Source: Escherichia phage EK010
Sequence record: NC_070981.1
Direction: 5' to 3' (one strand)
Length of the DNA: 64,000 bases
The position numbers were made by a program, and so were the translations under genes. The notes beneath the pieces are model-generated. The model made no database searches, had not been told where the DNA came from, and worked only from the letters and a program-made list of their open reading frames with translations. How positions within the stretch are numbered: position 1 is the first letter of the stretch; each line of letters starts with the position of its first letter. Of the stretch, positions 1 through 64,000 are shown one piece after another.

Positions 1-91
1 TGCGCTTCCAAGAGAACTATCGAAACTTCCGTAGTATTGACTACATTCGCAAGTCTCTGAGCCTTTTGGTAGCAGAGTAAAGAGGTAAAAG

Positions 92-1309
92 ATGTTCCCT
101 GTAACACTTCAAAGCTGGAAAGAATCAGAAGACGTTGTAACTGTTTGGCCTCCTTGTTATGGTTTCCTGAAAGCAGGTTACTATCAGGGTGGTGATTATG
201 ATGAAGATGAAGATGGCTATCCTGACTACTACAACGCATATGACAGCAACTACGGCTGGAATATCCGCATTAAGGTGTGGAGTGAGGGTATGATGGTTCG
301 TCAAGGCACTGCTGAAGAGAACGTTCTTGAAAACATGATGCCCATGTCTGAAATCAAGTACATCTGGAACTCTGGTACACACCTTCCCGCTTATGGTGTA
401 AAACGTTATGGTGATAAAGAGCCTATTACCACCCAGTATTTCCGCGAAGGGTTGGAGAATGGAGACCCTCGTCCTCCTTCTCACGTAGAAACATGGGCAG
501 AAGAAAACAATCGCCCGGATGTTACTGATCGTGCTGTAATGGAAGCCTTTGAAGCATTCATGGATAAAGATCTTGACTCGTGTCTGGTATGGCATGAAGT
601 AGGGTTCATGGGTGTTTGTACTGATGGTTGCCCTGCTGATCGCGCTCTGTTCTATCTAATGCTGAATCGTACATTCTATACAGATGATGAAAAATCTGCT
701 GTGTATGAAATGTTGAACAAGATGTATAAGAAAGGTTGGTCTCCTTTAGCCTCTCTTGCATTCAGCCGACTGATCAACCCTTCAGTGGATGTGTTCGGTA
801 ACGAACGTGTTGCTTTAACAGGGAATGATTACGATTCGTGTATCTTCCAAGCATCTCTGTATACAGTAGGTGTTGGTAGTACGATGATTGAGCCTCGCCA
901 GACCAAATGGCGACAGTGTGAATACACTGAAGGTGAGGGACACCTACGTGATGAAGACTTCTCCAGTCTGATCTACCGTAGTGAAGGTGTGCGTGATTGT
1001 CGAGTGAATAACTCGATGTTCTTACCAATCCTTCTTCCTCAGTATTGTAATCTACCAGAGGGTGAGCGTCCGGTCATCACAGAGAAGTCACTCTTGGTTG
1101 AATTTATCCGAGAAGTGGCTGAATCTGAAACATCTTTTGCTAAAATTGTATTCGGTTATAACTGGAACAATGAAACAGCTTCAGCTCGAAGCTATAATAT
1201 GTATAACATTATTAGTAACATGTCCAATGGACTAACCGATAGTGTTTATGCAGTACGTCCCTCAGAAGAGTGGGAAAACATTTTGGAAAAATTATTCTTC
1301 AATAAATAG
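92..1309 (+). CDS. hypothetical early protein (405 aa)
   Basis: ATG ORF from track; GAGG RBS about 7 nt upstream; no motif recognised. Confidence 0.6.
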   Translation: MFPVTLQSWKESEDVVTVWPPCYGFLKAGYYQGGDYDEDEDGYPDYYNAYDSNYGWNIRIKVWSEGMMVRQGTAEENVLENMMPMSEIKYIWNSGTHLPAYGVKRYGDKEPITTQYFREGLENGDPRPPSHVETWAEENNRPDVTDRAVMEAFEAFMDKDLDSCLVWHEVGFMGVCTDGCPADRALFYLMLNRTFYTDDEKSAVYEMLNKMYKKGWSPLASLAFSRLINPSVDVFGNERVALTGNDYDSCIFQASLYTVGVGSTMIEPRQTKWRQCEYTEGEGHLRDEDFSSLIYRSEGVRDCRVNNSMFLPILLPQYCNLPEGERPVITEKSLLVEFIREVAESETSFAKIVFGYNWNNETASARSYNMYNIISNMSNGLTDSVYAVRPSEEWENILEKLFFNK

Positions 1310-1317
1310 AGGCGAAT

Positions 1318-2268
1318 ATGTCAATCTCCGCATCGATTGCTCCGGTAACACCAGCAGAGAACTTCGGTGAGTCAGTGTTCAAAGGAAGAGCTTGCTTTGG
1401 TACTTTTAACTGTATGCACATGTACTCTGTTACAGACATTAATGGTGAAAGTCTTAACCAAACAAGCCTTCGTGACAGAACTTCAGAAATTGAAGTTATT
1501 AACTTCTGGCCTCACAATTTTTATGGCGTACCAGCTAAAGATATCGAAAATGCTTTAGTTGAAGCAACAGACATTTTTAATTCAATGTCTTGCTATAAAG
1601 ATATGTTCTCTGTCACTTCGGTGAATTCAATTGCCGTGAACCTTCGAAACCATCCAGCAGACAAGGTGTTTACTGGACTAATGACCATCCGTAGCTATTT
1701 GGATGGTGATTTTAATGGAATGGAGTTCCTTCAGGAAGGCGTACAAGACAAGGAAGAGTTGCTTAAGCGACAACGAATCGGTTTAGCTCTACGCCTAGCT
1801 GGTTTAAGTCGTAACTTCTTTGGTCGCTGGTGTTATAGTAATGACGTAGACTCAACTGATGAGTCAGCAGCGACTTATTTTGATGGTGACATGAGTGCAA
1901 TTGCATTTCTGCCACTAATTTGCACCACTGATGAATTTTCTGAAAACGTATGGGTTCAGAATGTGTTCGGTGTTGATGATAACCTAGATGGTTATGTACG
2001 AAACCATAATGATGGAGTTCTCCGTCGTATGGCACGTCGTCGTGACCAAGACCCTGACCATTACGAGAGTATGAGTGAATGGTTACGTCTCTGGTCAACT
2101 TGTGCAGGTCACAAGAGAGAAGTATTAGATCAGCGTATGGATAGAATTACTGTTCGTAGTTTTATTGAACGTCTGATGCAAGCAGTACCTTCCTCAATGA
2201 CACCAGAAGAAGCTGGTGCCCGTGTTGTTTCCCTTTTTGATGAACTCGTGGAGTATTACAATGACTAA
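1318..2268 (+). CDS. hypothetical early protein (316 aa)
   Basis: ATG ORF; GAGG RBS; tightly packed after previous gene. Confidence 0.6.
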   Translation: MSISASIAPVTPAENFGESVFKGRACFGTFNCMHMYSVTDINGESLNQTSLRDRTSEIEVINFWPHNFYGVPAKDIENALVEATDIFNSMSCYKDMFSVTSVNSIAVNLRNHPADKVFTGLMTIRSYLDGDFNGMEFLQEGVQDKEELLKRQRIGLALRLAGLSRNFFGRWCYSNDVDSTDESAATYFDGDMSAIAFLPLICTTDEFSENVWVQNVFGVDDNLDGYVRNHNDGVLRRMARRRDQDPDHYESMSEWLRLWSTCAGHKREVLDQRMDRITVRSFIERLMQAVPSSMTPEEAGARVVSLFDELVEYYND

Positions 2269-3067
2269 GCGCGCTTTCCTTATTGGCTCTGACCCTGAAA
2301 TGTTTGTTCGTACTGCTTCCGGTATTATCACCTCTGTGGCTGGTAAGCTGGGCTGTTCTAAAGATAATAAAATTGATCTGGCTCCTGATGTTCGTCTTCA
2401 AGAAGACAACGTTCTGGCTGAGTTTGATATTAACCCACAGAAAGGGTTTGAAGCGTTTGATGATAATATTCAGCGTGGTATTGATCTGACTAACAAAGTT
2501 CTCAATGAACGTGGCATGGAGGCAGCACTTGGGATTAGCTCTCATGTGTTCACTTCAGAAGAACTTGAATCATTCCACCCGTCAGCTTTTGTATTTGGCT
2601 GTACTCCTGATTTCAATGCCTTCACTGGACAAAAGAACCCTTCACCAGTCGCAACCGATAAGGGTTTGCGTACTGCTGGGGGTCATGTGCACCTTGGTGT
2701 CTCCGGGACTTTAGAGATTACTCGACAAACTCAAATGATGTTGGGTGTGTTGTGTGATTACTTCCTGTCCTTGCCAGCTGTGATCATGGATAAAGACACT
2801 CGTCGTAAAGAGTTGTACGGAAAGGCTTCTGCCATTCGCTACAAAGATTACGGTATTGAATATCGTTCTCTTTCTAACTTCTGGATTGGTGATAAGTCCA
2901 CTCGCAAGTTTGTTTATGAGCAAGTGGATAAGGTTGTTCAGGGTTGTGATATGGAAGTGTTGATGTCACTTCACTCTCGCCTTCCAATTGAAAAGCTTCA
3001 TAACATCATCAACAGCAACGATGTTAAAGAAGCGGATAAATTCTCCTCTAAACTCCAGATTGTATAA
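2261..3067 (+). CDS. candidate glutamine-synthetase-like amidoligase (COOH-NH2 ligase), divergent
   Basis: Start moved to internal ATG with GGAG RBS 7 nt upstream; N-terminal 'GSDPEMF' resembles the GS 'GPEPEFF' carboxylate motif; later 'GGHVHLG' H-x-H motif. Confidence 0.35.
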   Translation: MTKRAFLIGSDPEMFVRTASGIITSVAGKLGCSKDNKIDLAPDVRLQEDNVLAEFDINPQKGFEAFDDNIQRGIDLTNKVLNERGMEAALGISSHVFTSEELESFHPSAFVFGCTPDFNAFTGQKNPSPVATDKGLRTAGGHVHLGVSGTLEITRQTQMMLGVLCDYFLSLPAVIMDKDTRRKELYGKASAIRYKDYGIEYRSLSNFWIGDKSTRKFVYEQVDKVVQGCDMEVLMSLHSRLPIEKLHNIINSNDVKEADKFSSKLQIV

Positions 3068-3076
3068 GGTGATATT

Positions 3077-3703
3077 ATGAGCTTGTTAAGAGATTTTCAA
3101 CACTATTATTGTGGAACATGGATTGCTCAGCGATCACCTGATGGTAAAAACCTCCCTCTATATGTGCTTGATGTTCGTCAGCAAGGTAACTTTGATATCG
3201 ACGACTACTCACACGACGCTGAAATGTCTTTAGTGTTTGAGGCGGAACGCTGGACTAAAAACTCTGAAGGTCAGTTTGAACGTCAGATTGTTAGTAATAT
3301 CCCAGTGTTTGATCACAGCCTCATTCTAGAGTCTCCAGATGTAGGATACCTTCAGCATGGTAATAACATGGTGAGCTGGACCCATATCAACCCTGTTCGT
3401 CAGCGAGCTAAAGGCTTGATGGGGAATAAACTTCGTGGTGCTGCACCTTCTCTCGGACGTTCGATTCCGGGTGATTTGGTGTACAACTTGTTTAATCCAG
3501 AGTTTGAAGGGTTGGTTACTCGTTTCATCTATATCAACCCTGTCGATGGAAAAGTGTATTACAAAGGGGCTTACGTTGGAAACGTGCTTCTTGAAGCTGG
3601 CTATGGCGACAACGGTCGCCAATCTTTAAACCTTCTGGAGAAGTTCAAGCATATTTCTTCAGACCTGTCATCATATAATGTAGAGTTGGTGGAATCATTA
3701 TGA
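3077..3703 (+). CDS. hypothetical protein (208 aa)
   Basis: ATG ORF with AAGGTGA RBS; sits between the two amidoligase-like genes. Confidence 0.6.
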   Translation: MSLLRDFQHYYCGTWIAQRSPDGKNLPLYVLDVRQQGNFDIDDYSHDAEMSLVFEAERWTKNSEGQFERQIVSNIPVFDHSLILESPDVGYLQHGNNMVSWTHINPVRQRAKGLMGNKLRGAAPSLGRSIPGDLVYNLFNPEFEGLVTRFIYINPVDGKVYYKGAYVGNVLLEAGYGDNGRQSLNLLEKFKHISSDLSSYNVELVESL

Positions 3704-4800
3704 CAACCGTAGCACAAGTTTTTGGATACCGTAACCCTCGCTTATCTGAACCACATCCAAGTATTGCTTTTCAGTGTGGTGTAGGTATTGAGTTAGAAGT
3801 CGAAGGTACAATTGACATTGACGCTGATATGTGGGTTTGTACTGAAGATGGCTCTCTTCGTGATGGTTGTGAATTAGTGTGTGCACGACCTTACAACGGT
3901 GAAGAATTACTTCGTGCTATTAACAATCTGAGTGAAGCAGTACAGGACTCTGGAGCCGAGGGAACTTGGCGCTGCTCCACTCACGTTCATATGGATATGC
4001 GGGACGCTGATAGTAATATCCTTAAGAAAGTTATTCTTGGGTGGACGTTCTATGAAAAGATGATGTTCAAATGTTCTGGATATCATCGTTACCGTAGTAA
4101 CTTCTGCCCAGCTTTTGCTGTTGTTCAAGCTCAAGTTATGAATGCTTCATCAGCGTTCAACCGAGATGGGGAAGATTTCTTCCGTACTCTTGTTAATAGC
4201 TGGGACAAGTATACCTCCCTTAACCTGTTGCCTCTATCTCAGTTTGGTTCTGTTGAGTTTCGTATTTCAGAGCCGAAGTGGAAAAAGAGTCAGCTGCTAA
4301 ATCTGGTCAATCGCTTCTTGGTTCTCAAGAAACTGGCTGTTGAATATGCAGATTTAGATAATGAAGCTTATGTTGAGAAGTTGAATGAGCTGCGCTTCGC
4401 TCCTATGATTCAACATCTACCTCTAGACTATACTCCAAGAGATAGCGATCTCACTGAAGGGTATCGTCTTGCCCGTGATATTCTGTTCTGTCGTGAGCAA
4501 TCTGTAACTTTGGTTGGTCGTGTTCGTGTGCAACAGACTGGCCCTGATGGTGAAGTCCTTATCAACTTACGTGATATGAATGACTTCTATGGTTTCTTGG
4601 GATATGTGCGCGGTAATGCCAACACTGTCTATGAAGAGATCATGACCTACTACACTCCTCAGATTGAAAGCACTCGAATCGCAACGGTTCGTGAAATTCG
4701 TCACATGTTTGCATTGATGCGTGAATCAGGTAGCAGTGATAATAACATCACTGATTACATTCCAGACCATCTGGAAATGCAATTAGAACGACTGCTGTAA
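3700..4800 (+). CDS. amidoligase (glutamine-synthetase-like COOH-NH2 ligase family)
   Basis: Motifs 'GIELEVEG' (E-x-E), 'EDGSL', 'GCELV', 'STHVHMD' (H-x-H); start overlaps previous stop (ATGA). Confidence 0.5.
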   Translation: MTTVAQVFGYRNPRLSEPHPSIAFQCGVGIELEVEGTIDIDADMWVCTEDGSLRDGCELVCARPYNGEELLRAINNLSEAVQDSGAEGTWRCSTHVHMDMRDADSNILKKVILGWTFYEKMMFKCSGYHRYRSNFCPAFAVVQAQVMNASSAFNRDGEDFFRTLVNSWDKYTSLNLLPLSQFGSVEFRISEPKWKKSQLLNLVNRFLVLKKLAVEYADLDNEAYVEKLNELRFAPMIQHLPLDYTPRDSDLTEGYRLARDILFCREQSVTLVGRVRVQQTGPDGEVLINLRDMNDFYGFLGYVRGNANTVYEEIMTYYTPQIESTRIATVREIRHMFALMRESGSSDNNITDYIPDHLEMQLERLL

Positions 4801-4877
4801 CACAATGGGCGCTCTGATAAAGGGCGCATTTAAAGGTTAATTAGATGAAAGGGTTTACCCTTCAGGTGGATTAGAAA

Positions 4878-6911
4878 ATTTGTGGTATCGTATTAGCTGG
4901 CGGCAACATGACCTCAACAGATTTGGATATTTTCAACCAACTTCTGTATGCTGGTGTTTTCCGGGGACAGCACTCAACTGGTGTGTTTGGTCAGCGTAAA
5001 GGTGAAAAGCAAGTCTTCTCTTATAAAGAAGCTCTTCCTTCTTATGCTTTTATGCTCCAGACAGAATATACAAATATTACCAAAGGGCTTACGAACTACG
5101 TGGTTCCTCCTTCGTGGATTGTTGGTCACAGCCGACATGCCACTCGTGGGGCTGTCAATGCTCGAAATGCTCACCCATTTACTCACGGGGATATTACTCT
5201 GGTTCATAATGGAACCCTGTTAGATCAAGATCTCCTTCCTGACAGTAAGCGTTTCGAAGTTGATAGTGAAAACATCTGCCACTCAATTAATACCATTGGA
5301 GCAGCAGAGACTATCCAAAAACTGGATGGTGCATTCACTTTAATCTGGCATGACGCCAAAGATAACACGCTTCACATTATCCGTAATGATGAGCGTCCTT
5401 TCCACCTAGCCCGTTGTGGTTTAGATTGGTTTGGGGCTTCTGAAGAAGCTATGCTTATGTGGATTTTAGAGCGTTCTAAATCCCACAAGAACCGTATCAA
5501 TGACCACTTCGAGTGTAAAGTGGGAACTGAGTATATCTTTGATGTGTCTAACAGTCGTATGACTCTGGTTCAAGAGGTGGAGCACAAGCTTCCGGTTTTT
5601 ACGGTAACGAGTCGCTGGGGCGGCTATTACTCGAACTCCTCTCTATATCAGAACCAACAGACAAACAAATCAAGCAGCAGCACAAGCGACATTTACGGAA
5701 ACAAAGACGACAAGCCCGGCGTGACAAGCGGAGACATTCGTCGTCGTAAAGCGATTGAAGACCAGAACAAACTGGCTGCCGATCGTGGTCTTCCTTATCG
5801 TCGTGATGGTCGTGTGGATATTATTCCTCACGAGTTCCATGCTTATAACAACACAGATCGTGGTAAGATGGTTGGTTACATCTACGACGATAAAGCCCAA
5901 GAGTATGTCGAAGGGGATGTTCACAACGTAGCCAAAGATGAATATCTTAAGGCTCTTGAAAACCCAAAGGTAGTATATCGCGGGACGATTGCTTGTATCT
6001 CCGAAGTGGACAGTATGATTCGCCTCGTACTAACTTCAGGGCTGTTTGTTGATGCTACAGATAAGGAGCCTCAAAGCACTACTGCTGATTTTGATGATGA
6101 TATCCCTTTTGATGCAGAGGACTCCTTCATCACTAAAAATGGTGTAGAAGTCACTCGTAAGTTCTGGGAATCTCACTCTCATGGTGATTGTGGTGGTTGT
6201 GATAAGCACATTGACTGGAAAGATGCTCGTAAGGCTGTGTTTGCTTATCAAGCATACTGGCATCCAGAATGCTTCGAAGCGTTATCTAAAACCTCTGAAG
6301 ATGAAGAAGATGTGCCTTTGGGTGTATGTGCTATCTGTGGTGAAGTCAAGACTGATTTCGAGTTTGACAACGAAATGAGTAAACTTCGTGGTGAAGACGT
6401 TTGTTATATCTGCTCCAAAGAAATCAAAGATAAAGTAAAGAATGTTACTCTATCTGAAGGTTATATTTGGACTAAAGCAGTAGACACAACCAACCCACGT
6501 CGTCCTGAAGTAGCTGTTCGTGTTGATGAACGTATGCTTAGCCGTATGATCGTAATGGTTAGCTCAGCAAAACGTTCAGGGGATATCACACTTGCAGATG
6601 TTCCTAATTCGTATTTGGAAAAACGTGGTGGTGATACTTATGCCATCTCTGTTTATGGTCCAAAGAATGCCCCAAAGGAGGTACCCGCTGAGAAAGCGGA
6701 GACATTTCCAGAAAAGTCAACCTCTCTCCGAAAAACAGTTGTCAGTTACGATGGACAACGAACAGCTGAGTTTACAAAAGCCCTCTGGACTTCAATTGGG
6801 TTTTGTGCAGTCTGTTATAAACAAATTCCGTGGCGTGATGCAGAAACTTGCTCACTAAACAAAGAAAATAGAGTGATCTGTAATTCAGATTACTGTAAAG
6901 GTAAACACTAA
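4878..6911 (+). CDS. class-II (Ntn) glutamine amidotransferase-domain protein with C-terminal Cys-rich zinc-ribbon-like motifs; probable AUU start
   Basis: Track ORF starts at ATG 4908, but in frame just upstream is stop-AAA-ATT-TGT-GGT-ATC-GTA giving '(I)CGIVLAGGNM...', the GAT-II N-terminal Cys-nucleophile signature; AGGTGGA RBS at 4864-4870, 7 nt before ATT 4878; downstream 'FRGQHSTG' and 'HNGTL' fit PurF/GlmS-type domain; C-terminus has three C-x2-C pairs. Confidence 0.55.
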   Translation: MCGIVLAGGNMTSTDLDIFNQLLYAGVFRGQHSTGVFGQRKGEKQVFSYKEALPSYAFMLQTEYTNITKGLTNYVVPPSWIVGHSRHATRGAVNARNAHPFTHGDITLVHNGTLLDQDLLPDSKRFEVDSENICHSINTIGAAETIQKLDGAFTLIWHDAKDNTLHIIRNDERPFHLARCGLDWFGASEEAMLMWILERSKSHKNRINDHFECKVGTEYIFDVSNSRMTLVQEVEHKLPVFTVTSRWGGYYSNSSLYQNQQTNKSSSSTSDIYGNKDDKPGVTSGDIRRRKAIEDQNKLAADRGLPYRRDGRVDIIPHEFHAYNNTDRGKMVGYIYDDKAQEYVEGDVHNVAKDEYLKALENPKVVYRGTIACISEVDSMIRLVLTSGLFVDATDKEPQSTTADFDDDIPFDAEDSFITKNGVEVTRKFWESHSHGDCGGCDKHIDWKDARKAVFAYQAYWHPECFEALSKTSEDEEDVPLGVCAICGEVKTDFEFDNEMSKLRGEDVCYICSKEIKDKVKNVTLSEGYIWTKAVDTTNPRRPEVAVRVDERMLSRMIVMVSSAKRSGDITLADVPNSYLEKRGGDTYAISVYGPKNAPKEVPAEKAETFPEKSTSLRKTVVSYDGQRTAEFTKALWTSIGFCAVCYKQIPWRDAETCSLNKENRVICNSDYCKGKH

Positions 6912-6922
6912 GAGGTATAGTT

Positions 6923-7156
6923 ATGGAAGTTCGTAAACTGATGTTGGATAACGTGGTAACTACCCGTCGTATTCCGATGACAAGCACAGGATGTGATAAC
7001 CTCCGAGCAATTCAGAAGTGGATGCAAGAAGGTATTGGGAAGCTGGTTGACTCTCCAGTAGAAATCCCTTTTCCAACCGTCATTAATAACGTGTTGGCTG
7101 ACTATGTTAAAATGAAGGGGATTAAAGTTGAGCCTCATGTCAAGCAAGGGAGCTAA
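6923..7156 (+). CDS. hypothetical protein (77 aa)
   Basis: ATG ORF with GAGG RBS. Confidence 0.5.
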   Translation: MEVRKLMLDNVVTTRRIPMTSTGCDNLRAIQKWMQEGIGKLVDSPVEIPFPTVINNVLADYVKMKGIKVEPHVKQGS

Positions 7157-7358
7157 GCCTCACCTGACAATGCTGGAGTATCAACAACTCCGACTTCAAC
7201 AACTGGTAACGGAGCAGCGAAAGCTGTATCCGTTTGCTTTTAACCTAATTGATTCACCAAGCGATGACCAAGAAGACGAGATGTTCGCCAAGTATTGGGA
7301 AATCGAAGTTAAAATTCAATCCTGTCGTAACGAAATTCTTAAACTAAAAGGTATCTAA
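7137..7358 (+). CDS. hypothetical protein (start uncertain: 7137 or 7170)
   Basis: Track ORF begins at TTG 7128; first in-frame ATGs at 7137 and 7170; overlaps previous gene. Confidence 0.4.
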   Translation: MSSKGAKPHLTMLEYQQLRLQQLVTEQRKLYPFAFNLIDSPSDDQEDEMFAKYWEIEVKIQSCRNEILKLKGI

Positions 7359-7360
7359 AA

Positions 7361-8596
7361 ATGACTACTCGTATCCGTGTTCTTCCGTATGGCCCTTCTG
7401 ATTCTGTTAACGCTCTGGTAACTGCCATTAACGATACTATCCGTGATGAACGTATCAACGCTAACATAATGGGTCTTCTTTCAGAGAACAGTCGCTGGCG
7501 TTCTCGTGAGGGTGATGTGGTTGTGAACTACGGGAACCGTCGCTATCCTGAATCCTTCTTTGGTTCTGCAACTGTCCTTAACCGTACCGCAGCCTTACAT
7601 ATGGCAGCGAACAAACGTCGTGCTTTCAGCGTGATGGACCAAGCAGGTGTTAAAACTGTTGAGTATACAGATGTTCAAGAGATTGCTCAGGAGTGGTCAA
7701 ACTCTGGCAACATTGTGTATGAACGTCATGAACTGACTGGTCACTCTGGTTCGGGTATCGTTGTTGTTGAGCCTCGTGATTCAATTGGTCAAGCTGAACT
7801 GTACACCAAAGGTATTCAAGGTCCACGTCGTGAATGGCGTGTCCATGTGTTCAAAGGTGTTATCACCTATGTTCAGAAGAAGATTCGTCGTAACGGCTAT
7901 CGTGAAGACCCTAACTATCGTGAAGATGTTCGTAACCATCACACTGGTTGGGTTTACTCAAGTTCCTTCACAGACGCTCCAAATGATGCATCTCTGATCA
8001 ACGCAGTGAAAGCTGTTGAATCAATGGGTCTGGATTTCGGTGCAGTTGATATCATCACCAAAGGTCAAGAAGCGTGGGTACTGGAAGTTAATACAGCACC
8101 GGGCCTGACTGGTACAACTCTGGATACCTACCGTCATAACATTCTTGAGTTTGTTAAAGCTCAAAACCCTCTCTATACCCCTCAGTATAAAGTGGTTTAC
8201 CAGACTCCGATTGAAGATGGAGACGGTGAGTTGGTGGATGATATTGAAAGTGCTGATGATGAAAACTTTGCACTGGAAGGACAAGTAGCACAGCCGATTG
8301 ATTCAGTTGATGTGGTTCCTGAAGAAATGCAACTGGAAGGTCAGATGAATACTCAAACTATTCGTAATGCACCTACTGGCTACACTTTGTCTCGTGGCTA
8401 CTGGATTGCAAATATCCGTCATGTCCACAACAACCTGCAACCGAATGCAATGTCTGCCAATGTCATCCTGTTCTGTGATGGTCGTAACTTCTACCGCAGT
8501 GGTTGGAACGTTCCGGTCAATCCAGTCCAGATTCATAACCCTCGCAAGTTAGAGTCTGTCAATGTTGAAGGTAGCGAAGTAGCAGTAACTCTGTAA
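7361..8596 (+). CDS. ATP-grasp ligase (RimK/glutamate-ligase-like)
   Basis: 'GHSGSGIVVV' glycine-rich loop and 'WVLEVNTAPGL' Mg/ATP-binding E-x-N motif typical of ATP-grasp enzymes. Confidence 0.5.
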   Translation: MTTRIRVLPYGPSDSVNALVTAINDTIRDERINANIMGLLSENSRWRSREGDVVVNYGNRRYPESFFGSATVLNRTAALHMAANKRRAFSVMDQAGVKTVEYTDVQEIAQEWSNSGNIVYERHELTGHSGSGIVVVEPRDSIGQAELYTKGIQGPRREWRVHVFKGVITYVQKKIRRNGYREDPNYREDVRNHHTGWVYSSSFTDAPNDASLINAVKAVESMGLDFGAVDIITKGQEAWVLEVNTAPGLTGTTLDTYRHNILEFVKAQNPLYTPQYKVVYQTPIEDGDGELVDDIESADDENFALEGQVAQPIDSVDVVPEEMQLEGQMNTQTIRNAPTGYTLSRGYWIANIRHVHNNLQPNAMSANVILFCDGRNFYRSGWNVPVNPVQIHNPRKLESVNVEGSEVAVTL

Positions 8597-8627
8597 TTAA
8601 ATTAAATTAAACAAAAAGGAATTTGTA

Positions 8628-8870
8628 ATGTTGTCTATCGAAGATTTGATCAGCCGTGGAATGACCGAAGAAAAAGAGCCTCTGATTGTAGGCTCTCGTA
8701 AAGCTATCAACCAACTCTGTGAAGAGTTCGGAATCACAAATAAGAGAATGATTGGTAATCAGTTCTCTGCAATCATCACCTTCCTCAAACGAGGTGATAA
8801 ATATTCAATGGAATGTGCTGAGCGTATCATCGCAATTGCACAAGCAGATAAGGGAGTAACAAATCTATGA
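8628..8870 (+). CDS. hypothetical protein (80 aa)
   Basis: ATG ORF; AAGGA RBS. Confidence 0.5.
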   Translation: MLSIEDLISRGMTEEKEPLIVGSRKAINQLCEEFGITNKRMIGNQFSAIITFLKRGDKYSMECAERIIAIAQADKGVTNL

Positions 8871-9052
8871 ATAAATACACAATCATGTTTCGTACAATGT
8901 CAGCAGAAGGAAATATTCAATCTCTGGACATTCAAGCAGATCGCTTTGAATCACTTGGAACAAGTGTTAACTTCTTCCGAGGTACAGAGCTAGTGGGTAC
9001 ATTCCAATCTGATGTGTTGACTGGTGTGATCAAACACTTCGAAGTAGAATAA
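8867..9052 (+). CDS. hypothetical protein (61 aa)
   Basis: ATG overlaps upstream stop (ATGA). Confidence 0.45.
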   Translation: MNKYTIMFRTMSAEGNIQSLDIQADRFESLGTSVNFFRGTELVGTFQSDVLTGVIKHFEVE

Positions 9053-9111
9053 TTTGCTTTAGCCTCTTCGAAAGAGGGGGCTAGTTCGAATTTAGCTTAC
9101 AAAGGAGTTTT

Positions 9112-9648
9112 ATGGAATGGAGAGAACTTCCCGGATATGAGGGACAGTATTCAATCTCTGATAAAGGGGATATCCGTAGTAATTACCGATGGTATCTTAA
9201 CCCTAAGACACTAACACGCCATAAGAAAGATCGTGAATTGATTATGACACCCAATGTTGGTTCAGCGGGTTATGCTCGAATCAAATTAAGTGATCAGATT
9301 TTTCATCCGTATCACAGATTGGTAGCTATTGTTTGGGTAAGCAATCCAGAAAACAAACCTTTCATCAACCATAAAGATGGAAACAAACTGAACAACAACC
9401 CTTCTAATCTAGAATGGGTTACTTGTCAGGAAAACAATATACATGCATATCAGACAGGTTTAAACTCTGGTATGCTAAGAGCAGAAACCCTTTCACATGT
9501 GTGGAATTTTATATCTCCCGAAGGGGTTCAAACCGAAATCACTAACCTTTGTAAATATTGTAGAGAGAATGATTTATCTAAGTCCTCTATGATAGCAGTA
9601 CACAAAGGAACTCAATATCAACATAAGGGTTGGAAAAGAAATGAGTAA
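9112..9648 (+). CDS. HNH homing endonuclease
   Basis: 'NHKDGNKLNNNPSNLEWVTCQENNIH' HNH motif; AAGGAG RBS; paralog of 20238-20732. Confidence 0.7.
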   Translation: MEWRELPGYEGQYSISDKGDIRSNYRWYLNPKTLTRHKKDRELIMTPNVGSAGYARIKLSDQIFHPYHRLVAIVWVSNPENKPFINHKDGNKLNNNPSNLEWVTCQENNIHAYQTGLNSGMLRAETLSHVWNFISPEGVQTEITNLCKYCRENDLSKSSMIAVHKGTQYQHKGWKRNE

Positions 9649-10075
9649 TGAGAAAGTTTTAGTAGCAACTTACGGCAGCTTGAGAAAAGGTCAACACAAC
9701 CACGCTATCAATGCTCGTGCAGGTGGTGTGTCTATCGGTGAAGGGTGGACAGTAAACAACTGTAACCTGTATCAGTATTGCACAGCATACTTCCCAAGTG
9801 TATCTCTGGTGCATAACAGCAATGGTAAGCCTGTTCGTGTAGAGGTCTTTGAGACAACCCAAGCTGGTCTGGAAGGCCCATATGACGGTCTGGAAGGTCA
9901 CCGTGGCAATGATAACCCATACACCTTTTACAAACGTACATTGATCCCAGTATTATTGGACAGTGGTGAAACTGTGGAAGCGTGGATTTACCATATTGAC
10001 GAAGAACAAGATGTTCTTGTTGAATCTGGTGACTGGACAGCATATCTGGCAGGTGAGAAGGATGACAGTAACTGA
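9641..10075 (+). CDS. gamma-glutamylamine cyclotransferase-like protein (AIG2/GGCT fold)
   Basis: N-terminal 'VATYGSLRKGQHNH' matches the GGACT 'YGTLKRGQPNH' signature; candidate catalytic Glu in 'RVEVFE'. Confidence 0.6.
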   Translation: MSNEKVLVATYGSLRKGQHNHAINARAGGVSIGEGWTVNNCNLYQYCTAYFPSVSLVHNSNGKPVRVEVFETTQAGLEGPYDGLEGHRGNDNPYTFYKRTLIPVLLDSGETVEAWIYHIDEEQDVLVESGDWTAYLAGEKDDSN

Positions 10076-10268
10076 CAGGCAGAAGTTAAGAAAGCTGGAA
10101 TCTGACTACTTGAAGATGCGGTGGAAAATTAATCGCTATGAAAAGTTTGTCAGTATGCTCACACCTGATAAGCACTCTGAAGAATTTATTCACAGAACAA
10201 AGCAAACCTTGCAGGGTTTTAGAAACTTGCAAGATGATGTGTGGGAAGAAATACGATCGTTTTACTAA
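10062..10268 (+). CDS. hypothetical protein (68 aa)
   Basis: Internal ATG of track ORF 9963-10268 with AGGTGA RBS; overlaps end of previous gene. Confidence 0.4.
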   Translation: MTVTDRQKLRKLESDYLKMRWKINRYEKFVSMLTPDKHSEEFIHRTKQTLQGFRNLQDDVWEEIRSFY

Positions 10269-10303
10269 GAAGATTGCTCAAGGAATTCCAAGGAGGATAG
10301 AGC

Positions 10304-12094
10304 ATGTCAAAGATCATTTTGGGAGACACAGGCTGTAAAGAGTGTATCTCTCATGGTCGTGATAAGACCCGCAATCACATGATTCTCTTCCGAAATGAAG
10401 AGTCCGGTGAGGAGTGGGGTTCATGTAACAGATGTGGTGCGTATGAAATCTTCGAGAAAGGAACGACGCCCACTCCTAATGAAAAGAAAGAGCTGTCCCC
10501 TGAAGAACTCCGAGAAGTCTTAGACGATTGCTTAGAGCTTCCTCAGGGAGAGTTGACTCGTCGCTTAATTCCTAAAGCTGTATCTGAACGTTATGGATGC
10601 CGTATCGGTTTAAGCCAAACAGATGGTCAAACTCCTGACAGCTACTTCTTCCCTCGTGAACGTGATGGGAACATTGTTGGATATGAAGTAAAACTTCTAG
10701 ACAGCAAGAAGTTCTATTATGTAGGTAATGTGAAAGAAGCCGACTTGTTTGGTATGGCTCAAGCACAACGTGGTGACGTATACAACAAGAAACTCTTCAT
10801 CTTTGAAGATCCTCTCTCTTGTATGTCTGGGTTCCACGTACTTACCGCGTTTACAAACGCAACTAACATCAAACCTGCTTGCGTCTCTCTTCCGTTCGGT
10901 GCAGGTTCAATCTCTTCTGTATTATCAAGAAACCGTGATTTTATTAATGGTTTCGAGGAGATTGTACTCTGCATGGACAATGATGATGCAGGTGAGATTG
11001 CTTTAACTAAGGGTCGTTCTCTGTACCCGCATGTTAAGTTTGCAAGGATTCCAAAAGGTACGTTCACTTATAACGGACAAGAAAAGGAAATCAAAGATGC
11101 AAACGACATGTTACTTGCAGGGAGAGGTCAAGAGCTTTTCAACAATCTGAAATATTCAGCTAAGCGGGAATCTCCTGCTGGAGCTGTTACAGTTTTTGAT
11201 TGCCTCGAAGATGCTCTGAAGAAAGCGGAATGGGGTATCCCTTATCCGTGGAAAACTCTCAATGACATGACCTTTGGTATTCGTTGGGGAGAGATGGTTG
11301 CAATCGGTGGTGGTGTTGGTTCAGGTAAAACCTTAATCGCACATGAACTGGTAGCATGGCTTTGCCTTGAGCACGGTTTTAATGGTGGTGGCTTCTTCTT
11401 GGAAGAGAAGGTAGGCATGTCTGTTAAGAACATTGCAGGTAAATCCGCATCCATCCCATTCCACCGACCAGATGTTGAGTATGAAGAAAGTCAGCTACGA
11501 GATGAAGCACTTCGATACGCTGATAAGTTTTTCTTGTACGACAACTTTGGGCAGAATGAGTGGGAAGACATTAAGCAGTGTATTCGCTTTTGGGTAGTTG
11601 AGAATCAGTGTAAATTTATCATTCTTGATAACATCACTGCATTGGTATCTCACTTAACTCCGTCTGAGGTAAATACAGAAATCAGCAAGATTGCTTCAGA
11701 GCTTGCTGGTATGTGTAAGGAACTGGACTTCACTGCTTTTGTGTTATCTCACTTGAATGCTCCGGCGGGCGGTGCCCCTCACGAAGAAGGTGGTCAGGTT
11801 AAAGAAGTACAGTTTACTGGCTCACGTTCATTAATGCGCTGGTGTCAATGTATTATCGGTTTCGAACGTAATAAACAAGCGGATGGGTTAGGTAAAAACT
11901 TGTCAATCATACGTCTGCTCAAAGAACGTAACTACGGACAGACAGGGGTTTGCTATACCAAATACATTAACGAAACAGGTCGTCTTGTGGAACGAGAAGA
12001 TCATGAAGTTGATGAAGATAATCCGTTTACAGTCACCAATGGAGAAGATGCAGCTTCCTTACTTTCACAAGAAGGGGAGGCACGTCCATGGTAA
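10304..12094 (+). CDS. DNA primase-helicase (T7 gp4-like)
   Basis: N-terminal zinc finger 'CKECISHG...CNRCGAY', TOPRIM-like 'DNDDAGE', Walker A 'GGGVGSGKT'; AGGAGG RBS. Confidence 0.8.
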
Positions 12095-12636
12095 AGAAAC
12101 TGTATGCGTTTGATATTGAAGGTGATAACCTCTATGACGGTATTCAGAATGTCTGGTGTATATGGATATTTGATGTACTGTCTGGAGAACGGTGGGGGTA
12201 TCGCCCTCACCAAATTGAAGAAGCACTACACAAACTGAAAGAAGCTGATGTAGTAATAGGTCACAATATTATTGATTTTGACCTTCCTGCTTTGTTTAAA
12301 TTCTACTCTCATGTGATACCTTTTCGTTTTAATGTCTTTGATACCCTGTGCCTGAGTCGATACCTCAAGCCTGATCGTATTGGTGACAGTCCAGAATACC
12401 CCAAAGGCGACCCTAGACATGGACCTCGCGGTCATGGCCTCAAGCAATGGGGCGAATTTCTGGGAGAGCTGAAGGGTGATTATGGCGAACAGGAAGAAGC
12501 ATGGGATGCATTCACTGAAGACATGTTCACATATTGTGAGCAAGACGTTAACTTGACAGTTAAGGTTTACATGTGTCTTTGTCAAATGGCAGGATTTGAT
12601 TATAAGAATCCCCCATCTCTCAACTGGAAAATGTAG
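12088..12636 (+). CDS. DEDD-family 3'-5' exonuclease (candidate proofreading subunit)
   Basis: 'FDIEGD' (Exo I), '[11 protein letters not shown]' (Exo II), 'YCEQD' (Exo III); start overlaps helicase stop. Confidence 0.6.
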
Positions 12637-12638
12637 AA

Positions 12639-14099
12639 ATGATTAAGATTCCATTATCTGAATTGAACCTTCAAGAAGGAGAAGCCCTCAGTGTAGGGCT
12701 TGACCTGATTCGTAATTTGATCAGAGATAACGTAGTCCCTGATGGTATCTATCCTGTTATTGCAGGTGGTGCTATCCGTGATACGTTCTTCCAAAATCGA
12801 ACTCCGAATGATGTTGATATCTTCCTAGTTCAAGGAGGGCTTCGTTGGAACACTCGCCAGGAAAATAGCCCTGCTAACGTAGGTAATGCTGCACTGTTCC
12901 TTGACAACTTCTTATCTTGGACAGAAAGTAAGGGGCTTCAGGTTACATCTCGCCTAGTTCAGCCTGTTAACGGGACAACCTATGCTGAAGCGCTTTTCAC
13001 TTTCCAAGAGATTCTGGAAATTGAGATTGATCAAGTGAAGATTCAGATGATGATTAATCTCCCTCTGGATATGGATACTTTGAGTCGTCGCTTTCCTATG
13101 ATCTGTCAAGGGTTTATGACTCTTGGTGATTTGTATGTGTCAAACGAAGGTTTGTTTGCAATGTCATACACTCGTGACATTCCTGTGGTATCTAGTCGTG
13201 AAATGAAGTATGTTCACAAGAAGTGGCCTGAAGCAACTGTTGCAGTTTATAGCAGTTCTACCGAATATATGCACCTTGCAATGGGAGCTTTCGGTGAGCC
13301 AGAAGTTCACCTGATTAGTGATTTAGTTGGACCTATGGCTGGTGTAAATTTATATCAGAATCAGCGTCGTCATTATACCCTGAAGATGATGGAAACTATA
13401 TTAAACATTCCTCAGGAAAGGGGTCGTAGCTATCTGGACGAGGAAGTTAACCTACAGACAGAATGGTCTAGTGGATTAACCACTATAGGTGCTGAAGCAA
13501 TTACGCAGCCTTGGACTCCGGGAACTAACAGACGAGATCTTCAAGCTTTTAATGAAGAAACTTCTCGAACTGTTCGAGGAGGTGTTGTAGGGTATAACGT
13601 ACAACCTCATGAAAGACCTCGTGACACTTTTACTGGCAGTTTTGGTAGTGCACACTCTTCTGGAATGGATACTCGTACATGGCATGTCCAAGGAGGAACT
13701 GCTCGTCCTATTCCTTCTCCGTCAATGGATGATTTGCAGCGTTCTCGTCGTTCATGGGAAACAGTAAGCTCTGTTGTTCAGGGTCTACGTGCTAGTGATG
13801 TAGAACGTGTAGAAGTTGGCGATGTGCTGGAAGATGGATTGCTGGCGATAGCGGCTCGTGAAGCTGCTCGTACTGGCTTTGCATCTTTAGCTAATGATGC
13901 TAACGAAGCTCCTCGCCCTCGCCGTCGTAGCGGTTTAGCTCACTCTAACACTGAACTAGGTTCAGAACTCCGATCTGCTGCTCGTGAGCTATCTGGTGAG
14001 CTTCACAACAACCTAGCAGGTGTTACACTATCTCGTGAAACAGCTCGTAATATGATTAATAATTTGGCATCATCTGTACAAGGAAACAGAAACTCATGA
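12639..14099 (+). CDS. Pol-beta-superfamily nucleotidyltransferase (CCA-adding/poly(A) polymerase-like head) with Ser/Arg-rich low-complexity C-terminus
   Basis: 'IAGGAIRDTFF...NDVDIFL' matches GGAVRD + DxD catalytic motif; C-terminal half GC-rich and compositionally distinct. Confidence 0.5.
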   Translation: MIKIPLSELNLQEGEALSVGLDLIRNLIRDNVVPDGIYPVIAGGAIRDTFFQNRTPNDVDIFLVQGGLRWNTRQENSPANVGNAALFLDNFLSWTESKGLQVTSRLVQPVNGTTYAEALFTFQEILEIEIDQVKIQMMINLPLDMDTLSRRFPMICQGFMTLGDLYVSNEGLFAMSYTRDIPVVSSREMKYVHKKWPEATVAVYSSSTEYMHLAMGAFGEPEVHLISDLVGPMAGVNLYQNQRRHYTLKMMETILNIPQERGRSYLDEEVNLQTEWSSGLTTIGAEAITQPWTPGTNRRDLQAFNEETSRTVRGGVVGYNVQPHERPRDTFTGSFGSAHSSGMDTRTWHVQGGTARPIPSPSMDDLQRSRRSWETVSSVVQGLRASDVERVEVGDVLEDGLLAIAAREAARTGFASLANDANEAPRPRRRSGLAHSNTELGSELRSAARELSGELHNNLAGVTLSRETARNMINNLASSVQGNRNS

Positions 14100-14629
14100 G
14101 TCTTTTAGGTTCTCAAGAATTACACAGCGTTATTGATAGTGGCTTTTTAGATGCGGAGCATAAATATGTTAACGCTGCTAGTGTGGATATCCGTATTGGT
14201 GATACTATCCTTGTTGAAGAACAGGCTGATGGTATTGTTGACATTGATGCTAAAGAAAACCTCAAGTGGAAAGAAGTGAAAATCCCTGAAGATGGCATTG
14301 TCATTACTCCGGGACAGTTCTTCTTAGCTCACTCTATGGAAGAATTTAACCTTCCAGATAACATCTCAAGCCTGTTTGTACTCCGCTCCTCGATGGCTCG
14401 TTGTGGTTTGAACCACCTACATGCTGGTTGGGCTGATGCAGGGTTTAACAGCAGTAAGCTAACCTTTGAGTTCCATAACGTTACCCACAATCACAGCTTA
14501 CGAGTTCGTGCTGGGATGCGTGTTGGTCAAATGGTTATGTTTGAACACTCTCACGCTGGTGATGATTCCTATGCAGTGAAGGGTCGTTACAATGGCAGCA
14601 ATGGTGTAGTTGCTTCTAAAGGTGTATAA
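14096..14629 (+). CDS. dcd: dCTP deaminase
   Basis: 'VDIRIG', 'LRSSMARCGL', 'GWADAGFNSSKLTFEFHN' align with bacterial Dcd motifs. Confidence 0.7.
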   Translation: MSLLGSQELHSVIDSGFLDAEHKYVNAASVDIRIGDTILVEEQADGIVDIDAKENLKWKEVKIPEDGIVITPGQFFLAHSMEEFNLPDNISSLFVLRSSMARCGLNHLHAGWADAGFNSSKLTFEFHNVTHNHSLRVRAGMRVGQMVMFEHSHAGDDSYAVKGRYNGSNGVVASKGV

Positions 14630-14632
14630 TTG

Positions 14633-14845
14633 ATGGAGTTTGGAACAATGAAAAGACGTTGGGTAGTTCGTGTTCACTGGAGCAGTGGTGCAGAGTCAAT
14701 GGGTATTAGAAACACCCGTCAAGAAGCTCGCGCTCATAAGAAGTTCTTGTTAAGTTGTGAAAGCACAATTAATAAGATCACTATCCACAAAGCTCAAGAC
14801 TTTAAATCAGGTCGTTTCTATATCAGCGGAAAGGTACATTACTAA
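14633..14845 (+). CDS. small protein, paralog family member 1 of 4
   Basis: Shares W-x-V-x-V-x-W ... RQEAR ... K-I ... (V/I)HY pattern with 14845, 16709, 16929 ORFs. Confidence 0.5.
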   Translation: MEFGTMKRRWVVRVHWSSGAESMGIRNTRQEARAHKKFLLSCESTINKITIHKAQDFKSGRFYISGKVHY

Positions 14846-15051
14846 TGGCTAGATTATGGGCAGTTCGCGTTAAATGGGCTAACAAAGACCTTGGTGGTGA
14901 TTGTATTAAATTATTCGACACTCGACAAGAAGCTCGTCTTGCTAAGAAAGCTACAAAAGCTTTAGGTCTCGCTGAAAAAGTAGAGATTCATCGTTGGTTT
15001 CAAAATGACAATAACAGTGCAGGATCCTTGACTAGCAAGGTTCATTACTAG
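14845..15051 (+). CDS. small protein, paralog family member 2 of 4
   Basis: Same pattern; start overlaps upstream stop (TAATG). Confidence 0.5.
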   Translation: MARLWAVRVKWANKDLGGDCIKLFDTRQEARLAKKATKALGLAEKVEIHRWFQNDNNSAGSLTSKVHY

Positions 15052-15075
15052 TTGGTAGTAGATATGATAACTCTC

Positions 15076-15084
15076 AAATGTATA
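15076..15084 (+). promoter_or_regulatory. promoter-like motif AAATGTATA (one mismatch to TAATGTATA)
   Basis: Intergenic, 37 nt upstream of ATG 15122. Confidence 0.35.
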
Positions 15085-15121
15085 TACAGTATAAGAATAT
15101 TGTATGAAACAGGAGAGAGTT

Positions 15122-15451
15122 ATGTTAGATTTGAGTAAAGTGGCCCCGCCATCTGAAGAGATTAGCAAAGCTAAAGTTATGCAGCAGTTCTATCATCGGG
15201 ATATGCTTGGTCGTTATATCAAGAATCGTGATGTTGTTGCATGGTCTATTGGAAATCAAGGTTATCTTCTCAAAGTGTTGCAAGTTACTGGCTCAACAGC
15301 CAAGCGAGTCAAAGTCTATGACCCTGAAATGGGGCGTTCTAAATCAGTAGACCCTCAGAATTGCATTGTTATCACACAACAGGTCATGGATAACATTGCT
15401 CGTAATGTAGCTAATTCAACTAACTTAGAAGGGGATGCACCTAATGCATAA
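15122..15451 (+). CDS. hypothetical protein (109 aa)
   Basis: Internal ATG with AGGAGAG RBS; preceded by AAATGTATA motif. Confidence 0.55.
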   Translation: MLDLSKVAPPSEEISKAKVMQQFYHRDMLGRYIKNRDVVAWSIGNQGYLLKVLQVTGSTAKRVKVYDPEMGRSKSVDPQNCIVITQQVMDNIARNVANSTNLEGDAPNA

Positions 15452-16010
15452 TAATGTCTTCGACTTACCTGAACTAACACGAGTGGGTTCTAGCAACCCA
15501 TTCTCTACTACTGACTCTTCTATTTCTCGTCTTGAGGGAATGAATAAACTGATTAGTGGTAACAGCTTAGAACACATCTTATGTGATGTGCAAGCTAACC
15601 TTGAACTTCTACACATCAAAGCAAAGAACTACCACTGGAACGTCTCTGGAGCTGGTTTCCAAGGTGTTCATGGTATGTTCGATGAACTAGAAGATTATGC
15701 TCGTGAGGCAGGCGACCGAATAGCAGAGCGTATGCGCTTCCATTGTGTTAAGGTGGATGCCACTGCCAGTAACTATTTAGGTCACGCTTGGTTCCGAGAA
15801 GGTAACGCTGATCTCGACATGGACGGTATGCTTTCCGACATGTGCATGACTCTTATGTGTATCATTGAGAAGATGGATGAGTTTGATTCAGACTTGTGCA
15901 CCTATCCAGTGGACCAGAGTATGCTTCAAGAAATTAATGAAGGTCTTGGCAAGTTCTGTTACTTCGTCAAGAGCAACATGTCCCACTCCAGTGGTGATGT
16001 GTCTTACTAA
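15435..16010 (+). CDS. Dps-like ferritin (DNA-binding ferroxidase fold)
   Basis: 'NYHWNVSGAGFQGVHGMFDELEDYAREAGDRIAERM' matches the Dps signature; start may be ATG 15444. Confidence 0.6.
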   Translation: MHLMHNNVFDLPELTRVGSSNPFSTTDSSISRLEGMNKLISGNSLEHILCDVQANLELLHIKAKNYHWNVSGAGFQGVHGMFDELEDYAREAGDRIAERMRFHCVKVDATASNYLGHAWFREGNADLDMDGMLSDMCMTLMCIIEKMDEFDSDLCTYPVDQSMLQEINEGLGKFCYFVKSNMSHSSGDVSY

Positions 16011-16019
16011 TCAAACCTC

Positions 16020-16060
16020 CGCCCTGTCTCGTTTGTTCAAGAGGTGGGGCGAACTTTTTT
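16020..16060 (+). terminator. rho-independent terminator candidate after Dps-like gene
   Basis: Imperfect ~11-bp stem (three G-U pairs) followed by TTTTTT. Confidence 0.4.
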
Positions 16061-16074
16061 ATAAGGATGTGAAT

Positions 16075-16254
16075 ATGTTTTCAGCAATCGTATGGTCTGT
16101 GTGGGCAATTCTTGTTGGCGGTATCGTTTATCTGGCTCAGAAGCAGATGCTTAAAGAGAATCCGAATGATGCTAAAGCCATTAAACATGGCAGCATTGCT
16201 CTGGTAGTCTTCTCTGTTGTTATTCCTTTCCTTCTTCACCTATGGACTGCATAA
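16075..16254 (+). CDS. small membrane protein (two predicted TM helices)
   Basis: Internal ATG with AAGGA RBS; hydrophobic stretches; follows a hairpin + T-run. Confidence 0.5.
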   Translation: MFSAIVWSVWAILVGGIVYLAQKQMLKENPNDAKAIKHGSIALVVFSVVIPFLLHLWTA

Positions 16255-16430
16255 TGAAATTAAACCTCCCTGAAGAGCTACAAGCACATGCTATTATTGT
16301 TAGTGGCTGTGTAATGGGTCTTGGTCAGACGAAGAAGATTGCCCATGATTTAGCAAAAGGGCAGTATAAATCTTTTATTGTTGTTCCTGCTACCCAACGT
16401 CATATCAATCTGTTTATTAACAAGGAATAG
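16254..16430 (+). CDS. hypothetical protein (58 aa)
   Basis: ATG overlapping upstream stop (TAATG). Confidence 0.4.
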   Translation: MKLNLPEELQAHAIIVSGCVMGLGQTKKIAHDLAKGQYKSFIVVPATQRHINLFINKE

Positions 16431-16431
16431 A

Positions 16432-16707
16432 ATGAGTAAAGTGATTAAGTTTTATAGTAACTCCTGTGCTCCGTGTGCAGCTATGGCTCCTGTGTTTAAG
16501 AAGGTTGTGGCTGACTATAACGTTGAAGTTGAAGAGGTAAACATCTCTGAAGGTGATGGTCGAGAGCGGGCCATTGAGTATGGTGTTCGCAGTATCCCAG
16601 CCTTCATAGTCCCTGATAATAACAGTGGTGCTCACTATAGTTTGTCAGGTATGCAAACTGAATCTAATCTCCGTGCATTTTTAGACACGGCTCTGAAAGG
16701 TAAGTAA
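16432..16707 (+). CDS. thioredoxin/glutaredoxin-like protein
   Basis: 'SCAPC' CxxC active-site-like motif and 'VRSIPAF'; AAGGA RBS. Confidence 0.5.
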   Translation: MSKVIKFYSNSCAPCAAMAPVFKKVVADYNVEVEEVNISEGDGRERAIEYGVRSIPAFIVPDNNSGAHYSLSGMQTESNLRAFLDTALKGK

Positions 16708-16708
16708 T

Positions 16709-16921
16709 ATGTCCGAATGTAAATGGGCTTTACAAGTAAATTGGGGTGGTAATAGAAGTGACATTGCCGCCACTATCTCGTTACAACGAACCCGTGAAGC
16801 TGCTCGTACACTTCGTCGTATGTTTATCAGTGGTGGTCAGAAACCATGTGATGTTAAAATCTACAAAGTTAAACATACCAACGGTGTTATGCAAATTGAC
16901 ACCAACGTAAATTATCGCTGA
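16709..16921 (+). CDS. small protein, paralog family member 3 of 4
   Basis: W..V.W ... TREAAR ... C-terminal NYR. Confidence 0.5.
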   Translation: MSECKWALQVNWGGNRSDIAATISLQRTREAARTLRRMFISGGQKPCDVKIYKVKHTNGVMQIDTNVNYR

Positions 16922-16928
16922 GGCAGAT

Positions 16929-17144
16929 ATGGAAAAGAAACCTTGGGTTACTTTTTGGGTAGTTAAGTGGTTTAATTTTGATAGTACAATCCCTAGCTTC
17001 TCAACATACTCCACACGGAAAGAGGCTCGTCGGTTTAAGCGAGCTTTAAAAATTGCTAATACCGGTGCTTCTAAGATTACAATCCAGAAAGGGATTGAAA
17101 CAGAAAGCGGAAGCAACATGGTTTATAAAAAGATTCACTATTAA
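16929..17144 (+). CDS. small protein, paralog family member 4 of 4
   Basis: W..V.W ... RKEAR ... C-terminal IHY. Confidence 0.5.
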   Translation: MEKKPWVTFWVVKWFNFDSTIPSFSTYSTRKEARRFKRALKIANTGASKITIQKGIETESGSNMVYKKIHY

Positions 17145-17151
17145 GGAAGAA

Positions 17152-17619
17152 ATGATACAAGACGACTTGGAATACAACCCTAAGACTGGAGACTTCTTCT
17201 GGAAGAACACAAAAGGTCGAAGGGTTAAAGGAAATCAAGCTGGGTATGTATCTTCTCTAGGTTATCGTTACATTGAGCATGAAGGGAAAAGCTACAGAGC
17301 TTGTCGCCTTGCTTGGTTCTTTGTTCATGGAAAGTTTCCTGAGTTTGAAATTGACCACATCGACCAGAACAAACTTAATGACTCAATTGATAACCTAAGA
17401 GATGTGAATCCATCTACTAACTGCCATAACAGAAGGCAGTACGATGTTGATAACAAGATAGGAAATCTTCCTAGAGGTGTGTATCTTCGTAAGACAGCTT
17501 CTGGTGATAAATATCGAGCCATTATCGGCGTCAAAGGTAAGAATATATACTTAGGGACTTTTGCTTCTTGTGAAGAGGCAGAAGAAGTTTACAACAAGGA
17601 GAAGTTGAAGTATGTCTGA
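17152..17619 (+). CDS. HNH homing endonuclease with AP2-like DNA-binding domain
   Basis: 'IDHIDQNKLNDSIDNLRDVNPSTNCHN' HNH motif plus AP2-like 'GV...GDKYRAIIGVKGKNIYLGTF'; AAGGAAG RBS; directly upstream of ThyX. Confidence 0.65.
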   Translation: MIQDDLEYNPKTGDFFWKNTKGRRVKGNQAGYVSSLGYRYIEHEGKSYRACRLAWFFVHGKFPEFEIDHIDQNKLNDSIDNLRDVNPSTNCHNRRQYDVDNKIGNLPRGVYLRKTASGDKYRAIIGVKGKNIYLGTFASCEEAEEVYNKEKLKYV

Positions 17620-18262
17620 TTTTTTAAAAGCAACACTGGTAGAGCACATGGGTTCCGACAAATCTGTGGTCAATGCAGCAAGGGTTTCCTTTGGTGTGAC
17701 ACGAGATGGTGATCTGAACGAACGTGACGAGCGGTTGATTAAATTCTTAGCTCGGGAACGTCATGTGACTCCTTTTCGACACCCTCAAATCACCTTTCGG
17801 TGTAAGGCTCCCATTGCAATTGCTAGACAACTCAATAAACACCAAGTTGGATTCTCATGGAACGAAATGTCCCGGCGGTATAAAGATGGAGCAGTTGAAC
17901 TCTTCATCCCTAAAGAGATTTTTGAAAGACCTTCGGACCTCCATGCAGGTGCGGGGAATCTCCTTACCACAGGAGCACAAAACTCTGCACTAGTTCTGAT
18001 TAATCGGGCATACGAAACAGCTCTTGAGTCGTATGATGAATTGATTAAGTTTATCGCTCCAGAGCAAGCTCGATTTGTTCTACCTCAAGGTATGATCACG
18101 GAGTGGGTGTGGACAGGTTCTTTATATGGCTGGTCAGAGTTATGTCGTCAGCGACTGTCCGACCATGCTCAGTATGAAGTACGAGTGTTCGCATCAACGG
18201 TCGATGAAGAGCTTCGTAAACTTTTCCCAATCTCATGGGATGCACTACGTGAAGCCCACTAA
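17612..18262 (+). CDS. thyX: flavin-dependent thymidylate synthase (ThyX family)
   Basis: 'LVEHMGSD...AARVSF', 'KAPIAIARQ', 'NEMSRRY', 'SDHAQYEVR' match ThyX conserved blocks. Confidence 0.65.
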   Translation: MSDFLKATLVEHMGSDKSVVNAARVSFGVTRDGDLNERDERLIKFLARERHVTPFRHPQITFRCKAPIAIARQLNKHQVGFSWNEMSRRYKDGAVELFIPKEIFERPSDLHAGAGNLLTTGAQNSALVLINRAYETALESYDELIKFIAPEQARFVLPQGMITEWVWTGSLYGWSELCRQRLSDHAQYEVRVFASTVDEELRKLFPISWDALREAH

Positions 18263-18437
18263 AGTATGTAGCTTCTGTCAAAAGCAGAAGCTTCTTATCA
18301 ATTTCAAGCTGAACGAGGAAACAGGTTTGGGTCATGCTTTTTGTCATGATTGCAGGCACTACCTTGAACAGAAGCAACACATAAACTGGTTGCATTACTA
18401 CCATCCAACAACATTCAAATTTAAGGTTGTTAAATGA
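18240..18437 (+). CDS. small Cys-rich protein (C-x2-C ... C-x2-C)
   Basis: Internal ATG of track ORF; 'CSFC...CHDC'; overlaps ThyX 3' end. Confidence 0.35.
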   Translation: MHYVKPTKVCSFCQKQKLLINFKLNEETGLGHAFCHDCRHYLEQKQHINWLHYYHPTTFKFKVVK

Positions 18438-18637
18438 GAACATTGTGGACTCTTGACTGTCAAGATGATGAAGGAGAGCGTTGGACTTGGAAATATTTCC
18501 TAGATAAACCAACACCTGATAACCCTGCTTTAGATTTTACTTCATATGAAGATGCTAAGAAGTTAGTAAACGGAGAAAAGGTTTGGTCTCCGGATGATGA
18601 AGTTCAATACTTTTTAACAGAACGGAAATTTTCATAA
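18434..18637 (+). CDS. hypothetical protein (67 aa)
   Basis: ATG overlapping upstream stop. Confidence 0.45.
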   Translation: MRTLWTLDCQDDEGERWTWKYFLDKPTPDNPALDFTSYEDAKKLVNGEKVWSPDDEVQYFLTERKFS

Positions 18638-18957
18638 TGATTGACAGTAATACATTTAGGACTGGTAACGGAAACGAGATTAGTCCTGCTGAAGTGATTA
18701 AACGACACAGAACGCAGATGCTTATCCATTCCTATCTGTATTATTGGTTGGATGACCCAATCTGGTCTGATGACAAATGGCAACAAGTGGCTGATGACTT
18801 AACCACTTTGCAAGAGATGTATCCTGAGCCTATCGGATTCTTTGATTCAGAGTTCAATGGATGGAATGGCTCCACTGGTATGCATCTTCCTCATGACGAG
18901 CGTATAGCTTGTATGGCTACTGAAGTATACCGTTTACATAAGGACAAATCAATCTGA
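18637..18957 (+). CDS. small protein resembling the N-terminal Ia (NMN-binding) domain of NAD-dependent DNA ligase
   Basis: 'HSYLYYWLDDPIWSDDKW...LTTLQEMYPEP' aligns by eye to LigA '[21 protein letters not shown]...LETKHPEL'; no KxDG adenylation motif nearby. Confidence 0.4.
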   Translation: MIDSNTFRTGNGNEISPAEVIKRHRTQMLIHSYLYYWLDDPIWSDDKWQQVADDLTTLQEMYPEPIGFFDSEFNGWNGSTGMHLPHDERIACMATEVYRLHKDKSI

Positions 18958-19139
18958 AATGTTTTAAATGTGAATCAACTCTTCTCCATTTGGACTCGAA
19001 AGTAATACGGGAGCTTGCCAAAGGCTCCCCGACTAAAGGGAAGAATAAGAAGTTTGTCGAAATTAAGGTTATAGGTATCCATTGCTCAGAGTGTAAATCC
19101 TGTAGCTTCTTATATGAAGAACACGGAGGTAGGAAATGA
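18942..19139 (+). CDS. candidate zinc-ribbon protein with no canonical start codon
   Basis: 66-codon open frame filling the gap before phoH, ending in TGA that overlaps the phoH ATG; C-x2-C-x37-C-x2-C-x2-C; only ATC/CTG available as in-frame starts; -1 frame relative to upstream ORF. Confidence 0.3.
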   Translation, partial: GQINLKCFKCESTLLHLDSKVIRELAKGSPTKGKNKKFVEIKVIGIHCSECKSCSFLYEEHGGRK

Positions 19140-19873
19140 GTCGTAGAGAATCTCGGAAAGCATCACGGAGAGAATTACGTCGTGAAGCTCTCGTCACCAA
19201 GAAAGGAAAGCGGGAATTTGAAGAAGTAGTTCTTGCTAAGCCGGTAGTACCTCAGAACCAATTCCAGAGTGAGCTGCTTAATGCAATTAAAACCAAACAG
19301 GTTGTATTCACAGATGCTCCTGCTGGTTGTGGTAAGACCTTCGTAATCACTTCTACAGTGATTGATGCTCTGAAGAGTGGGAAGATTGAGAAGATTATCC
19401 TAAGCCGACCTGCTGTTGGTATGGGTAATAGTCTTGGATTACTTCCCGGTGGACTTCGTGAGAAGTTTGAACCATACCTAATGCCAATCGTTGATGTTAT
19501 TACTCAGCGCTACGGTAAAGGTTTCTACGAATGTCAAGTAGGTAATGGTAATATTGAGTTCGTACCTCTGGAATATCTACGTGGTCGCTCGTTCAACGAT
19601 GCTATCGTGATTGTTGATGAGTTCCAGAACACTACTCCTGATGAAGCATATTCAATCATGACACGTCTTGGTGAAACCTCTCAGATGTTCTGCATGGGGG
19701 ACACTAACCAGCACGACATGCGTGGTGAGAGCGGTCTTGATTGGGCTACTGATTTCATCTACCGTCACCAGTTATTTGAATTTGCCGCTCTAGTAGATGG
19801 CGAATCAGATGATATTGTTCGTTCAGGTTTCTGTAAAGCTATTGTTAAAGCAATGGAATCTGAAAAATCATAA
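19136..19873 (+). CDS. phoH: PhoH-like ATPase
   Basis: Walker A 'APAGCGKTF', Walker B 'IVDEFQN'; GGAGG RBS. Confidence 0.7.
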   Translation: MSRRESRKASRRELRREALVTKKGKREFEEVVLAKPVVPQNQFQSELLNAIKTKQVVFTDAPAGCGKTFVITSTVIDALKSGKIEKIILSRPAVGMGNSLGLLPGGLREKFEPYLMPIVDVITQRYGKGFYECQVGNGNIEFVPLEYLRGRSFNDAIVIVDEFQNTTPDEAYSIMTRLGETSQMFCMGDTNQHDMRGESGLDWATDFIYRHQLFEFAALVDGESDDIVRSGFCKAIVKAMESEKS

Positions 19874-19876
19874 ACA

Positions 19877-19885
19877 TAATGTATA
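19877..19885 (+). promoter_or_regulatory. promoter-like motif TAATGTATA
   Basis: Intergenic, 35 nt upstream of ATG 19921. Confidence 0.45.
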
Positions 19886-19920
19886 CTCCTTAGTGTACAC
19901 TGATATATTAAGGAGTTATG

Positions 19921-20241
19921 ATGACCGATAAGGCGAAACGTGATTATGCACAAGAACGAAGAACTGCAATCGCAAGGGGTGAAACCGGCGTTGGTAGCAA
20001 GAGCGGAGATGCTCAGCGCCACCGTGCACGTCGCATCGTTGAAAAGCGCGATGGAAAAGCTGCTGTCCGAGGTAAAGATGTTGGACATAAACGATCAATC
20101 AAGTCGGGAGGTTCTAATGCGTCAAGTAACTTACGTGTTGAATCAGTCTCTCGAAATCGCTCGAACGGCGGCAAAAGTGGAGATCGTGCTGGAAAATCAG
20201 CAGGAGGAGTCAAATCGAGAAAAGGCGCTCTAAGTCAATGA
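19921..20241 (+). CDS. basic Arg/Lys/Gly/Ser-rich protein (106 aa); region also open in a second + frame
   Basis: AAGGAG RBS 5 nt before ATG 19921; TAATGTATA motif 35 nt upstream; alternative ORF 19940-20233 in another frame. Confidence 0.45.
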   Translation: MTDKAKRDYAQERRTAIARGETGVGSKSGDAQRHRARRIVEKRDGKAAVRGKDVGHKRSIKSGGSNASSNLRVESVSRNRSNGGKSGDRAGKSAGGVKSRKGALSQ

Positions 20242-20732
20242 TTCCGATTTCCGACTACTTGTCATACGACCCGGATACTGGTTTATTGATTTTTACCGAA
20301 TCTAGCTCTAAAGGTAAGAAATGGAATAAATCACATCCGGGAAAAGTGGCAGGGGCTGTTGATGAAAAAGGATATATCAGAGTTTACTTTGAAGGGAGGA
20401 GATGGAAAGCTCACAGACTTATAGCTTCTGTGCTCATACCTAACCCTGAAAATAAACCACAAATTAACCACATCAATGGTAACAAAAGTGATAATAGGTT
20501 AGAGAACCTAGAGTGGGTCACTGGTCATGAAAATATACAACATGCTTTTTCAACAGGTCTTAATGTTGGTAAAGAGAGGGATGCTAATGGAATGACTAAA
20601 ATCAACACATTGGATGTGGAGAAGATCAAGAGTTTATATGTTAAAGGCTCTACCACTCACGGAACAAGAGCACTAGGTAAGATGTTTGGCGTAAGTCACA
20701 CAGCTATCCGACATGCTTTAAGCTCAAGTTAA
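20238..20732 (+). CDS. HNH homing endonuclease
   Basis: 'NHINGNKSDNRLENLEWVTGHENIQH'; paralog of 9112-9648; followed by terminator. Confidence 0.7.
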   Translation: MIPISDYLSYDPDTGLLIFTESSSKGKKWNKSHPGKVAGAVDEKGYIRVYFEGRRWKAHRLIASVLIPNPENKPQINHINGNKSDNRLENLEWVTGHENIQHAFSTGLNVGKERDANGMTKINTLDVEKIKSLYVKGSTTHGTRALGKMFGVSHTAIRHALSSS

Positions 20733-20735
20733 TAT

Positions 20736-20768
20736 AAGGCTACCCATTTCGGGTGGCCTTTTCTTTTA
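20736..20768 (+). terminator. rho-independent terminator
   Basis: AAGGCTACCC-ATTTC-GGGTGGCCTT stem-loop then T-rich run, right after HNH gene stop. Confidence 0.6.
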
Positions 20769-20788
20769 TGTAACCTAAGGTAATAAAT

Positions 20789-21040
20789 ATGTCTAAAGTA
20801 ACTTACATCACTGTAACTGATTTCCTCCCTTCTCTGAACACAACTGAGAGCTATACTTTTCCTGTAGAAAATGTTACAAGCTCTGTTGAGATGATTCAGT
20901 TTAACAAAACAACAGCTCGTACTAATGTAGCCCTTCGTGGTCCTGATGGCAAGTTCATCTCCTTCCGTGATAAGGCTGTTCCTAAGTGTATTGCTAAGTC
21001 TATTGAAAATCTGAAACCTTTCCCTAACTTTGGTGCATAA
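20789..21040 (+). CDS. hypothetical protein, tandem paralog A
   Basis: Shares 'TARTNV..RG.DGKF.S.RD...NLKPFP' with next ORF. Confidence 0.5.
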   Translation: MSKVTYITVTDFLPSLNTTESYTFPVENVTSSVEMIQFNKTTARTNVALRGPDGKFISFRDKAVPKCIAKSIENLKPFPNFGA

Positions 21041-21041
21041 T

Positions 21042-21299
21042 ATGAAGATTAGCTTAATCCAAATTCGTGATCATCTCTTTAATGGTGACGCTCAGACTCA
21101 TGACTACAAGGTTAATCAAGGACAACACCCTACCAACCATCTTATTGGAGGGATTTCTTTATTGCCTAATAAAACAGCACGGACTAATGTAATGATTCGT
21201 GGTAAGGATGGTAAATTCCTCTCTTATCGTGATCCTGAAATCTGTGCTGATGTTCGTACAGCCATGAACAACCTAAAACCATTCCCGACAGTGGAGTAA
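21042..21299 (+). CDS. hypothetical protein, tandem paralog B
   Basis: Track ORF starts at TTG 21030; first ATG at 21042; same motif as paralog A. Confidence 0.5.
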   Translation: MKISLIQIRDHLFNGDAQTHDYKVNQGQHPTNHLIGGISLLPNKTARTNVMIRGKDGKFLSYRDPEICADVRTAMNNLKPFPTVE

Positions 21300-21302
21300 G
21301 TT

Positions 21303-21656
21303 ATGCCAGTACCTCAACGCCTAGAACGTCACTGCGTTCTCAAATGGGATAATATTCATGATAACCTCTCTATTCAAGAGTTTCGTCAGTTTATCGAATT
21401 GACAGCGAAGATTAACCGAAACCAACCAGCTCGAAACTTTGTGGTGGTTAGTGATAAGTATCCAGAGCTGTATGAGCAGGTGTGGGGGATGAAACTAGCA
21501 CAGGTTCAGAGGAATAGTAATGAACGGAGAGAAGCTCGTAGACAGCGAGCAGAAGATGTTCCAGCAGTCTTTTATGTGGATGAATTGGCTGATTCATATG
21601 AAGCTTTAGATATTGTTGAAGACAACCAAGCATTCACAGATTTAATATACCAATAA
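21303..21656 (+). CDS. hypothetical protein (117 aa)
   Basis: ATG ORF with GGAG RBS. Confidence 0.55.
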   Translation: MPVPQRLERHCVLKWDNIHDNLSIQEFRQFIELTAKINRNQPARNFVVVSDKYPELYEQVWGMKLAQVQRNSNERREARRQRAEDVPAVFYVDELADSYEALDIVEDNQAFTDLIYQ

Positions 21657-21672
21657 CTATAAGGAGTGGGTG

Positions 21673-23517
21673 ATGGATAACCCTGATAAGTTACCTTTCA
21701 TAACGGAGATGACAGTCGCTGATATAATCTCAAAACAAGCGAAGCATGGAGTCAACTTCAACAGAAGAAACGCTCGGTGGTTTGTTCACCTTCTCAAAGA
21801 GATTATTGTCAATATTGATAAAGAACTGATTCCTCTCCTCCCCAAAATGCGGGTGGATGGTTCAACTTATGCTAAGCCTTTTAAGAAATCAGGTGCTTTA
21901 CAGAAGTGGCCTCAACTCTATTGTGATAGGGTTGGTCTTAAAAGAGAAGATATCGGTGGGGCGTTTACTTGCGTTGAGTATGTAGACTTTGACCCATCAA
22001 AAGATGCACGTATCAAAGAAGCCTTGATGGATGAAGGTTTTATACCTCCAGAGTGGAATTATTCTAAGAAACCTTGGAATACTTTTGAAATTCGTAAAGC
22101 TATGAAGAAGTATGGTACATACTCTGCATGGTATTCTGCTTGGATTCGAGGTAACGCTAAAGAGAAACAGACAGCAGAGATGATAGATGCTGATATCCGA
22201 AGGTTTTTGGATAAGCACTTCCGTTATCACACTGTCAACTATATGAAAGCCTATGTCAGCGGTTTAGGTCTTAACCCTAACAGGAAGAAGCCTGTAACCT
22301 TTGATGAAATCAAAAAAGCTTTGGCTACATCAAACAAGTGGCCTACAGCCCCTACAAACCTTGAGGAGACTCTTGAAGAGGGGCTTGGGGGTGAGCTAGG
22401 GGGTGTAGGAAGTTTGCTTAAGAGACGCGTTGTAGCGGCTCACAGGCTAGGTTTGATTAGCGGGCTTATCGACAAGGAACGTAAAGATGGTAAGTTGTCC
22501 GCCGAAGCTAATAGCTGCGCTACTCCGACATTTCGTTTTAAACATCGCATTGTTGTTAATATTCCTTCTCGCGGTTTGTTTGGTCACGAGTGCCGCAGTC
22601 TTTTTCAATCTGACTATTCCTCAGACGATAGTCATAACCATCCTTTCATCATTACCAACCATATCCCTGATGGGTGTTACGTACGAAAGGGTACTAACAT
22701 TATCTACGAAATGGGAAAACCGGGCAAGAAAGACAAACCAATAGGTGCTTATAAATTTTATGTACCTGCTGGTCGTGAAATCTTCTTAGGTTACGATGGC
22801 TCTGGTCTTGAGCTGAGGATGCTTGCTCATTACCTTATCAAAGAATGTCGTGAGATGCTCGCTGAAGCAGAGCAGGAAAACAACCCAGCTAAGAAACGAG
22901 AAGCTGAACGCGGTCTAGCTTCTGCTGTTATGTACAGAGATATTCTTTTAGAAGGAGATATTCACTCACACAACCAAAAACTTGCTGGCCTTCCTACTCG
23001 TGATAATGCTAAAACGTTTATCTACGCATTCAACTACGGAGCTGGTGACGCTAAGTTAGGAAGCATCGTAGGTGGTGGCTCTGATGAAGGGGCTGTCATG
23101 AGGGCAAGATTCTTAGCAGAGAATCCTTGTATTGCAATTCTTATTGAACGTATGACAGAGAAAGCACAAAGTGGATACATCTACGGTGTGGATGGACGTC
23201 GTATTACAATGAGAAGGGATGCAACTGGAAAGGTTATGGTTCATAAAGCCTTAAACACCCTCTTACAGAGCGCTGGGGCGATTGTTATGAAGTATGCAAT
23301 GCTATTCCTTAATAAATGGATTGAGCGTGATGGTGTTCGTTGTGCGAAGGTTATTGACATGCATGATGAAGGCCAGTTCACTGTACATCGTGACGATGTT
23401 AACAAACTTCGTACCCTCACTGAAGAGTGTGTTCGTAAAGCAGGTGAATACCTCAAAATGGAATGTCCTCTTGCATCTGATTGTAAGATTGGGTTAAACT
23501 GGAATCACACTCACTAA
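21673..23517 (+). CDS. family-A DNA polymerase, polymerase domain only
   Basis: Motif A 'YDGSGLELRMLAHY', motif B 'RDNAKTFIYAFNYGAG', motif C 'VIDMHDEGQF'; ATG 21673 with AAGGAG RBS (track start is GTG 21670); no exonuclease motifs in this ORF. Confidence 0.8.
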   Translation: MDNPDKLPFITEMTVADIISKQAKHGVNFNRRNARWFVHLLKEIIVNIDKELIPLLPKMRVDGSTYAKPFKKSGALQKWPQLYCDRVGLKREDIGGAFTCVEYVDFDPSKDARIKEALMDEGFIPPEWNYSKKPWNTFEIRKAMKKYGTYSAWYSAWIRGNAKEKQTAEMIDADIRRFLDKHFRYHTVNYMKAYVSGLGLNPNRKKPVTFDEIKKALATSNKWPTAPTNLEETLEEGLGGELGGVGSLLKRRVVAAHRLGLISGLIDKERKDGKLSAEANSCATPTFRFKHRIVVNIPSRGLFGHECRSLFQSDYSSDDSHNHPFIITNHIPDGCYVRKGTNIIYEMGKPGKKDKPIGAYKFYVPAGREIFLGYDGSGLELRMLAHYLIKECREMLAEAEQENNPAKKREAERGLASAVMYRDILLEGDIHSHNQKLAGLPTRDNAKTFIYAFNYGAGDAKLGSIVGGGSDEGAVMRARFLAENPCIAILIERMTEKAQSGYIYGVDGRRITMRRDATGKVMVHKALNTLLQSAGAIVMKYAMLFLNKWIERDGVRCAKVIDMHDEGQFTVHRDDVNKLRTLTEECVRKAGEYLKMECPLASDCKIGLNWNHTH

Positions 23518-23534
23518 TTTGTAGTGGAGGAATA

Positions 23535-23726
23535 ATGACTAGACACGTACATGAAACATGGGCCATTACGGGAGCAAAAGATGCAATTGTTTGCTGTAAT
23601 GGACATTTCTGCATCTATAACACAGAAAGAAAAGCTATTCAAGAAGCGGCTGAGTTAATGGAAGAGTTTCCTGATAAAGATTTCTCTATTAAGAATCTAA
23701 CCATCAACCTTCCGTGGAAGAGCTGA
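23535..23726 (+). CDS. hypothetical protein (63 aa)
   Basis: GGAGG RBS. Confidence 0.5.
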   Translation: MTRHVHETWAITGAKDAIVCCNGHFCIYNTERKAIQEAAELMEEFPDKDFSIKNLTINLPWKS

Positions 23727-23783
23727 ATCATATTACGAAATGAACTAGTCTTATTGATTAGTTCTTTTTAAGGAGACAAGGAA

Positions 23784-23918
23784 ATGGAAGAAGTAAAAAG
23801 TTCTGAATGGTGCTTGAAGCAACAAAAACTCGCACAGGAAGAAGGACGTTTTGATGATGCCAAAGTGTATGGGGAGCTTTTTCATACATGGGTTGAACGA
23901 GAGGAGAAAGATCAATGA
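23784..23918 (+). CDS. small hypothetical protein (44 aa; below track length cut-off)
   Basis: AAGGAG RBS 7 nt upstream of ATG; fills otherwise empty + strand gap. Confidence 0.45.
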   Translation: MEEVKSSEWCLKQQKLAQEEGRFDDAKVYGELFHTWVEREEKDQ

Positions 23919-24082
23919 TGGATTTGATTCGTAAACCTGCTCCAAAATGGAATGTATATTTCCAAGATGCTACAGGAAAATTTCACAACCAACTGGTTTA
24001 TTCTGATGAAGAACGCGATGAAGTCGCTGCTCAGATTAAAGCGGATGGTGGTACAGTTCTCAAAATTTATGAAAGGGAGTAA
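23915..24082 (+). CDS. small hypothetical protein (55 aa; below track length cut-off)
   Basis: ATG overlapping upstream stop; GGAG 9 nt upstream; ends just before next gene. Confidence 0.45.
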   Translation: MMDLIRKPAPKWNVYFQDATGKFHNQLVYSDEERDEVAAQIKADGGTVLKIYERE

Positions 24083-24084
24083 TA

Positions 24085-24327
24085 ATGACTTTAACATCTA
24101 AAGAATTGAAAGAGACTCTAGAAACAACTGAAGGTAAGCAATTCTTTGTTGCACAGATTCATTCTATGGGCAAAGATTCACTACGTCAGGCTTTGTATGA
24201 ACTAACTACTGCGGTTCTTCAAACAGAAGCTGACGCTGAAGAAGCTCTAATTAAGCTAGAAGCCGCTCAGGCTGAAATTAATGGTTTGAAAGTTCGTATC
24301 AGTGAACTGGAAACACAGAATAAATAA
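24085..24327 (+). CDS. coiled-coil protein (80 aa)
   Basis: ATG ORF; heptad-like sequence; followed by UUCG-loop terminator. Confidence 0.5.
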   Translation: MTLTSKELKETLETTEGKQFFVAQIHSMGKDSLRQALYELTTAVLQTEADAEEALIKLEAAQAEINGLKVRISELETQNK

Positions 24328-24350
24328 GCTACCTTCGGGTGGCTTTTCTT
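24327..24350 (+). terminator. rho-independent terminator (UUCG tetraloop)
   Basis: AGCTACC-TTCG-GGTGGCT followed by TTTTCTT. Confidence 0.6.
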
Positions 24351-24365
24351 GTCTAAGAGGCTAGT

Positions 24366-24758
24366 ATGAATATTGGTTTAGATTATGATGACACTTTTAC
24401 AGTGGACAAGGAGATGTGGACCCACATTGTAGGTCTTATGAAATCTCGTGGACACGATGTTCGTATTGTCACTTATCGTTTTGCTCAGCCCAATGGGTAT
24501 TCAAATGAAGAGCTTCTAGCAGATGCAGCAAGTCTAGATATTCCTGTTATTTTTTGCAACGGTGTTCAGAAGGATTCTGTCACTCAGAGCTTGGGTTTCT
24601 TTGTGGATGTTTGGATTGATGACTTCCCTGTCGGTATCCCTAAAATGGACCACCTAGATGGTATGCTGAAGGGCGTAAGGCTTAATGACCTTAGAGCAGC
24701 ACCTCCGGTAGAAATAGCCTCTCCTGTGTACTCTGAAGAGCCTCTGGTGATACGATGA
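24366..24758 (+). CDS. hypothetical protein (130 aa)
   Basis: GAGG RBS; N-terminal 'GLDYDDTF' loosely resembles a DxD phosphatase motif. Confidence 0.5.
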   Translation: MNIGLDYDDTFTVDKEMWTHIVGLMKSRGHDVRIVTYRFAQPNGYSNEELLADAASLDIPVIFCNGVQKDSVTQSLGFFVDVWIDDFPVGIPKMDHLDGMLKGVRLNDLRAAPPVEIASPVYSEEPLVIR

Positions 24759-24934
24759 AGAAGTTTCTAATCTGGTCTATTGTAATTGCTCTGTTTCTTT
24801 GGGTGATGGATGCTCTTGGAGATTATAGCAAAGAAGACTGTGAGACTCGAATCTCTCAAGAGTTTAAATCAGAGACCAAGTGGGTTGATGGTCGCTGTTA
24901 CATCAAGGATTGGGGAAGGGTCTTATCAAGATGA
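24755..24934 (+). CDS. small membrane protein (59 aa)
   Basis: ATG overlapping upstream stop; N-terminal hydrophobic helix 'FLIWSIVIALFLWV'. Confidence 0.45.
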   Translation: MKKFLIWSIVIALFLWVMDALGDYSKEDCETRISQEFKSETKWVDGRCYIKDWGRVLSR

Positions 24935-25110
24935 AGAGATACAGCATGTGGTTCAATGAGGTAGAAGAGGGTTTTGATGAAGTTGGTGGTTGGGTTAATA
25001 TCCTAAACACAGACGATATAGAAGAGGCCGAGAAATGCGCCCTAAACTACAACTCTGGATATTATGAAAGAAATTGGGAGCACGATGAAATACTACAAAG
25101 TAGTTTATAA
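24931..25110 (+). CDS. small acidic protein, paralog of 25678-25845
   Basis: Track start is TTG 24910; ATG 24931 overlaps upstream stop; 'KRY..W..E..EG....GGW...L.TDD.EEAE...NY.YYE'. Confidence 0.45.
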   Translation: MKRYSMWFNEVEEGFDEVGGWVNILNTDDIEEAEKCALNYNSGYYERNWEHDEILQSSL

Positions 25111-25270
25111 GTTAAATTTATACCTTCGTGGAACAGGCAGTCTTGAAGTGTCAGGGTGTAAAGTTGTAGAAGAAGAAAACCCTATTAAAGCTGTTGAGAA
25201 GGTTAAAGAGATTATTAAGCTTGAAGAAATAGGAAGTTTTGAATTAGTTGATATTGAGGAAGTTAAATGA
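25085..25270 (+). CDS. hypothetical protein (61 aa)
   Basis: Internal ATG with GGGAG RBS. Confidence 0.4.
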   Translation: MKYYKVVYKLNLYLRGTGSLEVSGCKVVEEENPIKAVEKVKEIIKLEEIGSFELVDIEEVK

Positions 25271-25491
25271 TTTGGGTTCATACTTATAAGATTGGAAAGA
25301 AAACAGTTGACCGAATTCACTATGATGAAGCGGAAGCTCAGGCTTCTCTAGCGGTTCTTGGTGGCAAAGTTAAGAATTACATAGAGGCTGATAAAACAAC
25401 TAAGGGTGTCCCTGTTCTAGAATATCTTGGAACAAATAATCCAGTCACAGCGATGACAGTCATTAACAGCAAACAAAGGGAGATCTTATAA
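25267..25491 (+). CDS. hypothetical protein (74 aa)
   Basis: ATGA overlap with previous gene. Confidence 0.5.
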   Translation: MIWVHTYKIGKKTVDRIHYDEAEAQASLAVLGGKVKNYIEADKTTKGVPVLEYLGTNNPVTAMTVINSKQREIL

Positions 25492-25694
25492 TGTCTAAAG
25501 AGTATATTGTTAAAGCTGAAGGTAAAGGTTTGTTTCAATTCGTCACTGATGCGACGGATTATGGTCAATTGATAAACTTCGTAGAACTTGCAAAGCTCAA
25601 GGAAGAAATTGATGCTCTGTATGCCGATGAGCAATCTCGACTCCTACAAGAGTCTCTCAGTGGAGATTACATCTGCGATGGTTGCACAATCTAA
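25491..25694 (+). CDS. hypothetical protein (67 aa)
   Basis: GGGAG RBS. Confidence 0.5.
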   Translation: MSKEYIVKAEGKGLFQFVTDATDYGQLINFVELAKLKEEIDALYADEQSRLLQESLSGDYICDGCTI

Positions 25695-25845
25695 ACGATA
25701 CAAAGTCTGGCTAGACGAAGGAGCTGAATATCCTGATGGTTCTGGCTGGAAAGTTGTTCTAGAAACAGACGACAGGGAGGAGGCTGAAACGAAAGCTGAA
25801 TCCTTCAACTACTCATATTACGAGGACACATACGAGAATGGCTGA
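25678..25845 (+). CDS. small acidic protein, paralog of 24931-25110
   Basis: Internal ATG; shared motif with 24931 ORF. Confidence 0.4.
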   Translation: MVAQSKRYKVWLDEGAEYPDGSGWKVVLETDDREEAETKAESFNYSYYEDTYENG

Positions 25846-26458
25846 AGTTTATTTTGCAGGTGATGGTCACCTAGGCCATCGTAACATCTGTAACTTTAGG
25901 AAGAAGTTTAGTAGTATTGAAGAACATGATAAAGCTATCTTAGCAGCGTTTGATCATGTTACTAAACGCGATAAAACTTTCTTTACAGGTGACTGGGTGT
26001 TTGAGAAATATGCACTTGATATTATCGCTGAAGTAAAGGGAGAGAAACATCTTGTCTTAGGGAACCATGACAGATTAGAACTTCTCCCTGATATGATGAA
26101 AGTCTTTAGACATATCAGCGGTGATTATAAGTACAAAGAATTTTGGGTAACTCATATTCCTATCCACTCTGATGAAATGAGAGGAAAGTATAATATCTAT
26201 GCTCATACTCATAATTCTACTATCAGAGATTGGAGATACTTCTGTACTTCTATGGAACAAATTGATTACAGAGCTGTGTCTCTGCAAGAGATTAGAAAAG
26301 AACTGGAAAGTAGGAAAGAGTGGGTAGCTTCTTTATTACAAAAAGATCATCCAATTACCAGCGAAGTACAAGAGATGTTAAGTAAACAAGCTGAATCTAA
26401 CTTACCTTTTCAGAGAACAGTAGAACAAACTAGCTTTAAAGGTCTTTTAGAATGGTAG
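25838..26458 (+). CDS. metallophosphoesterase (calcineurin-like phosphatase)
   Basis: 'GDGHLGH', 'GNHD', 'HTHN' metal-ligand motifs. Confidence 0.6.
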   Translation: MAEVYFAGDGHLGHRNICNFRKKFSSIEEHDKAILAAFDHVTKRDKTFFTGDWVFEKYALDIIAEVKGEKHLVLGNHDRLELLPDMMKVFRHISGDYKYKEFWVTHIPIHSDEMRGKYNIYAHTHNSTIRDWRYFCTSMEQIDYRAVSLQEIRKELESRKEWVASLLQKDHPITSEVQEMLSKQAESNLPFQRTVEQTSFKGLLEW

Positions 26459-26494
26459 AAGTTATTGTTTTAAGTTAAGTTTTCTTTTGATTTT

Positions 26495-26560
26495 AATAGA
26501 GAATCAAAGTCCTAGGAGTCCTCAACCTAAATCAAGGATTTCCTTAATTCTCTATTTTTA
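26495..26560 (+). terminator. long inverted repeat with T-run (possible terminator or operator)
   Basis: AATAGAGAAT (26495-26504) and ATTCTCTATT (26547-26556) 42 nt apart, followed by TTTTTA. Confidence 0.3.
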
Positions 26561-26652
26561 TCTCGCAGGTGTCTCCTGCCCTTCGGTACTTGCAAGGGTT
26601 ACGATGATTGCCCAATATACAAGCCTGCAATAGCTTTACTAGCTATACCATA

Positions 26653-26661
26653 TATACATTA
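26653..26661 (-). promoter_or_regulatory. promoter-like motif TAATGTATA in reverse orientation
   Basis: Same 9-mer on the opposite strand in the same intergenic region, pointing leftwards into non-coding DNA. Confidence 0.25.
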
Positions 26662-26723
26662 CTACTTACTGTTATCTACTACCAAAAAGGTTATAGTATA
26701 ATAGAACCTTATCTGTATAAGTG

Positions 26724-26732
26724 TAATGTATA
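26724..26732 (+). promoter_or_regulatory. promoter-like motif TAATGTATA
   Basis: Intergenic, 59 nt upstream of SSB-like gene; TATAAT-like hexamer at 26697-26702 nearby. Confidence 0.4.
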
Positions 26733-26791
26733 TAGTATACAAACCGCTCAAAGAGAGCAACAATCTTAAATCTATATAAGGAAATATTAAT

Positions 26792-27532
26792 ATGTCTATG
26801 ATCCCTGAACTGTCTGTATCCCGTAAATCCAACTACGATGTAATCCCTGATGGTGAGTACGAAGCACGTATTGTTCGTGTTGTAGGTTTGGGTGTTCACA
26901 ATCGTGACCCTTGGATTGACCCTAAAACCAAAGCAGTTACTCCTAAGAACCCAGCTTTCCGTATGGACTTAGCTTTTGAGCTGATTGGCGTAGATGCAAC
27001 AGGGACTGATAATGAAGGCAAACCTCTGGACCCTCGCCCTGCTTGCCAGTTTAAATCTTTCGATGTAAATCCACGAGCTAAGAACTCTGGTATTCTGAAT
27101 CTGATTAAAATGATCGACCCAAGTGTTCAAGCACTGAAAGGTGATTTGGGTTGGTTTAAAGATATGCTGTTAGGTCAGCCTGTTAACATTCTGGTTAATT
27201 CCTATGTAAACAAAGCTGGTGAGAAGAAAAACTCTATTAAGAGTATCACTCCAATTCCGACCAAATATCGTGATGCTGTAGGTGCTCCTCGTAGTGAGTT
27301 GATCTTCTTCGAACCGTATGCTGAGACTGATGCTAACTTAGCTGCTTATCAAGCAATCTTCCCATTCCAACGTAACCTCTTGACTCAAGCTAACGATGCT
27401 AAGAACATTCCTCTGGCTGGTCGTGAAGTTACCAAAGCTTCTGACACTGAACAGAAGGACGCAACTCCGAGTATCCCTACTATTAATGAAGAGCCGCAGT
27501 CTACCTTTGAAGAGGACGACTCTCCTTTCTGA
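26792..27532 (+). CDS. single-stranded DNA-binding protein-like
   Basis: Acidic C-terminal tail ending 'EEDDSPF' (compare bacterial SSB 'DDDIPF'); follows a promoter-rich intergenic region. Confidence 0.5.
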   Translation: MSMIPELSVSRKSNYDVIPDGEYEARIVRVVGLGVHNRDPWIDPKTKAVTPKNPAFRMDLAFELIGVDATGTDNEGKPLDPRPACQFKSFDVNPRAKNSGILNLIKMIDPSVQALKGDLGWFKDMLLGQPVNILVNSYVNKAGEKKNSIKSITPIPTKYRDAVGAPRSELIFFEPYAETDANLAAYQAIFPFQRNLLTQANDAKNIPLAGREVTKASDTEQKDATPSIPTINEEPQSTFEEDDSPF

Positions 27533-27555
27533 TGAATCTCTCCTTGTAATAGCTT

Positions 27556-27578
27556 AGCCACCTTCGGGTGGCTTTTTT
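27556..27578 (+). terminator. rho-independent terminator (UUCG tetraloop)
   Basis: AGCCACC-TTCG-GGTGGCT followed by TTTTTT, after SSB-like gene. Confidence 0.7.
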
Positions 27579-27591
27579 CGTTGGAGTTAAA

Positions 27592-27933
27592 ATGGAAAAG
27601 CTTCAAAACAATATAGGCTTTCTTATTTTCACAGCTCTTATTTTCTTTGGTGGAATGAAGTTTGAGCAATATCGAAACGATAGCAGTGCTCTTGACCAAG
27701 AGAAGAAACAACAAGAGATAGAGATTGAGAGAGCCAAGGCTGCTGATGAAGTAGCTCAGAAAGTTCTTACCGGTTTAACTAACTGGAAGAAGAACACGGA
27801 AACTATTTACAAAGAGATGCATTATGAAAAGACTAAGCCAGTTTTTTACAATGTGTGTGCTAGCGATGAGTATGTCTCTTTATTTAACCAAAGACAGGAA
27901 GAAGCTAAGAGGGTTTTAAAATCGAAGGAATAG
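27592..27933 (+). CDS. membrane protein with N-terminal TM helix and helical periplasmic region (i-spanin-like)
   Basis: ATG 27592 with GGAG RBS; 'IGFLIFTALIFFGG' TM segment then charged helical region. Confidence 0.4.
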   Translation: MEKLQNNIGFLIFTALIFFGGMKFEQYRNDSSALDQEKKQQEIEIERAKAADEVAQKVLTGLTNWKKNTETIYKEMHYEKTKPVFYNVCASDEYVSLFNQRQEEAKRVLKSKE

Positions 27934-27956
27934 AAGAGTTTTTATCCTATGATGAA

Positions 27957-28415
27957 ATGTCAGGAAAACTAACGTGGAGAAGCTCTGAAAAGAAGAGCAA
28001 TCAATGGAACTCTAGGTTTGCTGGAAAAGAGGCTGGCTGTTTGATAGATGCTGGATACATTGTTGTGAGGTTTAATGGGAAAGCACATAAAGCTCACAGA
28101 GTGGCTTGGTATTTAAAAACAGGAGAAATCCCTGATACTGATATCGACCACAAAGATCAGATTAAATCTAACAATTCTTGGACCAACCTGAGAAAAGCAA
28201 CCAATGCGCAGAATCAGATGAATACATCTGCTCAGAAGAATTCTATAACAGGTATAAAAGGTGTCGGATATAGAAAGGATGTTAACAAGTGGACTGCTCG
28301 AATAGGGTTTGAGGATAAAGTTATTTGGCTTGGTTTTCATGATACACTGGAAGGAGCTAAGTGTGCATATAAAGAAAAAGCTATTGAGTTGTACGGGGAT
28401 TTTGCTAGCTTTTAG
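27957..28415 (+). CDS. HNH homing endonuclease with AP2-like domain
   Basis: 'IDHKDQIKSNNSWTNLRKATNAQN' plus AP2-like region; conserved N-terminal motif continues upstream of the first ATG. Confidence 0.6.
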   Translation: MSGKLTWRSSEKKSNQWNSRFAGKEAGCLIDAGYIVVRFNGKAHKAHRVAWYLKTGEIPDTDIDHKDQIKSNNSWTNLRKATNAQNQMNTSAQKNSITGIKGVGYRKDVNKWTARIGFEDKVIWLGFHDTLEGAKCAYKEKAIELYGDFASF

Positions 28416-28629
28416 TTTATCAGCTTGTTCAACGAGCGACAACAGCAGGCAATCAATGCCCTTACCAACAAACCTAAAAGCTGAATGTAGAGTTGACCTA
28501 CCTCTTTTAGAGAGTGCTCAAGGGAAGGCACTAGCCACTACGTTGGAGTGGTATCAGGACCAGTACACAGAATGTGCTGCTAATCACAATGGATTGTTAG
28601 AAGCTCTGAAAGAGCGTGGAATAGAATAA
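28363..28629 (+). CDS. lipoprotein (candidate o-spanin or exclusion lipoprotein), GTG start
   Basis: GTG 28363 with AAGGAG RBS 6 nt upstream; signal peptide 'MHIKKKLLSCTGILLAFSLSAC' with L-S-A-C lipobox. Confidence 0.45.
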   Translation: MHIKKKLLSCTGILLAFSLSACSTSDNSRQSMPLPTNLKAECRVDLPLLESAQGKALATTLEWYQDQYTECAANHNGLLEALKERGIE

Positions 28630-28967
28630 TGGAAGTCCTTAATTTCTACAAAGAGGGGTTGAAGATTCCAGAAGGCGCTATTTACATAGGAAGATATAGT
28701 GCCAAGCATGGTCTACCACAATCTAAGTATCACAACCCAATAAAGCTCCAAGAGGGTGAGCCAAGAGGTTCTACTCTGGATAAGTATAGGAAATATTTAT
28801 GGGGTGAGATAAAAGCTGGCAGAATAACTGTGGAAGAGCTTGCAAATCTGTATGGAACAAACCTTGTGTGTTATTGTAAGCCCAAACCTTGTCATGGGGA
28901 TATCCTTATGGCTGCTATAAAATGGGCAAAAGAAGAAATGGATAATGCTATAACTAAGGAAAGATGA
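28629..28967 (+). CDS. hypothetical protein with '[13 protein letters not shown]' motif
   Basis: ATG overlapping upstream stop. Confidence 0.5.
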
Positions 28968-29617
28968 TGGCGAAGAAGACAACACCTACAAGATATCGAA
29001 TTCATGGAATCCCTATTAAGTATATCTCAAACTATGAAGAGTTTTACAGAGTGAACTGGAAAGTGGTTCACAAGTTCTTCATGTATGATATCAGGGATTA
29101 TCATGAAGCAGAAGATGTGGCACAAGAAGTGCTCTTGAATGCTTGGAGATTTGTCTTCGCTAAGCAGGATGAGAGAGTCCTAGAGGATGAGAAAGACCAA
29201 GAGCATATGACTTATCGAGTCAAGAACATTATCTGGTCGATTCGTTCTAATCGTCAGACAGTTGGAGACCGACGTATCTACTCTATTCCAGAGGCTGATA
29301 TGTTTAGACCTCCTGAGATGAACTCATGGGAAAGTCCTTTAGAAATTGCGATGGATAAGCATGATTCTACTGGAGACCCATTCTTGGAATCTAGAATCTT
29401 TTTCTTCTTCCAAGACCTGAGTGACATTATGGAAAACCGTAAGATGGCAAGCATGTTCTCAATGCTCTTTCTCGGCATCCCACATGATCACATCCAGCAG
29501 GAGCTGGGAATTTCACACGGAACCTTCTATCGCCGTTATGCAGAGAATCGTGATCTGTATGAAGCGGTAGTAGAGAAGCACTTTGATAAAGAAGATCTTC
29601 AAGGGATGATTCAATAA
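28964..29617 (+). CDS. sigma-70-family (ECF-like) sigma factor
   Basis: Region 2-like '[16 protein letters not shown]' and region 4-like HTH '[21 protein letters not shown]'. Confidence 0.6.
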
Positions 29618-30213
29618 TGAGTAAACCATTAGTAGTAATTCTGAATGGACCACCGGGTTGTGGTAAAGATACAATCGCTAATGCTTGGCTAGAATTCACT
29701 AAAGAGAACATTGAATTTAAGCCACATATAAAGGCTTTTAAGGAGCCTATGTACCGAGTTGCTGCTGCTGCATTAGGTATTCCTATTGACGAGTTCATGG
29801 AGCTGTATAGCGACCGTGAGTGGAAAGAACGAAGCCGTCCTGAATGGGGCGGTAAGTCAGTTCGAGATTTGATGATTGCAACTAGTGAGAGCTACTTGAA
29901 GCCAATGTTTGGTGATACCTGTATGGGTAAGTTGGCTGTTAGTAGTATCAAACGACAACTGTTAGGACAGAAAGATGTTATCGTCTTCTCTGATGGTGGA
30001 TTCAAAGCAGAAGTTTCAGAACTGGAAGAACAATTCCATGTTCAAGTAGTTCAGATTCTTCGTGATGGTTGCACTTTTGAAGGAGACTCTCGGTCTTACA
30101 TCGAAGGCAGTCAGAGAAACACATATTACCTAGTAAACGATTCTACTGTAGAAGATGCAATAGACTATTTAAATTGGATTGTTGTACGGACACGGAGAGA
30201 TCTCTATGTCTGA
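29617..30213 (+). CDS. P-loop nucleotide kinase (dNMP-kinase-like)
   Basis: Walker A 'LNGPPGCGKDT'. Confidence 0.5.
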   Translation: MSKPLVVILNGPPGCGKDTIANAWLEFTKENIEFKPHIKAFKEPMYRVAAAALGIPIDEFMELYSDREWKERSRPEWGGKSVRDLMIATSESYLKPMFGDTCMGKLAVSSIKRQLLGQKDVIVFSDGGFKAEVSELEEQFHVQVVQILRDGCTFEGDSRSYIEGSQRNTYYLVNDSTVEDAIDYLNWIVVRTRRDLYV

Positions 30214-31027
30214 TGTAATTTATCCTGAAGTAGCAATTGTGGATGCAGATGTTCTGCGATATGAAGTCGGTGCTCTTACACAAGAGCATCCTTTTCTAGA
30301 CACAGGTCGTGTTCCAGTTGATTATGGATTCTTGATTGAACGACTTCAACATAAAATAGATGTAATCATTGCAAGGTCTGGTTGCGAGAAAACAATCTTT
30401 TACTTCAGCGAAGGTGGTAATTTTCGGTTTGATATTGCTAAGCAGCAAGGTTATAAAGCTAATCGACCACTGGGAGAAAGACCTCATCATTGGCAGAACG
30501 TTAGTGATTATATTAAAGAAAATTACGAGTATGTAGAAGTTTTTGGGAGAGAGGCAGATGATGCCTTAGCTGAAAGACAGAGACGTGATAAGAACACTAT
30601 CATTTGCACCCGTGATAAAGATTTGTTAATCACCCCCGGATGGCATTACCGTTGGGCTTGCGGGGAGAGACAGAAAGAAGTACCTCCTCATTATGTATCA
30701 GAGGAAGTAGCATGGCAGAACTTCTTCTACCAGATGTTGATTGGGGATAGGACAGATAATATTCCCGGATGTGGTGAGAAGGTTGAAATGATGTGGGGTG
30801 GCAACCTAGTGATGCGTCGTCAAGGTGTTGGCAGCAAGGCTGCAATCGAACTTATTGAGAAGGTATTCGATAAGTGGACTCTTTATCATATTATACGAAT
30901 GGAATACTATAAGAGGTTCGAGGAAGAAGCAGAAGCTAAGATGTTAGAAAACGCTCGATTGCTCTTCGTTGGACAAGCTGAAGGCGACCTCTTTGATTGG
31001 TCGTGGTTAGATAAAACTTGGGAATAA
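30206..31027 (+). CDS. 5'-3' exonuclease / flap endonuclease
   Basis: 'CTRDKDLLI' resembles the Pol I 5'-exo 'TGDKDLLQL' motif; ATG 30206 with GGAGAG RBS. Confidence 0.55.
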   Translation: MSDVIYPEVAIVDADVLRYEVGALTQEHPFLDTGRVPVDYGFLIERLQHKIDVIIARSGCEKTIFYFSEGGNFRFDIAKQQGYKANRPLGERPHHWQNVSDYIKENYEYVEVFGREADDALAERQRRDKNTIICTRDKDLLITPGWHYRWACGERQKEVPPHYVSEEVAWQNFFYQMLIGDRTDNIPGCGEKVEMMWGGNLVMRRQGVGSKAAIELIEKVFDKWTLYHIIRMEYYKRFEEEAEAKMLENARLLFVGQAEGDLFDWSWLDKTWE

Positions 31028-31037
31028 GGATATTATA

Positions 31038-31229
31038 ATGGGTAAATTTGACTATCGTTCGTATGATGAAAACTCCTCTACTCGTGAATCTCGTAAAGAT
31101 CAAAAGATTAAGCACCAAGCATTTGATCGTCGCACAGGCCGTATCCCTCGTGCTGATAAAGAATCACACCGAGTCAATAAACGCATTTGGGAAGACGCTG
31201 ATATGGATGTAGGTTATGGCGAAAGCTGA
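31038..31229 (+). CDS. basic hypothetical protein (63 aa)
   Basis: ATG ORF; AAGGA RBS. Confidence 0.45.
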   Translation: MGKFDYRSYDENSSTRESRKDQKIKHQAFDRRTGRIPRADKESHRVNKRIWEDADMDVGYGES

Positions 31230-31620
31230 GAAGACAAGATGCTCTGGTCAGTGGACTGAAGCACGTTATAACTCCTTCATTAAGTCAGGGATTCGTTCTC
31301 TGACTAGGAAATGGAAACCTATGTTTGATTCTCTCAAAGAGGCTCAGACAGAACGTAAAATCAACCCTAAAACTGGCAAAATGGCAATGCATTACAAGTG
31401 CGCCATGTGTGGTAATGATTCTCCTCTTAAAGACGTAGCAGTAGACCATATAGAGCCTATTGTTCCAGTGGACCATGAAGCTACTTGGGATGAAATCATC
31501 GAGAGGGCTTTAGTTGAGAAAGATGGTTTTCAAGTCTTATGCAAAGAGCCTTGCCATAAGATAAAAACTAAGGAAGAGAATGATGCAAGACGCGAATTTA
31601 AAAAATCTAGAGACTTCTGA
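31216..31620 (+). CDS. HNH nuclease
   Basis: 'YKCAMCG...DHIEPIVPVDHEATWDEIIERALVEKDGFQVLCKEPCH' C-x2-C / DH / N / CH HNH motif. Confidence 0.6.
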   Translation: MAKAEKTRCSGQWTEARYNSFIKSGIRSLTRKWKPMFDSLKEAQTERKINPKTGKMAMHYKCAMCGNDSPLKDVAVDHIEPIVPVDHEATWDEIIERALVEKDGFQVLCKEPCHKIKTKEENDARREFKKSRDF

Positions 31621-31882
31621 AGAAAGAGAAGTCTTTGAATCTATGAACAAGGAAAACACATATGATCAAGTATCTACGAAACAAGTTCTTCGCTTTAGCT
31701 ATCGTAATTGGAGAGGCGAAGTTGCAGACCGCTCCGTTATTCCTTTACGAACCTCAGTTGCTTCTTCCCGCTATCATAATGGGGGCAAACCTTGTTGGAT
31801 AATGACCGCTTGGGACAATGATAAGAATGACATTCGAGAGTTCAAACTCTCTGATATTATTAAGTATTATGACTTAATCTAG
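31583..31882 (+). CDS. hypothetical protein (start uncertain)
   Basis: AAGGAAG RBS before ATG 31583; overlaps 3' end of HNH gene. Confidence 0.4.
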   Translation: MQDANLKNLETSEEREVFESMNKENTYDQVSTKQVLRFSYRNWRGEVADRSVIPLRTSVASSRYHNGGKPCWIMTAWDNDKNDIREFKLSDIIKYYDLI

Positions 31883-31890
31883 GAGAACAA

Positions 31891-32157
31891 ATGGATTTTA
31901 GTTCAGCACTTATTAAAGTAAAAGAAGGTAAGAAGATTGCTCGTTCTGGTTGGAATGGTGCAAATCAGTTCGTCATCAAAGCAGGTGGATATGAAGTAGA
32001 AGAAGCTCGACCGGGTTCTGATTATGAAAAAGCTGGCATCACAGGTCGATTCACTATCGCCCCTCATTTAGACTTAAAGAATGCTCAGGGTATTATGCAA
32101 CCCGGATGGGTTCCATCTCAGGGTGATTTATTTGCAGATGATTGGGAGGTCTTATGA
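31891..32157 (+). CDS. hypothetical protein (88 aa), last gene of + arm
   Basis: AGGAG RBS. Confidence 0.5.
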   Translation: MDFSSALIKVKEGKKIARSGWNGANQFVIKAGGYEVEEARPGSDYEKAGITGRFTIAPHLDLKNAQGIMQPGWVPSQGDLFADDWEVL

Positions 32158-32341
32158 TTGACTTCGAAGAAGAAAATTGGGATGTGTGATGAATTCGATG
32201 GATTCTAGTAGCCTTGGGTTTTCTCTTTGTTCTAATAGTTCCTATTAAGAGTAAGGACACACCCCCTACTGTACAGTAGATATGGCAAGAGAAGTGATAA
32301 AGGTTTGATATAAAACGTCGAACCTGTATCTAGAAATAAAG

Positions 32342-32369
32342 AAGCCCCCTTCCTTTCGGTTGGGGGCTT
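32342..32369. terminator. bidirectional terminator at the convergent arm junction
   Basis: 8-bp stem AAGCCCCC/GGGGGCTT with 12-nt loop, T-rich on + side and U-rich on - side; lies between last + gene and stop of last - gene. Confidence 0.6.
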
Positions 32370-32376
32370 TTCTTGT

Positions 32377-35300
32377 TTACTCCTTAGCTCGAACTCTAAC
32401 ACGAAGTTTAGCTTGACGCTTACTTCTCTCCAACTTGTCAGACAGAGAACCACGTTTGACTTTCAACTCTCCCTCGTCATTATACTTCTCCAAGAACTGT
32501 AAATACTCTTGTCGAGTAGTTGTCTTGTAAGAAGGAATCTTAGCATTAGGATTCGCTTCAATCACACGTCTAATCTTAGCTACATCATCCCTCCCTAAAA
32601 GTTTCCCTTTAGCTTGTTCTGCTGTAGAACCAAAGATTTTCTCAAGTGCTCGAGATTTGTTACCACCTGCCGAAGCAGCACCAAGTTTCGCAATAGCAGA
32701 ATAATCATCAGCACTAAACCAAGCCACTGGATTATCTCCATAACGTTTCTTGTTCTCAGCAGCAGTCTGTAGAGCACGTACAAATCGACGGTTGTTACCA
32801 GCCTTATCTGCACCATGAACCCTATCTAGAACCTCTGCAACACTCGCCAACTCCTGCAAGTCTTTCCCTTCAATAAAAGCTTTCTCTGCTTTGTTAGCAA
32901 AGTCGTCTTCCTGCTTTTTAATACTTTCAAGAATATCAGAGTTAGCCTGAGATCTTTCATCCTCAGGTAGAGCGGAACGAATCTTCTCCATTTCTTTCTC
33001 TTCATCTAAAAGTTTCTTAAAGTCAGAATCAACTTTACGAGCATCTTCGATAGCTTTTGCTGTTTCTGCATCAAGGTCAGAAGCTTTCCCGTCTGCATCA
33101 CCAGTTGCCTTAGCAATCTCTCTTTCGATTGGAGTAGCTGTTTCATACTTCTTAACAAACTTCTCTACGTCAGATTCGATACGAGCACGAGCATTCTGAT
33201 GTTCCACTGGAGTCATAGGTTTCTCTAACAAAGCATACCGATTATCCATATAAGAACCAGCATACGCTTCAGCATCCTCCCTAGAAACCCCCTTCTCTTC
33301 CAGAGTGTTGACTAAACGCTTATGAATGTCATCACGTTGACGTTGAACTGCCATTAGGTCATTCTCCCGTTCCTGAGCTTCTTTCAGAGCCTTATCTCTC
33401 TTCACTCTAGAATCAATATCAAACCTACGGTTCATTTCCTCAGCCTGTTCATACATTCTATTCCACTTAGCCTCACGAGCATCTTCCTCTGCTTCGGTCA
33501 AACGTCGTTTGCGATCGAGGTAATCACTCTCAGCGTTGTGAATACGTTCAATAATACTACGGAAACGCTCTGGTGGTACTGGAGAGTTTTTATCATGGTG
33601 AGCAGCAAGCTGTTTCAAAGTACGACCTTCCTGAGCTTCTCTGACACTTTCAGGCAACTCTTTGAACATCTTCTCCATCTCGGATTTCTGAGCCGCTATA
33701 GCTTCCAAGGACTGCTTTTCAGCTTCCATAGCTGCCTTGGCATCATTACGAGCCTTAGCTCTGTTACGGAGCGTCTCAAGACGTTCTTGACGTGCTTGCA
33801 AGTGTTTAGCCGCTGCTTCGTATTGAGAGTTCTTGTTAGCCTTGTTGAACATGTTAACTTCTCGGTTATAGGTATTGATAAACCCATCCCACACATCCTT
33901 CATTTGACCAACTTCCAAAGCCTCAACCCTTCCAGCTTTTTCTGAAGATTTAAACTTACTCTCCACAAAGTCTTCCATAATCCTACGCATAGCATCTTTC
34001 TGAGCAGGACGTAAAGGTTCTGCATCAAGCAGTGTACCAATTTCATCCTGAAGCTCTTTCTTCTGATCTACCAGTTTAGGAGCATCTTTCTTGTCAAAAG
34101 CTTTATTCTCTTCCAGAGCCTCTCGATAGAGACGGTCAAATTCATCATCTCTCTGTTTCTGATATAAACGCTCAGCTCTTCGTTTCAGTGAATCTAGGCT
34201 TGTGACGTTTCCACCCAAACCCTTCTCTTCAGCACGTAAAGCCTTAGTAGCAATATCAGAAGGCAATCCACGCTCTTTTACCCAATCAGCAAAAGAAGAA
34301 CGAACATGTTGAGACTTAGCAGAAGCAATACCTTGCTGTGAAGCTAGCTGGTTTCTAGCCATCTCTTCATGACGCTGTGTGTTGTTTGCTTGGTCTTCCT
34401 GACGGATACGACGCATAAGCTCTTTAGGGTCTCCTTTATAAGAAAGGAAGTTTTCCGCAGTAGCTTTAGCTTTAGCAGCAGCCGAATACAAAGAACGAGC
34501 AAATCGGTCAGCACGATCTTTTGTTGCCTGACGGGCAGCAGTTGACATAGAAGCCAGACGCTCTACACCGAGTGATGGTTTAACAGGCTCAAGAGCCTTC
34601 TCAGGAGCTTTAGGCGCACGAGCAGGTAATGGCTCAGGTTTCTCTTGAGGTTCCTCTACGGTCTTCTCAGGAGCTTCTTTAGCACGTTCCGCTTCCTCTG
34701 CTTCTTGACGTTTCTTCGCTTCTGCTACAGCTCTGCGCTGAGCTACTAGCTCTCTTGCTGTAAGAGCTTCTTGCTGTGGTTCAGGTTCTGGTGTAGCACT
34801 TTCTTGAGCCTGAGCAGCTTCAGCTTCTTGACGTCTAAGCTCTGCTTGTTGGAGAGCACGTCTTTGAGCAACTAGATCCCTCGCAGTAAGAGGTGTTTCA
34901 GTTGGAGCTGGAGAGGAAGGAATTTCTTCCGTCACAGTAGTAGCAGAAGGCTCCTCACGAACCGGTTCGGAAGGTGCATCATTTTGAGTACGGAATTTGA
35001 TGTCTTCTGTGGTTGGTTCTTCTTCCATTTTTGCTCTTGCTTCTTCAGCCTGAGTCCTAGCTCGTTGTACTTCTAAATCAGCCCTAGCCAAAGAGCGGAT
35101 AGCTTCGCTATTAGCTGACTGTTGCTTCTCACGTTGAGCACGAGCACGATCGGAAGTAAAGCGGTTAAGTACATACTTGGCTGCACCGAGAGGATTCTTA
35201 ACTAACACAGGAGCCGGAGCTTCACGAAAACCGTCATCAGTCAGAGAGGTCCAACCACGGTCTTGGTTACTCATGAACTTAGCTGTATTATTCAGAGTGA

Positions 35301-36822
35301 AAGCATCTTGGATAGGGTTAAAACCTTCAGGCATACCTTTTAGTTTCTTTAATCCACCAATGGCCTTCTTCATTTCTGGAGAAACATTTTCAGAGAGCTT
35401 CTGCAACTGAGTAGCTTTATCAATGAAGTTGTTTAGGTCTTCACCATCACGAGCTTTGAAACGATTAGCTTCACTGTAAAAAGTTTTATAAGCATCAATA
35501 AAATCACGATCAGCTTGAGTACGGTTTTTAATGTCAATAGCACTACCAGTAAAATCACCACTTGCTCTCAGAGCTACTAACTCTCGGTCTAGATTGTCTA
35601 GAACATCAGTAAGAGCTTTGGTGTTATCTTTAGTGTAGTCAGCCATTGCATCTTTCATTGCCACAGCTTGTTTCTGGTTGTACTCATTGTCAGCAAAAGC
35701 TTTACCTTGAGTCTTCTTAGGAGAAGCTAAAGGATTAAGACCGGGAACGTTAGAACTATCTTTCTGAACCGTAGCAGCCTTCTCTGCACGACTTTGATCT
35801 GTATTTAATATACGTTGAACAGCAGGAGAGTCCATAGCAACTGCATCTGTGATTCGGAAACCATTTTCATCCAGAAGGTTTAAAGCAGAGGCAGCATTAG
35901 CATTCTCAGCTTTAGCATAGGCTTCACGAAGTTCATCAGCGTTAGCAGCTTTACGAATAGCCTCATCTTCAGCAGCAATGTCAGTCTTAACATGCTCAGG
36001 AGTACGATCAAACACTTGAGGACTAGGACGACTTATTAACCCATGAACCCCACCAATCGCCCCACCATAAGCGGCACCGAGTGCACCTTCTTCAATAGCC
36101 CCTTCTAAGACATTAGCTAGAGTAGTGTCATCCCCATATTTGTTCTGAGCTTCAGCAGCACCAACAATAGCACCACCCTTAGCACCAGCAACTGCGTTAG
36201 AGGCTACGCTTTGTCCTACACGACCAAGAGTAGTAGAAGCTGTACCAGTCATGCCCGGAAGTATCTTCTGAGCAGCGTAGTTAGCACCACCAACAAGAGC
36301 AGCATCTAAGACTGACTTATCTTCATCTTCTTTAGGAGTTTGATCAGCATAAGCACGACCTGTTTCACGAGCTGCAATCACAGCAGCAGCAACAGCAGGG
36401 TTTGCAACTGTCAAACCAATATCAGCAGCAACACCAGCATACTGACCAGCTGTTTTACCAAAACCATCTTCTATCTTGGATAAGCGTTCTTCCAGCAATT
36501 GCTTAGAGTTCTCTTGAATGCGCTTACCGTAGCTTGTTTCCGAACCAGTTAGATTTTCACCAATCTCTACCAGCCCACCTAAACCTTTAGCAGCACTAGC
36601 TGCAATGTTAGCACCACCTGATTGAAGAGCGTTAGACACACCTTGAGCAAACTCCCCAATAGCACCTCGTTCTTCTTGTTGTGGTTGCTCTTGTGGTTGA
36701 GTCTCAGGAATAGTGCCCCCTGCTGCCTTGTATTGTTCTCTCATTTGAGCCTGTTGCTCTGGAGAGGCATTCAGATACGCAGGAGCTTTGGAAGCTTCTT
36801 CCCACGATTTTAAATTAGCCAT
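32377..36822 (-). CDS. large coiled-coil virion protein (1481 aa; candidate internal core/ejection protein)
   Basis: Ala/Glu/Lys/Arg-rich coiled-coil sequence; last gene of late operon; AAGGAG RBS; TAATGTATA 36 nt upstream. Confidence 0.5.
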   Translation of the reverse strand: MANLKSWEEASKAPAYLNASPEQQAQMREQYKAAGGTIPETQPQEQPQQEERGAIGEFAQGVSNALQSGGANIAASAAKGLGGLVEIGENLTGSETSYGKRIQENSKQLLEERLSKIEDGFGKTAGQYAGVAADIGLTVANPAVAAAVIAARETGRAYADQTPKEDEDKSVLDAALVGGANYAAQKILPGMTGTASTTLGRVGQSVASNAVAGAKGGAIVGAAEAQNKYGDDTTLANVLEGAIEEGALGAAYGGAIGGVHGLISRPSPQVFDRTPEHVKTDIAAEDEAIRKAANADELREAYAKAENANAASALNLLDENGFRITDAVAMDSPAVQRILNTDQSRAEKAATVQKDSSNVPGLNPLASPKKTQGKAFADNEYNQKQAVAMKDAMADYTKDNTKALTDVLDNLDRELVALRASGDFTGSAIDIKNRTQADRDFIDAYKTFYSEANRFKARDGEDLNNFIDKATQLQKLSENVSPEMKKAIGGLKKLKGMPEGFNPIQDAFTLNNTAKFMSNQDRGWTSLTDDGFREAPAPVLVKNPLGAAKYVLNRFTSDRARAQREKQQSANSEAIRSLARADLEVQRARTQAEEARAKMEEEPTTEDIKFRTQNDAPSEPVREEPSATTVTEEIPSSPAPTETPLTARDLVAQRRALQQAELRRQEAEAAQAQESATPEPEPQQEALTARELVAQRRAVAEAKKRQEAEEAERAKEAPEKTVEEPQEKPEPLPARAPKAPEKALEPVKPSLGVERLASMSTAARQATKDRADRFARSLYSAAAKAKATAENFLSYKGDPKELMRRIRQEDQANNTQRHEEMARNQLASQQGIASAKSQHVRSSFADWVKERGLPSDIATKALRAEEKGLGGNVTSLDSLKRRAERLYQKQRDDEFDRLYREALEENKAFDKKDAPKLVDQKKELQDEIGTLLDAEPLRPAQKDAMRRIMEDFVESKFKSSEKAGRVEALEVGQMKDVWDGFINTYNREVNMFNKANKNSQYEAAAKHLQARQERLETLRNRAKARNDAKAAMEAEKQSLEAIAAQKSEMEKMFKELPESVREAQEGRTLKQLAAHHDKNSPVPPERFRSIIERIHNAESDYLDRKRRLTEAEEDAREAKWNRMYEQAEEMNRRFDIDSRVKRDKALKEAQERENDLMAVQRQRDDIHKRLVNTLEEKGVSREDAEAYAGSYMDNRYALLEKPMTPVEHQNARARIESDVEKFVKKYETATPIEREIAKATGDADGKASDLDAETAKAIEDARKVDSDFKKLLDEEKEMEKIRSALPEDERSQANSDILESIKKQEDDFANKAEKAFIEGKDLQELASVAEVLDRVHGADKAGNNRRFVRALQTAAENKKRYGDNPVAWFSADDYSAIAKLGAASAGGNKSRALEKIFGSTAEQAKGKLLGRDDVAKIRRVIEANPNAKIPSYKTTTRQEYLQFLEKYNDEGELKVKRGSLSDKLERSKRQAKLRVRVRAKE

Positions 36823-36858
36823 AACGTCTCCTTATAAATAAAAATGTCCTACCTCCTA

Positions 36859-36867
36859 TATACATTA
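36859..36867 (-). promoter_or_regulatory. promoter-like motif TAATGTATA
   Basis: Intergenic, 36 nt upstream of ATG 36822 of the 1481-aa gene. Confidence 0.45.
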
Positions 36868-36892
36868 TAAGAGATAGGACTTAGGTCTTAGA

Positions 36893-38560
36893 TTACTGTA
36901 ACATCCAACTCGTGTCCGCTGGAGCAGAAGAAAGAGCGCCTGTTAATCGAGGATTTGTAGCATCTCCACCAACAGCTGCTTCAGCTTCACTCTCAAACGT
37001 ACCGAATGGGTCATAGAAACCAGCAGAAGGAATAGCACGGTTGACAAGAGCTGTCGCTCGTTTCTTATCCATACCAGAACCGATATATGCCTCAATTGTT
37101 GCTTTCTTAGCATCCTTCACACCTTTCTCAGCAGAAGTAGCACCAACAGTTGCCTGCTTACGAGCATATGACAGAGCAGCATCAGAAGGACGATAACCTG
37201 CTTTAAGGGACCATGTATTACCCAACTTAACAAAGATGGACGGGTCTTCTGCAAAGTGGGCTAAGTCATCAGCTTGGAGAGAACGGTTAGCACCGATTTC
37301 TGCCCTTGCGGAGTTCATGATAGCCTGCATGTAAGCAGAACGAGCAGTTTGGTAATCCTTATCCTTAACAGCTTTGTCTGCTAAATCCAAGTCCTTATGA
37401 GACTGGTTGAACAGACCTGCTTTCTCTGCCCACTGCTTAGCAACTGTACCTTCTGCTGTGTTCTGAGCAAGACGAACTTCTTTCGGATTGAAAGTAAAGC
37501 TCTGAGCAGCTTTCTCTGCACGATCTGCTTTAACTTGATCACGATATCCAATAAGTTCTTTCTGTTTCTCGAACTGAGCATTAGCACGTTCTTCAGCAGC
37601 ACGACGAGTTTCAGCAGCACGTTCCCGCATCGAATTCTCTTGAATCTGTTGACGTCTATCCCACTCACGATTGGCACGTTCTTCATCCTGAGCAGCAAGA
37701 GCCATTTTCTCCTGAGGACTCATCTGACGCATCTTGAGAAGAGAAGGATCTCCCGAAGCAATTGCAGCAGCAACTGAATCTTGAGAGTAGCCTTGTTCTA
37801 ACAGAGCATCACGGTTGGCTTCTAGTTGTTGTTTAGTTTCATCCTGAGCAGCTAAGCCAGAACCAATCTGGAAAGCTTCAATAGGGGATTTACCTGACAT
37901 GATAGAAAGACCAACACCCATTAAGCCAGTATAGAAACTAGACTTCTGGTAGAATGGTTGCTTCTGAAGCTCATTCCAAGCTTGTGCTGGATCTTTAGCT
38001 TTAGCTACTTCCATAATATCATTATTAATACGTTCTTGGTCTTTAGCACGAGTTGCACCAGCCATACCTTCAGGAGCTGGATTACTATTAGCTAGAGTGT
38101 TAATAACATTCTGAGCCTGTTCCACTTGAACTGGAGAGAACTCTTTATCTGTTTCTTCCAAAGGTTTACGAGGAGGAGTAACAGGAAGTGGGTCACTAGG
38201 CATCAATCCAGCAGCTTGTAGACCTTCATCAGAGGATAGATCTGGGTTATTTATAGCAGGAGCTGGTTCGCCAATATCAATACCCTGAAGGCTTGTAGGA
38301 GTCCCTTGATTCTCTGCTTCCATAAGGCGCTGTCTAAATCCCGGATTTAACATAGCTTCTTGGTCCTCTTGAGCAGTAGCAACAAGAGAGGATAAACCTA
38401 CAGGAGAAGCAGGAGGTCTCCGGTTATACATAGAAACATCAGCAGCTGGGTAAGTAGGTCTTGCCATGTATGGAGAGGCCGAAGCGGCCCCTTGTTTAAC
38501 ACCATAGATCTGATTTCTTGGGTCTTGACTGCGAAGATACGCATAAGAAGTTTGTTGCAT
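36893..38560 (-). CDS. virion protein (555 aa)
   Basis: ATG ORF with AGGAG RBS within structural module. Confidence 0.5.
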   Translation of the reverse strand: MQQTSYAYLRSQDPRNQIYGVKQGAASASPYMARPTYPAADVSMYNRRPPASPVGLSSLVATAQEDQEAMLNPGFRQRLMEAENQGTPTSLQGIDIGEPAPAINNPDLSSDEGLQAAGLMPSDPLPVTPPRKPLEETDKEFSPVQVEQAQNVINTLANSNPAPEGMAGATRAKDQERINNDIMEVAKAKDPAQAWNELQKQPFYQKSSFYTGLMGVGLSIMSGKSPIEAFQIGSGLAAQDETKQQLEANRDALLEQGYSQDSVAAAIASGDPSLLKMRQMSPQEKMALAAQDEERANREWDRRQQIQENSMRERAAETRRAAEERANAQFEKQKELIGYRDQVKADRAEKAAQSFTFNPKEVRLAQNTAEGTVAKQWAEKAGLFNQSHKDLDLADKAVKDKDYQTARSAYMQAIMNSARAEIGANRSLQADDLAHFAEDPSIFVKLGNTWSLKAGYRPSDAALSYARKQATVGATSAEKGVKDAKKATIEAYIGSGMDKKRATALVNRAIPSAGFYDPFGTFESEAEAAVGGDATNPRLTGALSSAPADTSWMLQ

Positions 38561-38574
38561 AATTATTCTCCTAA

Positions 38575-39543
38575 TTAAGAGCTAGCTAAGCCACCGATAA
38601 CACCGCCAGCTAAAGCGCCCCAAGGGCCAAAAGCTGAACCAGCAGCAGCACCACTCGCAGCACCACCTAGGAAGCCTCCACTACCACCAGATGTTTTAGT
38701 AGTTGTGGTTGTCCCTAAAGCTCCATTAAGAACCCCGGCAGCACCTAGTTGATTGTTAATATCCTGCCAACCCCAATTAGCAGCATTCTGAGCATTCTCA
38801 TAAGCATTGTTCAAATCAGACTGCTGTTGTTGCTGCTGTTGCAGTCCTGCATTCCACTGATTCATCATTTGCTGTTGTGATAGCTGACCAGCTTGGTTTC
38901 CTAGATTAGCAAGGTTGGAGCCAATGTTAGATAAACCACCCAAAGCAGATGCTTGTGTTTGTCTATTACCAGAAAGAATGTTCTGTGCTTGAGTTAGAGC
39001 GGAGTCATAAGCACTATTAGTAATATTAGTTGCTGTGTTCTGCATCTGGTTCAGAGCATCACCCTGAGCAAAAGATTTAGCCATACGTGCACCAGAACCT
39101 TGCTGACCAGCAAACTGCTGAGAGATTTGAGGAAGTGCATTCCTAGCCAAACTCTGTTGGGTTTGTTCATTATTCGCTGCAATAGCTGCTTGCACAGCCT
39201 CGTCGTCATAGAGCTGGCCTGCAAGAGCACCAATCTGTTCTCCAGTGATTTGACCAGAGTTTGAAAGGTTATTGTATCCAGAGTATGCATTATCTAGATA
39301 ACCTAAGCCAGATTGAGCAGCATCCATATACTGAGAAGAAAGTGCACCTAATGCACCAGATTGTGATAGATTGTTCAGAGCCTCTTGCTGGTTTTGATTA
39401 AGTCCAACATTTTCTCGATACACATAATCGCCTGAACTAGTGTTATTAACCTGATTGACCAACTGATCAATATAGGATTGAATGTAGTCAGGTCTTGTCA
39501 TTTTAGAAGTAGTCTTGCTACTCCCACCACCAAATAAAGCCAT
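38575..39543 (-). CDS. Gln/Asn/Gly-rich low-complexity virion protein, paralog 2
   Basis: N-terminal 'MALFGGG', Q/N-rich body, Gly-rich hydrophobic C-terminus; paralog of upstream gene. Confidence 0.5.
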   Translation of the reverse strand: MALFGGGSSKTTSKMTRPDYIQSYIDQLVNQVNNTSSGDYVYRENVGLNQNQQEALNNLSQSGALGALSSQYMDAAQSGLGYLDNAYSGYNNLSNSGQITGEQIGALAGQLYDDEAVQAAIAANNEQTQQSLARNALPQISQQFAGQQGSGARMAKSFAQGDALNQMQNTATNITNSAYDSALTQAQNILSGNRQTQASALGGLSNIGSNLANLGNQAGQLSQQQMMNQWNAGLQQQQQQQSDLNNAYENAQNAANWGWQDINNQLGAAGVLNGALGTTTTTKTSGGSGGFLGGAASGAAAGSAFGPWGALAGGVIGGLASS

Positions 39544-39552
39544 AGCTCCTCC

Positions 39553-40605
39553 TTAATTTGCTCCAAAGGCTCCTAGAACACCACCTAAGATATTACTCCC
39601 TGCGGTAGATAACCAGTTGCTCTGACTATTCTGTTGAGACAGGTTTGAGCCACCAATCATAGGACCAGCCATCCCAGCTTGACCTCCAGAAGCATTGTAC
39701 GAATTCCAAGCATTAGTAGTTTGCTGGTTAGGGGTAAAAGCACCTAGACGACCAGCAATACCAAGACCAGTAATCCCAGCACCAAGGATTTGTTGTGAAG
39801 TATTAGGGGCAGCACCTTTATTAGTAATAGTGTACCCAGCCATTGGACTTACTGAGTTTAATACATTAAGCTGATTGTTAAGCCGATTCCAACCATACTG
39901 CTGACTGCCAATAGTATTCTCCCAATTGTTGTTAGCTTGGAGTTGATCTTGCTGCTGTTGAAGGTTTCCAGCAGTGAGCTGATTCTGTATTGCTTGTTGA
40001 CCAGCTTGTACTCCAGCAGCACCTAGATTCAAGTTCTGACCTGCTAGACCAGATTGAGCATTTAGCAAACCTTGCTGATAAGAGCTGTTATTCAGAAGAT
40101 TACTAACACCCATATTTTTACCCTGAATAGAGCGAGAGAGGTTAGTATTCGCTGAAGAAAGAGCAGCACCTTGGGCAGCAGCACGTCTCAGAGAACCTGA
40201 GTCAGATCCATTGCCAAGGGATACATTAGCAGCAGCTTTACCTGTAGACTTAGCTAGTGCAGAATTATTCAATCCAGAACTAAAGTTATTAACATCCTGA
40301 GCAGAGATACCACCTTTATTAACTAGGTTTTGGTATTTCTGAGCCAACTCATTCATCTGGTCTAGCCCTTGTTGAGTTCGAGGAGTATACATCTGACTAA
40401 ATTGGTTAAGTGTATTAGAGTTTGCTAAATTAGAAAGAGCTGCCGTTTGGCCTTCATTGAAGCCCGCTATATTACGACTGATGAACCCTTGGTCATTTTG
40501 ATTCATAGCTTGGGCATTGGCTACAATCTGTTTCAGAAGAGCATCAACCTGAGAAGACGGAGCTACCGTAGTCTTAGATTTAGGAGCAGAACCGAAAAGA
40601 GACAT
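39553..40605 (-). CDS. Gln/Asn/Gly-rich low-complexity virion protein, paralog 1
   Basis: N-terminal 'MSLFGSA', similar composition. Confidence 0.5.
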   Translation of the reverse strand: MSLFGSAPKSKTTVAPSSQVDALLKQIVANAQAMNQNDQGFISRNIAGFNEGQTAALSNLANSNTLNQFSQMYTPRTQQGLDQMNELAQKYQNLVNKGGISAQDVNNFSSGLNNSALAKSTGKAAANVSLGNGSDSGSLRRAAAQGAALSSANTNLSRSIQGKNMGVSNLLNNSSYQQGLLNAQSGLAGQNLNLGAAGVQAGQQAIQNQLTAGNLQQQQDQLQANNNWENTIGSQQYGWNRLNNQLNVLNSVSPMAGYTITNKGAAPNTSQQILGAGITGLGIAGRLGAFTPNQQTTNAWNSYNASGGQAGMAGPMIGGSNLSQQNSQSNWLSTAGSNILGGVLGAFGAN

Positions 40606-40614
40606 ATGTCCTCC

Positions 40615-41412
40615 TTATCTGTAAATGTCAGTGCCTATGCTAGACAGACGTCTAAGCACGGCTTGTGTTTGTGGACTATATCGAGAACCTGCCTGAGTGG
40701 GAGCATGTGCTCTTTGCACAGTTTGAGAGTTAGGTTGCTTTCCTGCAAGCATAGAGGCAGCTGCCAATACAGCATTACCAAAATTCTGTTGAGGTTTTTG
40801 ATCCTCTCCGGAAGATTGTTCGTCAGAGTAAAACTCTACAGGACTACCACCTAAAGCTCCAGCCTTACTTGCAGCTATCTCTGCCTGAGTTGGAGCATTA
40901 GCAGCTCCTTCTTTAGTAAGTGTGTTAGAGCCGAATTGGTCTACAGGTTGTGCTGCTTTCAAAGCACCGACAGGGTTAGCCACTTGAGATGCTGCTGTAT
41001 TCTTATCAAAGAATGGTAAGAATAACTTGTTGTTCATAGAATCTAAAGCTTGAGGAGTAAACCCACGCTTACCAGAGAACATCTGTTTTGCACCACCAGT
41101 CCCTTCTGAATATCCCACCAAAGCTTTCCTCACATCACCATCAAAAGCTTTTAGGTTGTCTCTCAAATACCTAGCACCCATATCAATATTCTTTGCAGGG
41201 TCTAATCTATCTTCTAGTTTGTAACCATAATCTTTAGCCAACCCTTTACTGATTTGCATTAAACCTACTGGCCCTGTACCTGATGCAACAGAGGGTCTAC
41301 CACTAGACTCCCTCTGGATAACTGCATGGATAAGAGCAGCAGGAATGCCGTACTTCTTAGAAGCTTGCTGGACCATAGGATCTAGCTCAGACACTCCCAT
41401 TCTTATTGTCAT
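40615..41412 (-). CDS. lytic transglycosylase (SLT domain) virion protein
   Basis: 'GLMQISKGLAKDYGY' and 'RES' motif context typical of SLT domains. Confidence 0.55.
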   Translation of the reverse strand: MTIRMGVSELDPMVQQASKKYGIPAALIHAVIQRESSGRPSVASGTGPVGLMQISKGLAKDYGYKLEDRLDPAKNIDMGARYLRDNLKAFDGDVRKALVGYSEGTGGAKQMFSGKRGFTPQALDSMNNKLFLPFFDKNTAASQVANPVGALKAAQPVDQFGSNTLTKEGAANAPTQAEIAASKAGALGGSPVEFYSDEQSSGEDQKPQQNFGNAVLAAASMLAGKQPNSQTVQRAHAPTQAGSRYSPQTQAVLRRLSSIGTDIYR

Positions 41413-41424
41413 ACGTCCTCCTTG

Positions 41425-42459
41425 TTATATACTTGCAAAAATTTTAGTTGCATCTAATACAGGAACGGAGATCCCTATAGTTGAGTTAGAGCCTAGGTCG
41501 TAGGAGTTATCCCACTGGAACATATACCTCCCATACCCTGTACCAAAAGAAGAACCATTCATAGTGTGTGACCTAGCATGTTGGAAATACCAACCACTAC
41601 CATTACCTCGGATAGCACCTACACCAGAAGATAAAGGTATCATTGGGTATGAGATTCCTGTATTCCCACCACTATAAGGCATAAAATTGTGAATCATCAT
41701 TGGTGTTCTGTAAGTAGAGAATACACACTGAGAACCGTTAGGAGAATAAATGTTCAGTCCACCGTTGTGAGTAGGAACACTGCCACCATCACAGAACACT
41801 GCAACCCTAACTGTTCCGATGTTACCACCTGCGTTGTTGTTTCCGTTGTTGTAAGATCTGTTTTGATATACCCGAATAGTTCTATCACCAGCTGTGTATA
41901 GAAGACCTGCACCACTGTTTGACCAATTGGCAAATACCATGTATCTGTTAGAATCAAACCCACTAATCGCAGGTATCTGCATAGAACCGTTGATTGTGCC
42001 CTCCCAAGCATAAATACACTGACCAACCGTACCACTATCAGAGATAGAGAAGTAGTCAGCTGTGTTTGAAAAAGTAATACCGTAGTTTCTGTTAGCTCTA
42101 GGCCAAATCTGGTATACGTTAAATCCACAGTCAAACAGAGGGTTACTTCCGGGGTTCTGGTTGATGCTGACCCTGAAGGTAGAGTTATTGATTACAGAAA
42201 TTCCAGTGACACAATAAACATCAGGAATTAAGTTAGGAGGAACTTCCCATTGCCAGCACAAACTGCCAATCGGAGCAATAACAATTTGACCTGAACCGTC
42301 CCATCCCGATATAGGGAAATCTCTGCTTCCTCCATTGAAGTTGTAGTTACCACTCACTCTATTCTTGAATTGAGGGAAAGTTGAACCACTATCAATAAAA
42401 AGTTCAGAAGGAGTTGCTGGTCCCGGCCCTACTGGTTTAGTCCAAATTCCATATGCCAT
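41425..42459 (-). CDS. tail/virion structural protein (344 aa)
   Basis: Position in structural module; beta-rich Gly/Ser/Asn-rich sequence. Confidence 0.45.
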   Translation of the reverse strand: MAYGIWTKPVGPGPATPSELFIDSGSTFPQFKNRVSGNYNFNGGSRDFPISGWDGSGQIVIAPIGSLCWQWEVPPNLIPDVYCVTGISVINNSTFRVSINQNPGSNPLFDCGFNVYQIWPRANRNYGITFSNTADYFSISDSGTVGQCIYAWEGTINGSMQIPAISGFDSNRYMVFANWSNSGAGLLYTAGDRTIRVYQNRSYNNGNNNAGGNIGTVRVAVFCDGGSVPTHNGGLNIYSPNGSQCVFSTYRTPMMIHNFMPYSGGNTGISYPMIPLSSGVGAIRGNGSGWYFQHARSHTMNGSSFGTGYGRYMFQWDNSYDLGSNSTIGISVPVLDATKIFASI

Positions 42460-42460
42460 A

Positions 42461-43474
42461 TTACCATGTCCCTATTCTAATTCTTAACGTACCACTGCCG
42501 TCATAGAAATCTATACGGCTTCCATTCATCCACAACCTGTTACCACCAGAGGTTGGACCTAATTGAAAATCTCCACCAACTGTAAGTCTCCAGTTAGACC
42601 CACTCATTGCACCAGCAGTAATCTTGTTAGCTGACAAGTTTTGAATCTGAGCATTACTAACAGACACATTATCAATCTGTGCCCATTGGATTCGAGCATT
42701 TGATATCATTGCTGTCGTTATGTTGACGTTCTTGATATCAGCAAACTCCATCCTAGCTCGACCATTCTCAAAGACGAAAGGTGCATTACCTGATGTACCA
42801 TTACCGACAATAAACTTATTCGCTGTAACTTGAAACTGACTATTCGTACCATTGTTGGTAAGCTTAACTCCAGCATACTGACCGTTAACAGAAGAGTTAA
42901 CACCCCACGTAGCTTCATAGGAGGAAAGTTTCATATATTGAGACAGAGAGTTCTGAACTGTAGTAACTTTACCATCTACCGTTGCTATCTGTTGACCTTG
43001 AGCGGTAAGCTCTGTTTGAACTAAAGCAATCTCTTGACCTTGGTCATTTACAATACCTTCTACCGTTTGAATCTTAAGATTAGTCCCTTCAATAGAGGTC
43101 TTGAAGCCTGCTACCGTCCCATCTAGTTTGGTAGGAGGAACAGTTGAGTTATCCCAAATATCTTCAGTGGACAGATTACCCATTTGTGTCTGGATATCAG
43201 CAATAGCTGTTTCAATCTCTGTAGTAATTCTATTCTCAAGTTCGTCAAATTGAAGATTCATTGCATTAAGAGCTTTGATTCGAACATCAATCTCATCATG
43301 TATCTCATCAATTGCTTGGAACATTTGGTTTGTAGCGGTGCTGACTTTCTGGAGTTCATCATAAACCGCAACGTTGTATTTATCCGTATCCTCTACATTG
43401 TTGAGAAAGCCAACGTTGTAGGGAAGCGTGGTGTTGTTTCTTCCAGTATTCTTACGAAAACCTCCAGCACCCAT
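42461..43474 (-). CDS. tail fibre/spike-like protein (337 aa)
   Basis: N-terminal coiled coil then repetitive beta-type segments. Confidence 0.45.
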   Translation of the reverse strand: MGAGGFRKNTGRNNTTLPYNVGFLNNVEDTDKYNVAVYDELQKVSTATNQMFQAIDEIHDEIDVRIKALNAMNLQFDELENRITTEIETAIADIQTQMGNLSTEDIWDNSTVPPTKLDGTVAGFKTSIEGTNLKIQTVEGIVNDQGQEIALVQTELTAQGQQIATVDGKVTTVQNSLSQYMKLSSYEATWGVNSSVNGQYAGVKLTNNGTNSQFQVTANKFIVGNGTSGNAPFVFENGRARMEFADIKNVNITTAMISNARIQWAQIDNVSVSNAQIQNLSANKITAGAMSGSNWRLTVGGDFQLGPTSGGNRLWMNGSRIDFYDGSGTLRIRIGTW

Positions 43475-43499
43475 AAGTACCTCCCATTATAAACAATAA

Positions 43500-43517
43500 A
43501 AGGGGCCGAAGCCCCTT
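43500..43517 (-). terminator. rho-independent terminator (UUCG tetraloop)
   Basis: minus-strand AAGGGGC-UUCG-GCCCCUU followed by U-rich tract. Confidence 0.55.
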
Positions 43518-43521
43518 GTCG

Positions 43522-46521
43522 TTACCTTCGACCGCCAACAGCAAACTCTATAGTGAGTCCATTCATAGATGCATTACTGTTAACATCATTATCTATAACA
43601 TTATAGAATAGGTATGGATGGTTCAATCTTACTGACACATGACGGTCTACCCCAACCCTAAACTCTTTAGTTGAGTGATTATGTCCATACTCATTAGAGA
43701 ATTGACTTCCACCTGCTTCGAACATATAAGTGCCTGTTCCTGTCACTTGTGGTCTAAACCTGTTGATGTGTTTTTGATTCCATTCATTAGTGACATTATC
43801 AAAGTCAATACCAGTCCTCTCTAGCCTCATTTCTAAAGGCCTTTCTATGACTGTATCGTTTGATCTGTCATAAAAATAATCTAAAGCACCAACATCTACT
43901 TGATAGAACCCTCTCAAGAAAGAACCTACTATTGTAACCCTCTGACGGAAGTTTGTTGCATCCTTTCTCCAGACAAGTTTATCAATAGATGGATCATCCC
44001 AAGTGACTTCTTGAAAATCTGCCCAAATAGGACCACGCTCAAGAACAGGAGGATCAACCAAACCAATACAATAAGAGTGTGGAATAGTACGGAAAGACCA
44101 AGTATCAAATTCGTAGTTCCAAACAGCAGCTTTGGTACAAGCGAAACTCTCTTTTGGCTCTCCCGGTCCTACGTATAGAATCCAAACTTCTTTCTTATCT
44201 TGGTGTAGGTGAACTTTAGTAGCTATGGGATTAACTAAACAAATCTCATTGATTAGCATATTCTTAACACGATTGGAAGCAATTGACTTCTTAGATGCCC
44301 CATTATGAAGAATAACATCGTTCTGAGTAACTACAAAATGACCACCCTCTACTTCCACAACACATTCGGGAGCAAGAATTCCTGAATCGTTAAACAACTT
44401 CTTAAACATCAGAGGTTGATATGTGTTATTAGTGGGTGACCCAATGTATGTCTCAAATTCAGTGTAAACAAACAAATAGTCCTTCAGAGGTAACACTTCT
44501 ATAAGACTACCGTTCGAATCTGCAAGATCAATATACCCTGCATACCCATTCTCAAGAGCTTCAGTCTGTCCGACAATATTAGCAGCAAGATCAGAGCTGA
44601 CAGCCCTATCATATGCATAATCATCCCACAGCTCTGGAGCCTTGTTCTCTTCTGCAAAATTAGACCAACGAAGACGCAACGGGTAATGTGTTGTAACGCC
44701 AGAAGCATTAGATTCTCTCATATTCAGAGCAAACAATCTGTTGTTAAATGCACGAATGCGCTCACACTTCCAGTTATACTTCTTAACAGAAGGGTTCCCT
44801 GATGCATCTACTACTGTCTGTTCGCCCCATCCCGGCAAGTCAACAAAGTATTCAGAATCAAACTCTTTAACTTGAGGAGTTTCATAATGGGTGGTTGCAA
44901 CTGCACAGTTAGAGATGATAGTATGATACCACGGGTAATCTTCAAAAGCATCGTAGTCTTTTTGAACCATCTGACTTACAGTGCAGGTAACTTTCACTTC
45001 ACCCTTACGGAGAGCTGTGAGCTTGAGAGTAGGGCTACTAGTGTTGGTAGTAGACACATAACCACTCTTATCTACAGTCCATTTATAGGAATAGTTACCA
45101 GTCGGAGAAGCTGTTGCTGTCAATACAATCTCTTCACCAACATCCAGAGAGGCATCTATAATATCCAAAGTCACGCCACTTAAAGGAGGGTCATTAGCTA
45201 GAAGAGCAGCTCTGCCAAAACCTTCAAGGTCCATTACGTTAGAGTAGTCATAGAAATTGTTACCTTCTGCCATACCTGTTGTATCAATTCCAGTGTTCTC
45301 TGATGCAAAATATACCACATCTTCTTTCTCAATCACAGGCTCTTCTACCGGAGCTTCAGGAGTAATAGAGTAAGACAAAGAACGAGCCATTCTAGAAGCC
45401 AAACCAACTTGAACTTCACAAGTAGCGGTACGTTTACCTTCTACAGTTGTTGCCGTGATTTGAGTATACCCCGCTACTAGGCCAGTAATGGTTGCTTCTG
45501 TACTAGAACCACTAACAGTAGCAATGTTGGGGTTAGAACTTGTCCAAGTGATTGCTTTGTTAGGGGCATTGGCTGGATTAACCGTAGCTGTTAGTATGTA
45601 CTGAGTCCCCCTATTCATTGTTACATTCTCTTGACTTAAAGAGATGCTATCAATCTGAGGAATTGCAGAAACTACACAAGATGCAGTTTTTGTCCCATTA
45701 TCAGCTGTAATGGTTACGTTACCTTCTCCTGAAGCCCTCAACACTGCGGTTAAAGAGTTTGAGTTAGGAGTGACTGACACAATACTTGGATTAGAGCTTG
45801 TCCAAGTGACGCTTGGTTTTCCTGTAATAGCAGTAAGTGTTGAAGTTCCTCCTTTTCTCACTGTCAATGTATCCTGACTTAAGAAGATTCCAGAATCTCC
45901 ATCAATAATGTTAACTGCAATCTGAGTAGAAATGGATTCATCTGCCGTTCGAACTGTAACTACTAAATTACCCTCAACAGCTTTAGAAGTAAGAGTTGCT
46001 CTCTTAGAATCTGTAGGATCAACAACAATACTGCCATAGGCTGAGTTACTTACTGACCAAACTAGGTTAGTATTTTGTGCATCTTCTGGAGTTACACTAA
46101 CTTCCAAAACCTTTGTTTTATTGAAAGTCATAGAAACAGAGGATTCTTTAGGGGTAATAGAAGATACTACCGGATAAATCTTAAGTGTCGCTGTTGCTTT
46201 CTTAGTTGCTGTAGCAACCTTGCGACTGATGTCAGTAAGCCCTTCATCAGTTAATTTGTACAACTTCTTATCTGTACCAACTACAAGGAAACTGTTGCCA
46301 GCGCTATAATAGTCAAAAGGCATAGAGATGAAAGAGAGGGGGGTAAGCTCCTTATCTTCATCAACGTAAGAAAGAGGGGCATTGCCCCCCGTCTTAAAAA
46401 CCCTTTGCTCAACAAAACGAGCATTAATAGCGTTAGTGAAAGCATTTGGTGCTAAGTCAGTAGGTGCTTGGTCAGCGATAACCCCAACTGCCCCTAATGA
46501 TTTTATTGGATATAAAGCCAT
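43522..46521 (-). CDS. large tail protein with bacterial Ig-like (BIG2-type) repeats (999 aa)
   Basis: Repeated 'TWTSSNP.I..V' Ig-like modules; followed by UUCG terminator. Confidence 0.5.
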   Translation of the reverse strand: MALYPIKSLGAVGVIADQAPTDLAPNAFTNAINARFVEQRVFKTGGNAPLSYVDEDKELTPLSFISMPFDYYSAGNSFLVVGTDKKLYKLTDEGLTDISRKVATATKKATATLKIYPVVSSITPKESSVSMTFNKTKVLEVSVTPEDAQNTNLVWSVSNSAYGSIVVDPTDSKRATLTSKAVEGNLVVTVRTADESISTQIAVNIIDGDSGIFLSQDTLTVRKGGTSTLTAITGKPSVTWTSSNPSIVSVTPNSNSLTAVLRASGEGNVTITADNGTKTASCVVSAIPQIDSISLSQENVTMNRGTQYILTATVNPANAPNKAITWTSSNPNIATVSGSSTEATITGLVAGYTQITATTVEGKRTATCEVQVGLASRMARSLSYSITPEAPVEEPVIEKEDVVYFASENTGIDTTGMAEGNNFYDYSNVMDLEGFGRAALLANDPPLSGVTLDIIDASLDVGEEIVLTATASPTGNYSYKWTVDKSGYVSTTNTSSPTLKLTALRKGEVKVTCTVSQMVQKDYDAFEDYPWYHTIISNCAVATTHYETPQVKEFDSEYFVDLPGWGEQTVVDASGNPSVKKYNWKCERIRAFNNRLFALNMRESNASGVTTHYPLRLRWSNFAEENKAPELWDDYAYDRAVSSDLAANIVGQTEALENGYAGYIDLADSNGSLIEVLPLKDYLFVYTEFETYIGSPTNNTYQPLMFKKLFNDSGILAPECVVEVEGGHFVVTQNDVILHNGASKKSIASNRVKNMLINEICLVNPIATKVHLHQDKKEVWILYVGPGEPKESFACTKAAVWNYEFDTWSFRTIPHSYCIGLVDPPVLERGPIWADFQEVTWDDPSIDKLVWRKDATNFRQRVTIVGSFLRGFYQVDVGALDYFYDRSNDTVIERPLEMRLERTGIDFDNVTNEWNQKHINRFRPQVTGTGTYMFEAGGSQFSNEYGHNHSTKEFRVGVDRHVSVRLNHPYLFYNVIDNDVNSNASMNGLTIEFAVGGRR

Positions 46522-46532
46522 TATAGCCCTCC

Positions 46533-47336
46533 TTAGCTAATACGTCTCCAAATGTGTGCTGCTCGGAACGGAGGCAATGTGTTAATAGGTTGGCGAGATG
46601 TATCATCACGACCAAAACTAACAGAACCTGTGATTGTGTGTGAGTGAGTATTAGTGTCAGTCACCTGAGTGTAACCACTACCCGGACTATACCAGTTAGG
46701 GCTGCTGTTATGACCACTTGCATCACCTCGTCCCATTCTGATATTGTGTGAGTGGGAATAAGAACTAACTTGGAAACTAGAACCGTTGATTGTGGTTAGA
46801 GGGATATTATCAGCACGAATCGTATTGAATACGCGACCACCTGTACCACCTGCTTGAAATTCTACACGTTGGGCGTTAGGAACAGACCCATCAGGGTTAA
46901 CAACACCAGTACCCATAATAACACCTGTTACTTTGGCCCAAGAGCCAAAACCAAGAGATGCGGAATCACCCGGATTGATATCTTCTTCAGTGATGTAATA
47001 AGAACCAATACGGTACAACTTATTCTGCATCCAATTCAACATGAAAGCTTCCATCTGACCTTTGGTTACAGCATCTTTGTCTCCAGTTCCCGGAGTAAGA
47101 TTTTTAATCATAAGATTACCAACATCCATAGCATCACCAGTAAAAGTAATCTTCTCTGATAGAGCTTTAAAAGACTCAGAAGAGAGGTCTACCGGCTCTG
47201 TAATATTAGGGAATGTGTTAATCAAAACCTGCTTAATGAGGCGGAGTTGAGCCGCCCCTTCGTAAATGTAATCCCTGTCCCGAGGGTACAGAGGGTTTAA
47301 ATCGGTAGTCACTACCGCAGTTGTTTCGATAGCCAT
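46533..47336 (-). CDS. tail-collar-like fibre protein (267 aa)
   Basis: Gly/Ser/Thr-rich; sits between endolysin and tail protein. Confidence 0.4.
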   Translation of the reverse strand: MAIETTAVVTTDLNPLYPRDRDYIYEGAAQLRLIKQVLINTFPNITEPVDLSSESFKALSEKITFTGDAMDVGNLMIKNLTPGTGDKDAVTKGQMEAFMLNWMQNKLYRIGSYYITEEDINPGDSASLGFGSWAKVTGVIMGTGVVNPDGSVPNAQRVEFQAGGTGGRVFNTIRADNIPLTTINGSSFQVSSYSHSHNIRMGRGDASGHNSSPNWYSPGSGYTQVTDTNTHSHTITGSVSFGRDDTSRQPINTLPPFRAAHIWRRIS

Positions 47337-47348
47337 AAGGCACCTCCA

Positions 47349-47840
47349 TTAATATTTTCCTGTGGTGTATAGGTCTGCTTCTGCAACCCTACGATTGTGA
47401 AGTCCCGGACTCTGTTGTTTTACACCCTTAACAGTTATCTTATCCCAACGCAAGAATTCTGAATAAACATCACCCTTTACGTCCCCGTTAATCACTTTCC
47501 TAAGTTTTGAGGTTGATAGAGCACCACCACCAACATTAAAGTTGAACGAGGTGACAGCATCAAACTCATGGGCTAACATAGGAACTCTTATGTTTTTCTG
47601 AGTAGCACGAACAGAGTCTTGTGTGTCTCTATCTAGCAGAGCTAGACAATCCTCTATAGAATACGTTAATCCTTGTCTTACTGGATACCCATTCATATCG
47701 CGCGTAGCCCCTACACATATTGTCCAGATTCCAGCGGAGTCTTTATAGGCTTTAGTTCTCATGCCTTCATGTTTCATGATAAACTCCATACCGTCTGGAC
47801 TCAGGCTCATTTGTACAGGTGGCAATGCGATAGCGTCCAT
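47349..47840 (-). CDS. endolysin, T4-lysozyme-like (GH24)
   Basis: 'KHEGMRTKAYKDSAGIWTICVG' matches the T4 lysozyme catalytic E/D/T block; start at ATG 47840 with AAGGAG RBS (track start is TTG 47873). Confidence 0.65.
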   Translation of the reverse strand: MDAIALPPVQMSLSPDGMEFIMKHEGMRTKAYKDSAGIWTICVGATRDMNGYPVRQGLTYSIEDCLALLDRDTQDSVRATQKNIRVPMLAHEFDAVTSFNFNVGGGALSTSKLRKVINGDVKGDVYSEFLRWDKITVKGVKQQSPGLHNRRVAEADLYTTGKY

Positions 47841-47873
47841 CTTGACCTCCTTTTTGTTATTATGATAGGTCAA

Positions 47874-48092
47874 TTAAGGAAGAATTTTTCTCAGAGCTGA
47901 AGATTGAGCATCTGGGCAAATAACAACCAAATTATTTTGAATGGTCCTTTGTTTACATTGAGAACTGAGCTTCTCTACGGGAGCTTCTATAACAGAATGA
48001 GAGCTTACCGCATTTACAGGCACTGCCGTAGAAATCACAAAACCAGTCCCTAAGCAAGCAAGACCATAAGTTACTTGTTTCATCATTTTCAT
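47874..48092 (-). CDS. small membrane/secreted protein next to endolysin (candidate holin or spanin component)
   Basis: AAGGAG RBS 6 nt upstream; hydrophobic segment 'YGLACLGTGFVISTAVPV'. Confidence 0.35.
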   Translation of the reverse strand: MKMMKQVTYGLACLGTGFVISTAVPVNAVSSHSVIEAPVEKLSSQCKQRTIQNNLVVICPDAQSSALRKILP

Positions 48093-48161
48093 TTTCTTCT
48101 CCTTTTCGTTTTCCTTTTGGATATAGTAGTTTCATTACTTATTCACCAGTTTCACTCCTAA

Positions 48162-48179
48162 AAGCCCCCGAAGGGGCTT
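48162..48179 (-). terminator. terminator-like hairpin (UUCG tetraloop) after tail fibre 2
   Basis: minus-strand AAGCCCC-UUCG-GGGGCUU then UU. Confidence 0.45.
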
Positions 48180-48182
48180 ATC

Positions 48183-50339
48183 TCACTTCTCTGCTAACTT
48201 CGCTTCTAGAACTTCAATACGCTTCAGCAGATCTTGAACAACCTGCATGGTATCTAAAAGCATTGGAGTTGCATCCAACTCTTTCTGTTCCTGCTCTACC
48301 CCATCGTTGTCATGGAATTTACGAGTTTTAACATAAAGAGGTTCAACTTTCTCTGCCTGCTGTGCAATGATACCACGACGAGTTCTTCCTTGATTATCAT
48401 TGTTGTACACAAACGATTTGAAATCCAAACCTTTTATCGCACGAATTGCTTCATCAGGAGAGATATCTTGGATGTTATGTTTCAACCTTTCATCAGATAC
48501 AGGATTCATAGCAAGAGTATAAGTTCCAGCGGAGCCGGGCTGCCATGTGTAATAGAAAATCTCATTTCTGTTTGGTCGAAGGGTTAAACGACACCCGAAT
48601 TGGTTATTTTCATCACCAGAGACATGCCAACAGGAATCAGCAAAAGATCCAGCATCATTGTGAATCATCCCTACATGGGTAGTAGTTTTGTATCCACCTT
48701 GAGATGCTTGGGAAGCACTCAGTATAGAGTTAAAAGAGTAGTTAGCACCAATCCCTTGGTTATCTATAGAAAACGTCCCTCTGCGAATTCCTGTTTCGTT
48801 CCAAGACATCAATGTTCTAGACCGAGCAGCATACCTATCAGAGTTCAGGGTTCCAGAATCGTCAAAAGCTAATTGCTTGGTAACACCTTTGGTTTTATTA
48901 TAAACACCAATAATCCCATAATAAACTCCGTCGATATAAGCATCAGTTTGGAGCGTAGTAGAAGCCTCTACTTCTGAACCAATTTTATATTCAGCAACAA
49001 CAGAACCACTAGTTACTCGAGTTCCACCAGCAGGACGGTTTGCATCACTATTAATAACTGACCAAGAAGTGTTAGCTGCTACAAAAGCACCTTTAGCTCT
49101 GATAACCCAAACGCCGATGAATGAATTTGTTCTAACCTCAGAAACGTCGTCCTTACCGTAGACCGGACTTGAGCGCGATGCGTCGAGCCTGAATGAGATA
49201 TACCTAGTCCCAGCTTCGGGGGTTGTTAGATTTAGCACCCCTTGAGCAACTGGTGTAGGGAAGTAAACGGCCCCTCCTTGTTGCGCATTGTTGTAGGCAT
49301 AAGATTGCCACTGACCAGTTATATTTGGCGCGGCGGCCTCGTGGATCTTTCTGGTGAAATCTCCTGACCCACGACCATATAGACCCTTTATACTTCCCGG
49401 TTGAACACCATTCTTATCAGGAACTCGGAATGTGGTAGAGCCATCGCCTAGTGAATATTGAGACCTTTTCAGAGGATCTGCCAGCCAATCAGCATCAGAG
49501 ATAGGTGTTATCATTTGCGCGTATGCCCAAAGCTCTGGATAATCTGTACGAGAAAGAAGTTGACCATCTGACGGGATATCATTAGATGGGATATAAGCTC
49601 TACTGTCAATTAAACGGAAATCACCAATGTTGAAATTGGAGATACCATTCATTGTAGGGCCACCAGAACCTCCACCACTGTTACGAAGCTGCCTTAGTGT
49701 AACTGCATCATAGTCACCTACAGCATCTGCTACAGTAACCGGTTGCTGAAAGGTAACTTTCTCGGTAAATTGTTTGATATCAGAGTTGATACCAGTTCGA
49801 GTTACACCAATGGTGCGTCCTTTGGAATCTTTTACATAGGAACCGATTGAAGCGAAAGGTAAATCCTCGATCTCAGGACGATAACGTTTAGAGTAAATAG
49901 GATACTTGGTTTCTATACCACCATCATTCAAATCTACAACCTGAAGACGACCAGCAGAATGCACTTCTACTCCTTGAACAGAAGAGGCATAGCTCCCAAT
50001 CTTAATTGCGTTCTCTGGTGTAACTTTAATCATATCTACAGATTCTACACCATTAGCCCCTTCTGACCGGAAAGGTACATCATTAGCTACAAATGGATCA
50101 GCTTTGAATAAAGCACCTTCCATAACAGGGTCAATAGCATTCGTAACATACTGCTTGGTTGCACCTTCTGTCTTGGTCATATAAGTTGCGCTTGCATCAG
50201 ATTTCTGAAGGTATTTATCTGTCAGGTCAATAGCACCAGCAACACCATCTACAGTAGACACACCCACCACAGCAGCATCACGAGTCACAACTACATGTGG
50301 CATCATAATGCCAGATTTGGGCATTAATTCTCTAGACAT
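48183..50339 (-). CDS. tail fibre protein 2 (718 aa) with collar region and C-terminal chaperone-like domain
   Basis: Shares 'FT.K.TFQQPVT..DAVGDYDAVT.RQL...MNGISNFNIGDFRL' block and C-terminal '...LEAKLA.K' region with fibre 1. Confidence 0.6.
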   Translation of the reverse strand: MSRELMPKSGIMMPHVVVTRDAAVVGVSTVDGVAGAIDLTDKYLQKSDASATYMTKTEGATKQYVTNAIDPVMEGALFKADPFVANDVPFRSEGANGVESVDMIKVTPENAIKIGSYASSVQGVEVHSAGRLQVVDLNDGGIETKYPIYSKRYRPEIEDLPFASIGSYVKDSKGRTIGVTRTGINSDIKQFTEKVTFQQPVTVADAVGDYDAVTLRQLRNSGGGSGGPTMNGISNFNIGDFRLIDSRAYIPSNDIPSDGQLLSRTDYPELWAYAQMITPISDADWLADPLKRSQYSLGDGSTTFRVPDKNGVQPGSIKGLYGRGSGDFTRKIHEAAAPNITGQWQSYAYNNAQQGGAVYFPTPVAQGVLNLTTPEAGTRYISFRLDASRSSPVYGKDDVSEVRTNSFIGVWVIRAKGAFVAANTSWSVINSDANRPAGGTRVTSGSVVAEYKIGSEVEASTTLQTDAYIDGVYYGIIGVYNKTKGVTKQLAFDDSGTLNSDRYAARSRTLMSWNETGIRRGTFSIDNQGIGANYSFNSILSASQASQGGYKTTTHVGMIHNDAGSFADSCWHVSGDENNQFGCRLTLRPNRNEIFYYTWQPGSAGTYTLAMNPVSDERLKHNIQDISPDEAIRAIKGLDFKSFVYNNDNQGRTRRGIIAQQAEKVEPLYVKTRKFHDNDGVEQEQKELDATPMLLDTMQVVQDLLKRIEVLEAKLAEK

Positions 50340-50356
50340 ATTTAATTCTCCTTAAA

Positions 50357-50372
50357 GCTCCCCGAAGGGAGC
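50357..50372 (-). terminator. hairpin (UUCG tetraloop) between the two tail fibre genes
   Basis: minus-strand GCUCCC-UUCG-GGGAGC followed by UUU and the AAGGAG RBS of fibre 2. Confidence 0.4.
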
Positions 50373-50381
50373 ATTGTTAGT

Positions 50382-53300
50382 TTATTTAGCAGCCAACTTA
50401 GCTTCTAACTCTTCCACTTTCTCAGACAAGCACTTAATTGCTGCAAGAGCATCAAGTAAAAGAGGGTTAGTGTCGAGAGTCATAACTCCACTTTTTTCCG
50501 CACTATGAACATACTGAGGGTCAACCTGTTCTGCCTGTTGTGCAATAACCCCTCGACGTGGAGATTTCTTCTCATCACTCTTATATGTAAAGTTCTTAAA
50601 CTCAAGAGCTTTAATATTACTTAGAGCGACATTTAAATCCAAATCATCACCAATATCTTTAACATTCGCGTCAGAGGTTCCAGCATTCTGAAGAGTTGTC
50701 CACGGAAGGTTGGTTTTGAGTTCTTTTGGATTATTGTTTATGGTGTTAGTTCTAACATAAGCCGAACCATTCAAGCTTATCCAAAACTGGCAGATTCTGT
50801 TTACGGCATAAGAAGTTTGGAAACCTCCCCCATTTGCAGCTGCCCACGGCGAATTACCATCCGAGTCTGTTATGAACTGGTTATAGTTAGAATCAGGTAA
50901 CACTGTACCACCCTGAACACCAACACCATAATCATCTTTAACTAAAACACGACCTTTGGGAGTCTCTATATTCCCCGCTTCAGTGAAATCAAAAGTTGTA
51001 CCTTTCGAAGAAGTTTTGTTATAAACTCCAATTCTTGCAGAGTATGAACCACCAACAGTGCCTTGCATTTTGAACTCAGCTGACCCTTCTGGTTCTGTGC
51101 CAACCCTATAATCGGATACCAAGTTGCCACCTGTAATGGTTGTACCGTCCGACGGTCTTATGTCATCACTATTAATAACAGACCAAGAAGTATTAGCTGC
51201 AATGAAAGCACCCTTAGCACGAATTACCCATACGCCTATGAAGTTGTTAGGTCTCAGTTCTGATACAGTCCTGCCATAAATAGGGTTGGATTTAGATGCA
51301 TCAAAATCAATATTTACATAAGACCCATTTATGGCATTTGTTCCGCCGATAGGAGTTAAAGTGGTAGTCTGTGGTGAGAAGGAACCCCTACCACGAACAG
51401 ATCCACCAGAACCCCAACCAGACAGCATAGTGACCTCGGGTGTTCCTGTTATATTAGGAGCTCCTGATGAAAAAACAGCTCCATCATTACCGCTGTTACC
51501 GCTATCACCTCTCCCGAATAACCCTGCTATGGAATTAGCCTGAACCCCGTTTCGGTCAGGGACACGGAAAGTTGTAGAACCGTCACCCAAAGAATATTTA
51601 CCTCTTTTTTCCGGAGAAGCTAACCAATCGTCATCACTGATTGGGGTTAATAGCTGGGCGTAAGCCCAAAGCTCTGGATAATCAGCACGGGTAAGGAGTT
51701 GACCATCTGATGTTATATCACTTGAGTGGATAAAAGCACGACTGTCTACTAGTCGGAAGTCGCCAATATTGAAGTTGGAGATACCATTCATTGTAGCCCC
51801 ACCACCGCCACCACCTTGGTTTTTCAACTGACGATAGGTAACAGCATCATAATCACCAACAGCATCAGGAATAGTAACCGGTTGCTGGAAAGTAGCTTTC
51901 TGTGTAAACGTTTTAAGATCAGAGTTTACACCGTCAGTAGTTACAGCAGCAGCACCTATCGCAGCAGGTGTTGGCTTATTGTTCTCTGCATAGAACAAAT
52001 AGTCCCCAGAGGGTGTTGACAGATAAGGTACACTAGAACTAGCAATAACTGTACGGGCTAAGTGATCACCAAACACAGATGAATCTGAACCACTTCTAGA
52101 AACCATGTTGACTTGACTGCTGTCATCTTTAATACGTCTTAAAGAGATTCCATTGTTCAGAACCAAGTTACCATCCATGATACCACCAGCTTTGGCAATA
52201 GCTCCAATTGTTGCAGGGGTGAGATTTACATTACCAGTGTTGTCATTAGGGGATAACCCATTAACTGTTACAATATAAGGCTTCTGAGCTTGCACTTGGC
52301 CTTTGTATTCAGTATCTGTAGCCGAGTTAGGAGATCGAATTGTTTCACCACCAGTCCAGTCTGGGAGTCGGATGTTAACATAGTTAGTAGAATCTGCATC
52401 AGTAATACCGTCAGCTTGCTTACCCCAAGAGAAGTATTGCTTAGCACCTGCTTGCCATTCTGTTTCACTGACAACAGGGAGCTGACCACTGAGTAAAGAT
52501 GGACCCAAATCTGCTGCCGATTCTTTAGAAACAAGACGACCATCAGCAGGAAGAATCCCGGGATATGAAATATTCTTAGCTGGGTCATAGGGGAACATTA
52601 CCATTTCACCAAGATACAGAGAAGGGTTTCCTGTAGGAATGGTGATATCAATGTTACCAGTGGAGTCTGGGATTCTAGAGTTAACAGTAACAACGCGAGG
52701 TTCTGTTTTCAAAGGCTCTAAGATTTTATCAGAAGCCACGGTGTAGAATGAATACTTAGTATCTTCCCAAACTAGAATTGTCTCACCAGCCTTTCGGTTA
52801 ATCGCATCAGCATCAGCATCAGCTTTAGTATTATAGGCTTTGATGAACCTGTCAACTTTCTTGTCGGTTTCTTCTTTACTGTAAGAAGCTACGTTTTCTA
52901 CGTTATCTAGACCTACCGTGCTTTTGTCAATGGTTAAAGAGACGCTACCACTTTCAGCAGGTCCACCATTAACACTGATATCCCTAACAGATGGGATTAG
53001 GTTTGCGATGTTTTCCAAAGTGGTTTTATGGACTGTATTATCAGTTTGGTCTACGTAAAAACCCAAATCCCCAGCAACAGGAACACCAGTATCAACAGTG
53101 TTTAAGTCTTTAACCGATCCATCTTTACCCGGAAGACCCTCAGGAATACCAAGGCTGATCTTACCAGTGGTAGGGTCAAACTCACCAGTAGCAGGCTGTC
53201 CCGGACTTAAAGTTGTTACCTCAACAGTCATCCCTAACAAGATATCCAGCTGTTTGTCAACCTCTACCAGTTTTTGATTAATTAGTGCAATAGCGTTATT

Positions 53301-53603
53301 AGCATTAGCAACGGCAGCATTAGACTGAGCAATAAGTTGCATCAAACGAGCGTCTTGATCTTTGAAGTCTTGCTTAAGAGCTTCAATATCCTCACGTAAC
53401 AGAATCCCTTGTTGATAAAGTTTTTCCACTTCTGCAATCAGATCATCAACCGTACCAAATTTAGCCTCTGCCAATAGTGACCAATATTTAGCATCAGCAG
53501 CATATTCAGCTGCTTGCTTATAGGCTCCAATAGAGCCTTCTGTTGCACCAAACTGACCAACGTTGTTAGGATTAGTTGGCTCTTGGTTGTTATAAACGAT
53601 CAT
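50382..53603 (-). CDS. tail fibre protein 1 (1073 aa) with collar region and C-terminal chaperone-like domain
   Basis: Same conserved blocks; divergent central region. Confidence 0.6.
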   Translation of the reverse strand: MIVYNNQEPTNPNNVGQFGATEGSIGAYKQAAEYAADAKYWSLLAEAKFGTVDDLIAEVEKLYQQGILLREDIEALKQDFKDQDARLMQLIAQSNAAVANANNAIALINQKLVEVDKQLDILLGMTVEVTTLSPGQPATGEFDPTTGKISLGIPEGLPGKDGSVKDLNTVDTGVPVAGDLGFYVDQTDNTVHKTTLENIANLIPSVRDISVNGGPAESGSVSLTIDKSTVGLDNVENVASYSKEETDKKVDRFIKAYNTKADADADAINRKAGETILVWEDTKYSFYTVASDKILEPLKTEPRVVTVNSRIPDSTGNIDITIPTGNPSLYLGEMVMFPYDPAKNISYPGILPADGRLVSKESAADLGPSLLSGQLPVVSETEWQAGAKQYFSWGKQADGITDADSTNYVNIRLPDWTGGETIRSPNSATDTEYKGQVQAQKPYIVTVNGLSPNDNTGNVNLTPATIGAIAKAGGIMDGNLVLNNGISLRRIKDDSSQVNMVSRSGSDSSVFGDHLARTVIASSSVPYLSTPSGDYLFYAENNKPTPAAIGAAAVTTDGVNSDLKTFTQKATFQQPVTIPDAVGDYDAVTYRQLKNQGGGGGGATMNGISNFNIGDFRLVDSRAFIHSSDITSDGQLLTRADYPELWAYAQLLTPISDDDWLASPEKRGKYSLGDGSTTFRVPDRNGVQANSIAGLFGRGDSGNSGNDGAVFSSGAPNITGTPEVTMLSGWGSGGSVRGRGSFSPQTTTLTPIGGTNAINGSYVNIDFDASKSNPIYGRTVSELRPNNFIGVWVIRAKGAFIAANTSWSVINSDDIRPSDGTTITGGNLVSDYRVGTEPEGSAEFKMQGTVGGSYSARIGVYNKTSSKGTTFDFTEAGNIETPKGRVLVKDDYGVGVQGGTVLPDSNYNQFITDSDGNSPWAAANGGGFQTSYAVNRICQFWISLNGSAYVRTNTINNNPKELKTNLPWTTLQNAGTSDANVKDIGDDLDLNVALSNIKALEFKNFTYKSDEKKSPRRGVIAQQAEQVDPQYVHSAEKSGVMTLDTNPLLLDALAAIKCLSEKVEELEAKLAAK

Positions 53604-53612
53604 AATCTCTCC

Positions 53613-54359
53613 TTAACTGTAATGTTTAATTCCGTATAATTCACGAGAGCTGTGAAGACGGTCGATAGTTCGAGGGATAACTAGAGGAGAACCTGAATAC
53701 TCAGCTTTCTTACTCTGTTCAACTACTTCATCTAAGATGGCTTTCCCTAAAGCCGACCACTTCTGAACCCCATTATCATCTTGAACAAACAAGCTTGCAT
53801 GACGTAATGTGAAATATAGAAGAAGCTCTGGAGCTATTGTTAAAATTGCACTTGTATCAGAATCCTCATGAAACTCCGGAGGGTCTGCATAATAGCTAAG
53901 AATTACCGAATTCTCCGCTGGAATAAGAGGGCTTCCATCATCAGGGTAGACCGGAGTATCGGCGTTGATGGCTGGGTAGAACAGGAACCGACTTCCCAAC
54001 CTAGTAAAACTCACTTCTCCCTGATTCCAGTTAGTTGGGTTTACTGAGTTATTTCTTTTCAGCCAATCTAACTCTTCTGGAGAAGTTACTCGGAACATAT
54101 GTCCATTACTTGCTCTCATCATCCACTGAGCTTCTAAGTAGTCTGGTGGAATAAAAGCCACACCATCTTTAATATCTAAATATACTTCTTTTTCCAGAGG
54201 AGGAATTCGTAAGTTACGATAGATTTCTTTCTCTGCAAAGTTAATAAAGTTTGGAATCTGATTAACAAATTCATCATCATCCCTGTCAGCCCAGAGGGAC
54301 ACAGCTTTCTTGAGCCATCCGTAGGTATTGATGGGATATTGAACGTCAGGCATTGCCAT
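53613..54359 (-). CDS. virion protein (248 aa; candidate head-tail connector/adaptor)
   Basis: Position between capsid module and fibres; TAATGTATT motif 33 nt upstream. Confidence 0.4.
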   Translation of the reverse strand: MAMPDVQYPINTYGWLKKAVSLWADRDDDEFVNQIPNFINFAEKEIYRNLRIPPLEKEVYLDIKDGVAFIPPDYLEAQWMMRASNGHMFRVTSPEELDWLKRNNSVNPTNWNQGEVSFTRLGSRFLFYPAINADTPVYPDDGSPLIPAENSVILSYYADPPEFHEDSDTSAILTIAPELLLYFTLRHASLFVQDDNGVQKWSALGKAILDEVVEQSKKAEYSGSPLVIPRTIDRLHSSRELYGIKHYS

Positions 54360-54392
54360 AACTTGTCCTCCTAGTTGTGTATAGACAAAGAG

Positions 54393-54401
54393 AATACATT
54401 A
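54393..54401 (-). promoter_or_regulatory. promoter-like motif TAATGTATT (one mismatch)
   Basis: 33 nt upstream of ATG 54359. Confidence 0.3.
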
Positions 54402-54433
54402 CATATCTCCTTATAAGGGTCTTAAAATGAGAA

Positions 54434-54455
54434 AAGGCCACCCGAAGGCAGCCTT
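54434..54455 (-). terminator. rho-independent terminator (UUCG tetraloop) after capsid/Ig-like frame
   Basis: minus-strand AAGGCUGCC-UUCG-GGUGGCCUU then U-rich tract. Confidence 0.55.
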
Positions 54456-54459
54456 AGTT

Positions 54460-55578
54460 TTAAGCACCAGATTTAACGGTGTAGGTTTTGAACACTGTAG
54501 AACCTGGGTCAGTTCTCAGGGTTACTTTAGTATCTTCACTAGTGATAGCACCAGAGAGCGTAATTGTTAAAGCATCACCAGAAATGGTAATACTCAATTT
54601 GTCTGCATCTGTGCCTTCTACATCATATACGATAGTTCCTAGTGGAGCACCTTGAGGAACAGAAGCTATGTTAAAAACTCCTGGTTGGCTTGGGTCTGAG
54701 ATTGTCAAAGTATCACCAGCTACTGACCCATCAGACACTGCTGAAACAACTAAACCAGTAAGTTTAGGTATTACGTCTTCTATGGTAGAAGTTGCAGTTA
54801 CTGAAGTCTGGGTTTTATGAGTAGCCTTAACAGTTACATTGTCATTCGCTGTATCTGACAAGGTTAACAAGCCAGAGGTAGCATTAACAGAACCGGCAGC
54901 AGTTGGAGTTACTACGAAATTATAGTTAGTAGCAGCTGAGCGTTGAACAGTAAACATATCTGTAAAAGCGACACTGTCTCCACCAGATTTTCCAGTAATA
55001 GCAGCTTTAGCCGCGATAGTTGGAGGCTGAGGGTTGACAACAACGTTAATCACTTTAGTGACAGAAGGTTTAGTAGAAGATTTAACTGTAAGAGTAGTAC
55101 TACCTGCTGCAACAGCAGTTACACGACCAGCAGTTGTTACCGTAGCCTTAGTCGGATCTGCAATTTCCCAAGTAACACCTTGAGGTGCACCAGCAGGAGA
55201 TACAGAAGCAGTTAGATTGGTAGCATCTGGAACAGTTATGGTAAGAGTATCACCAGTTAGACCACCACCAGTTACAGCAATGGAAGCTGGGTCAGGGATT
55301 GGAGCTTTAATTTCCGAGATAACGGCAGTACCTGATACATCTTTAAGAGTAGCAGTCACTGTAATATCAGCGGTTTGAGGCGAACCTGGAGCAGTGAACA
55401 GTCCAGAAACAGAAATGGCCCCACCACCGGCTACTGACCAATCGAAGCCTGTAGTAGATGTGGAGCCATCGCTTAGTTCTGCTTCAGCTGTAAACTGTTG
55501 GGTAGCCCCGGTCAGCAGACTAGCCATTGACGCGGGACTAACAGTTACGCTGTCAACTGTTACGCCTCCACCTTTCCC
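54460..55578 (-). CDS. Ig-like-domain C-terminal extension of the major capsid protein, reached by -1 frameshift
   Basis: Open frame is -1 relative to MCP and begins inside the MCP 3' end; slippery G-GGA-AAG at 55578-55572; Ig-like repeats downstream. Confidence 0.5.
   Translation of the reverse strand, partial: GKGGGVTVDSVTVSPASMASLLTGATQQFTAEAELSDGSTSTTGFDWSVAGGGAISVSGLFTAPGSPQTADITVTATLKDVSGTAVISEIKAPIPDPASIAVTGGGLTGDTLTITVPDATNLTASVSPAGAPQGVTWEIADPTKATVTTAGRVTAVAAGSTTLTVKSSTKPSVTKVINVVVNPQPPTIAAKAAITGKSGGDSVAFTDMFTVQRSAATNYNFVVTPTAAGSVNATSGLLTLSDTANDNVTVKATHKTQTSVTATSTIEDVIPKLTGLVVSAVSDGSVAGDTLTISDPSQPGVFNIASVPQGAPLGTIVYDVEGTDADKLSITISGDALTITLSGAITSEDTKVTLRTDPGSTVFKTYTVKSGA
55539..55578 (-). 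other. programmed -1 ribosomal frameshift cassette: slippery heptamer G-GGA-AAG, 9-nt spacer, 8-bp hairpin
   Basis: Heptamer at 55578-55572 in MCP frame (Ala-Gly-Lys codons 346-348); stem TAACAGTT/AACTGTTA at 55562-55555 and 55546-55539. Confidence 0.5.
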
Positions 55579-56615
55579 GCAGCGGTGAACAATACACCAG
55601 AAGCATATGGGTTGCGGTGACGCAGACCAACTTCCATTTCGATCATCCATTTCTCGTAAGAACCATCTTTCGCCAGTTCAGTACGTTTCGGAGCACGAAG
55701 AACCATCTGAGTCCAGTCAGAGCTGCGGAAGAAGTAAACTGCATCAGCAGGCATCCAACGGTTAACGATGATTTTATAGCTCTGACCCAGCGGGTCAGTG
55801 ATGCTGTTAACTTCATAGATGAACTGTTTGGTGTTCTCAAAGATACGCTGACGAGAACCAACAGAGTTTTCCTGAAGCTTAGCAAAGATGCTAGCGTGAG
55901 CAGGGTTAATCATGATGATGTCTGCTTCAGAACCGGCGGTATACAGTTGCAGAGTCATATCAAAGATATCAGCTTCATCAAAACCGATGTTCGTAGTCGG
56001 GTTAGAAGCATTCTGTGCAACTTTAACAGTTACTGCACCAGTATCTGGGTCAGCAGGACCATCTTCTTTCTTAACAACACCACTAGCAACACCGTTGTGT
56101 GCACACAGGAACTGGAAAGCACCAGTCTTACGAGCAGCTGAGGTGTCATTCTGACCTACAACAGCAGGATCAGTTGCAGAGTTGGTCAGATACTGGTCTG
56201 CCAGAATATCGGTACGAGCCTGACCGGACAGCAAGATTTTCTCGAGGTCACGTTTAATCTCTTTACCTTTCTTCTCCAGCTGATACATCAGTTCACGACC
56301 ACGACCGTAGTTAGCGGTGGTGTTAGCAGTATCAGAAACACGAACAACTTTACGCAGGATCTGAGTAACGTTGGACTTGATTACAGTCGGTTTCATTTCG
56401 CCGTCTTCAGCACGAGAGCCTTCGACGTGGGCGTTGTTAGCATCTACGCTCGCCAGAGCATCGGTCTGCCAGCTGAAAATAGTCTGATTGATAGACTCTT
56501 TACCAGTCATAGACACAAACGGAGTGTCTTGCGGAGACAGGACAGAAATCCAGTTAGCAAAAGAAAGTTTTTTACCATTCTGGTCGTAAGATACAAATAA
56601 AGTTGGATTTGCCAT
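55560..56615 (-). CDS. major capsid protein
   Basis: 351 aa ORF directly downstream of scaffold gene, portal-scaffold-capsid order; frameshift into Ig-like extension. Confidence 0.6.
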   Translation of the reverse strand: MANPTLFVSYDQNGKKLSFANWISVLSPQDTPFVSMTGKESINQTIFSWQTDALASVDANNAHVEGSRAEDGEMKPTVIKSNVTQILRKVVRVSDTANTTANYGRGRELMYQLEKKGKEIKRDLEKILLSGQARTDILADQYLTNSATDPAVVGQNDTSAARKTGAFQFLCAHNGVASGVVKKEDGPADPDTGAVTVKVAQNASNPTTNIGFDEADIFDMTLQLYTAGSEADIIMINPAHASIFAKLQENSVGSRQRIFENTKQFIYEVNSITDPLGQSYKIIVNRWMPADAVYFFRSSDWTQMVLRAPKRTELAKDGSYEKWMIEMEVGLRHRNPYASGVLFTAAGKVEA

Positions 56616-56655
56616 GTTATATTAGCTCCTATACTATTAAAAATAAATTTGTCGA

Positions 56656-57738
56656 TTAATCTACGAGATACTTAAATGCGTCTTCGTGACGAATACGACC
56701 CTCTGAGAATGCCTTGGCAACCTTAGCGTTGTCTGGCGTATTGGAAGAACGAGACTTAGAAGCATCGGACTTCACAACCTTGCGTGGAGAGCCGGGACGT
56801 TTAATCTTAGCCATCACCTGCTGCTTACCTTTATCAAACTGGTATGCTTTGTGTAGAGCTAGGAAGATTGACGGACGGTTCTCTTTCAGCACTTCTTCTT
56901 CTGTAGCACCTAAGTCGATTGCGTACTGCATCAGGTTCTGATACAAGTTGTCATCCCAATTAGGAATCTCACGTTTAAGTACGCTTACACACTCAGTACA
57001 TTTAGCTTGGAAGAGCTGTTGTTCTTTTGCTAGTGCTTCTTGCTTGATTTTAAGCTGAGCTTGTTCAAGCTGTTGGCGACGAGCTGTATATTTTTCTAAG
57101 AAACGTTTGTTTTCTACATAAGCTTGAGGATCTTCTTGTGCAAGTTTGTCCCAATCAAAACCGTTGTAATCTTCAATTACTCGGTCTGCTTCTAGGGCAG
57201 CTAGTTCTAATACATCCCCCAAGCCAGCAACACGTTCTTCAAAAGCTTCAACATGACGCTGCAAAGTAGTCTCACGTTCGGACATTTCTGCACCAGTCAA
57301 ATAGCCATTAGACAACTCTTCAATAGTCATCTCACGACCATCAGGAAGGGTGATAACAGTTTCATAATCTACGTCAAAGACTTCACCTTCTTCGCCATCT
57401 TCGTCACTGTTAGCAGCTTCATCGTGACCTGCTTCACCGGAATCATCTTCTTCATCTTCTTCATCAGAGAACTCAGACTCTTCCTCTTCTTCTTCGCCTT
57501 CCTCTTCACGATCTTCCCAACCATCTTCATCTTCGAACGCTAACGTATCGTCATCACCGAGAAGGTCGGAAGCATCAAGATCAAAAGTCTCAGACTGTTC
57601 TGGGAATTCATCATCGATGTTCACTTCTGGTTCACGTTCTGATTCTAATTGACTAAGCTCTTCTTTGAAGGAGCCTTTTAAGTCGTCTAGTTGGAGGAAA
57701 GATTTAAAATCGTTCGGGTCAATATAATCATTTGCCAT
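56656..57738 (-). CDS. scaffolding protein
   Basis: Extremely acidic central region (Asp/Glu runs) and coiled-coil C-terminus; between portal and capsid genes. Confidence 0.55.
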   Translation of the reverse strand: MANDYIDPNDFKSFLQLDDLKGSFKEELSQLESEREPEVNIDDEFPEQSETFDLDASDLLGDDDTLAFEDEDGWEDREEEGEEEEEESEFSDEEDEEDDSGEAGHDEAANSDEDGEEGEVFDVDYETVITLPDGREMTIEELSNGYLTGAEMSERETTLQRHVEAFEERVAGLGDVLELAALEADRVIEDYNGFDWDKLAQEDPQAYVENKRFLEKYTARRQQLEQAQLKIKQEALAKEQQLFQAKCTECVSVLKREIPNWDDNLYQNLMQYAIDLGATEEEVLKENRPSIFLALHKAYQFDKGKQQVMAKIKRPGSPRKVVKSDASKSRSSNTPDNAKVAKAFSEGRIRHEDAFKYLVD

Positions 57739-57974
57739 TAGGAATTATCTCCTGCATTATTGATAGCAGCTTTTATGACCTCTTTTAAGCTACCAACCAT
57801 TTTATACTTTTGATAACATTCTTCGCGTTTCTTATTCTCATGAGCCTCGGTTAATACGATATCTCTCATGAGGGTTTCTTTTAATGCCTCTAATGCTGCG
57901 TCAAGAATGCCGTTGTGATTGAGAGCCGCCAAAGCGGCGGCGTGCTCTTTATTGAATTGCTGTCTTGTATTCAT
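57738..57974 (-). CDS. hypothetical protein (78 aa)
   Basis: ATG ORF between portal and scaffold. Confidence 0.45.
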   Translation of the reverse strand: MNTRQQFNKEHAAALAALNHNGILDAALEALKETLMRDIVLTEAHENKKREECYQKYKMVGSLKEVIKAAINNAGDNS

Positions 57975-57983
57975 TCAGTATCC

Positions 57984-60227
57984 TTATTTTCTACTACCAA
58001 GACGACGGTTAGGAATCCGTGAATCTTTGATTGAACTTTGCTGTTCTTTCTTAGTTTCATTTGCTTCTTTCTTTTGGAGTTCCAAAGTCTTATCTTGAAT
58101 TTTAGCCTGATTTGCAACTTTCTCAACATCGACCTGATGATTAAGAGTCATCTGCAACTCTTTAAGTACAGATTCATATTGACGGACCTGTTGCTGGAGC
58201 AGAGCCAACTTATGCTTGGCTTGTTCAAGTGTAGCACTGTTATCTTCTTTACGGTTCTCCAAAGTCATCTGATCAGCAGCATTCTCTTGCTTAAATTGCA
58301 GTTCTTCTTGACGTAAGCTGAACTCATCCGCAGCTTTCTGCTGTTCAAACGTAGTACGTTCACGCTGGTCGAATGCATCAGCAATCATCTTCTGAGAAGA
58401 AGCCTGTACGTTCTCAACCTGTGCTTTAGTCATCTCAAGCTGGAGGATTTCCATCGGAGTTGGCTCAGGAGGTTGATACTGTTCCAGAGGCATTAAGTAT
58501 TTGTGGGTGTCTTTAATTCCCATCAACTCGAAGATCTGTGCAGTCATATAACGATCTTGCTCCAGAGTAAACAGAGGTGCTAACTGAGCATCAGCAGCAA
58601 TCAATTGCTTCAGGCTGATTAGTTTCTGGGCACGTTCTGATTTCTCACTAGGAGAGATAGCTACAACAACTTGTAGATTATGACGAGCAGGTAGTTGTTT
58701 AGGATGAACCTGAACCATACCACGAGGGGTTTGTACTTGTAAAGGAACCTCACCATTTTCTCGGACTAAATTATAAATACCACGCATCAATTCAACCATA
58801 CCGTTGTGAGCAATATTACGACAGACCATACGGAGACGGTTCTGAGCAGCATTCATCATCAATCCAACAGTTGCATACGCGTTATCGTTCTTAAACACAT
58901 CAGGGTTAATGCCCATACCAAGTTTAGTAACACCAGTACGAGTTTCTTTCAACTCATCAGACATTCCCAGCAAGCCATCGATACCTTGAGGTAGATTGTG
59001 GTAAGGGAAGAGATCAATCGCATCCAGACGCTCCATTTCTACTACACCACCCGGACGGTTGTCTAGTAGGGAACGACGGTCATAAGCACCTACAAGAGCC
59101 TTATAACGACCATAGTTAGCATTGTTTACGTTATCAATATAACCACGAACCAAAGCGGTACGCAAATCCTGAATATCCTTGGTAATGTCGTAAACAGATT
59201 GTCCGTAGAATGAACCCGGAATAGGATAAGGGCAGAATGTTACAAAAGGAATGCTAGTTACTTCTTCACAAGAGAGAATATGCTCGCCTGCTTGAATAAC
59301 TTGGTAGAGTTTTGACTCTTTGTTCTTATCGAGCGTACCAGTACGAATGTAATGCTCGTAAACCCATACCATACTTGCGATATCTTCAGTGTCAACACCA
59401 ATATCAGCATCTGTATCCTGTCTCCAGTCAGTGCGTGACCATGCAACAGTAGATTGAGTGGTGTCCATTGTATCAGTCCAGTCATTAAAAGCTTCAATTT
59501 CATCTTTAGGGAAGCCCATAGCAACCAGATCTTCTTTAGATTTACGTGTGCGATGACAGAAATACTGAGCATCTGCAAAAGAGGTAGCATGTTCGTCAAC
59601 AAAAATTTGTTCTGAAGGAACATATTCTACTTTAACACGTTTTACTGTTTGTTTGTAAGTTACTTTAACATCCACTGTACCATCTTCATTGTCAGTGGTA
59701 AAAATTTCTAAATCTTGAAGCCCACCAGCTTCTAAACCTTGGACATATGCAGCCAAAGCTTCCGGAGGAACACCCTCTGCTTCTTCTGTTTGAGTAGAAG
59801 TTTGTTCATCCCAATAGTATTTAATAAAAGAGTTACGTGTAACCAGACACTCTTGTGCCGCTGAAGAGATAATATTGTATCCCGGATTATCACGTAACAA
59901 AATTTGGTTGACAAGCTTAGTGGCTACGTCAGCAGCATCACTATCTTCTTGGTTATCGGCTACGAAAGTTACCGCTTCGTCACCAGAACAGAACACGTTA
60001 ATGATATCTTGGAGTGTACCATTCACTGATTCCCATACTGTACGGTCTACCCAACTAGAACTACCAGCAGTAACTGGAGCAGGAAGGTTCCCATAGAAGT
60101 ATTCCCAAGCCTCACGAGCATAGCCTTTTACAGCTAAGTCTACATAGCCTTGAGCATAATTGAATCGACGTTGAAGGTCAACGCGTAATTCATCCAAAAC
60201 ATCTTCACTAAATTTCTTCTTAGCCAT
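57984..60227 (-). CDS. portal protein
   Basis: 747 aa ORF immediately downstream of large terminase; GGGAGAG RBS. Confidence 0.55.
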   Translation of the reverse strand: MAKKKFSEDVLDELRVDLQRRFNYAQGYVDLAVKGYAREAWEYFYGNLPAPVTAGSSSWVDRTVWESVNGTLQDIINVFCSGDEAVTFVADNQEDSDAADVATKLVNQILLRDNPGYNIISSAAQECLVTRNSFIKYYWDEQTSTQTEEAEGVPPEALAAYVQGLEAGGLQDLEIFTTDNEDGTVDVKVTYKQTVKRVKVEYVPSEQIFVDEHATSFADAQYFCHRTRKSKEDLVAMGFPKDEIEAFNDWTDTMDTTQSTVAWSRTDWRQDTDADIGVDTEDIASMVWVYEHYIRTGTLDKNKESKLYQVIQAGEHILSCEEVTSIPFVTFCPYPIPGSFYGQSVYDITKDIQDLRTALVRGYIDNVNNANYGRYKALVGAYDRRSLLDNRPGGVVEMERLDAIDLFPYHNLPQGIDGLLGMSDELKETRTGVTKLGMGINPDVFKNDNAYATVGLMMNAAQNRLRMVCRNIAHNGMVELMRGIYNLVRENGEVPLQVQTPRGMVQVHPKQLPARHNLQVVVAISPSEKSERAQKLISLKQLIAADAQLAPLFTLEQDRYMTAQIFELMGIKDTHKYLMPLEQYQPPEPTPMEILQLEMTKAQVENVQASSQKMIADAFDQRERTTFEQQKAADEFSLRQEELQFKQENAADQMTLENRKEDNSATLEQAKHKLALLQQQVRQYESVLKELQMTLNHQVDVEKVANQAKIQDKTLELQKKEANETKKEQQSSIKDSRIPNRRLGSRK

Positions 60228-60260
60228 CTAATCTCTCCCTCGGTGATAGCTTGGAAGGAA

Positions 60261-60299
60261 CTACTAAAGGGAGGACAAAGCCTCCCCTATTTTTAGTAG
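60261..60299 (-). promoter_or_regulatory. imperfect long hairpin between terL and portal
   Basis: GGGAGG/CCTCCC inner stem flanked by CTACTAAA/TTTAGTAG outer stem; overlaps terL stop. Confidence 0.3.
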
Positions 60300-61834
60300 G
60301 TCTGATTCCATCTGTTAATATTGTCTTGATAAAGCGATGAACTACCATAACTAGCATCATGCTTACTACGTCCACGATGTGTTACAGAACAAGCTGAATA
60401 TCGCATAGCATCCATCAAGTCATCATGTTCCTTAACAATCTTGCCAACCTTACGGTGATAGCGAGCTTTCTCTTCAAAGAGTTTAGCACACGAAGCAATG
60501 TTAAAGATTTTAAAACGACCTGACATCATACGTTCACGAATATCAGTAATTCCCGGCTCTACAAAGAAGTTCTTCTTACCATCCATTCCAATCTTATTGT
60601 AGAAGGTCTCACTCTGTACATTAACTCCTGCATTCTTATAGAATTGAGCAACAGACGAACCACTTCCCTTCTCAATGTTGTCGGCATCATGAGGAAGAAT
60701 AACTGGAATCCACTGACCACGACCATTAATAGCTGGTGCATGATACACTGGAGTAAACCCACCTTCTTTATAGCAGTCATAAACATAAATCGTATCAGTG
60801 TTAGCATCATATGCTGTCCAAACAGCGGCTGTCGGGTGATCGATACCAATATCAATAGCACACACACGTTTCCACGTATCAGGTATCTCAAAGGGATCAC
60901 ACTTAATCATGTCATCTGATACATCATAAATTAAACCAGAACCAAGCAACGGCATACCTTTTGAACGCATCTCTAACTGCCATGCTGGAATACCTTCAGT
61001 CATATCTTTAATATCTTGGTCAGTGATGTGTCCACCTAAATCTACATGAGCATCCCACCAAGAAGCGTTCTGGAAATATAGAGAACCTGTGTTCTCGTCC
61101 CCTTCACCTTTCATAAACTTATCCACCAGCTCTGTTAAACCATTCTCTGGTGTAGCTGTAATAGTAACTAAACCTTTAGTTGTAAGCGTACGTGTTACAC
61201 ACTGAGAGAAGATTGCCATAGATTCATATGGATCTTCTTCGTCCAGCCAAATGTAATCAACCGTAGCACCCATCAATGTATGTTCACCCTGTTGGGTAGA
61301 ACGGAACTCCAGTGTACTTAGACCGTCAAACTCGCCTCTCGCGTTTTGATGTTTAATCTGTACAATCTGTAATTTGTTCCCATCTCGTTCTATTGTATCA
61401 ATGACAATAGCATCACGAGGAATAACACCTGTTCCTATTAGATTCATATCCTTTCCGATAGGTGTTCCAAACAATTCCTTTTGCAATACCTTTCTTGTAG
61501 AGTCCCCTGTAATCCCTACTGCCCAAGCCAATATGGGTCGATTAAATCTATATCCTGTCCACCAAGTTGGGTAGCGACCTGTGACATGACAAGCAAACTC
61601 GTATGCCTCGCTGTATGATTTACCAACACGGTTAGCTGCGCACAGGAATCGGAAGCGATGCTTCAACCCTGCTGCATAGAATTTCTTCTGAAAGTCGTAA
61701 GCTTTAAAAGCTAACATCTTATTATATTTTCTCCACTGGTCCCTTTCTTTTAACATATTGAGCAAAGCTTTCTTTTCCTCTACACTCAATTTATCTCCAG
61801 TTAGAGCTTCGTAAATCTCTTTATCTAATGACAT
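60293..61834 (-). CDS. terminase large subunit
   Basis: Walker A-like 'ANRVGKS', Walker B-like 'IWLDEE'; start at ATG 61834 with GGAGG RBS (track start is TTG 61846). Confidence 0.7.
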   Translation of the reverse strand: MSLDKEIYEALTGDKLSVEEKKALLNMLKERDQWRKYNKMLAFKAYDFQKKFYAAGLKHRFRFLCAANRVGKSYSEAYEFACHVTGRYPTWWTGYRFNRPILAWAVGITGDSTRKVLQKELFGTPIGKDMNLIGTGVIPRDAIVIDTIERDGNKLQIVQIKHQNARGEFDGLSTLEFRSTQQGEHTLMGATVDYIWLDEEDPYESMAIFSQCVTRTLTTKGLVTITATPENGLTELVDKFMKGEGDENTGSLYFQNASWWDAHVDLGGHITDQDIKDMTEGIPAWQLEMRSKGMPLLGSGLIYDVSDDMIKCDPFEIPDTWKRVCAIDIGIDHPTAAVWTAYDANTDTIYVYDCYKEGGFTPVYHAPAINGRGQWIPVILPHDADNIEKGSGSSVAQFYKNAGVNVQSETFYNKIGMDGKKNFFVEPGITDIRERMMSGRFKIFNIASCAKLFEEKARYHRKVGKIVKEHDDLMDAMRYSACSVTHRGRSKHDASYGSSSLYQDNINRWNQTY

Positions 61835-61852
61835 ATATTCCTCCAATAAAAT

Positions 61853-61870
61853 AAAAAAGGGAGAGATCCC
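61853..61870 (-). terminator. short hairpin + U6 between terS and terL (attenuator candidate)
   Basis: minus-strand GGGA-UCUC-UCCC followed by UUUUUU, then RBS of terL. Confidence 0.35.
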
Positions 61871-61900
61871 TCGCGAAAAGAACCCTCCCCTCTATTCCTA

Positions 61901-62368
61901 TTAACTCTCGTCCGCTTCCTCCTCCTTTTCAGCGTCCTCAGAGTCCTCTGGAGGTAGCACATCCACTTTCAGTGCACCAGTCAAGAAGTCTCGAATCTGT
62001 GCGTTCAGTGATTCTTCATTGATTACATTCTCTTCCTCAATCTTAACCTCAACAGAAGCTGCCTTAGGATATACCAGATCAGCGACTTTACTTGCAGCCT
62101 TGAATCTAAGATCAGGTGGAATATTTGGATCTTCATAAATCTGAATCAACACTTCATCAGGAGACAAATGACTAGCAGCAACACGATCGAGCATGAGCTG
62201 TGTCAATTTACCTCTACTACCTTTGGGACGTCCAAATTTATTACCTTTAGTGAACTTCCCTGTGCTTGGTTCCATGCCCTTGGATTCAAGTTCTTCCGTT
62301 ACTCCGGGCAGTCTTCCTGTAATCTCAGCTACCTGTGCAGGTGTGAGTTCTCCTTTTTCTCCAAACAT
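61901..62368 (-). CDS. putative terminase small subunit
   Basis: 155 aa, directly upstream of terL; basic 'GRPKGSRG' segment and acidic C-terminus. Confidence 0.4.
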   Translation of the reverse strand: MFGEKGELTPAQVAEITGRLPGVTEELESKGMEPSTGKFTKGNKFGRPKGSRGKLTQLMLDRVAASHLSPDEVLIQIYEDPNIPPDLRFKAASKVADLVYPKAASVEVKIEEENVINEESLNAQIRDFLTGALKVDVLPPEDSEDAEKEEEADES

Positions 62369-62395
62369 CTTATACTCCTTCTACATTATCGTTAT

Positions 62396-62422
62396 AACAA
62401 AAAGCCTCCCACGAGAGGAGGC
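62396..62422 (-). terminator. rho-independent terminator upstream of terS
   Basis: minus-strand GCCUCC-(7 nt)-GGAGGC followed by UUUUU. Confidence 0.5.
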
Positions 62423-62433
62423 AACACCTTTTA

Positions 62434-63096
62434 TTAGTCTACATCACCTACGTGTAGGTTGAACAAAGTCTGGAGAGCTACAGTTTCACCTTCCCAGCTA
62501 ACTGGAACAGATTTGTCATTCTCTACATCAAAAGAAGAGGACGCCAAAAATTTTTTGTATTCTTCAAGCTCGGGGTCCAGAGCTTGTTCACTAACATGCA
62601 CCCACGTAACTACTTCATTACCTTCTTCGTCAATTACTACATTACGTGACCATTGCTCTTTTGAATTTAAATAATTATTCAGAGCCTCATACTCGGCTTC
62701 TTCAATCATCTCAATCATCTCACGGGCATAGCCCGGTAGGTGTGCGTGTTTGTCAGCTACATACGGAACAACTTCTAAATTGGATGGACACTTACGTTTA
62801 ACTTCCTTTGCTACAGTGAAATAATCTTTCACATCTTTAGCTTCTGTACGAGGAATCAAACCTTCCCATAATTCACGGGTTGAAGGAGCATGGCCATACA
62901 CAGAACCATGAGCCAGTTGTTTTGCCGTCTCAACTCGGGACTGACCTCCAGTAGTTTCATGAACACGATTCAGATAGAGAACGTCCTCTGATAAAGGACG
63001 GAGAGGACCACCATTGAAAACAACCTCGCCTTTACATCCCATGTTCTCATAGATTGCATTCAGTGTATTAGTTCCTGTCATATTGTTATTCATCAT
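62434..63096 (-). CDS. hypothetical protein (220 aa)
   Basis: ATG ORF with AAGGAG RBS; followed by hairpin + U-run. Confidence 0.5.
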   Translation of the reverse strand: MMNNNMTGTNTLNAIYENMGCKGEVVFNGGPLRPLSEDVLYLNRVHETTGGQSRVETAKQLAHGSVYGHAPSTRELWEGLIPRTEAKDVKDYFTVAKEVKRKCPSNLEVVPYVADKHAHLPGYAREMIEMIEEAEYEALNNYLNSKEQWSRNVVIDEEGNEVVTWVHVSEQALDPELEEYKKFLASSSFDVENDKSVPVSWEGETVALQTLFNLHVGDVD

Positions 63097-63352
63097 TCTC
63101 TCCTTCAGTATTTACGTTATCACCATAACGATAATCTTTAAACGTTTCAGCCTTGTAACTTACAAAGCATCTCATGTACAACCAGCCCAATGAACTCAGA
63201 TCTATTGTCACATCAAAATCTTCATCGTCGTCTAGGTCTACCAATCTACCCAAACAAGTTATTACTTCAAAGTCCCCATCTTCTTCAACTTTGAATGCAC
63301 ATGTCTCAGTGCGGAAGAAAGGAATCAACTCTGATAAAAAATCTAGAATCAT
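63086..63352 (-). CDS. acidic hypothetical protein, first gene of late operon
   Basis: Internal ATG 63352 with AGGAGA RBS; longer track ORF would run into the iteron array. Confidence 0.45.
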   Translation of the reverse strand: MILDFLSELIPFFRTETCAFKVEEDGDFEVITCLGRLVDLDDDEDFDVTIDLSSLGWLYMRCFVSYKAETFKDYRYGDNVNTEGENDE

Positions 63353-63367
63353 TTTATATCTCCTCTG

Positions 63368-63494
63368 ATAAAGGGGGTGATCAACCCATAAAGGCGTACT
63401 CATCTAAAGGCCCACCCGTGTACTAACCCATGTACGCTGATGTAAAGGGGATCTCATAAAGGCCACCTCATGTTAAGGCTTACCCATTAAGGCC
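63368..63494. repeat. array of seven degenerate direct repeats, consensus about ATAAAGGCC
   Basis: Copies at 63368, 63388, 63404, 63442, 63456, 63472, 63486 with 14-20 bp spacing (one 38-bp gap); non-coding, upstream of late operon. Confidence 0.5.
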
Positions 63495-64000
63495 TATCCA
63501 CCCATTTACTATTCCTAACCTTACCACAGTCTGCGCATCTCCATGTACTCTTGTAATAAGCGTGTAACCGTTCATCACCTCTTGATATCCGGATTGGATA
63601 GTACTCGTGATTACATTTGAATTGCTTAATTAGTAACTTAATCTTCCACATAAAATAGTTCCTTATTCTTATATATAAGAGTTTAAAATTTCAATTTGAC
63701 CGAGTGGACCTAGCCTCTCCGAGCGCGTTTCCTAAAAAGGGGGAGTCCTCATTTAAAAAAGGGTTATTACCAATGCAATTGCCTTTAGGAAATCAACCAG
63801 CCTTTAAGCCCTAAGCCCTAGCTCCCTTGCTACCAGTGGCATACCTGCCCATAAATACCCTACCCATTGATATTAGACATGCATTATTTACCCATGTATA
63901 TCTAACCAGTATTCTCCCACCCGTATTTCTCTTACTCATGTTAAGGAAGGATGAAAGGCTAGAGACCTTCTACACTAAGATTGGAATGGATGGTAAGAAG

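Follow-up and report, generated by a model that had tools for sequence, protein, structure and literature searches.

A probable homing endonuclease cassette within the gene overlap of a predicted two-component spanin pair in Kuravirus phage E20-1

How can a nuclease gene occupy a pair of spanin genes and leave each of them whole? This question is raised by a locus in the window analysed here, a stretch of 64,000 nt from Escherichia phage E20-1, a Kuravirus (phiEco32-like podophage). An earlier note, made from the letters of this DNA, had described a candidate spanin-like gene pair interrupted by an HNH homing endonuclease gene. All three open reading frames, encoding the i-spanin (27592-27933), the HNH protein (27957-28415), and the o-spanin (28363-28629), were found in our analysis. 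We propose that a Kuravirus two-component spanin pair has probably been invaded by a free-standing HNH-AP2 homing endonuclease gene. Both spanin genes would survive because the insert encodes a new C-terminus for the i-spanin and a new signal peptide for the o-spanin. Two elements of this picture were known before, namely the precedent in the T5 family and the annotation of the corresponding genes of phage SU7 as spanin, HNH, and O-spanin.

Predicted spanin genes and their lysis context

The features of the spanin pair and of the lysis system in the window are as follows.

27556-27580, plus strand: intrinsic terminator (7-bp GC-rich stem and T-run), 18 nt 5' of the i-spanin start
27592-27933, plus strand: i-spanin gene, 113 aa (PHROG 1152, hydropathy, AlphaFold2, SpaninDB orthologues)
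28351-28356, plus strand: o-spanin Shine-Dalgarno sequence AAGGAG, inside HNH codons (E-G-A); every allele has an equivalent run of purines
28363-28629, plus strand: o-spanin gene, 88 aa (lipobox, PHROG 2425, PHROG 456, identity to Paul)
47349-47840, minus strand: endolysin gene of the lysis system, in the tail-gene cluster
47874-48092, minus strand: holin gene of the lysis system, in the tail-gene cluster

The i-spanin gene starts with ATG at 27592, preceded by GGAG at 27583-27586 with a 5-nt spacer. Its product had been read as an N-terminal transmembrane helix followed by a charged helical domain, and this reading was borne out. By a Kyte-Doolittle hydropathy heuristic, the hydrophobic maximum was located at residues 8-22 (IGFLIFTALIFFGGM; 2.27 over 15 aa), and no second segment was seen. 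Charged residues make up 36% of the protein beyond position 30. AlphaFold2 predicted an almost wholly helical structure (pLDDT 80.9), with helices at residues 2-75, 78-89, and 92-111. The protein contains a single cysteine, C89, and matches PHROG 1152 ('Rz-like spanin') with an E-value of 3.6e-34. A Pfam profile search of both spanins returned no significant family. The terminator upstream of the gene is kept in all relatives and is listed as context only.

The o-spanin gene starts with GTG at 28363, 6 nt after AAGGAG, and its product begins with (M)HIKKKLLSCTGILLAFSLSAC. Signal peptide and lipobox were evaluated by a regular expression and hydropathy. A 21-aa SPII signal peptide is predicted, with KKK in the n-region and LLSCTGILLAFSL as the h-region, followed by a 67-aa mature lipoprotein. 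The lipobox LSAC (residues 19-22; Cys codon 28426-28428) fits the pattern [LVI][ASTVI][GAS]C, and the +2 residue is Ser, not Asp. Further cysteines are located at precursor positions 42 and 71. The GTG start, the AAGGAG ribosome-binding site, and the L-S-A-C lipobox reported for this frame were all confirmed from the sequence. The protein matches PHROG 2425, labelled 'unknown function', with an E-value of 1e-25, and PHROG 456 ('Rz-like spanin') weakly, with an E-value of 1.5e-3. Its mature part is identical to the counterpart in phage Paul, whose record annotates the orthologues as i-spanin and o-spanin and backs this with LipoP. The GenBank record of E20-1 calls the i-spanin 'hypothetical' and starts the o-spanin at a late ATG, 28456, so that the signal peptide is omitted.

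The orthologous pairs of phiEco32, ECBP2, NJ01, and KBNP1711 are curated in SpaninDB as overlapped two-component spanins, and the i-spanin is placed there with the FelixO1/JH2 i-spanin family. Residues 1-95 of the i-spanin and the mature o-spanin of E20-1 are the same proteins as in these four phages, whereas E20-1 differs in carrying the HNH cassette, in the last 18 aa of the i-spanin, and in the signal peptide, and its genes have changed from overlapped to separated. Phage SU7, with the same insertion, is annotated as Rz-like spanin, HNH endonuclease, and O-spanin. The endolysin had been placed on the other arm, and it does lie there, with the holin, about 19 kb away. The holin and endolysin match PHROG 11161 (E-value of 7e-41) and PHROG 7 (E-value of 8e-46), respectively. 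No second spanin candidate was seen beside them.

Homology, topology signals, and gene architecture support the assignment of the locus as a predicted two-component spanin pair. The inner-membrane-anchored helical i-spanin would bind the outer-membrane lipoprotein o-spanin, and the outer membrane would be disrupted after the action of holin and endolysin. In the literature, no spanin experiment was found for any Kuravirus. The second possibility raised by the earlier note was a pair of exclusion factors. We considered it in the wider form of superinfection exclusion or another envelope role, for which an inner-membrane protein with a lipoprotein of the T5 Llp or Cor kind would be the model. 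The genes do lie behind a terminator among early/middle-type genes (phosphoesterase, sigma factor, and dNMP kinase), at 19 kb from the holin and endolysin genes, and the label of PHROG 2425 is in keeping with this possibility. Nothing specific in its favour was found, and we regard it as quite improbable. The PHROG match of the i-spanin, its SpaninDB grouping, and the absence of another spanin candidate beside the holin and endolysin argue against it, as do the helical periplasmic domain, the cysteines in both partners, and a +2 residue that fits outer-membrane sorting. In addition, the relatives show an architecture that is a hallmark of spanins, in which a gene for a type II membrane protein contains the start of a lipoprotein gene in its +1 frame (PMC6139136). 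The other possibility, a split pair of spanins harbouring a mobile endonuclease, is favoured by the PHROG 1152 match, the SpaninDB orthologues, and the annotations of Paul and SU7.

Position and content of the cassette

A comparison with relatives lacking the HNH gene, as the earlier note had suggested, located the insertion inside a 116-nt overlap of the two spanin genes. In the HNH-free arrangement, present in approximately 90 of 97 related phage records, the o-spanin start is embedded in the i-spanin 3' end. The overlap in 4E8, Paul, phiEco32, and ECBP2 is in the +1 frame, and the embedded start reads MKRLSQFF..MSAC. The cassette is carried by seven of the 97 records (60 of the 97 were inspected row by row), comprising six phages and one metagenome contig. 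An IMG/VR search with the i-spanin returned five loci, all HNH-free. In the six phages, the anchor-to-anchor length is 704 nt with the cassette versus 159 nt without it; the insert is 545 nt in these phages and 546 nt in the metagenome contig. The insertion site is constant, between GAGTATGT(C) and (A)GCTTGTTC, at the lipobox codons. HNH-free Kuravirus DNA around the junction reads GATGAGTATGTCAGCTTGTTCAA, and that of 4E8 and phiEco32 reads GATGAGTATGTCAGCTTGTTCAACGAGCGACAACAGCAGG. The claim that a mobile nuclease sits in a spanin pair therefore stood, but the nuclease gene is not simply between the two genes: it was inserted within their overlap, and owing to the cassette the spanin genes of E20-1 are now 429 nt apart. 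The parts of the locus are as follows.

27592-27876, plus strand: resident pre-insertion part of the i-spanin gene, through codon V95 (GTC 27874-27876), 93% identical to 4E8
27824-27919, plus strand: relic of the old embedded o-spanin 5' end, MKRLSQFFTMCVLAMSMS, running into the cassette (..LYLTKDRKKLRGF and stop); lipobox Cys lost
27877-28421, plus strand: homing-endonuclease cassette, 545 nt, entirely coding; boundary ambiguous by 2 nt (TC)
27877-27933, plus strand: replacement i-spanin tail, SLFNQRQEEAKRVLKSKE and stop, ending ..RVLKSKE (codon comparison, pN/pS)
27909-28415, plus strand: HNH_3 and AP2 homing endonuclease frame; annotated ATG at 27957, frame open from 27909
28363-28415, plus strand: dual-coding segment; one frame encodes the HNH C-terminus (CAYKEKAIELYGDFASF and stop), and the +1 frame encodes most of the o-spanin signal peptide (VHIKKKLLSCTGILLAFS)
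28422-28484, plus strand: remnant of the old i-spanin tail frame, SLFNERQQQAINALTNKPKS and stop, 3' of the HNH stop and in the HNH frame

The cassette thus contains a replacement i-spanin tail and the HNH gene, and the 3' end of the latter encodes a new lipoprotein signal peptide in its +1 frame. By entering at the lipobox codons of the overlap, the 545-nt insert would otherwise truncate both genes. Its first 57 nt would serve as a substitute i-spanin C-terminus. Its last 60 nt or so would supply substitutes for the start, the Shine-Dalgarno sequence, and the lipoprotein signal peptide; these overlie the HNH C-terminal codons in the +1 frame and join the resident Cys codon in frame. The outcome would be the conversion of an overlapped pair to a 'separated' pair with the nuclease in the middle, for which RNA splicing would be unnecessary.

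The replacement tail, 18 aa long in all three cassette alleles, is largely a synonymous recoding of the ancestral SLFNERQQQA(A/I)(S/N)ALTNKPKS and stop, with pN/pS of 0.2-0.35 and saturated synonymous sites. The intact counterpart of the o-spanin relic in 4E8 is MKRLSQFFTMCVLAMSMSAC... The old i-spanin tail frame at 28422-28484 is intact because the same bases encode the N-terminus of the mature o-spanin. When 27876 is joined to 28422, both old reading frames are recovered without any change.

This last observation, with both ancestral halves intact around the insert and the old tail frame preserved, would also fit a self-splicing group I intron of 545 nt with an HNH open reading frame, whose splicing would restore the overlapped mRNA. 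HNH open reading frames in phage group I introns are well known. Furthermore, Bas86 and Bas87 of the BASEL collection annotate the 'Rz-like spanin' as a two-piece join across the HNH gene. We nevertheless consider an intron extremely unlikely. A cmscan search of 27300-28900 against Rfam 15 (E<=10) gave no Intron_gpI match; the only hit was a chance-level group II fragment outside the insert. The HNH frame takes 507 of the 545 nt, and the approximately 38 nt outside it are too little for a ribozyme core (P3-P9). The i-spanin tail and the o-spanin start and lipobox are under purifying selection as coding sequence, which an intron would not need. In group I introns, U is the last base of the 5' exon and G is the last base of the intron. 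At a junction that would restore the frames here, the exon position is C (E20-1) or A (SU7) and the insert position is C or T. Finally, the cassette alleles differ by one 1-nt indel, in the metagenome, at 34% divergence, as fits coding sequence.

The HNH and o-spanin genes overlap by 53 nt (28363-28415) in different frames. Identity between alleles is 77-79% in this dual-coding segment versus 66% for the single-coded HNH part. The HNH C-terminus can be aligned to the C-termini of distant HNH_3/AP2 homologues; thus, the o-spanin signal peptide appears to have arisen by overprinting of native nuclease sequence and not by copying of the old signal peptide. When the HNH 3' end was shuffled synonymously, a signal-peptide-like open reading frame arose in the +1 frame in 2% of shuffles with uniform codons and in 17% with local codon usage. 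A +1 signal peptide is therefore not very improbable, and the shuffle test was not used as evidence of selection. The case rests on conservation across alleles. In each of the three alleles, an [A/G]TG codon occupies one shared alignment column and comes with a Shine-Dalgarno run rich in purines. The encoded signal peptide has a K-rich n-region and a hydrophobic h-region, and its lipobox (LSAC, LTAC, or LMAC) is in frame with the resident Cys. Since the frame arrangement, start position, Shine-Dalgarno run, and lipobox are kept at up to 34% nucleotide difference, more than chance is indicated.

The nuclease frame and the mobility of the cassette

The HNH open reading frame at 27957-28415 matches PHROG 99 with an E-value of 2e-57 and Pfam HNH_3 with an E-value of 1e-15, over the curated cutoff. 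The HNH/AP2 assignment and the overlap with the lipoprotein start held in that the gene is intact and shares 53 nt with the o-spanin gene; its AP2 match, at 27 bits, falls under the Pfam curated cutoff of 33.3. The invariant residues of the HNH motif (DH..N..N..N) are D80, H81, N89, N93, N102, and N105, numbered from 27909, and all are present. The pN/pS between alleles is about 0.2-0.3 for the gene as a whole and stays at 0.14-0.34 throughout the frame, the N-terminal 34 codons included. The family-conserved N-terminal motif FLSYDE falls 5' of the annotated ATG at 27957, and no canonical HNH start codon is conserved across the cassette alleles. An in-frame ATC is located at 27921, after AAGAGGG at 27907-27913.

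Two routes from the i-spanin frame into the HNH frame were rejected. For a -1 frameshift at T_TTA_AAA in E20-1, the heptamer is absent from the SU7-type allele, and a membrane-anchored periplasmic nuclease would be senseless. Readthrough of the i-spanin TAG would be in frame in the metagenome allele only and in the -1 frame in the others, so it is not general. Tentatively, and with more doubt than confidence, we suggest that the HNH protein is translated without a canonical start within a self-contained 'prosthetic' element, with initiation at a weak AUU/AUC codon or termination-coupled reinitiation after the i-spanin. As part of the same reading, and just as doubtfully, the cassette may have become adapted to a doubly coding overlap, which it would invade by bringing along substitute ends for the two genes. 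If so, the dosage and timing of the nuclease would be tied to spanin expression.

The want of a conserved canonical start could alternatively mark the cassette as a fossil, with a nuclease that is no longer mobile or expressed and that is kept only for the o-spanin signal peptide. The HNH protein is indeed short (152-168 aa versus 180-187 aa in distant homologues), and the o-spanin relies on the last 53 nt of the HNH gene. The low pN/pS across the HNH frame, N-terminal codons included, and the invariant catalytic residues make a fossil improbable. Recent transfer is also indicated by the mosaic flanks of E20-1 and by one cassette allele occurring in two backgrounds.

The three cassette alleles have the same feature set and are as little as 66% identical, in flanks that are 94-100% identical. 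They are nearly free of indels across the 34% divergence, the exception being the 1-nt indel of the metagenome allele (L016), which was compared by gapped alignment. E20-1 and SU7/Bas87 are 99-100% identical as far as the junction, 54-67% within the cassette, and 94-95% past it. Between E20-1 and KM01, the cassette is 96% identical versus 79% for the left flank. The flanks of E20-1 are mosaic, being 4E8-type on the left (93%) and Paul-type on the right (98%), a pattern consistent with co-conversion. One cassette allele occurs in two flank backgrounds, and two alleles occur in one background. The site is the same in all HNH-positive phages; presence is sporadic among close relatives, and identity falls sharply at the boundaries, from 99-100% outside the cassette to 55-66% inside it. 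The gene overlap is the most conserved stretch of the locus (83% invariant versus 59-66% elsewhere), as expected of a homing site. During co-infection, the nuclease may cut or nick HNH-free genomes at or near this doubly constrained overlap, and repair would then copy the cassette in and co-convert flanking markers.

The opposite direction, in which the separated, HNH-containing order is ancestral and the overlap arose by deletion of the nuclease gene, is very unlikely. The cassette alleles far exceed their flanks in age (66% versus 94-100% identity), which speaks for an ancient lineage, and both directions are considered possible by Kongari et al. (2018; PMC6139136). Nevertheless, every HNH-positive genome keeps the complete HNH-free sequence split in two, with the former embedded o-spanin start running to the junction and the former i-spanin tail following it, as predicted by insertion but not by an ancestral separation. 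An identical overlapped junction is shared by 90 of the 97 records, whatever their flank lineage (with 60 inspected row by row), for which repeated base-perfect deletions would be required. The cassette is also found in three flank backgrounds with sharp boundaries.

Known systems and implications

The closest precedent is in the T5 family. The T5 spanin genes overlap by 70 bp, whereas those of Shivani (Salmonella) and phiR201 (Yersinia) are separated by approximately 666-700 bp with a GIY-YIG homing endonuclease gene; the i-spanins differ solely at the extreme C-terminus and the o-spanins solely in the signal peptide (PMC6139136). The Shivani nuclease gene overlaps the i-spanin gene by 20 nt and the o-spanin gene by 13 nt. 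As in E20-1, an overlapped pair became separated via a free-standing homing endonuclease gene at the i-spanin 3' end. The components are unrelated: the spanins belong to PHROG 739/812 in the T5 family and to PHROG 1152/2425 in E20-1, and the nucleases are PHROG 681 (GIY-YIG according to Kongari et al.) and HNH_3 plus AP2, respectively. The E20-1 cassette is shorter (545 nt), and its nuclease C-terminus is overprinted with almost all of the signal peptide (53 nt). Mobility and selection are documented here by three diverged alleles and by mosaic flanks, and a case can be made for insertion as the direction.

Genes SU7 gp033, gp032, and gp031 (NC_070980) have the same site, cassette length, and frame arrangement as in E20-1, with a different cassette allele (66% nucleotide identity). 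No discussion of this locus was found in the SU7 and BASEL papers. Genes in pieces are also known from T4-like phages, in which nrdA of Aeromonas phage Aeh1 is split by mobE, a free-standing homing endonuclease gene. There, too, a nuclease gene lies in coding sequence and function is kept by new stop and start signals. One protein became two polypeptides in Aeh1, whereas two overlapping genes were moved apart in E20-1, each remaining whole. In lambda Rz/Rz1, as in the E20-1 pair, a helical type II protein of the inner membrane is combined with a small lipoprotein of the outer membrane, and the o-spanin gene uses the +1 frame relative to the i-spanin gene (PMC6139136). The lambda pair is embedded and lies in the lysis cassette; in contrast, the E20-1 pair is 19 kb from the holin and endolysin genes.

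The locus would be a second independent and better-resolved case of a homing endonuclease colonising a gene overlap without killing either gene, and it differs from the T5 case in spanin, nuclease, and phage family. It supports insertion as the direction of the transition from overlapped to separated spanins, which was left open by Kongari et al. (PMC6139136), and points to overprinting of a nuclease gene as the source of a lipoprotein signal peptide. Annotation can be corrected: in the records of E20-1, KM01, and PAS59, the spanins are not recognised or the o-spanin start is placed too far downstream, and those of Bas86 and Bas87 imply splicing. For phage engineering, the last 18 residues of the i-spanin and the whole o-spanin signal peptide appear to be replaceable. 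If the invasion of doubly coding overlaps is general, homing endonucleases would favour junctions between overlapping genes as escape-proof sites, and they would repeatedly drive spanin architecture from overlapped to separated.

Predicted spanin genes and their surroundings

Across 26500-30500 the window matches Escherichia phage E20-1 (OP293233; Kuravirus, Gordonclarkvirinae), a phiEco32-like C3 podophage, at 100% identity. The locus is common to 97 phage records, which were used as the comparison set. The three open reading frames of the earlier note, including an i-spanin-like gene and a GTG-initiated lipoprotein gene with an AAGGAG site and an L-S-A-C lipobox, are all present as described:

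27592-27933, plus strand, i-spanin (inner-membrane partner) gene, 113 aa; ATG with GGAG five bases before
27957-28415, plus strand, HNH gene; PHROG 99 (HNH), E=2e-57
28363-28629, plus strand, o-spanin (outer-membrane lipoprotein partner) gene; GTG start with AAGGAG (28351-28356) six bases before

By hydropathy, residues 8-22 of the i-spanin are its sole hydrophobic segment and the remainder is charged; AlphaFold2 predicts an almost wholly helical protein (pLDDT 80.9), and PHROG 1152 'Rz-like spanin' matches it at E=3.6e-34. The o-spanin N-terminus reads (M)HIKKKLLSCTGILLAFSLSAC followed by STSDNS..; its n-region is K-rich and its h-region hydrophobic, and the lipobox is a canonical L-S-A-C, with Ser in the +2 position. 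Of the HNH/AP2 assignment, the HNH part held (PHROG 99; Pfam HNH_3, E=1e-15, above cutoff) and the AP2 match fell below the Pfam threshold. Together with the SpaninDB relatives, the PHROG 1152 match supports the earlier proposal of a predicted spanin pair invaded by a mobile nuclease, and the insertion anatomy sharpens it. The alternative that the pair are exclusion factors has no specific support.

The HNH-free relatives 4E8, Paul, phiEco32, and ECBP2 share a 116-nt overlap between the pair: the 3' end of the i-spanin gene also holds, in its +1 frame, the start of the o-spanin (MKRLSQFFTMCVLAMSMSAC.. or MRKLNQFFIMSALVMSMSAC..). SpaninDB curates HNH-free orthologous pairs as 'overlapped' two-component spanins. 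Invariant columns make up 83% of the overlap, vs 59-66% elsewhere, so that no part of the locus is better conserved; a homing enzyme would have a sensible target there.

The endolysin was correctly placed on the other arm; it and the holin lie inside the tail-gene cluster:

47349-47840, minus strand, endolysin
47874-48092, minus strand, holin

These genes lie on the strand opposite the spanins, 19 kb away, so this phage group has its lysis genes spread across two transcription arms. The i-spanin ATG is preceded, at a distance of 18 nt, by a strong intrinsic terminator (27556-27580) kept in all relatives; candidate routes for spanin transcription past it are read-through and a promoter outside the sigma-70 pattern. 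The slot directly past the o-spanin stop (28629-28967) varies between relatives, with a 112-aa PHROG 464 gene in E20-1, a 74-aa ORF in 4E8 and SU7, a macro-domain (Appr-1-p) gene in Paul and phiEco32, and in KM01 a 146-aa ORF of the same size as the Paul/phiEco32 gene, in a record whose product labels look shifted.

Anatomy of the insertion

The HNH gene occupies the locus in 7 of the 97 records (60 of the 97 inspected row by row), namely E20-1, KM01, Bas86, Bas87, PAS59, and SU7 (two records), and also in a metagenome contig, L016. Two conserved anchors are 704 nt apart with the gene and 159 nt apart without it; the difference gives an insert length of exactly 545 nt for six phages. In L016 it is 546 nt. 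The parts of the locus are as follows:

27824-27919, plus strand, old embedded o-spanin start; persists upstream and now enters the insert without Cys
27877-28421, plus strand, insert (cassette), between ..GAG TAT GTC and AGC TTG TTC..
First 57 nt of the insert, plus strand, i-spanin frame extension SLFNQRQEEAKRVLKSKE and stop; replaces the tail
27909-28415, plus strand, HNH open frame within the insert
28422-28484, plus strand, old i-spanin tail frame SLFNERQQQAINALTNKPKS and stop; downstream of the insert, still open

The nuclease had been placed between the genes; the mobile insertion stands, and its exact site, as comparison with HNH-free relatives revealed, is inside the ancestral overlap, at the lipobox codons. 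Both sides of the insert are unaltered HNH-free sequence. An ancestral separated state is contradicted because each HNH-positive genome holds the entire HNH-free sequence, split in two. The insert is coding throughout its length. Read in the +1 frame, the final 53 nt of the HNH gene supply the o-spanin start codon and signal peptide, which joins in frame with the resident Cys codon (28426-28428). The old o-spanin 5' end (27824-27919) remains an ORF and retains an RBS; it encodes a 31-aa hydrophobic peptide that lacks the lipobox Cys, and the SU7-type allele has a junction TAG that shortens this peptide to 17 aa.

In the Bas86 and Bas87 records (BASEL; loci L012 and L011, 801-1693), the o-spanin has a late start and the i-spanin is a two-piece join spanning the HNH gene, implying splicing; the BASEL paper, searched for this point, does not discuss the locus or the join. 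Removing the insert as an intron does restore both ancestral frames. However, an Rfam search detected no intron, the HNH frame occupies 507 of the 545 nt, the parts beyond the HNH-only segment are selected as spanin coding sequence, and the frame-restoring junction lacks the bases expected of a group I splice site (U in the exon, G at the intron terminus). An intron is therefore very improbable, and the sequence favours an unspliced i-spanin, predicted to end within the cassette, over the join.

Cassette alleles and probable mobility

Three cassette alleles were found: E20-1/KM01, L016, and SU7/PAS59/Bas86/Bas87. Between E20-1 and SU7, identity is 99% before the junction, 57-66% in single-coded cassette segments, 77% in the HNH/o-spanin dual-coding segment, and 95% past the junction; because identity is lower within the cassette, it is much older than its flanks. 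An 18-aa i-spanin tail is kept in every allele (SLFNQRQEEAKRVLKSKE, KLFNTRQEEAKRVLKSKE or GLFNERQQQAAEALKLKN; pN/pS ~0.2-0.35). These tails resemble the ancestral SLFNERQQQAASALTNKPKS as protein, and nearly every synonymous site differs; of the 20 aligned SU7/4E8 codon pairs, with the cassette's stop counted in, 4 are identical, 10 differ synonymously, and 6 differ non-synonymously. All alleles have an [A/G]TG o-spanin start at the same alignment column, a purine-rich run 6-9 nt before it, and a lipobox-terminated signal peptide (VHIKKKLLSCTGILLAFSLSAC, VHTKKKLLSCLGILLAANLTAC or MLTKKKQKSCLVIFLASSLMAC). The HNH C-terminus (..AYKEKAIELYGDFASF) aligns to the C-termini of distant HNH_3/AP2 proteins; thus, the new signal peptide was overprinted on the native nuclease, not copied from the old one. 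Synonymous shuffling of the HNH 3' end gave a comparable +1-frame peptide in 2-17% of cases, i.e. not rarely. Because this test is weak, the argument rests on cross-allele conservation, which is evidence that both cassette-borne ends are probably functional coding sequence.

KM01 carries the E20-1-type allele in Paul-type flanks (left 99%, right 98% to Paul), and E20-1 has a 4E8-type left flank (93%) and a Paul-type right flank (98%). Flanks are 4E8-type around the SU7-type allele and KBNP1711-type around the L016 cassette. In E20-1, flank type switches exactly at the cassette. The occurrence of one allele in several backgrounds and of several alleles in one, together with this switch, is what would be expected of homing with co-conversion. 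Catalytic residues of the HNH protein do not vary, and pN/pS is 0.2-0.3 throughout the gene; this purifying selection and the mosaic flanks contradict a fossil nuclease. The HNH endonuclease would home into the overlap, with co-conversion of the flanks, and its insertion would turn an overlapped spanin pair into a separated one.

HNH start regions were compared in the window (27906-27960), locus L004 (2895-2960), and L016 (1385-1440). A conserved canonical start codon is absent across alleles. The first 34 conserved N-terminal codons (LSYDE..AGC, 27942-28043) are under purifying selection (pN/pS 0.14-0.34). No ATG, GTG, or TTG lies upstream of them in the SU7-type and L016 alleles, and the E20-1 ATG occurs only downstream of LSYDE. 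Every allele has an in-frame ATT or ATC near the i-spanin stop, with a Shine-Dalgarno-like run 7-8 nt upstream; in L016, HNH and i-spanin share one frame, broken only by TAG. Weak initiation at a non-AUG codon is a plausible route to the nuclease, as is reinitiation coupled to translation of the i-spanin.

Annotation and comparison with T5-family spanins

The E20-1 GenBank record labels the i-spanin 'hypothetical' and starts the o-spanin at a late ATG (28456), losing the signal peptide, an error found for many o-spanins (Kongari et al., 2018; PMC6139136). The SU7 record already labels the locus Rz-like spanin / HNH endonuclease / O-spanin, and the Paul record has i-spanin/o-spanin labels with LipoP support. 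Elsewhere in the E20-1 record, ORF28 (window 31216-31620) is named 'terminase small subunit', its orthologue being labelled an HNH endonuclease in RefSeq SU7, and four successive CDS (record 1939-5789) are all named 'terminase large subunit'; these are likely annotation problems.

T5 has a 70-bp overlap between its spanin genes; those of Shivani and phiR201 are ~700 bp apart, with a GIY-YIG endonuclease within the gap (Kongari et al., 2018; PMC6139136). In the T5 family, i-spanin divergence is confined to the extreme C-terminus and o-spanin divergence to the signal peptide, and the same authors noted that a lipoylation signal must still be encoded by the new N-terminus of the o-spanin, leaving the direction of change between overlapped and separated states open. 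As in E20-1, the Shivani nuclease gene overlaps both neighbours, there by 20 and 13 nt. Neither the spanin families of Shivani nor its nuclease family is related to the E20-1 ones. The E20-1 locus is an independent second instance of the T5-family situation, not a new kind. Beyond that precedent, it adds the direction of change, which is insertion, three diverged alleles in which the ends carried by the cassette show selection, the overprinting of almost the entire signal peptide on the nuclease, and mosaic flanks.

Follow-up and report, generated by a model that had tools for sequence, protein, structure and literature searches.

Comparison of T5 with Shivani and phiR201 has shown how a homing endonuclease gene turns an overlapped pair of spanin genes into a separated pair; the C-terminal tip of the i-spanin and the signal sequence of the o-spanin differ between the two states, and, as its authors noted, a lipoylation signal is still required of the new o-spanin N-terminus (Kongari et al. 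2018, PMC6139136). A ‘hidden’ HNH endonuclease, that of ShiLan, lies within a mycobacteriophage methylase gene with no intron or intein and has a non-ATG start (PMC11855218). In E. coli, the confirmed natural non-canonical start codons are AUU only, in infC and pcnB; in reporter assays, AUA, AUC, AUU and CUG initiate at 1–2% of the AUG level, and GFP initiated at AUC has Met at its N-terminus (bioRxiv 10.1101/063800).

The 64,000 nt stretch of DNA analysed here (the window; Escherichia phage EK010, NC_070981.1) is, judged by its sequence, that of a Kuravirus-like E. coli podophage. The region under study is 99.9% identical to Escherichia phage E20-1 (Kuravirus, Gordonclarkvirinae) and is matched by about 97 related E. 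coli and Shigella podophage records. An endonuclease gene separates the spanin genes, as in the comparison of T5 with Shivani and phiR201. The endonuclease of the T5-like siphophages is of the GIY-YIG type, whereas that of the Kuravirus-like podophages is an HNH-AP2 enzyme; here, unlike in the T5-like locus, the endonuclease start and the new o-spanin start both overlap neighbouring coding sequence. Each element of the locus belongs to a known kind: the homing endonuclease with HNH and AP2-like domains, the placement of its gene between spanin genes and the proposed near-cognate start codon. The explanation that we consider probable is an HNH-AP2 endonuclease housed in a spanin cassette, with its homologous start at AUC 27921 and low-level initiation from that codon. 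The features of the locus are collected in Table 1.

Table 1. Positions of the endonuclease cassette, its signals and the neighbouring spanin genes in the window
Feature	Position	Strand	Basis or remarks
i-spanin (Rz-like) gene	27592..27933	+	RefSeq and CPT annotation of the SU7 and Paul orthologues; alignment with cassette-less relatives; replacement and native tails compared
Remnant of original o-spanin start	27824..27919	+	31-codon ORF beginning MKRLSQFFTMCVLAMSMS, cut inside the lipobox by the cassette
Cassette	27876..28420	+	~545 bp (ends known to within 2 nt); about 90 related genomes lack it
Shine-Dalgarno-like AAGAGGG	27907..27913	+	7 nt upstream of ATC 27921; duplex energy
Proposed start codon ATC (AUC)	27921..27923	+	ATC/ATT in 8/8 genomes; GTG/ATG in L026/L025; homologue Met aligned
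HNH-AP2 homing endonuclease ORF, as proposed	27921..28415	+	164 codons and stop
Annotated start ATG, codon 13	27957..27959	+	No Shine-Dalgarno; column varies among orthologues; E20-1 annotation
HNH_3 catalytic domain	28089..28220	+	Residues 57–100; Pfam PF13392, top Foldseek match I-HmuI
AP2-type DNA-binding domain (predicted)	28248..28397	+	Residues 110–159; Pfam, PDB sequence match, Foldseek
Shine-Dalgarno GGAAGGAG for replacement o-spanin start	28349..28356	+	Duplex −8.0 kcal/mol, spacer 5
o-spanin rebuilt by cassette	28363..28629	+	Start GTG 28363; SU7 annotation from the aligned ATG
Native i-spanin tail SLFNERQQQAINALTNKPKS, stop	28422..28484	+	Detached from its gene; kept only as o-spanin coding sequence

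The endonuclease and its N-terminal motif

The proposed ORF encodes a predicted free-standing, I-HmuI-like HNH homing endonuclease with an AP2 domain. The score for Pfam HNH_3 (PF13392) was 57.6 bits, above the curated cut-off of 24.8, and that for Pfam AP2 (PF00847) was 27.3 bits, below the cut-off of 33.3. The C-terminal half also resembled plant AP2/ERF structures in Foldseek (probability 1.0), and the endonuclease sequence matched the WRI1 AP2 of PDB 7WQ5 with an E-value of 2.5e-4. The best Foldseek match was I-HmuI of phage SPO1 (PDB 1U3E; E-value 3.6e-4, 109 aligned columns, probability 1.0), to which sequence similarity was marginal (E-value 0.029). I-HmuI is an HNH homing or nicking enzyme whose HNH motif aligns by sequence with that of the window protein, DH being followed by NxxN; about 50 residues stand before the motif in each protein, and the D-H and N...N residues of the window protein align with the DH...N motif of I-HmuI. 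Unlike intron-encoded I-HmuI, however, the window gene is free-standing, and its product has a predicted C-terminal AP2 module that I-HmuI lacks.

The two-domain layout and the N-terminal motif L-x-Y-D-x-x-T/S-G-x-x-x-W are shared with the HNH_3 and AP2 homing endonucleases of phages. T5-like F-Tfl enzymes are annotated members of this phage family. By exhaustive protein search the HNH-AP2 family comprises 97,187 homologue clusters at E-values of 1e-3 or below, with matches in 3,523 phage records; a word-indexed protein search gave five matches only.

We aligned the endonuclease with 57 relatives, comprising 55 database homologues and two window paralogues. In these 58 sequences Gly15 and the catalytic His77 are invariant, Tyr10 is tyrosine in 55, and Trp19, Asp76, Asn85, Asn89, Asn98 and Asn101 are each conserved in at least 90%. 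A preliminary description of this DNA had reported a conserved N-terminal motif, shared with two paralogues and lying partly upstream of ATG 27957. The alignment supports a real motif rather than a chance match; both paralogues are present, starting MIQDDLEYNPKTGDFFW at 17152 and MIPISDYLSYDPDTGLLIF at 20238, each with an ATG; and Leu8 and Tyr10 of the motif are indeed encoded upstream of ATG 27957. The AlphaFold model of the endonuclease was confident (mean pLDDT 96.4, pTM 0.84), including residues 1–10 (pLDDT 96), and contains strands at residues 8–10 (L-S-Y) and 17–19 (L-T-W), neighbours in the sequence, which we read as an N-terminal beta-hairpin. According to the model, a product made from the Met at 27957 would lose the first of these strands together with Tyr10.

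A cassette that separates the spanin genes

Eight genomes carry the cassette, in two types: the window type, in the window/E20-1, KM01 and ERR4682339, and the SU7 type, in SU7, PAS59, Bas86, Bas87 and SRR13494272. Of the 97 related records, seven have the cassette, as judged by query coverage of 80% or more. The two types are 66% identical (34% of DNA positions differ), and the cassette measured 547 bp between GT and GCTTGTTC in 6/6 cases, both types included. In alignments, UKE3 and Paul lack window positions ~27876–28420. The i-spanin and o-spanin genes of these two phages overlap, and the empty site GAGTATGT/CAGCTTGTTC (the slash marks the insertion point) encodes both the C-terminal part of the i-spanin (YVSLFNERQQQA.NALTNKPKS, then stop) and the o-spanin lipobox (MSMSAC); the DNA of the empty site in such relatives, for example Paul or 101114UKE3, reads ...GATGAGTATGT/CAGCTTGTTCAACGAGCG....

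The cassette is inserted at exactly this point, and both interrupted genes receive new ends. The first 58 nt of the cassette encode the last 19 i-spanin codons (27876–27933; SLFNQRQEEAKRVLKSKE, then stop) as a replacement tail, which in the SU7 type is a visibly diverged duplicate of the native i-spanin tail. The last ~60 nt hold GGAAGGAG and GTG 28363, followed by the codons for MHIKKKLLSCTGILLAFSLSAC (lipobox LSAC), a new lipoprotein signal peptide that now precedes the original mature o-spanin; the signal peptide is read in the +1 frame within the 3′ end of the HNH gene. The SU7 O-spanin is annotated from the aligned ATG, with a ribosome-binding site, and the o-spanin of Paul starts at the ATG homologous to that of the remnant, with a LipoP-supported signal. 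Pfam gave no match for the i-spanin or o-spanin protein, and the spanin assignments follow the SU7 and Paul annotations (TMpred, LipoP) and the visible lipobox LSAC after a KKK-hydrophobic leader.

The upstream flank of the window is 93–95% identical to Bas87/UKE3, and the cassette with its downstream flank is 96–98% identical to KM01/Paul, consistent with homing accompanied by co-conversion of the flanks. Among close relatives the cassette is present sporadically, at a single fixed site and between flanks of unlike origin, as expected of a mobile, free-standing homing endonuclease gene. We interpret the locus as a mobile cassette that splits the overlapping spanin genes yet keeps both lysis genes intact.

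Were the cassette instead a self-splicing intron in the i-spanin gene, with the endonuclease intron-encoded, the Bas86 and Bas87 records, in which two spanin segments are joined across the HNH gene, would be explained, as would the T before the insertion, the base found at group I 5′ splice sites. Nothing in the BASEL paper deals with or justifies the join in these two spanin genes; the only insertions it names are homing endonucleases, never introns. A permissive Rfam scan of 27500–28700 returned no group I or group II intron match at E-values of 10 or below, only sub-threshold matches to sRNA and snoRNA families. The ORF fills 495 of the ~545 bp, leaving 45 nt at one end and about 5 nt at the other for a ribozyme; a replacement i-spanin tail and a new o-spanin signal peptide would be needless if the transcript were spliced, and the SU7-type homology breakpoints would not restore the native reading frame. 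Given the lack of a ribozyme match, the ~50 nt of non-coding sequence and the replacement gene ends, we rejected an intron as exceedingly improbable.

The initiation codon of the endonuclease gene

The frame that contains ATG 27957 is closed upstream by TAA 27906–27908, after which it reads GAG GGT TTT AAA ATC GAA GGA ATA GAA GAG TTT TTA TCC TAT GAT GAA ATG, translating as E G F K I E G I E E F L S Y D E M. Re-reading of the sequence agreed with the earlier statement that ATG, GTG and TTG are absent between this stop and ATG 27957, the first canonical start, and the in-frame ATC and ATA codons that it listed were found at 27921 and 27930.

The codon aligned with 27921 is ATC in four and ATT in four of the eight cassette-bearing genomes, which amount to two cassette lineages only, plus two outgroups. 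In 8/8 cassettes GAGG or GGAGG (the latter in the SU7 type) stands 7 nt upstream of this codon. The predicted duplex with the 3′ end of 16S rRNA has an energy of −6.3 kcal/mol in the window type and −9.5 kcal/mol in the SU7 type, to be read against a median of −5.85 for the 38 long ORFs of the window and a background in which 9% of random positions reach −6.0 or lower. The Shine-Dalgarno sequence arose by substitutions within the duplicated tail (native GCAGCTAATGCC versus GCAGCGGAGGCA), GCT AAT GCC having become GCG GAG GCA.

The Shine-Dalgarno sequence and the ATC both lie inside the i-spanin coding sequence, and their conservation could partly reflect the i-spanin gene. However, the sequence of the i-spanin tail differs between the two cassette types.

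Two more distant cassettes, L025 and L026, share the i-spanin/HNH/o-spanin layout, and at each locus the sequence matches Kuravirus spanin loci. In precisely the ATC column, L025 has ATG (...AAGGGAGACACTAA ATG GAA GAA TTC) and L026 has GTG (...GAGAGGCTTTGA GTG GAA ACC TTA), each with an in-frame stop directly before it and a Shine-Dalgarno sequence 5–6 nt upstream. The homologous initiation site in the window is therefore ATC 27921, 12 codons upstream of the annotated ATG, and the gene most likely starts there. The closest full-length homologues, P0008 (164 aa) and P0010 (167 aa), belong to more distant uncultured relatives with the same layout, and their Met, like that of the window paralogue at 20238, aligns with the ATC column. 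All 57 relatives, which had been chosen as near full-length, single-domain proteins, have 7–20 residues before the conserved Tyr, and with the ATC start nine would precede it; typical HNH_3 and AP2 members have an ATG at this distance, where the window gene has ATC. What is expected of a near-cognate AUN start was found at 27921: a Shine-Dalgarno sequence at 5–9 nt, conserved coding sequence with no canonical start before it and a position supported by orthologues. Most likely, ATC/ATT took the place of a canonical start in the ancestor from which the E. coli Kuravirus cassettes descend. A search of IMG/VR for further orthologues returned distant paralogues only, at 40% identity or less.

We favour ATC 27921 over ATA 27930 because of the Shine-Dalgarno sequence 7 nt upstream, the ATC/ATT in 8/8 cassettes and the ATG/GTG of the outgroups at this column. 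The Shine-Dalgarno-like sequence nearest to ATA 27930 abuts it with zero spacer, and SU7-type cassettes have TTA at the aligned codon. Non-canonical starts as a general property of truncated-looking homologues were likewise rejected: P0104 has an ordinary GTG upstream with a Shine-Dalgarno sequence, and P0107 has an in-frame TGA inside the motif.

It is unlikely, in our judgement, that ATG 27957 (GTG in KM01 and ERR4682339) is the sole functional start, with the upstream motif a remnant of a longer ancestor and the first 12 residues dispensable. AU-rich upstream sequence can support Shine-Dalgarno-independent initiation, and the sequence before codon 13 is AU-rich; this codon is canonical in 3/3 window-type genomes (ATG in the window, GTG in KM01 and ERR4682339), where a 152-residue product is possible, and it is the start used by gene callers and by the E20-1 and KM01 records. 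However, the duplex energy before ATG 27957 is +0.3 kcal/mol, that is, there is no Shine-Dalgarno sequence, and a start there would cost the protein Tyr10, which hardly varies, and the first strand of a hairpin modelled with confidence; none of the 57 near full-length relatives begins after this Tyr. Across the eight genomes the aligned codon is ATG, GTG, GTG, GTT, GTT, GCT, GCT and ACT, so that a start is lacking here in all five SU7-type genomes, in which the gene is nonetheless under purifying selection. The first canonical start comes 36 codons after the ATT in SU7 and PAS59 and 48 codons after it in Bas86 and Bas87; the gene call for SRR13494272 uses the downstream start of SU7. Codons 5–11 of the window and the SU7 type, moreover, differ mainly at synonymous sites.

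Another route into the upstream codons would be a programmed −1 frameshift at T_TTA_AAA (27915–27921), from the i-spanin frame to the endonuclease frame, yielding a fusion protein. The heptamer does fit X_XXY_YYZ in the i-spanin frame, and a −1 slip would enter the open HNH frame just before the ATC. It is found only in the window type, though, the SU7 type having CTG AAA TTA AAG or CTG AAA TCG AAG, and the downstream RNA structure is not significant (z-score 0.11). The i-spanin C-terminus is periplasmic by established spanin topology (PMC6139136), and a fused DNA endonuclease would be in the periplasm, the wrong compartment. With an unconserved heptamer and a misplaced product, we discarded this fusion; its chances appear negligible. 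The predicted RNA fold of 27880–27990 was no more stable than shuffled sequence (z-score 0.11), which also ruled out a regulatory RNA structure around the start.

Selective constraint on the upstream codons

By their substitution counts, the codons upstream of the first canonical start are under purifying selection. Between SU7 and Bas87, codons 5–35 have eight synonymous and three nonsynonymous changes (dN/dS 0.07), counts for which a binomial calculation by hand gave p ~3e-4 against neutrality, and the rest of the gene has a dN/dS of 0.13. Codons 5–11 of the window and SU7 differ by five synonymous and two nonsynonymous changes. Wherever synonymous divergence between two genomes could be measured, dN/dS was 0.03–0.13, and every such pair has ATC/ATT; the 164-codon frame is intact in 8/8 genomes.

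The preliminary description had left two readings of the displaced motif, use of AUN start codons or a decaying endonuclease copy. Of these the AUN start gained support from the Shine-Dalgarno sequence, the conservation of ATC/ATT and the ATG/GTG of the outgroups at the same column, whereas decay fits poorly with the intact frames and low dN/dS. A gene that had lost its start codon (ATG/GTG to ATC/ATT), was no longer usefully translated and was decaying would account for the canonical starts of the outgroup cassettes, which indicate that such a codon was probably lost here, and for the four nonsynonymous and zero synonymous changes between PAS59 and SU7. It would not account for eight intact frames despite a 34% DNA difference between the types, with synonymous sites saturated, for the dN/dS of 0.03–0.13 in measurable pairs, for the conservation of catalytic and structural residues in a protein modelled with confidence throughout, or for a cassette found in different flanking backgrounds, which indicates continuing mobility. 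We regard decay as improbable. The pattern of substitution instead indicates that the gene has been kept intact and constrained since its start codon was replaced, across the full divergence of both cassette types, and the odd position of the motif is most likely a start-calling problem rather than gene decay.

Expression and evolution of the cassette

Our data are consistent with a model in which the 5′ end of the cassette supplies a diverged duplicate of the i-spanin tail and the 3′ end supplies the o-spanin Shine-Dalgarno sequence, start codon and lipoprotein signal peptide. The endonuclease gene would begin inside the replacement i-spanin tail, with initiation at AUC 27921 by fMet at a low rate, giving a 164-residue protein that keeps the whole N-terminal beta-hairpin. 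We infer from the comparison of cassettes that AUC 27921 is used today. The nuclease is expected at a low level because AUC and AUU initiate at roughly 1–2% of AUG in E. coli, and low output would suit a nuclease. The i-spanin stop lies 7 nt downstream of ATC 27921, and in window-type cassettes the stop of the remnant o-spanin leader (TAA 27917–19) lies 1 nt before it; reinitiation by terminating ribosomes is plausible because these stops are so near the ATC, and initiation of the endonuclease would then be coupled to upstream translation. Low expression of the endonuclease may itself be a selected outcome. More tentatively, and with some doubt on our part, AUC/AUU could be a selected throttle rather than a tolerated defect, kept together with a strong Shine-Dalgarno sequence while the two cassette types diverged at 34% of DNA positions; it would hold the nuclease at ~1% of the AUG level and tie it to translation of the lysis genes.

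The resemblance to infC and pcnB lies in a near-cognate AUN codon after a Shine-Dalgarno sequence and in low-level initiation, which is predicted from sequence here; those genes have AUU, whereas the window has AUC and the sister cassettes AUU, and, unlike in that comparison, there is no evidence of IF3-type autoregulation at the window gene. Like the ShiLan gene, the window gene is an HNH homing endonuclease gene with a non-ATG start, here a proposed one, and sits inside another gene without an intron or intein. In ShiLan, however, the host gene reads through in frame and the GTG start has no detectable ribosome-binding site, whereas in the window cassette new ends take the place of those of the interrupted genes, and the Shine-Dalgarno sequence is clear. 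Literature searches for homing endonucleases with an AUU/ATT start gave no precedent.

Six public phage records annotate the endonuclease with three different 5′ ends, all truncated: at codon 13 in E20-1 and KM01, codon 37 in SU7 and PAS59, and codon 49 in Bas86 and Bas87. Several records annotate the adjacent o-spanin without its signal peptide, and Bas86 and Bas87 write the i-spanin as a spliced gene. The comparative evidence corrects the endonuclease 5′ ends, the omission of the o-spanin signal peptide and the i-spanin splice annotation.

Overall, the locus indicates how a homing endonuclease cassette can reside in two overlapping lysis genes without an intron or intein, by bringing new ends for both. 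As a candidate case of natural initiation at AUC/AUU in a phage of E. coli, it is well supported. If the start codon does act as a throttle, the gene would add a natural AUC start to the AUU starts of infC and pcnB, which had been the only ones confirmed in E. coli.

Spanin gene architecture

Insertion of the endonuclease cassette within the o-spanin lipobox separates the overlapped i-spanin and o-spanin genes. The i-spanin gets a replacement tail from the cassette, and the o-spanin gets a new Shine–Dalgarno sequence, GTG and lipoprotein signal peptide; a remnant ORF of 31 codons retains the old o-spanin start.

In several public records the o-spanin starts at an internal ATG (MPLPTNLK...) and has 57 residues; this version is missing the signal peptide and lipobox Cys. 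The sequence GGAAGGAG is located 5 nt 5′ of GTG 28363, which fits better as the o-spanin start than the internal ATG; in the SU7 record, the O-spanin begins at the aligned ATG.

Coordinates of features at the spanin locus (window numbering)
Feature	Position	Remark
Hairpin and T-run	27556-27582	AGCCACCTTCGGGTGGCT TTTTTCG
Upstream i-spanin body	27592-27875	ATG at 27592
Remnant ORF of old o-spanin start	27824-27919
Cassette	27876-28420
Cassette and downstream o-spanin	27876-28629
T_TTA_AAA heptamer	27915-27921
o-spanin from GTG	28363-28629
Short o-spanin annotation	28456-28629	E20-1 ORF34; likewise KM01, PAS59, Bas86/87, UKE3

The annotations of phages Bas87 (locus L003, 1392-2284) and Bas86 (locus L008, 1392-2284) present an Rz-like spanin as a two-piece join around the HNH endonuclease gene, which implies an intron. 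We rejected this reading, as no intron ribozyme was detectable in window 27500-28700, and the cassette-encoded i-spanin tail has its own stop codon. Read in the i-spanin frame, the T_TTA_AAA heptamer conforms to the slippery pattern X_XXY_YYZ, and a slip there would enter the HNH frame; because it is confined to window-type cassettes, the match is probably fortuitous.

Just 5′ of the i-spanin ATG, a GC-rich hairpin is followed by a T-run, and in the phage Paul record this intergenic position carries an annotated terminator. Expression of the lysis and endonuclease genes may thus rely on read-through or on a promoter of their own.

Variation and ancestry

The HNH ORFs of PAS59 and SU7 differ by four nonsynonymous changes (D11N, Y18C, H21Q and one E-to-D) and no synonymous change, which may reflect relaxed constraint in PAS59. 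P0107, a distant homologue encoded on JGI metagenome contig Ga0497965_0026985 (locus L009), has an in-frame TGA (1453-1455) within the conserved motif (L-K-Y-Q-P-*-T-G-N-I-I-W); possible explanations are that the gene is a pseudogene, that the sequence contains an error or that the phage has recoded TGA.

The locus is of mosaic ancestry. The upstream i-spanin body shares 93-95% identity with Bas87/UKE3 and 80% with KM01/Paul, whereas the cassette and downstream o-spanin share 96-98% with KM01/Paul and 77-78% with SU7/Bas87/UKE3. This pattern across 27592-28629 is compatible with one-flank co-conversion during homing.

What the first reader, a model, noticed from the sequence alone, without database searches (positions are those of the whole stretch)
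32266..32279. Perfect 14-bp palindrome CTACTGTACAGTAG at the arm junction
Seen in sequence: a perfect palindrome sits in the non-coding region between the last + gene and the bidirectional terminator. It could be an operator for a dimeric regulator or part of an RNA structure.
Basis: seen in the sequence. Interest (0 to 1): 0.25.

Follow-up and report, generated by a model that had tools for sequence, protein, structure and literature searches.

The report
Chance palindrome in dispensable phage insert
The 14-base palindrome is really there, but it is no more frequent than chance, occurs only once, and lies in a 121-base non-coding insert that very close relatives of this coliphage lack; it is most likely a small hairpin in the untranslated tail of a messenger RNA, not a regulator's binding site.

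Summary
CTACTGTACAGTAG is present at 32266-32279, as described. It lies in the 219-bp spacer between the last + strand gene and a conserved bidirectional terminator, where the two gene arms converge. The window is Escherichia phage E20-1, a phiEco32-like Kuravirus.

The palindrome is not statistically unusual. The window holds 2 perfect palindromes of 14 bp or more, against 3.2-4.6 expected. No second copy exists in the window or in the rest of the E20-1 record, even with 3 mismatches.

It sits in the middle of a 121-bp insert (32208-32328) found in only four haplotypes: E20-1, SU7-type, ECBP2-type and TH43. Most relatives lack the insert, including a contig whose neighbouring Tad2-like protein is 100% identical. 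The ECBP2-type has lost the symmetry (CTACTGTATAGTAG).

The insert folds well only as + strand RNA. The z-score is -2.0 here and -4.0/-4.4 in ECBP2/TH43, against about 0 for the opposite strand. The fold is two long G·U-containing hairpins, and the palindrome is at most a marginal 5-bp hairpin (-3.9 kcal/mol) between them.

The sequence does not fit an operator, a LexA box, a gp36 promoter or any Rfam family. Verdict: ordinary and of low interest. It is an incidental hairpin in a dispensable, structured 3'-UTR insert at a mosaic hot spot.

The parts
32266..32279 (.). Perfect 14-bp palindrome CTACTGTACAGTAG. As + strand RNA it forms a 5-bp stem (32266-32270 with 32275-32279) and a GUAC loop; this is hairpin P2.
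   Evidence: Searches give the sequence. Searches give the fold: -3.9 kcal/mol, z = -0.25. It is invariant in E20-1, SU7-type and TH43. ECBP2-type has C>T at the position of 32274, which is in the loop.
32208..32328 (+). 121-bp lineage-specific non-coding insert that holds the palindrome. 'Empty' relatives have ACA (ATA in one contig) in its place, within GGATTCTA|ACA|TCTAGAAAT. The motif TCTAG occurs at both borders (32204-32208 and 32329-32333).
   Evidence: Alignments; junction extraction. Among 50,697 phage records it is found only in E20-1, SU7, ECBP2 and TH43, plus 3 Logan/ENA contigs. No match in E. coli genomes, plasmids, JGI metagenomes or GTDB genomes. In IMG/VR only the ECBP2 genome matches.
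32224..32257 (+). Predicted RNA hairpin P1: 15 bp with one bulge and a 3-nt loop, including several G·U pairs. It overlaps the stop of mini-ORF2.
   Evidence: It is kept in all four haplotypes. Changes are GU<->GC and AU->GU, plus one broken loop-closing pair in TH43.
32211..32286 (+). Predicted three-way junction enclosing P1 and P2. Its helices are 32211-32213 with 32284-32286, and 32216-32219 with 32261-32264.
   Evidence: The pairs are invariant, so they say nothing for or against the structure. TH43 folds this part differently.
32296..32330 (+). Predicted RNA hairpin P3: 9+4 bp with a 7-nt loop in the window. It is stronger in ECBP2 (11+4 bp) and in TH43 (16 bp).
   Evidence: There are two double-sided changes in TH43's outer stem, which lie next to an indel.
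32334..32378 (.). Conserved bidirectional intrinsic terminator. The core stem is AAGCCCCC (32342-32349) with GGGGGCTT (32362-32369). An A-rich run lies upstream and a T-rich run downstream. It overlaps the stop codon of the 1481-aa gene.
   Evidence: Terminators are annotated on both strands at the homologous place in SU7 and 4E8. It is conserved in all 13 aligned relatives.
32154..32189 (+). Mini-ORF MIDFEEENWDV* with a strong Shine-Dalgarno sequence (GGGAGG). It overlaps the Tad2-like stop (ATGA). It corresponds to the C-terminal end of phiEco32 gp27.
32189..32248 (+). Mini-ORF MNSMDSSSLGFSLCSNSSY* with a TGATG overlap to the previous mini-ORF. Its 3' two-thirds lie in the insert. It is 8 aa in 'empty' relatives.
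   Evidence: All substitutions among the haplotypes are non-synonymous (S7N, S17G/N, S18F), so there is no sign of selection on a protein.
31891..32157 (+). Last + strand gene: an 88-aa Tad2-like (Thoeris anti-defence 2) protein. It is itself present or absent among relatives, independently of the insert.
   Evidence: PF11195, E = 2e-23.
32377..36822 (-). Convergent late gene of 1481 aa. A perfect gp36-type TAATGTATA motif lies at 36859-36867 (-), just upstream of its start.

Best explanation
The palindrome is an incidental short inverted repeat inside a dispensable 121-bp insert (32208-32328). The insert is transcribed as the untranslated 3' tail of the + strand (middle-gene) operon, just before the conserved bidirectional terminator.

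On the + strand RNA the insert folds into two long G·U-containing hairpins, P1 and P3. The palindrome can form only a marginal 5-bp, 4-nt-loop hairpin (P2) between them. No dedicated protein reads it as DNA.

If the insert does anything, it acts in cis as a cluster of 3'-UTR stem-loops. Such a cluster would shape or protect the 3' end of the mRNA for the upstream accessory genes (WYL-domain and Tad2-like).

Shown: the sequence, its single copy, the insert's presence/absence among relatives, the strand-specific predicted fold, and the failure to fit the tested site families. Inferred: that the region is transcribed, and any stabilising role.
For: 1. Palindromes of this size are at or below chance: 2 observed against 3.2-4.6 expected.

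2. The site is single-copy. There is no further match with <=3 mismatches in the window or in the rest of E20-1. The half-sites do not recur at any spacing from 0 to 14.

3. The palindrome lies in the 121-bp insert, which is a presence/absence polymorphism. Bas86 is 97.6% identical in the flanks and lacks the insert; ECBP2 and TH43 are 88% identical and carry it. Two Logan contigs encode a 100% identical Tad2-like protein, yet one has the insert and the other lacks it. The insert and the Tad2-like gene occur in all four combinations.

4. The ECBP2-type haplotype reads CTACTGTATAGTAG. It was seen in the ECBP2 isolate and in an ENA contig. The change breaks the DNA symmetry but falls in the RNA loop and leaves the energy unchanged.

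5. The predicted fold is strand-specific:
- E20-1: + strand z = -2.0, - strand z = -0.26.
- ECBP2: + strand z = -3.97, - strand z = +0.21.
- TH43: + strand z = -4.40, - strand z = +0.52.
In 160 background windows of this genome the sense z has mean -0.29, sd 1.06 and minimum -3.4. No background window shows a sense-minus-antisense difference of -4 or lower.

6. In the consensus fold 99.4% of cells are paired. Stem changes are mostly GU<->GC or AU<->GU. Variable columns number 9 of 85 paired against 10 of 42 unpaired (p = 0.065).

7. The position lies between the last ORF and the terminator of the same strand, so it should be part of that transcript.
Against: - The window's own copy of the insert folds no better than about 9% of random windows of this genome (z = -2.1).
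- The P2 helix never varies, so nothing supports it specifically.
- P2 is weak (-3.9 kcal/mol, z = -0.25). It is not formed in the TH43 minimum-energy fold, where its left arm pairs with an upstream UAGUAG.
- Only four haplotypes exist, so covariation statistics are weak: 22 of 500 shuffles reach the observed score.
- No transcript data were available, so transcription and any stabilising effect are inferred.
- Both 14-bp palindromes of the window lie in non-coding DNA (P about 0.03, post hoc). That leaves some room for a function.
Confidence: 0.55

Rival explanations
1. Neutral filler. The insert is a relic, for example of a lost gene cassette or of an illegitimate recombination event at this hot spot. 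It has no effect on RNA stability or on anything else, and the palindrome is pure chance.
For: - The insert is dispensable among near-identical phages.
- The site carries several alternative fillers: the empty state, the 121-bp insert, a ~28-34-bp filler in Bas88/L076/L082, and a 39-aa ORF in NJ01.
- The palindrome count is at chance.
- The window's own fold score is unremarkable.
- No match to Rfam or tRNA models.
Against: - The + strand-specific fold of z = -4.0 and -4.4 in ECBP2 and TH43 lies beyond anything in 160 background windows, while the - strand is about 0.
- The non-coding insert is at least as conserved as the flanking genes: 92.6% and 89.6% against 88.5% and 87.9% for E20-1 compared with ECBP2 and TH43.
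- No similarity to the NJ01 ORF: score 16 against a null of 15.4.
Confidence: 0.25
2. The insert, alone or together with the terminator hairpin, is a functional small RNA acting in trans. It could be a 3'-UTR-derived sRNA released by processing, or an RNA that counteracts a host defence. It would travel with the accessory-gene island, with the palindrome hairpin as one of its modules.
For: - The fold is strong and strand-specific in ECBP2 and TH43.
- The insert is conserved at or above the level of the flanking genes.
- It is a mosaic, cassette-like unit lying next to a Tad2-like anti-defence gene and a WYL-domain gene.
- The layout of hairpin, A/U-rich stretch and terminator hairpin with a U tail is typical of enterobacterial sRNAs (established knowledge).
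Against: - No promoter conserved among the carriers. The only sigma-70-like match (32131-32158) lies partly in sequence that SU7 and ECBP2 lack.
- No Rfam family, including the CRISPR repeat families.
- No second copy by covariance model.
- No match in E. coli genomes that would suggest a target or an origin.
- It is dispensable.
- The A-rich stretch is already explained by the terminator being bidirectional.
Confidence: 0.1
3. DNA operator. A dimeric DNA-binding protein of the phage or the host binds the two 7-bp half-sites, for example to block convergent transcription or replication at the arm junction.
For: - The dyad symmetry over 14 bp is perfect.
- The half-sites TACTGT and ACAGTA are those of the E. 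coli LexA box (established knowledge).
- Both 14-bp palindromes of the window lie in non-coding DNA.
- A WYL-domain gene lies 400 bp upstream, and WYL proteins are often regulators (established knowledge).
Against: - The site is single-copy, and no degenerate copies exist anywhere in the genome.
- It is not at a promoter.
- It is absent from most relatives, which have the same gene set. That includes the WYL gene, which is present in all the loci checked.
- The WYL protein is only 100 aa, with the WYL domain at residues 31-93, which leaves no room for a helix-turn-helix domain.
- The symmetry is broken in the viable ECBP2-type phages.
- The LexA spacing is wrong: 0 instead of 8 bp between CTGT and ACAG. 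The single canonical CTGT-N8-ACAG in the window is at chance level (1 against 1.37 expected).
Confidence: 0.05
4. Weak promoter for the phage sigma factor gp36. TACTGTACA resembles TAATGTATA and reads the same on both strands. It could start a short RNA of about 90 nt ending at the terminator, or an antisense RNA.
For: - The gp36 consensus is tAATGTATAtA, 6-8 nt upstream of the start site (PMC4281155; PMC12276001).
- The palindrome matches 7 of 9 positions on both strands, and the ECBP2 variant TACTGTATA matches 8 of 9.
Against: - The mismatch is at -13 (C instead of A). gp36 contacts that base, and mutating the contacted bases compromises transcription (PMC12276001).
- The required -37G is missing on both strands: the + strand has T at -37 and A at -34; the - strand has T at both (sequence).
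- One-mismatch matches to the motif are at chance level, 21 against 18 expected. A two-mismatch match therefore carries no information.
- The four perfect sites in the window all carry the extended TAATGTATA(t/c)(a/t) context, which the palindrome lacks.
Confidence: 0.03

Closest known systems
Stem-loop clusters in 3' untranslated regions upstream of intrinsic terminators, such as E. coli REP/BIME elements and 3' mRNA stabiliser hairpins (established knowledge)
   Same: Imperfect hairpins lying between convergent genes, downstream of the last ORF and upstream of the terminator. They are strand-specific at the RNA level, dispensable, and present or absent among close relatives.
   Different: There is no sequence similarity to anything in E. 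coli genomes. The insert is single-copy rather than a repeated family. It is AT-rich with G·U pairs rather than GC-rich. No effect on mRNA stability has been shown.
E. coli LexA SOS box, TACTG(TA)5CAGTA (established knowledge)
   Same: The outer half-sites TACTGT and ACAGTA are identical to the LexA consensus.
   Different: The half-sites abut: CTGT and ACAG are separated by 0 bp instead of 8. The site is not at a promoter. It is absent from most relatives. Canonical CTGT-N8-ACAG sites are not enriched in the window.
phiEco32 gp36-dependent middle/late promoters, tAATGTATAtA (PMC4281155, PMC12276001)
   Same: The palindrome shares the TGTA core and matches TAATGTATA at 7 of 9 positions on both strands.
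   Different: The contacted -13A is C, -37G is absent, there is no gene to drive, and near-matches of this quality are at chance.
Variable accessory-gene hot spots at operon ends in virulent phages (established knowledge)
   Same: The junction carries alternative cargo in different relatives: the Tad2-like ORF, a 167-aa ORF in PAS59, small ORFs in phiEco32 and NJ01, and 121-bp or ~30-bp non-coding fillers. These assort independently of one another.
   Different: No repeated boundary motif shared with other sites of the genome was found. Only short CTAG/CTAGAAA repeats occur at the borders.

Membership tests
LexA SOS box (E. coli type) | CTGT and ACAG half-sites separated by 8 bp, within a 16-20-bp palindrome | tested here: not met
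   The half-sites are present but directly adjacent (CTGTACAG). A search for TACTGT-N(0-14)-ACAGTA finds only this zero-spacing site.
LexA SOS box (E. coli type) | Overlaps or adjoins the promoter of a regulated gene | tested here: not met
   The site lies after the last ORF of its operon and before the terminator. No promoter-like site is found in 32159-32455 on either strand.
Operator of a phage-encoded dimeric regulator | Dyad symmetry conserved in the relatives that carry the site | tested here: inconclusive
   The symmetry is perfect in 3 of 4 haplotypes. It is broken at one position in the ECBP2-type (ECBP2 and contig L081).
Operator of a phage-encoded dimeric regulator | Further related sites in the genome, or co-occurrence with a regulator gene | tested here: not met
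   No other copy with <=3 mismatches in the window or the rest of E20-1. Phages with and without the insert have the same neighbouring genes.
Operator of a phage-encoded dimeric regulator | Specific protein binding | not testable with these tools
   This needs EMSA or a DNA pull-down.
gp36-dependent phiEco32-type promoter | AATGTA at -14 to -9, with A at -14 and -13, T at -12 and G at -11 | tested here: not met
   The palindrome reads ACTGTA on both strands, so -13 is C. The requirement comes from PMC12276001.
gp36-dependent phiEco32-type promoter | G at -37 and A at -34, which the gp36 C-terminal domain contacts | tested here: not met
   The + strand has T at -37 (32245) and A at -34 (32248). 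The - strand has T at both (32300 and 32297) (sequence; requirement).
Intrinsic (rho-independent) terminator | G+C-rich stem followed by a T run | tested here: not met
   The scan finds the terminator at 32349-32366 but nothing at the palindrome. The palindrome stem has 2 G-C pairs of 5 and no T run follows it.
Described RNA families (Rfam 15, including CRISPR repeat families, sRNAs and cis-regulatory leaders) and tRNA/tmRNA | Score at or above the family's gathering threshold | tested here: not met
   The best hit is PyrR at 24.9 bits against a threshold of 54, E = 0.46. ECBP2 and TH43 give the same result. ARAGORN finds nothing.
3'-UTR stem-loop cluster (cis-acting RNA structure) | Lies within the transcribed 3' tail, between the last stop codon and the terminator of the same strand | tested here: met
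   The stop is at 32157 (or 32248 for the mini-ORF) and the terminator is at 32334-32378. Transcription itself is inferred.
3'-UTR stem-loop cluster (cis-acting RNA structure) | Fold better than shuffled sequence, on the sense strand only, and kept among relatives | tested here: met
   z = -2.0, -3.97 and -4.40 on the + strand against -0.26, +0.21 and +0.52 on the - strand. The background minimum is -3.4. The same P1 and P3 hairpins appear in all haplotypes. The evidence is weak for the window's own copy and for the palindrome hairpin itself.
3'-UTR stem-loop cluster (cis-acting RNA structure) | Effect on the stability or processing of the upstream mRNA | not testable with these tools
   This needs RNA half-life or 3'-end mapping in phages with and without the insert.
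Repeated mobile element (REP/MITE-like) | Several copies in the genome, or copies in other genomes in different contexts | tested here: not met
   blastn of the insert against the window finds only itself. The covariance model finds only itself. Public collections hold it only at this junction.

The most novel reading that the evidence does not exclude
The 121-nt insert is a self-contained, horizontally exchanged structured RNA. It could be a 3'-UTR-derived small RNA or an RNA that counteracts a host defence. It would belong to the accessory (anti-defence) island at the end of the middle operon of Kuravirus phages, with the palindrome hairpin as one of its functional modules.
Probability: 0.1. 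Interest if true: 0.45.

Novelty: new member of a known kind. Interest (0 to 1): 0.1.

Why it matters
It matters little. The palindrome should not be pursued as an operator.

The useful by-products are modest:
- The convergent junction of phiEco32-like phages is a mosaic hot spot whose cargo varies among near-identical phages.
- It holds a Tad2-like anti-Thoeris gene and a stand-alone WYL-domain gene.
- One of the alternative fillers is a 121-bp segment with a strand-specific RNA fold that is stronger in ECBP2 and TH43 than in this phage.

If that RNA proved to be functional, it would be an example of a non-coding cargo element travelling with anti-defence genes. Nothing here shows that.

Tried and rejected
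1. LexA box: the half-sites match but the spacing is 0 instead of 8, and canonical boxes are not enriched.

2. gp36 promoter: 2 mismatches including the contacted -13A, and -37G is missing.

3. Sigma-70 promoter or second terminator at the palindrome: the scan finds none.

4. Rfam (all 4227 families, E up to 10) on the window and on the ECBP2 and TH43 loci, plus ARAGORN: nothing near threshold. I also compared the palindrome with the E. coli type I-F CRISPR repeat hairpin, recalled from memory as CTGCCGTACAGGCAG. The loop and outer bases resemble it, but the flanks do not, and no Rfam CRISPR repeat family matched. Rejected.

5. Repeated element family: blastn of the insert against the window, a covariance model built from the four haplotypes and the repeat finder all find only the insert itself. 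No terminal inverted repeats were seen.

6. Origin in the host, a plasmid or another phage: no match in E. coli genomes or plasmids. In the phage collection, apart from the four carriers, only two Staphylococcus phages give a chance-level 38-bp match (E = 0.3).

7. More carriers in large collections:
- IMG/VR holds only the ECBP2 genome.
- The JGI metagenome scan with a 21-mer found nothing.
- The 18-mer scans of metagenomes and GTDB genomes returned 55 loci. All are chance 18-22-nt matches in unrelated taxa.

8. Relic of the NJ01_037 ORF that occupies the same site in NJ01: the local alignment score is 16, against a null of 15.4 +/- 2.4. Rejected.

9. Coding potential of mini-ORF2 (19 aa): all differences among the haplotypes are non-synonymous, so there is no support.

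10. Operator of the neighbouring WYL protein: the protein is too short for a DNA-binding domain, and it is present in phages that lack the palindrome.

11. Exact-protein look-ups with the 100-aa and 134-aa proteins gave nothing new.

Full report
OBSERVATION. The window reads CTACTGTACAGTAG at 32266-32279, and this is a perfect 14-bp palindrome. It lies in a 219-bp spacer. On one side is the stop of the last + strand ORF (31891-32157). On the other is the stop of a 1481-aa - strand ORF (32377-36822). A terminator hairpin lies 55-60 bp downstream: the core stem is 32342-32349 with 32362-32369, with an A-rich run before it and a T-rich run after it. GC skew changes sign at about 32 kb, so this is the point where the two gene arms converge.

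IS IT MORE THAN CHANCE? No.
- The window holds 2 perfect palindromes of 14 bp or more. Shuffles and Markov models of order 1, 3 and 5 give 4.6, 4.0, 3.7 and 3.2.
- The 14-mer occurs once with up to 2 mismatches (0.36 expected). It still occurs only once with up to 3 mismatches (3.09 expected).
- Its half-sites do not recur at any spacing from 0 to 14.
- The part of the E20-1 record that extends beyond the window (fetched as 60000-77938) holds no copy with up to 3 mismatches.
- One post hoc caveat: both 14-bp palindromes of the window lie in the ~6.5% that is non-coding. The other is TCTTATATATAAGA at 63667. The Poisson probability of that is about 0.03.

WHERE THE WINDOW COMES FROM. The region is 100% identical to Escherichia phage E20-1 (OP293233), reverse-complemented. 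E20-1 is a Kuravirus in the Gordonclarkvirinae, the phiEco32-like phages. In this group the + strand genes here belong to the middle class and the - strand genes to the late class (PMC4281155). SU7 and 4E8 annotate terminators on both strands at the homologous place. The terminator is conserved in all 13 aligned relatives.

THE REAL ANATOMY: A 121-BP INSERT. An alignment of 13 relatives shows conserved flanks (...GATGGATTCTA and TCTAGAAATAAAGAAGCCCCC...). The segment 32208-32328 is present only in E20-1, SU7, ECBP2 and TH43.
- TH34, Bas86, Bas87, 4E8, NC-B and PAS59 have just ACA in its place, and phiEco32 is equally short.
- Bas88 has a different filler of about 30 bp.
- NJ01 has a 39-aa ORF at this site.

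A blastn search with the insert alone finds these four phages among 50,697 phage records. The only other hits are two chance-level matches in Staphylococcus phages. Nothing is found in E. coli genomes or plasmids. Pattern scans of IMG/VR, JGI metagenomes and GTDB genomes gave only the ECBP2 genome and chance 18-22-mers.

Exact-protein look-ups gave further contigs:
- L071 and L079 carry the SU7-type insert.
- L081 carries the ECBP2-type insert.
- L073, L075 and L078 are empty.
- L076 and L082 carry the Bas88-type filler, which is flanked by CTAGAAA(T) direct repeats.

Two results bear on dispensability. First, L071 and L073 encode a 100% identical Tad2-like protein, yet one has the insert and the other lacks it. 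Second, Bas86 is 97.6% identical in the flanks and lacks it, whereas ECBP2 and TH43 are 88% identical and have it. The insert is therefore a recent, dispensable, recombining indel. The insert and the Tad2-like gene occur in all four combinations.

THE PALINDROME WITHIN THE INSERT. There are four haplotypes. Three keep the perfect palindrome. The ECBP2-type reads CTACTGTATAGTAG, in both the ECBP2 isolate and contig L081. This breaks the DNA symmetry at the second position from the centre.

RNA-LEVEL EVIDENCE. As + strand RNA the insert folds into three elements:
- a 15-bp hairpin P1 (32224-32257);
- the palindrome as a 5-bp stem with a GUAC loop, P2;
- a hairpin P3 (32296-32330).
P1 and P2 are enclosed by two short helices.

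The fold is strand-specific:
- E20-1: + strand z = -2.0, - strand z = -0.26.
- ECBP2: + strand z = -3.97, - strand z = +0.21.
- TH43: + strand z = -4.40, - strand z = +0.52.

A background of 160 windows of 131 nt from this genome gives sense z with mean -0.29, sd 1.06 and minimum -3.4. In that background 8.75% of windows reach -2 or lower. None shows a sense-minus-antisense difference of -4 or lower. The ECBP2 and TH43 copies are therefore outliers, while the window's own copy is not.

In the four-sequence consensus 99.4% of cells pair. Stem changes are mostly GU<->GC or AU<->GU. The two double-sided changes are both in TH43's outer P3, next to an indel. 22 of 500 shuffles reach the observed score. 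Variable columns number 9 of 85 paired against 10 of 42 unpaired (p = 0.065).

For the palindrome hairpin itself there is no independent support:
- It never varies.
- It is worth only -3.9 kcal/mol, with z = -0.25.
- The ECBP2 change lies in its loop and leaves the energy unchanged.
- In TH43's minimum-energy fold its left arm pairs with an upstream UAGUAG instead.

No Rfam family comes near its threshold, and no tRNA or tmRNA is predicted. A covariance model of the insert finds no second copy in the window or in the other loci searched.

DNA-SITE READINGS TESTED.

(a) LexA box. The outer bases equal the E. coli consensus half-sites (established knowledge). However, CTGT and ACAG abut instead of being 8 bp apart. 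The single canonical CTGT-N8-ACAG in the window is at chance level (1 against 1.37 expected).

(b) gp36 promoter. The consensus is tAATGTATAtA, 6-8 nt upstream of the start site (PMC4281155). gp36 makes base-specific contacts to -14A, -13A, -12T, -11G, -37G and -34A (PMC12276001). The window has four perfect TAATGTATA sites, one of them just upstream of the 1481-aa gene. The palindrome reads TACTGTACA on both strands, so -13 is C and -37G is absent. One-mismatch matches to the motif are already at chance (21 against 18 expected).

(c) Operator of a neighbouring regulator. The upstream 100-aa protein has a WYL domain at residues 31-93 and no room for a DNA-binding domain. It is also present in phages that lack the palindrome.

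(d) No sigma-70-like promoter or terminator pattern is found at the palindrome.

MOST LIKELY MECHANISM. The palindrome is an incidental inverted repeat in a dispensable insert that forms part of the 3' untranslated tail of the middle operon. On the RNA it can form a marginal hairpin between two much stronger, G·U-containing hairpins. If the insert does anything, it acts in cis as a 3'-UTR stem-loop cluster ahead of the terminator. It could, for example, slow 3'-to-5' decay of the mRNA for the accessory genes upstream.

The following are shown: the sequence, the statistics, the distribution among relatives, the predicted strand-specific fold, and the failed membership tests. The following are inferred: transcription through the insert and any stabilising role.

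I give this reading 0.55. The alternatives are purely neutral filler (0.25), a trans-acting or anti-defence small RNA (0.10), an operator (0.05) and a gp36 promoter (0.03).

COMPARISON WITH KNOWN SYSTEMS AND NOVELTY. The insert works like ordinary 3'-UTR and intergenic stem-loop elements such as REP/BIME and 3' stabiliser hairpins. It is not a member of any repeated family or any described RNA family. It resembles a LexA box and a gp36 promoter only superficially, and it fails their defining features. Neither the SU7 genome paper nor a text search for phiEco32 together with 'small RNA' turned up any mention of this site. It is a new but unremarkable instance of a known kind of feature, and its interest is low.

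NOTICED IN PASSING.
- The last + strand gene is a Tad2-like (Thoeris anti-defence 2) protein. It is preceded by a stand-alone WYL-domain protein.
- An 11-codon mini-ORF with a strong ribosome-binding site is conserved across the group.
- The junction has at least four alternative states.

Noticed in passing
window 31891-32157 (+): The last gene of the + arm encodes an 88-aa Tad2-like protein (Pfam PF11195, Thoeris anti-defence 2, E = 2e-23). The records annotate it only as 'hypothetical'. It is present in E20-1, TH43, Bas86/87/88 and NC-B, and absent from SU7, ECBP2, TH34 and 4E8.
   Followed up: partly
window 31580-31882 (+): A 100-aa protein that consists essentially of a WYL domain alone (PF13280, residues 31-93, above the Pfam cut-off), with no room for a DNA-binding domain. 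It sits directly upstream of the Tad2-like gene, so it could be a ligand sponge or a decoy. It is present in all the relatives checked.
   Followed up: partly
window 32154-32189 (+): An 11-codon mini-ORF, MIDFEEENWDV*, with a strong Shine-Dalgarno sequence and an ATGA overlap with the preceding stop. It is conserved in all close relatives whether or not the Tad2-like gene precedes it. It corresponds to the C-terminal end of phiEco32 gp27 (35 aa). It could be a micro-protein or a relic.
   Followed up: partly
L076:2912-2955, L082 (same sequence), L007 (Bas88) about 660-700: A third state of the same junction: a ~28-bp filler, TTAGGTGATTTGCTACCTTTAAGTGCAG. In L076 and L082 it is flanked by CTAGAAA(T) direct repeats that look like a target-site duplication. 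The insertion point, CTAGAAAT just before the terminator, looks like a recombination hot spot.
   Followed up: partly
window 63667-63680: The only other perfect 14-bp palindrome of the window, TCTTATATATAAGA. It is also in non-coding, AT-rich DNA near the end of the window.
   Followed up: no
window 19877-19885 (+), 26653-26661 (-), 26724-26732 (+), 36859-36867 (-): Four perfect matches to the gp36 promoter core TAATGTATA, all followed by (T/C)(A/T). The sites at 26653 (-) and 26724 (+) form a divergent pair 70 bp apart. The site at 36859 (-) lies 37 nt upstream of the start of the 1481-aa gene.
   Followed up: partly
window 15076-15091: AAATGTATATACAGTA. A gp36-like motif on the + strand (AAATGTATA) overlaps TACTGTATA on the - strand, in the spacer before the ORF at 15104. 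TACTGTATA is the same nine bases as in the ECBP2 version of the palindrome.
   Followed up: no
window 63773-64000: Window position p maps to E20-1 record position 63773 - p, so the last 228 bases of the window run past position 1 of the linear record. They were not found in record 60000-77938. The window therefore comes from a differently permuted or slightly different assembly.
   Followed up: partly
window 32350-32361 and alignment A1 columns 301-312: The terminator loop differs among relatives. It is TTTC-GG here and in phiEco32 and NJ01, and TTTTTACAGG or TTTTCAGG in most others. 4E8 has GGAAGGGGGC, which lengthens the stem by pairing with CTTCC.
   Followed up: no
window 32216-32224 and 32365-32373: A direct repeat, GGGTTTTCT / GGCTTTTCT. 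The 5' part of the insert resembles the 3' arm of the terminator, so it could in principle pair with the terminator's 5' arm as an alternative structure. The sub-threshold Rfam PyrR hit (24.9 bits against 54) probably reflects this layout.
   Followed up: no
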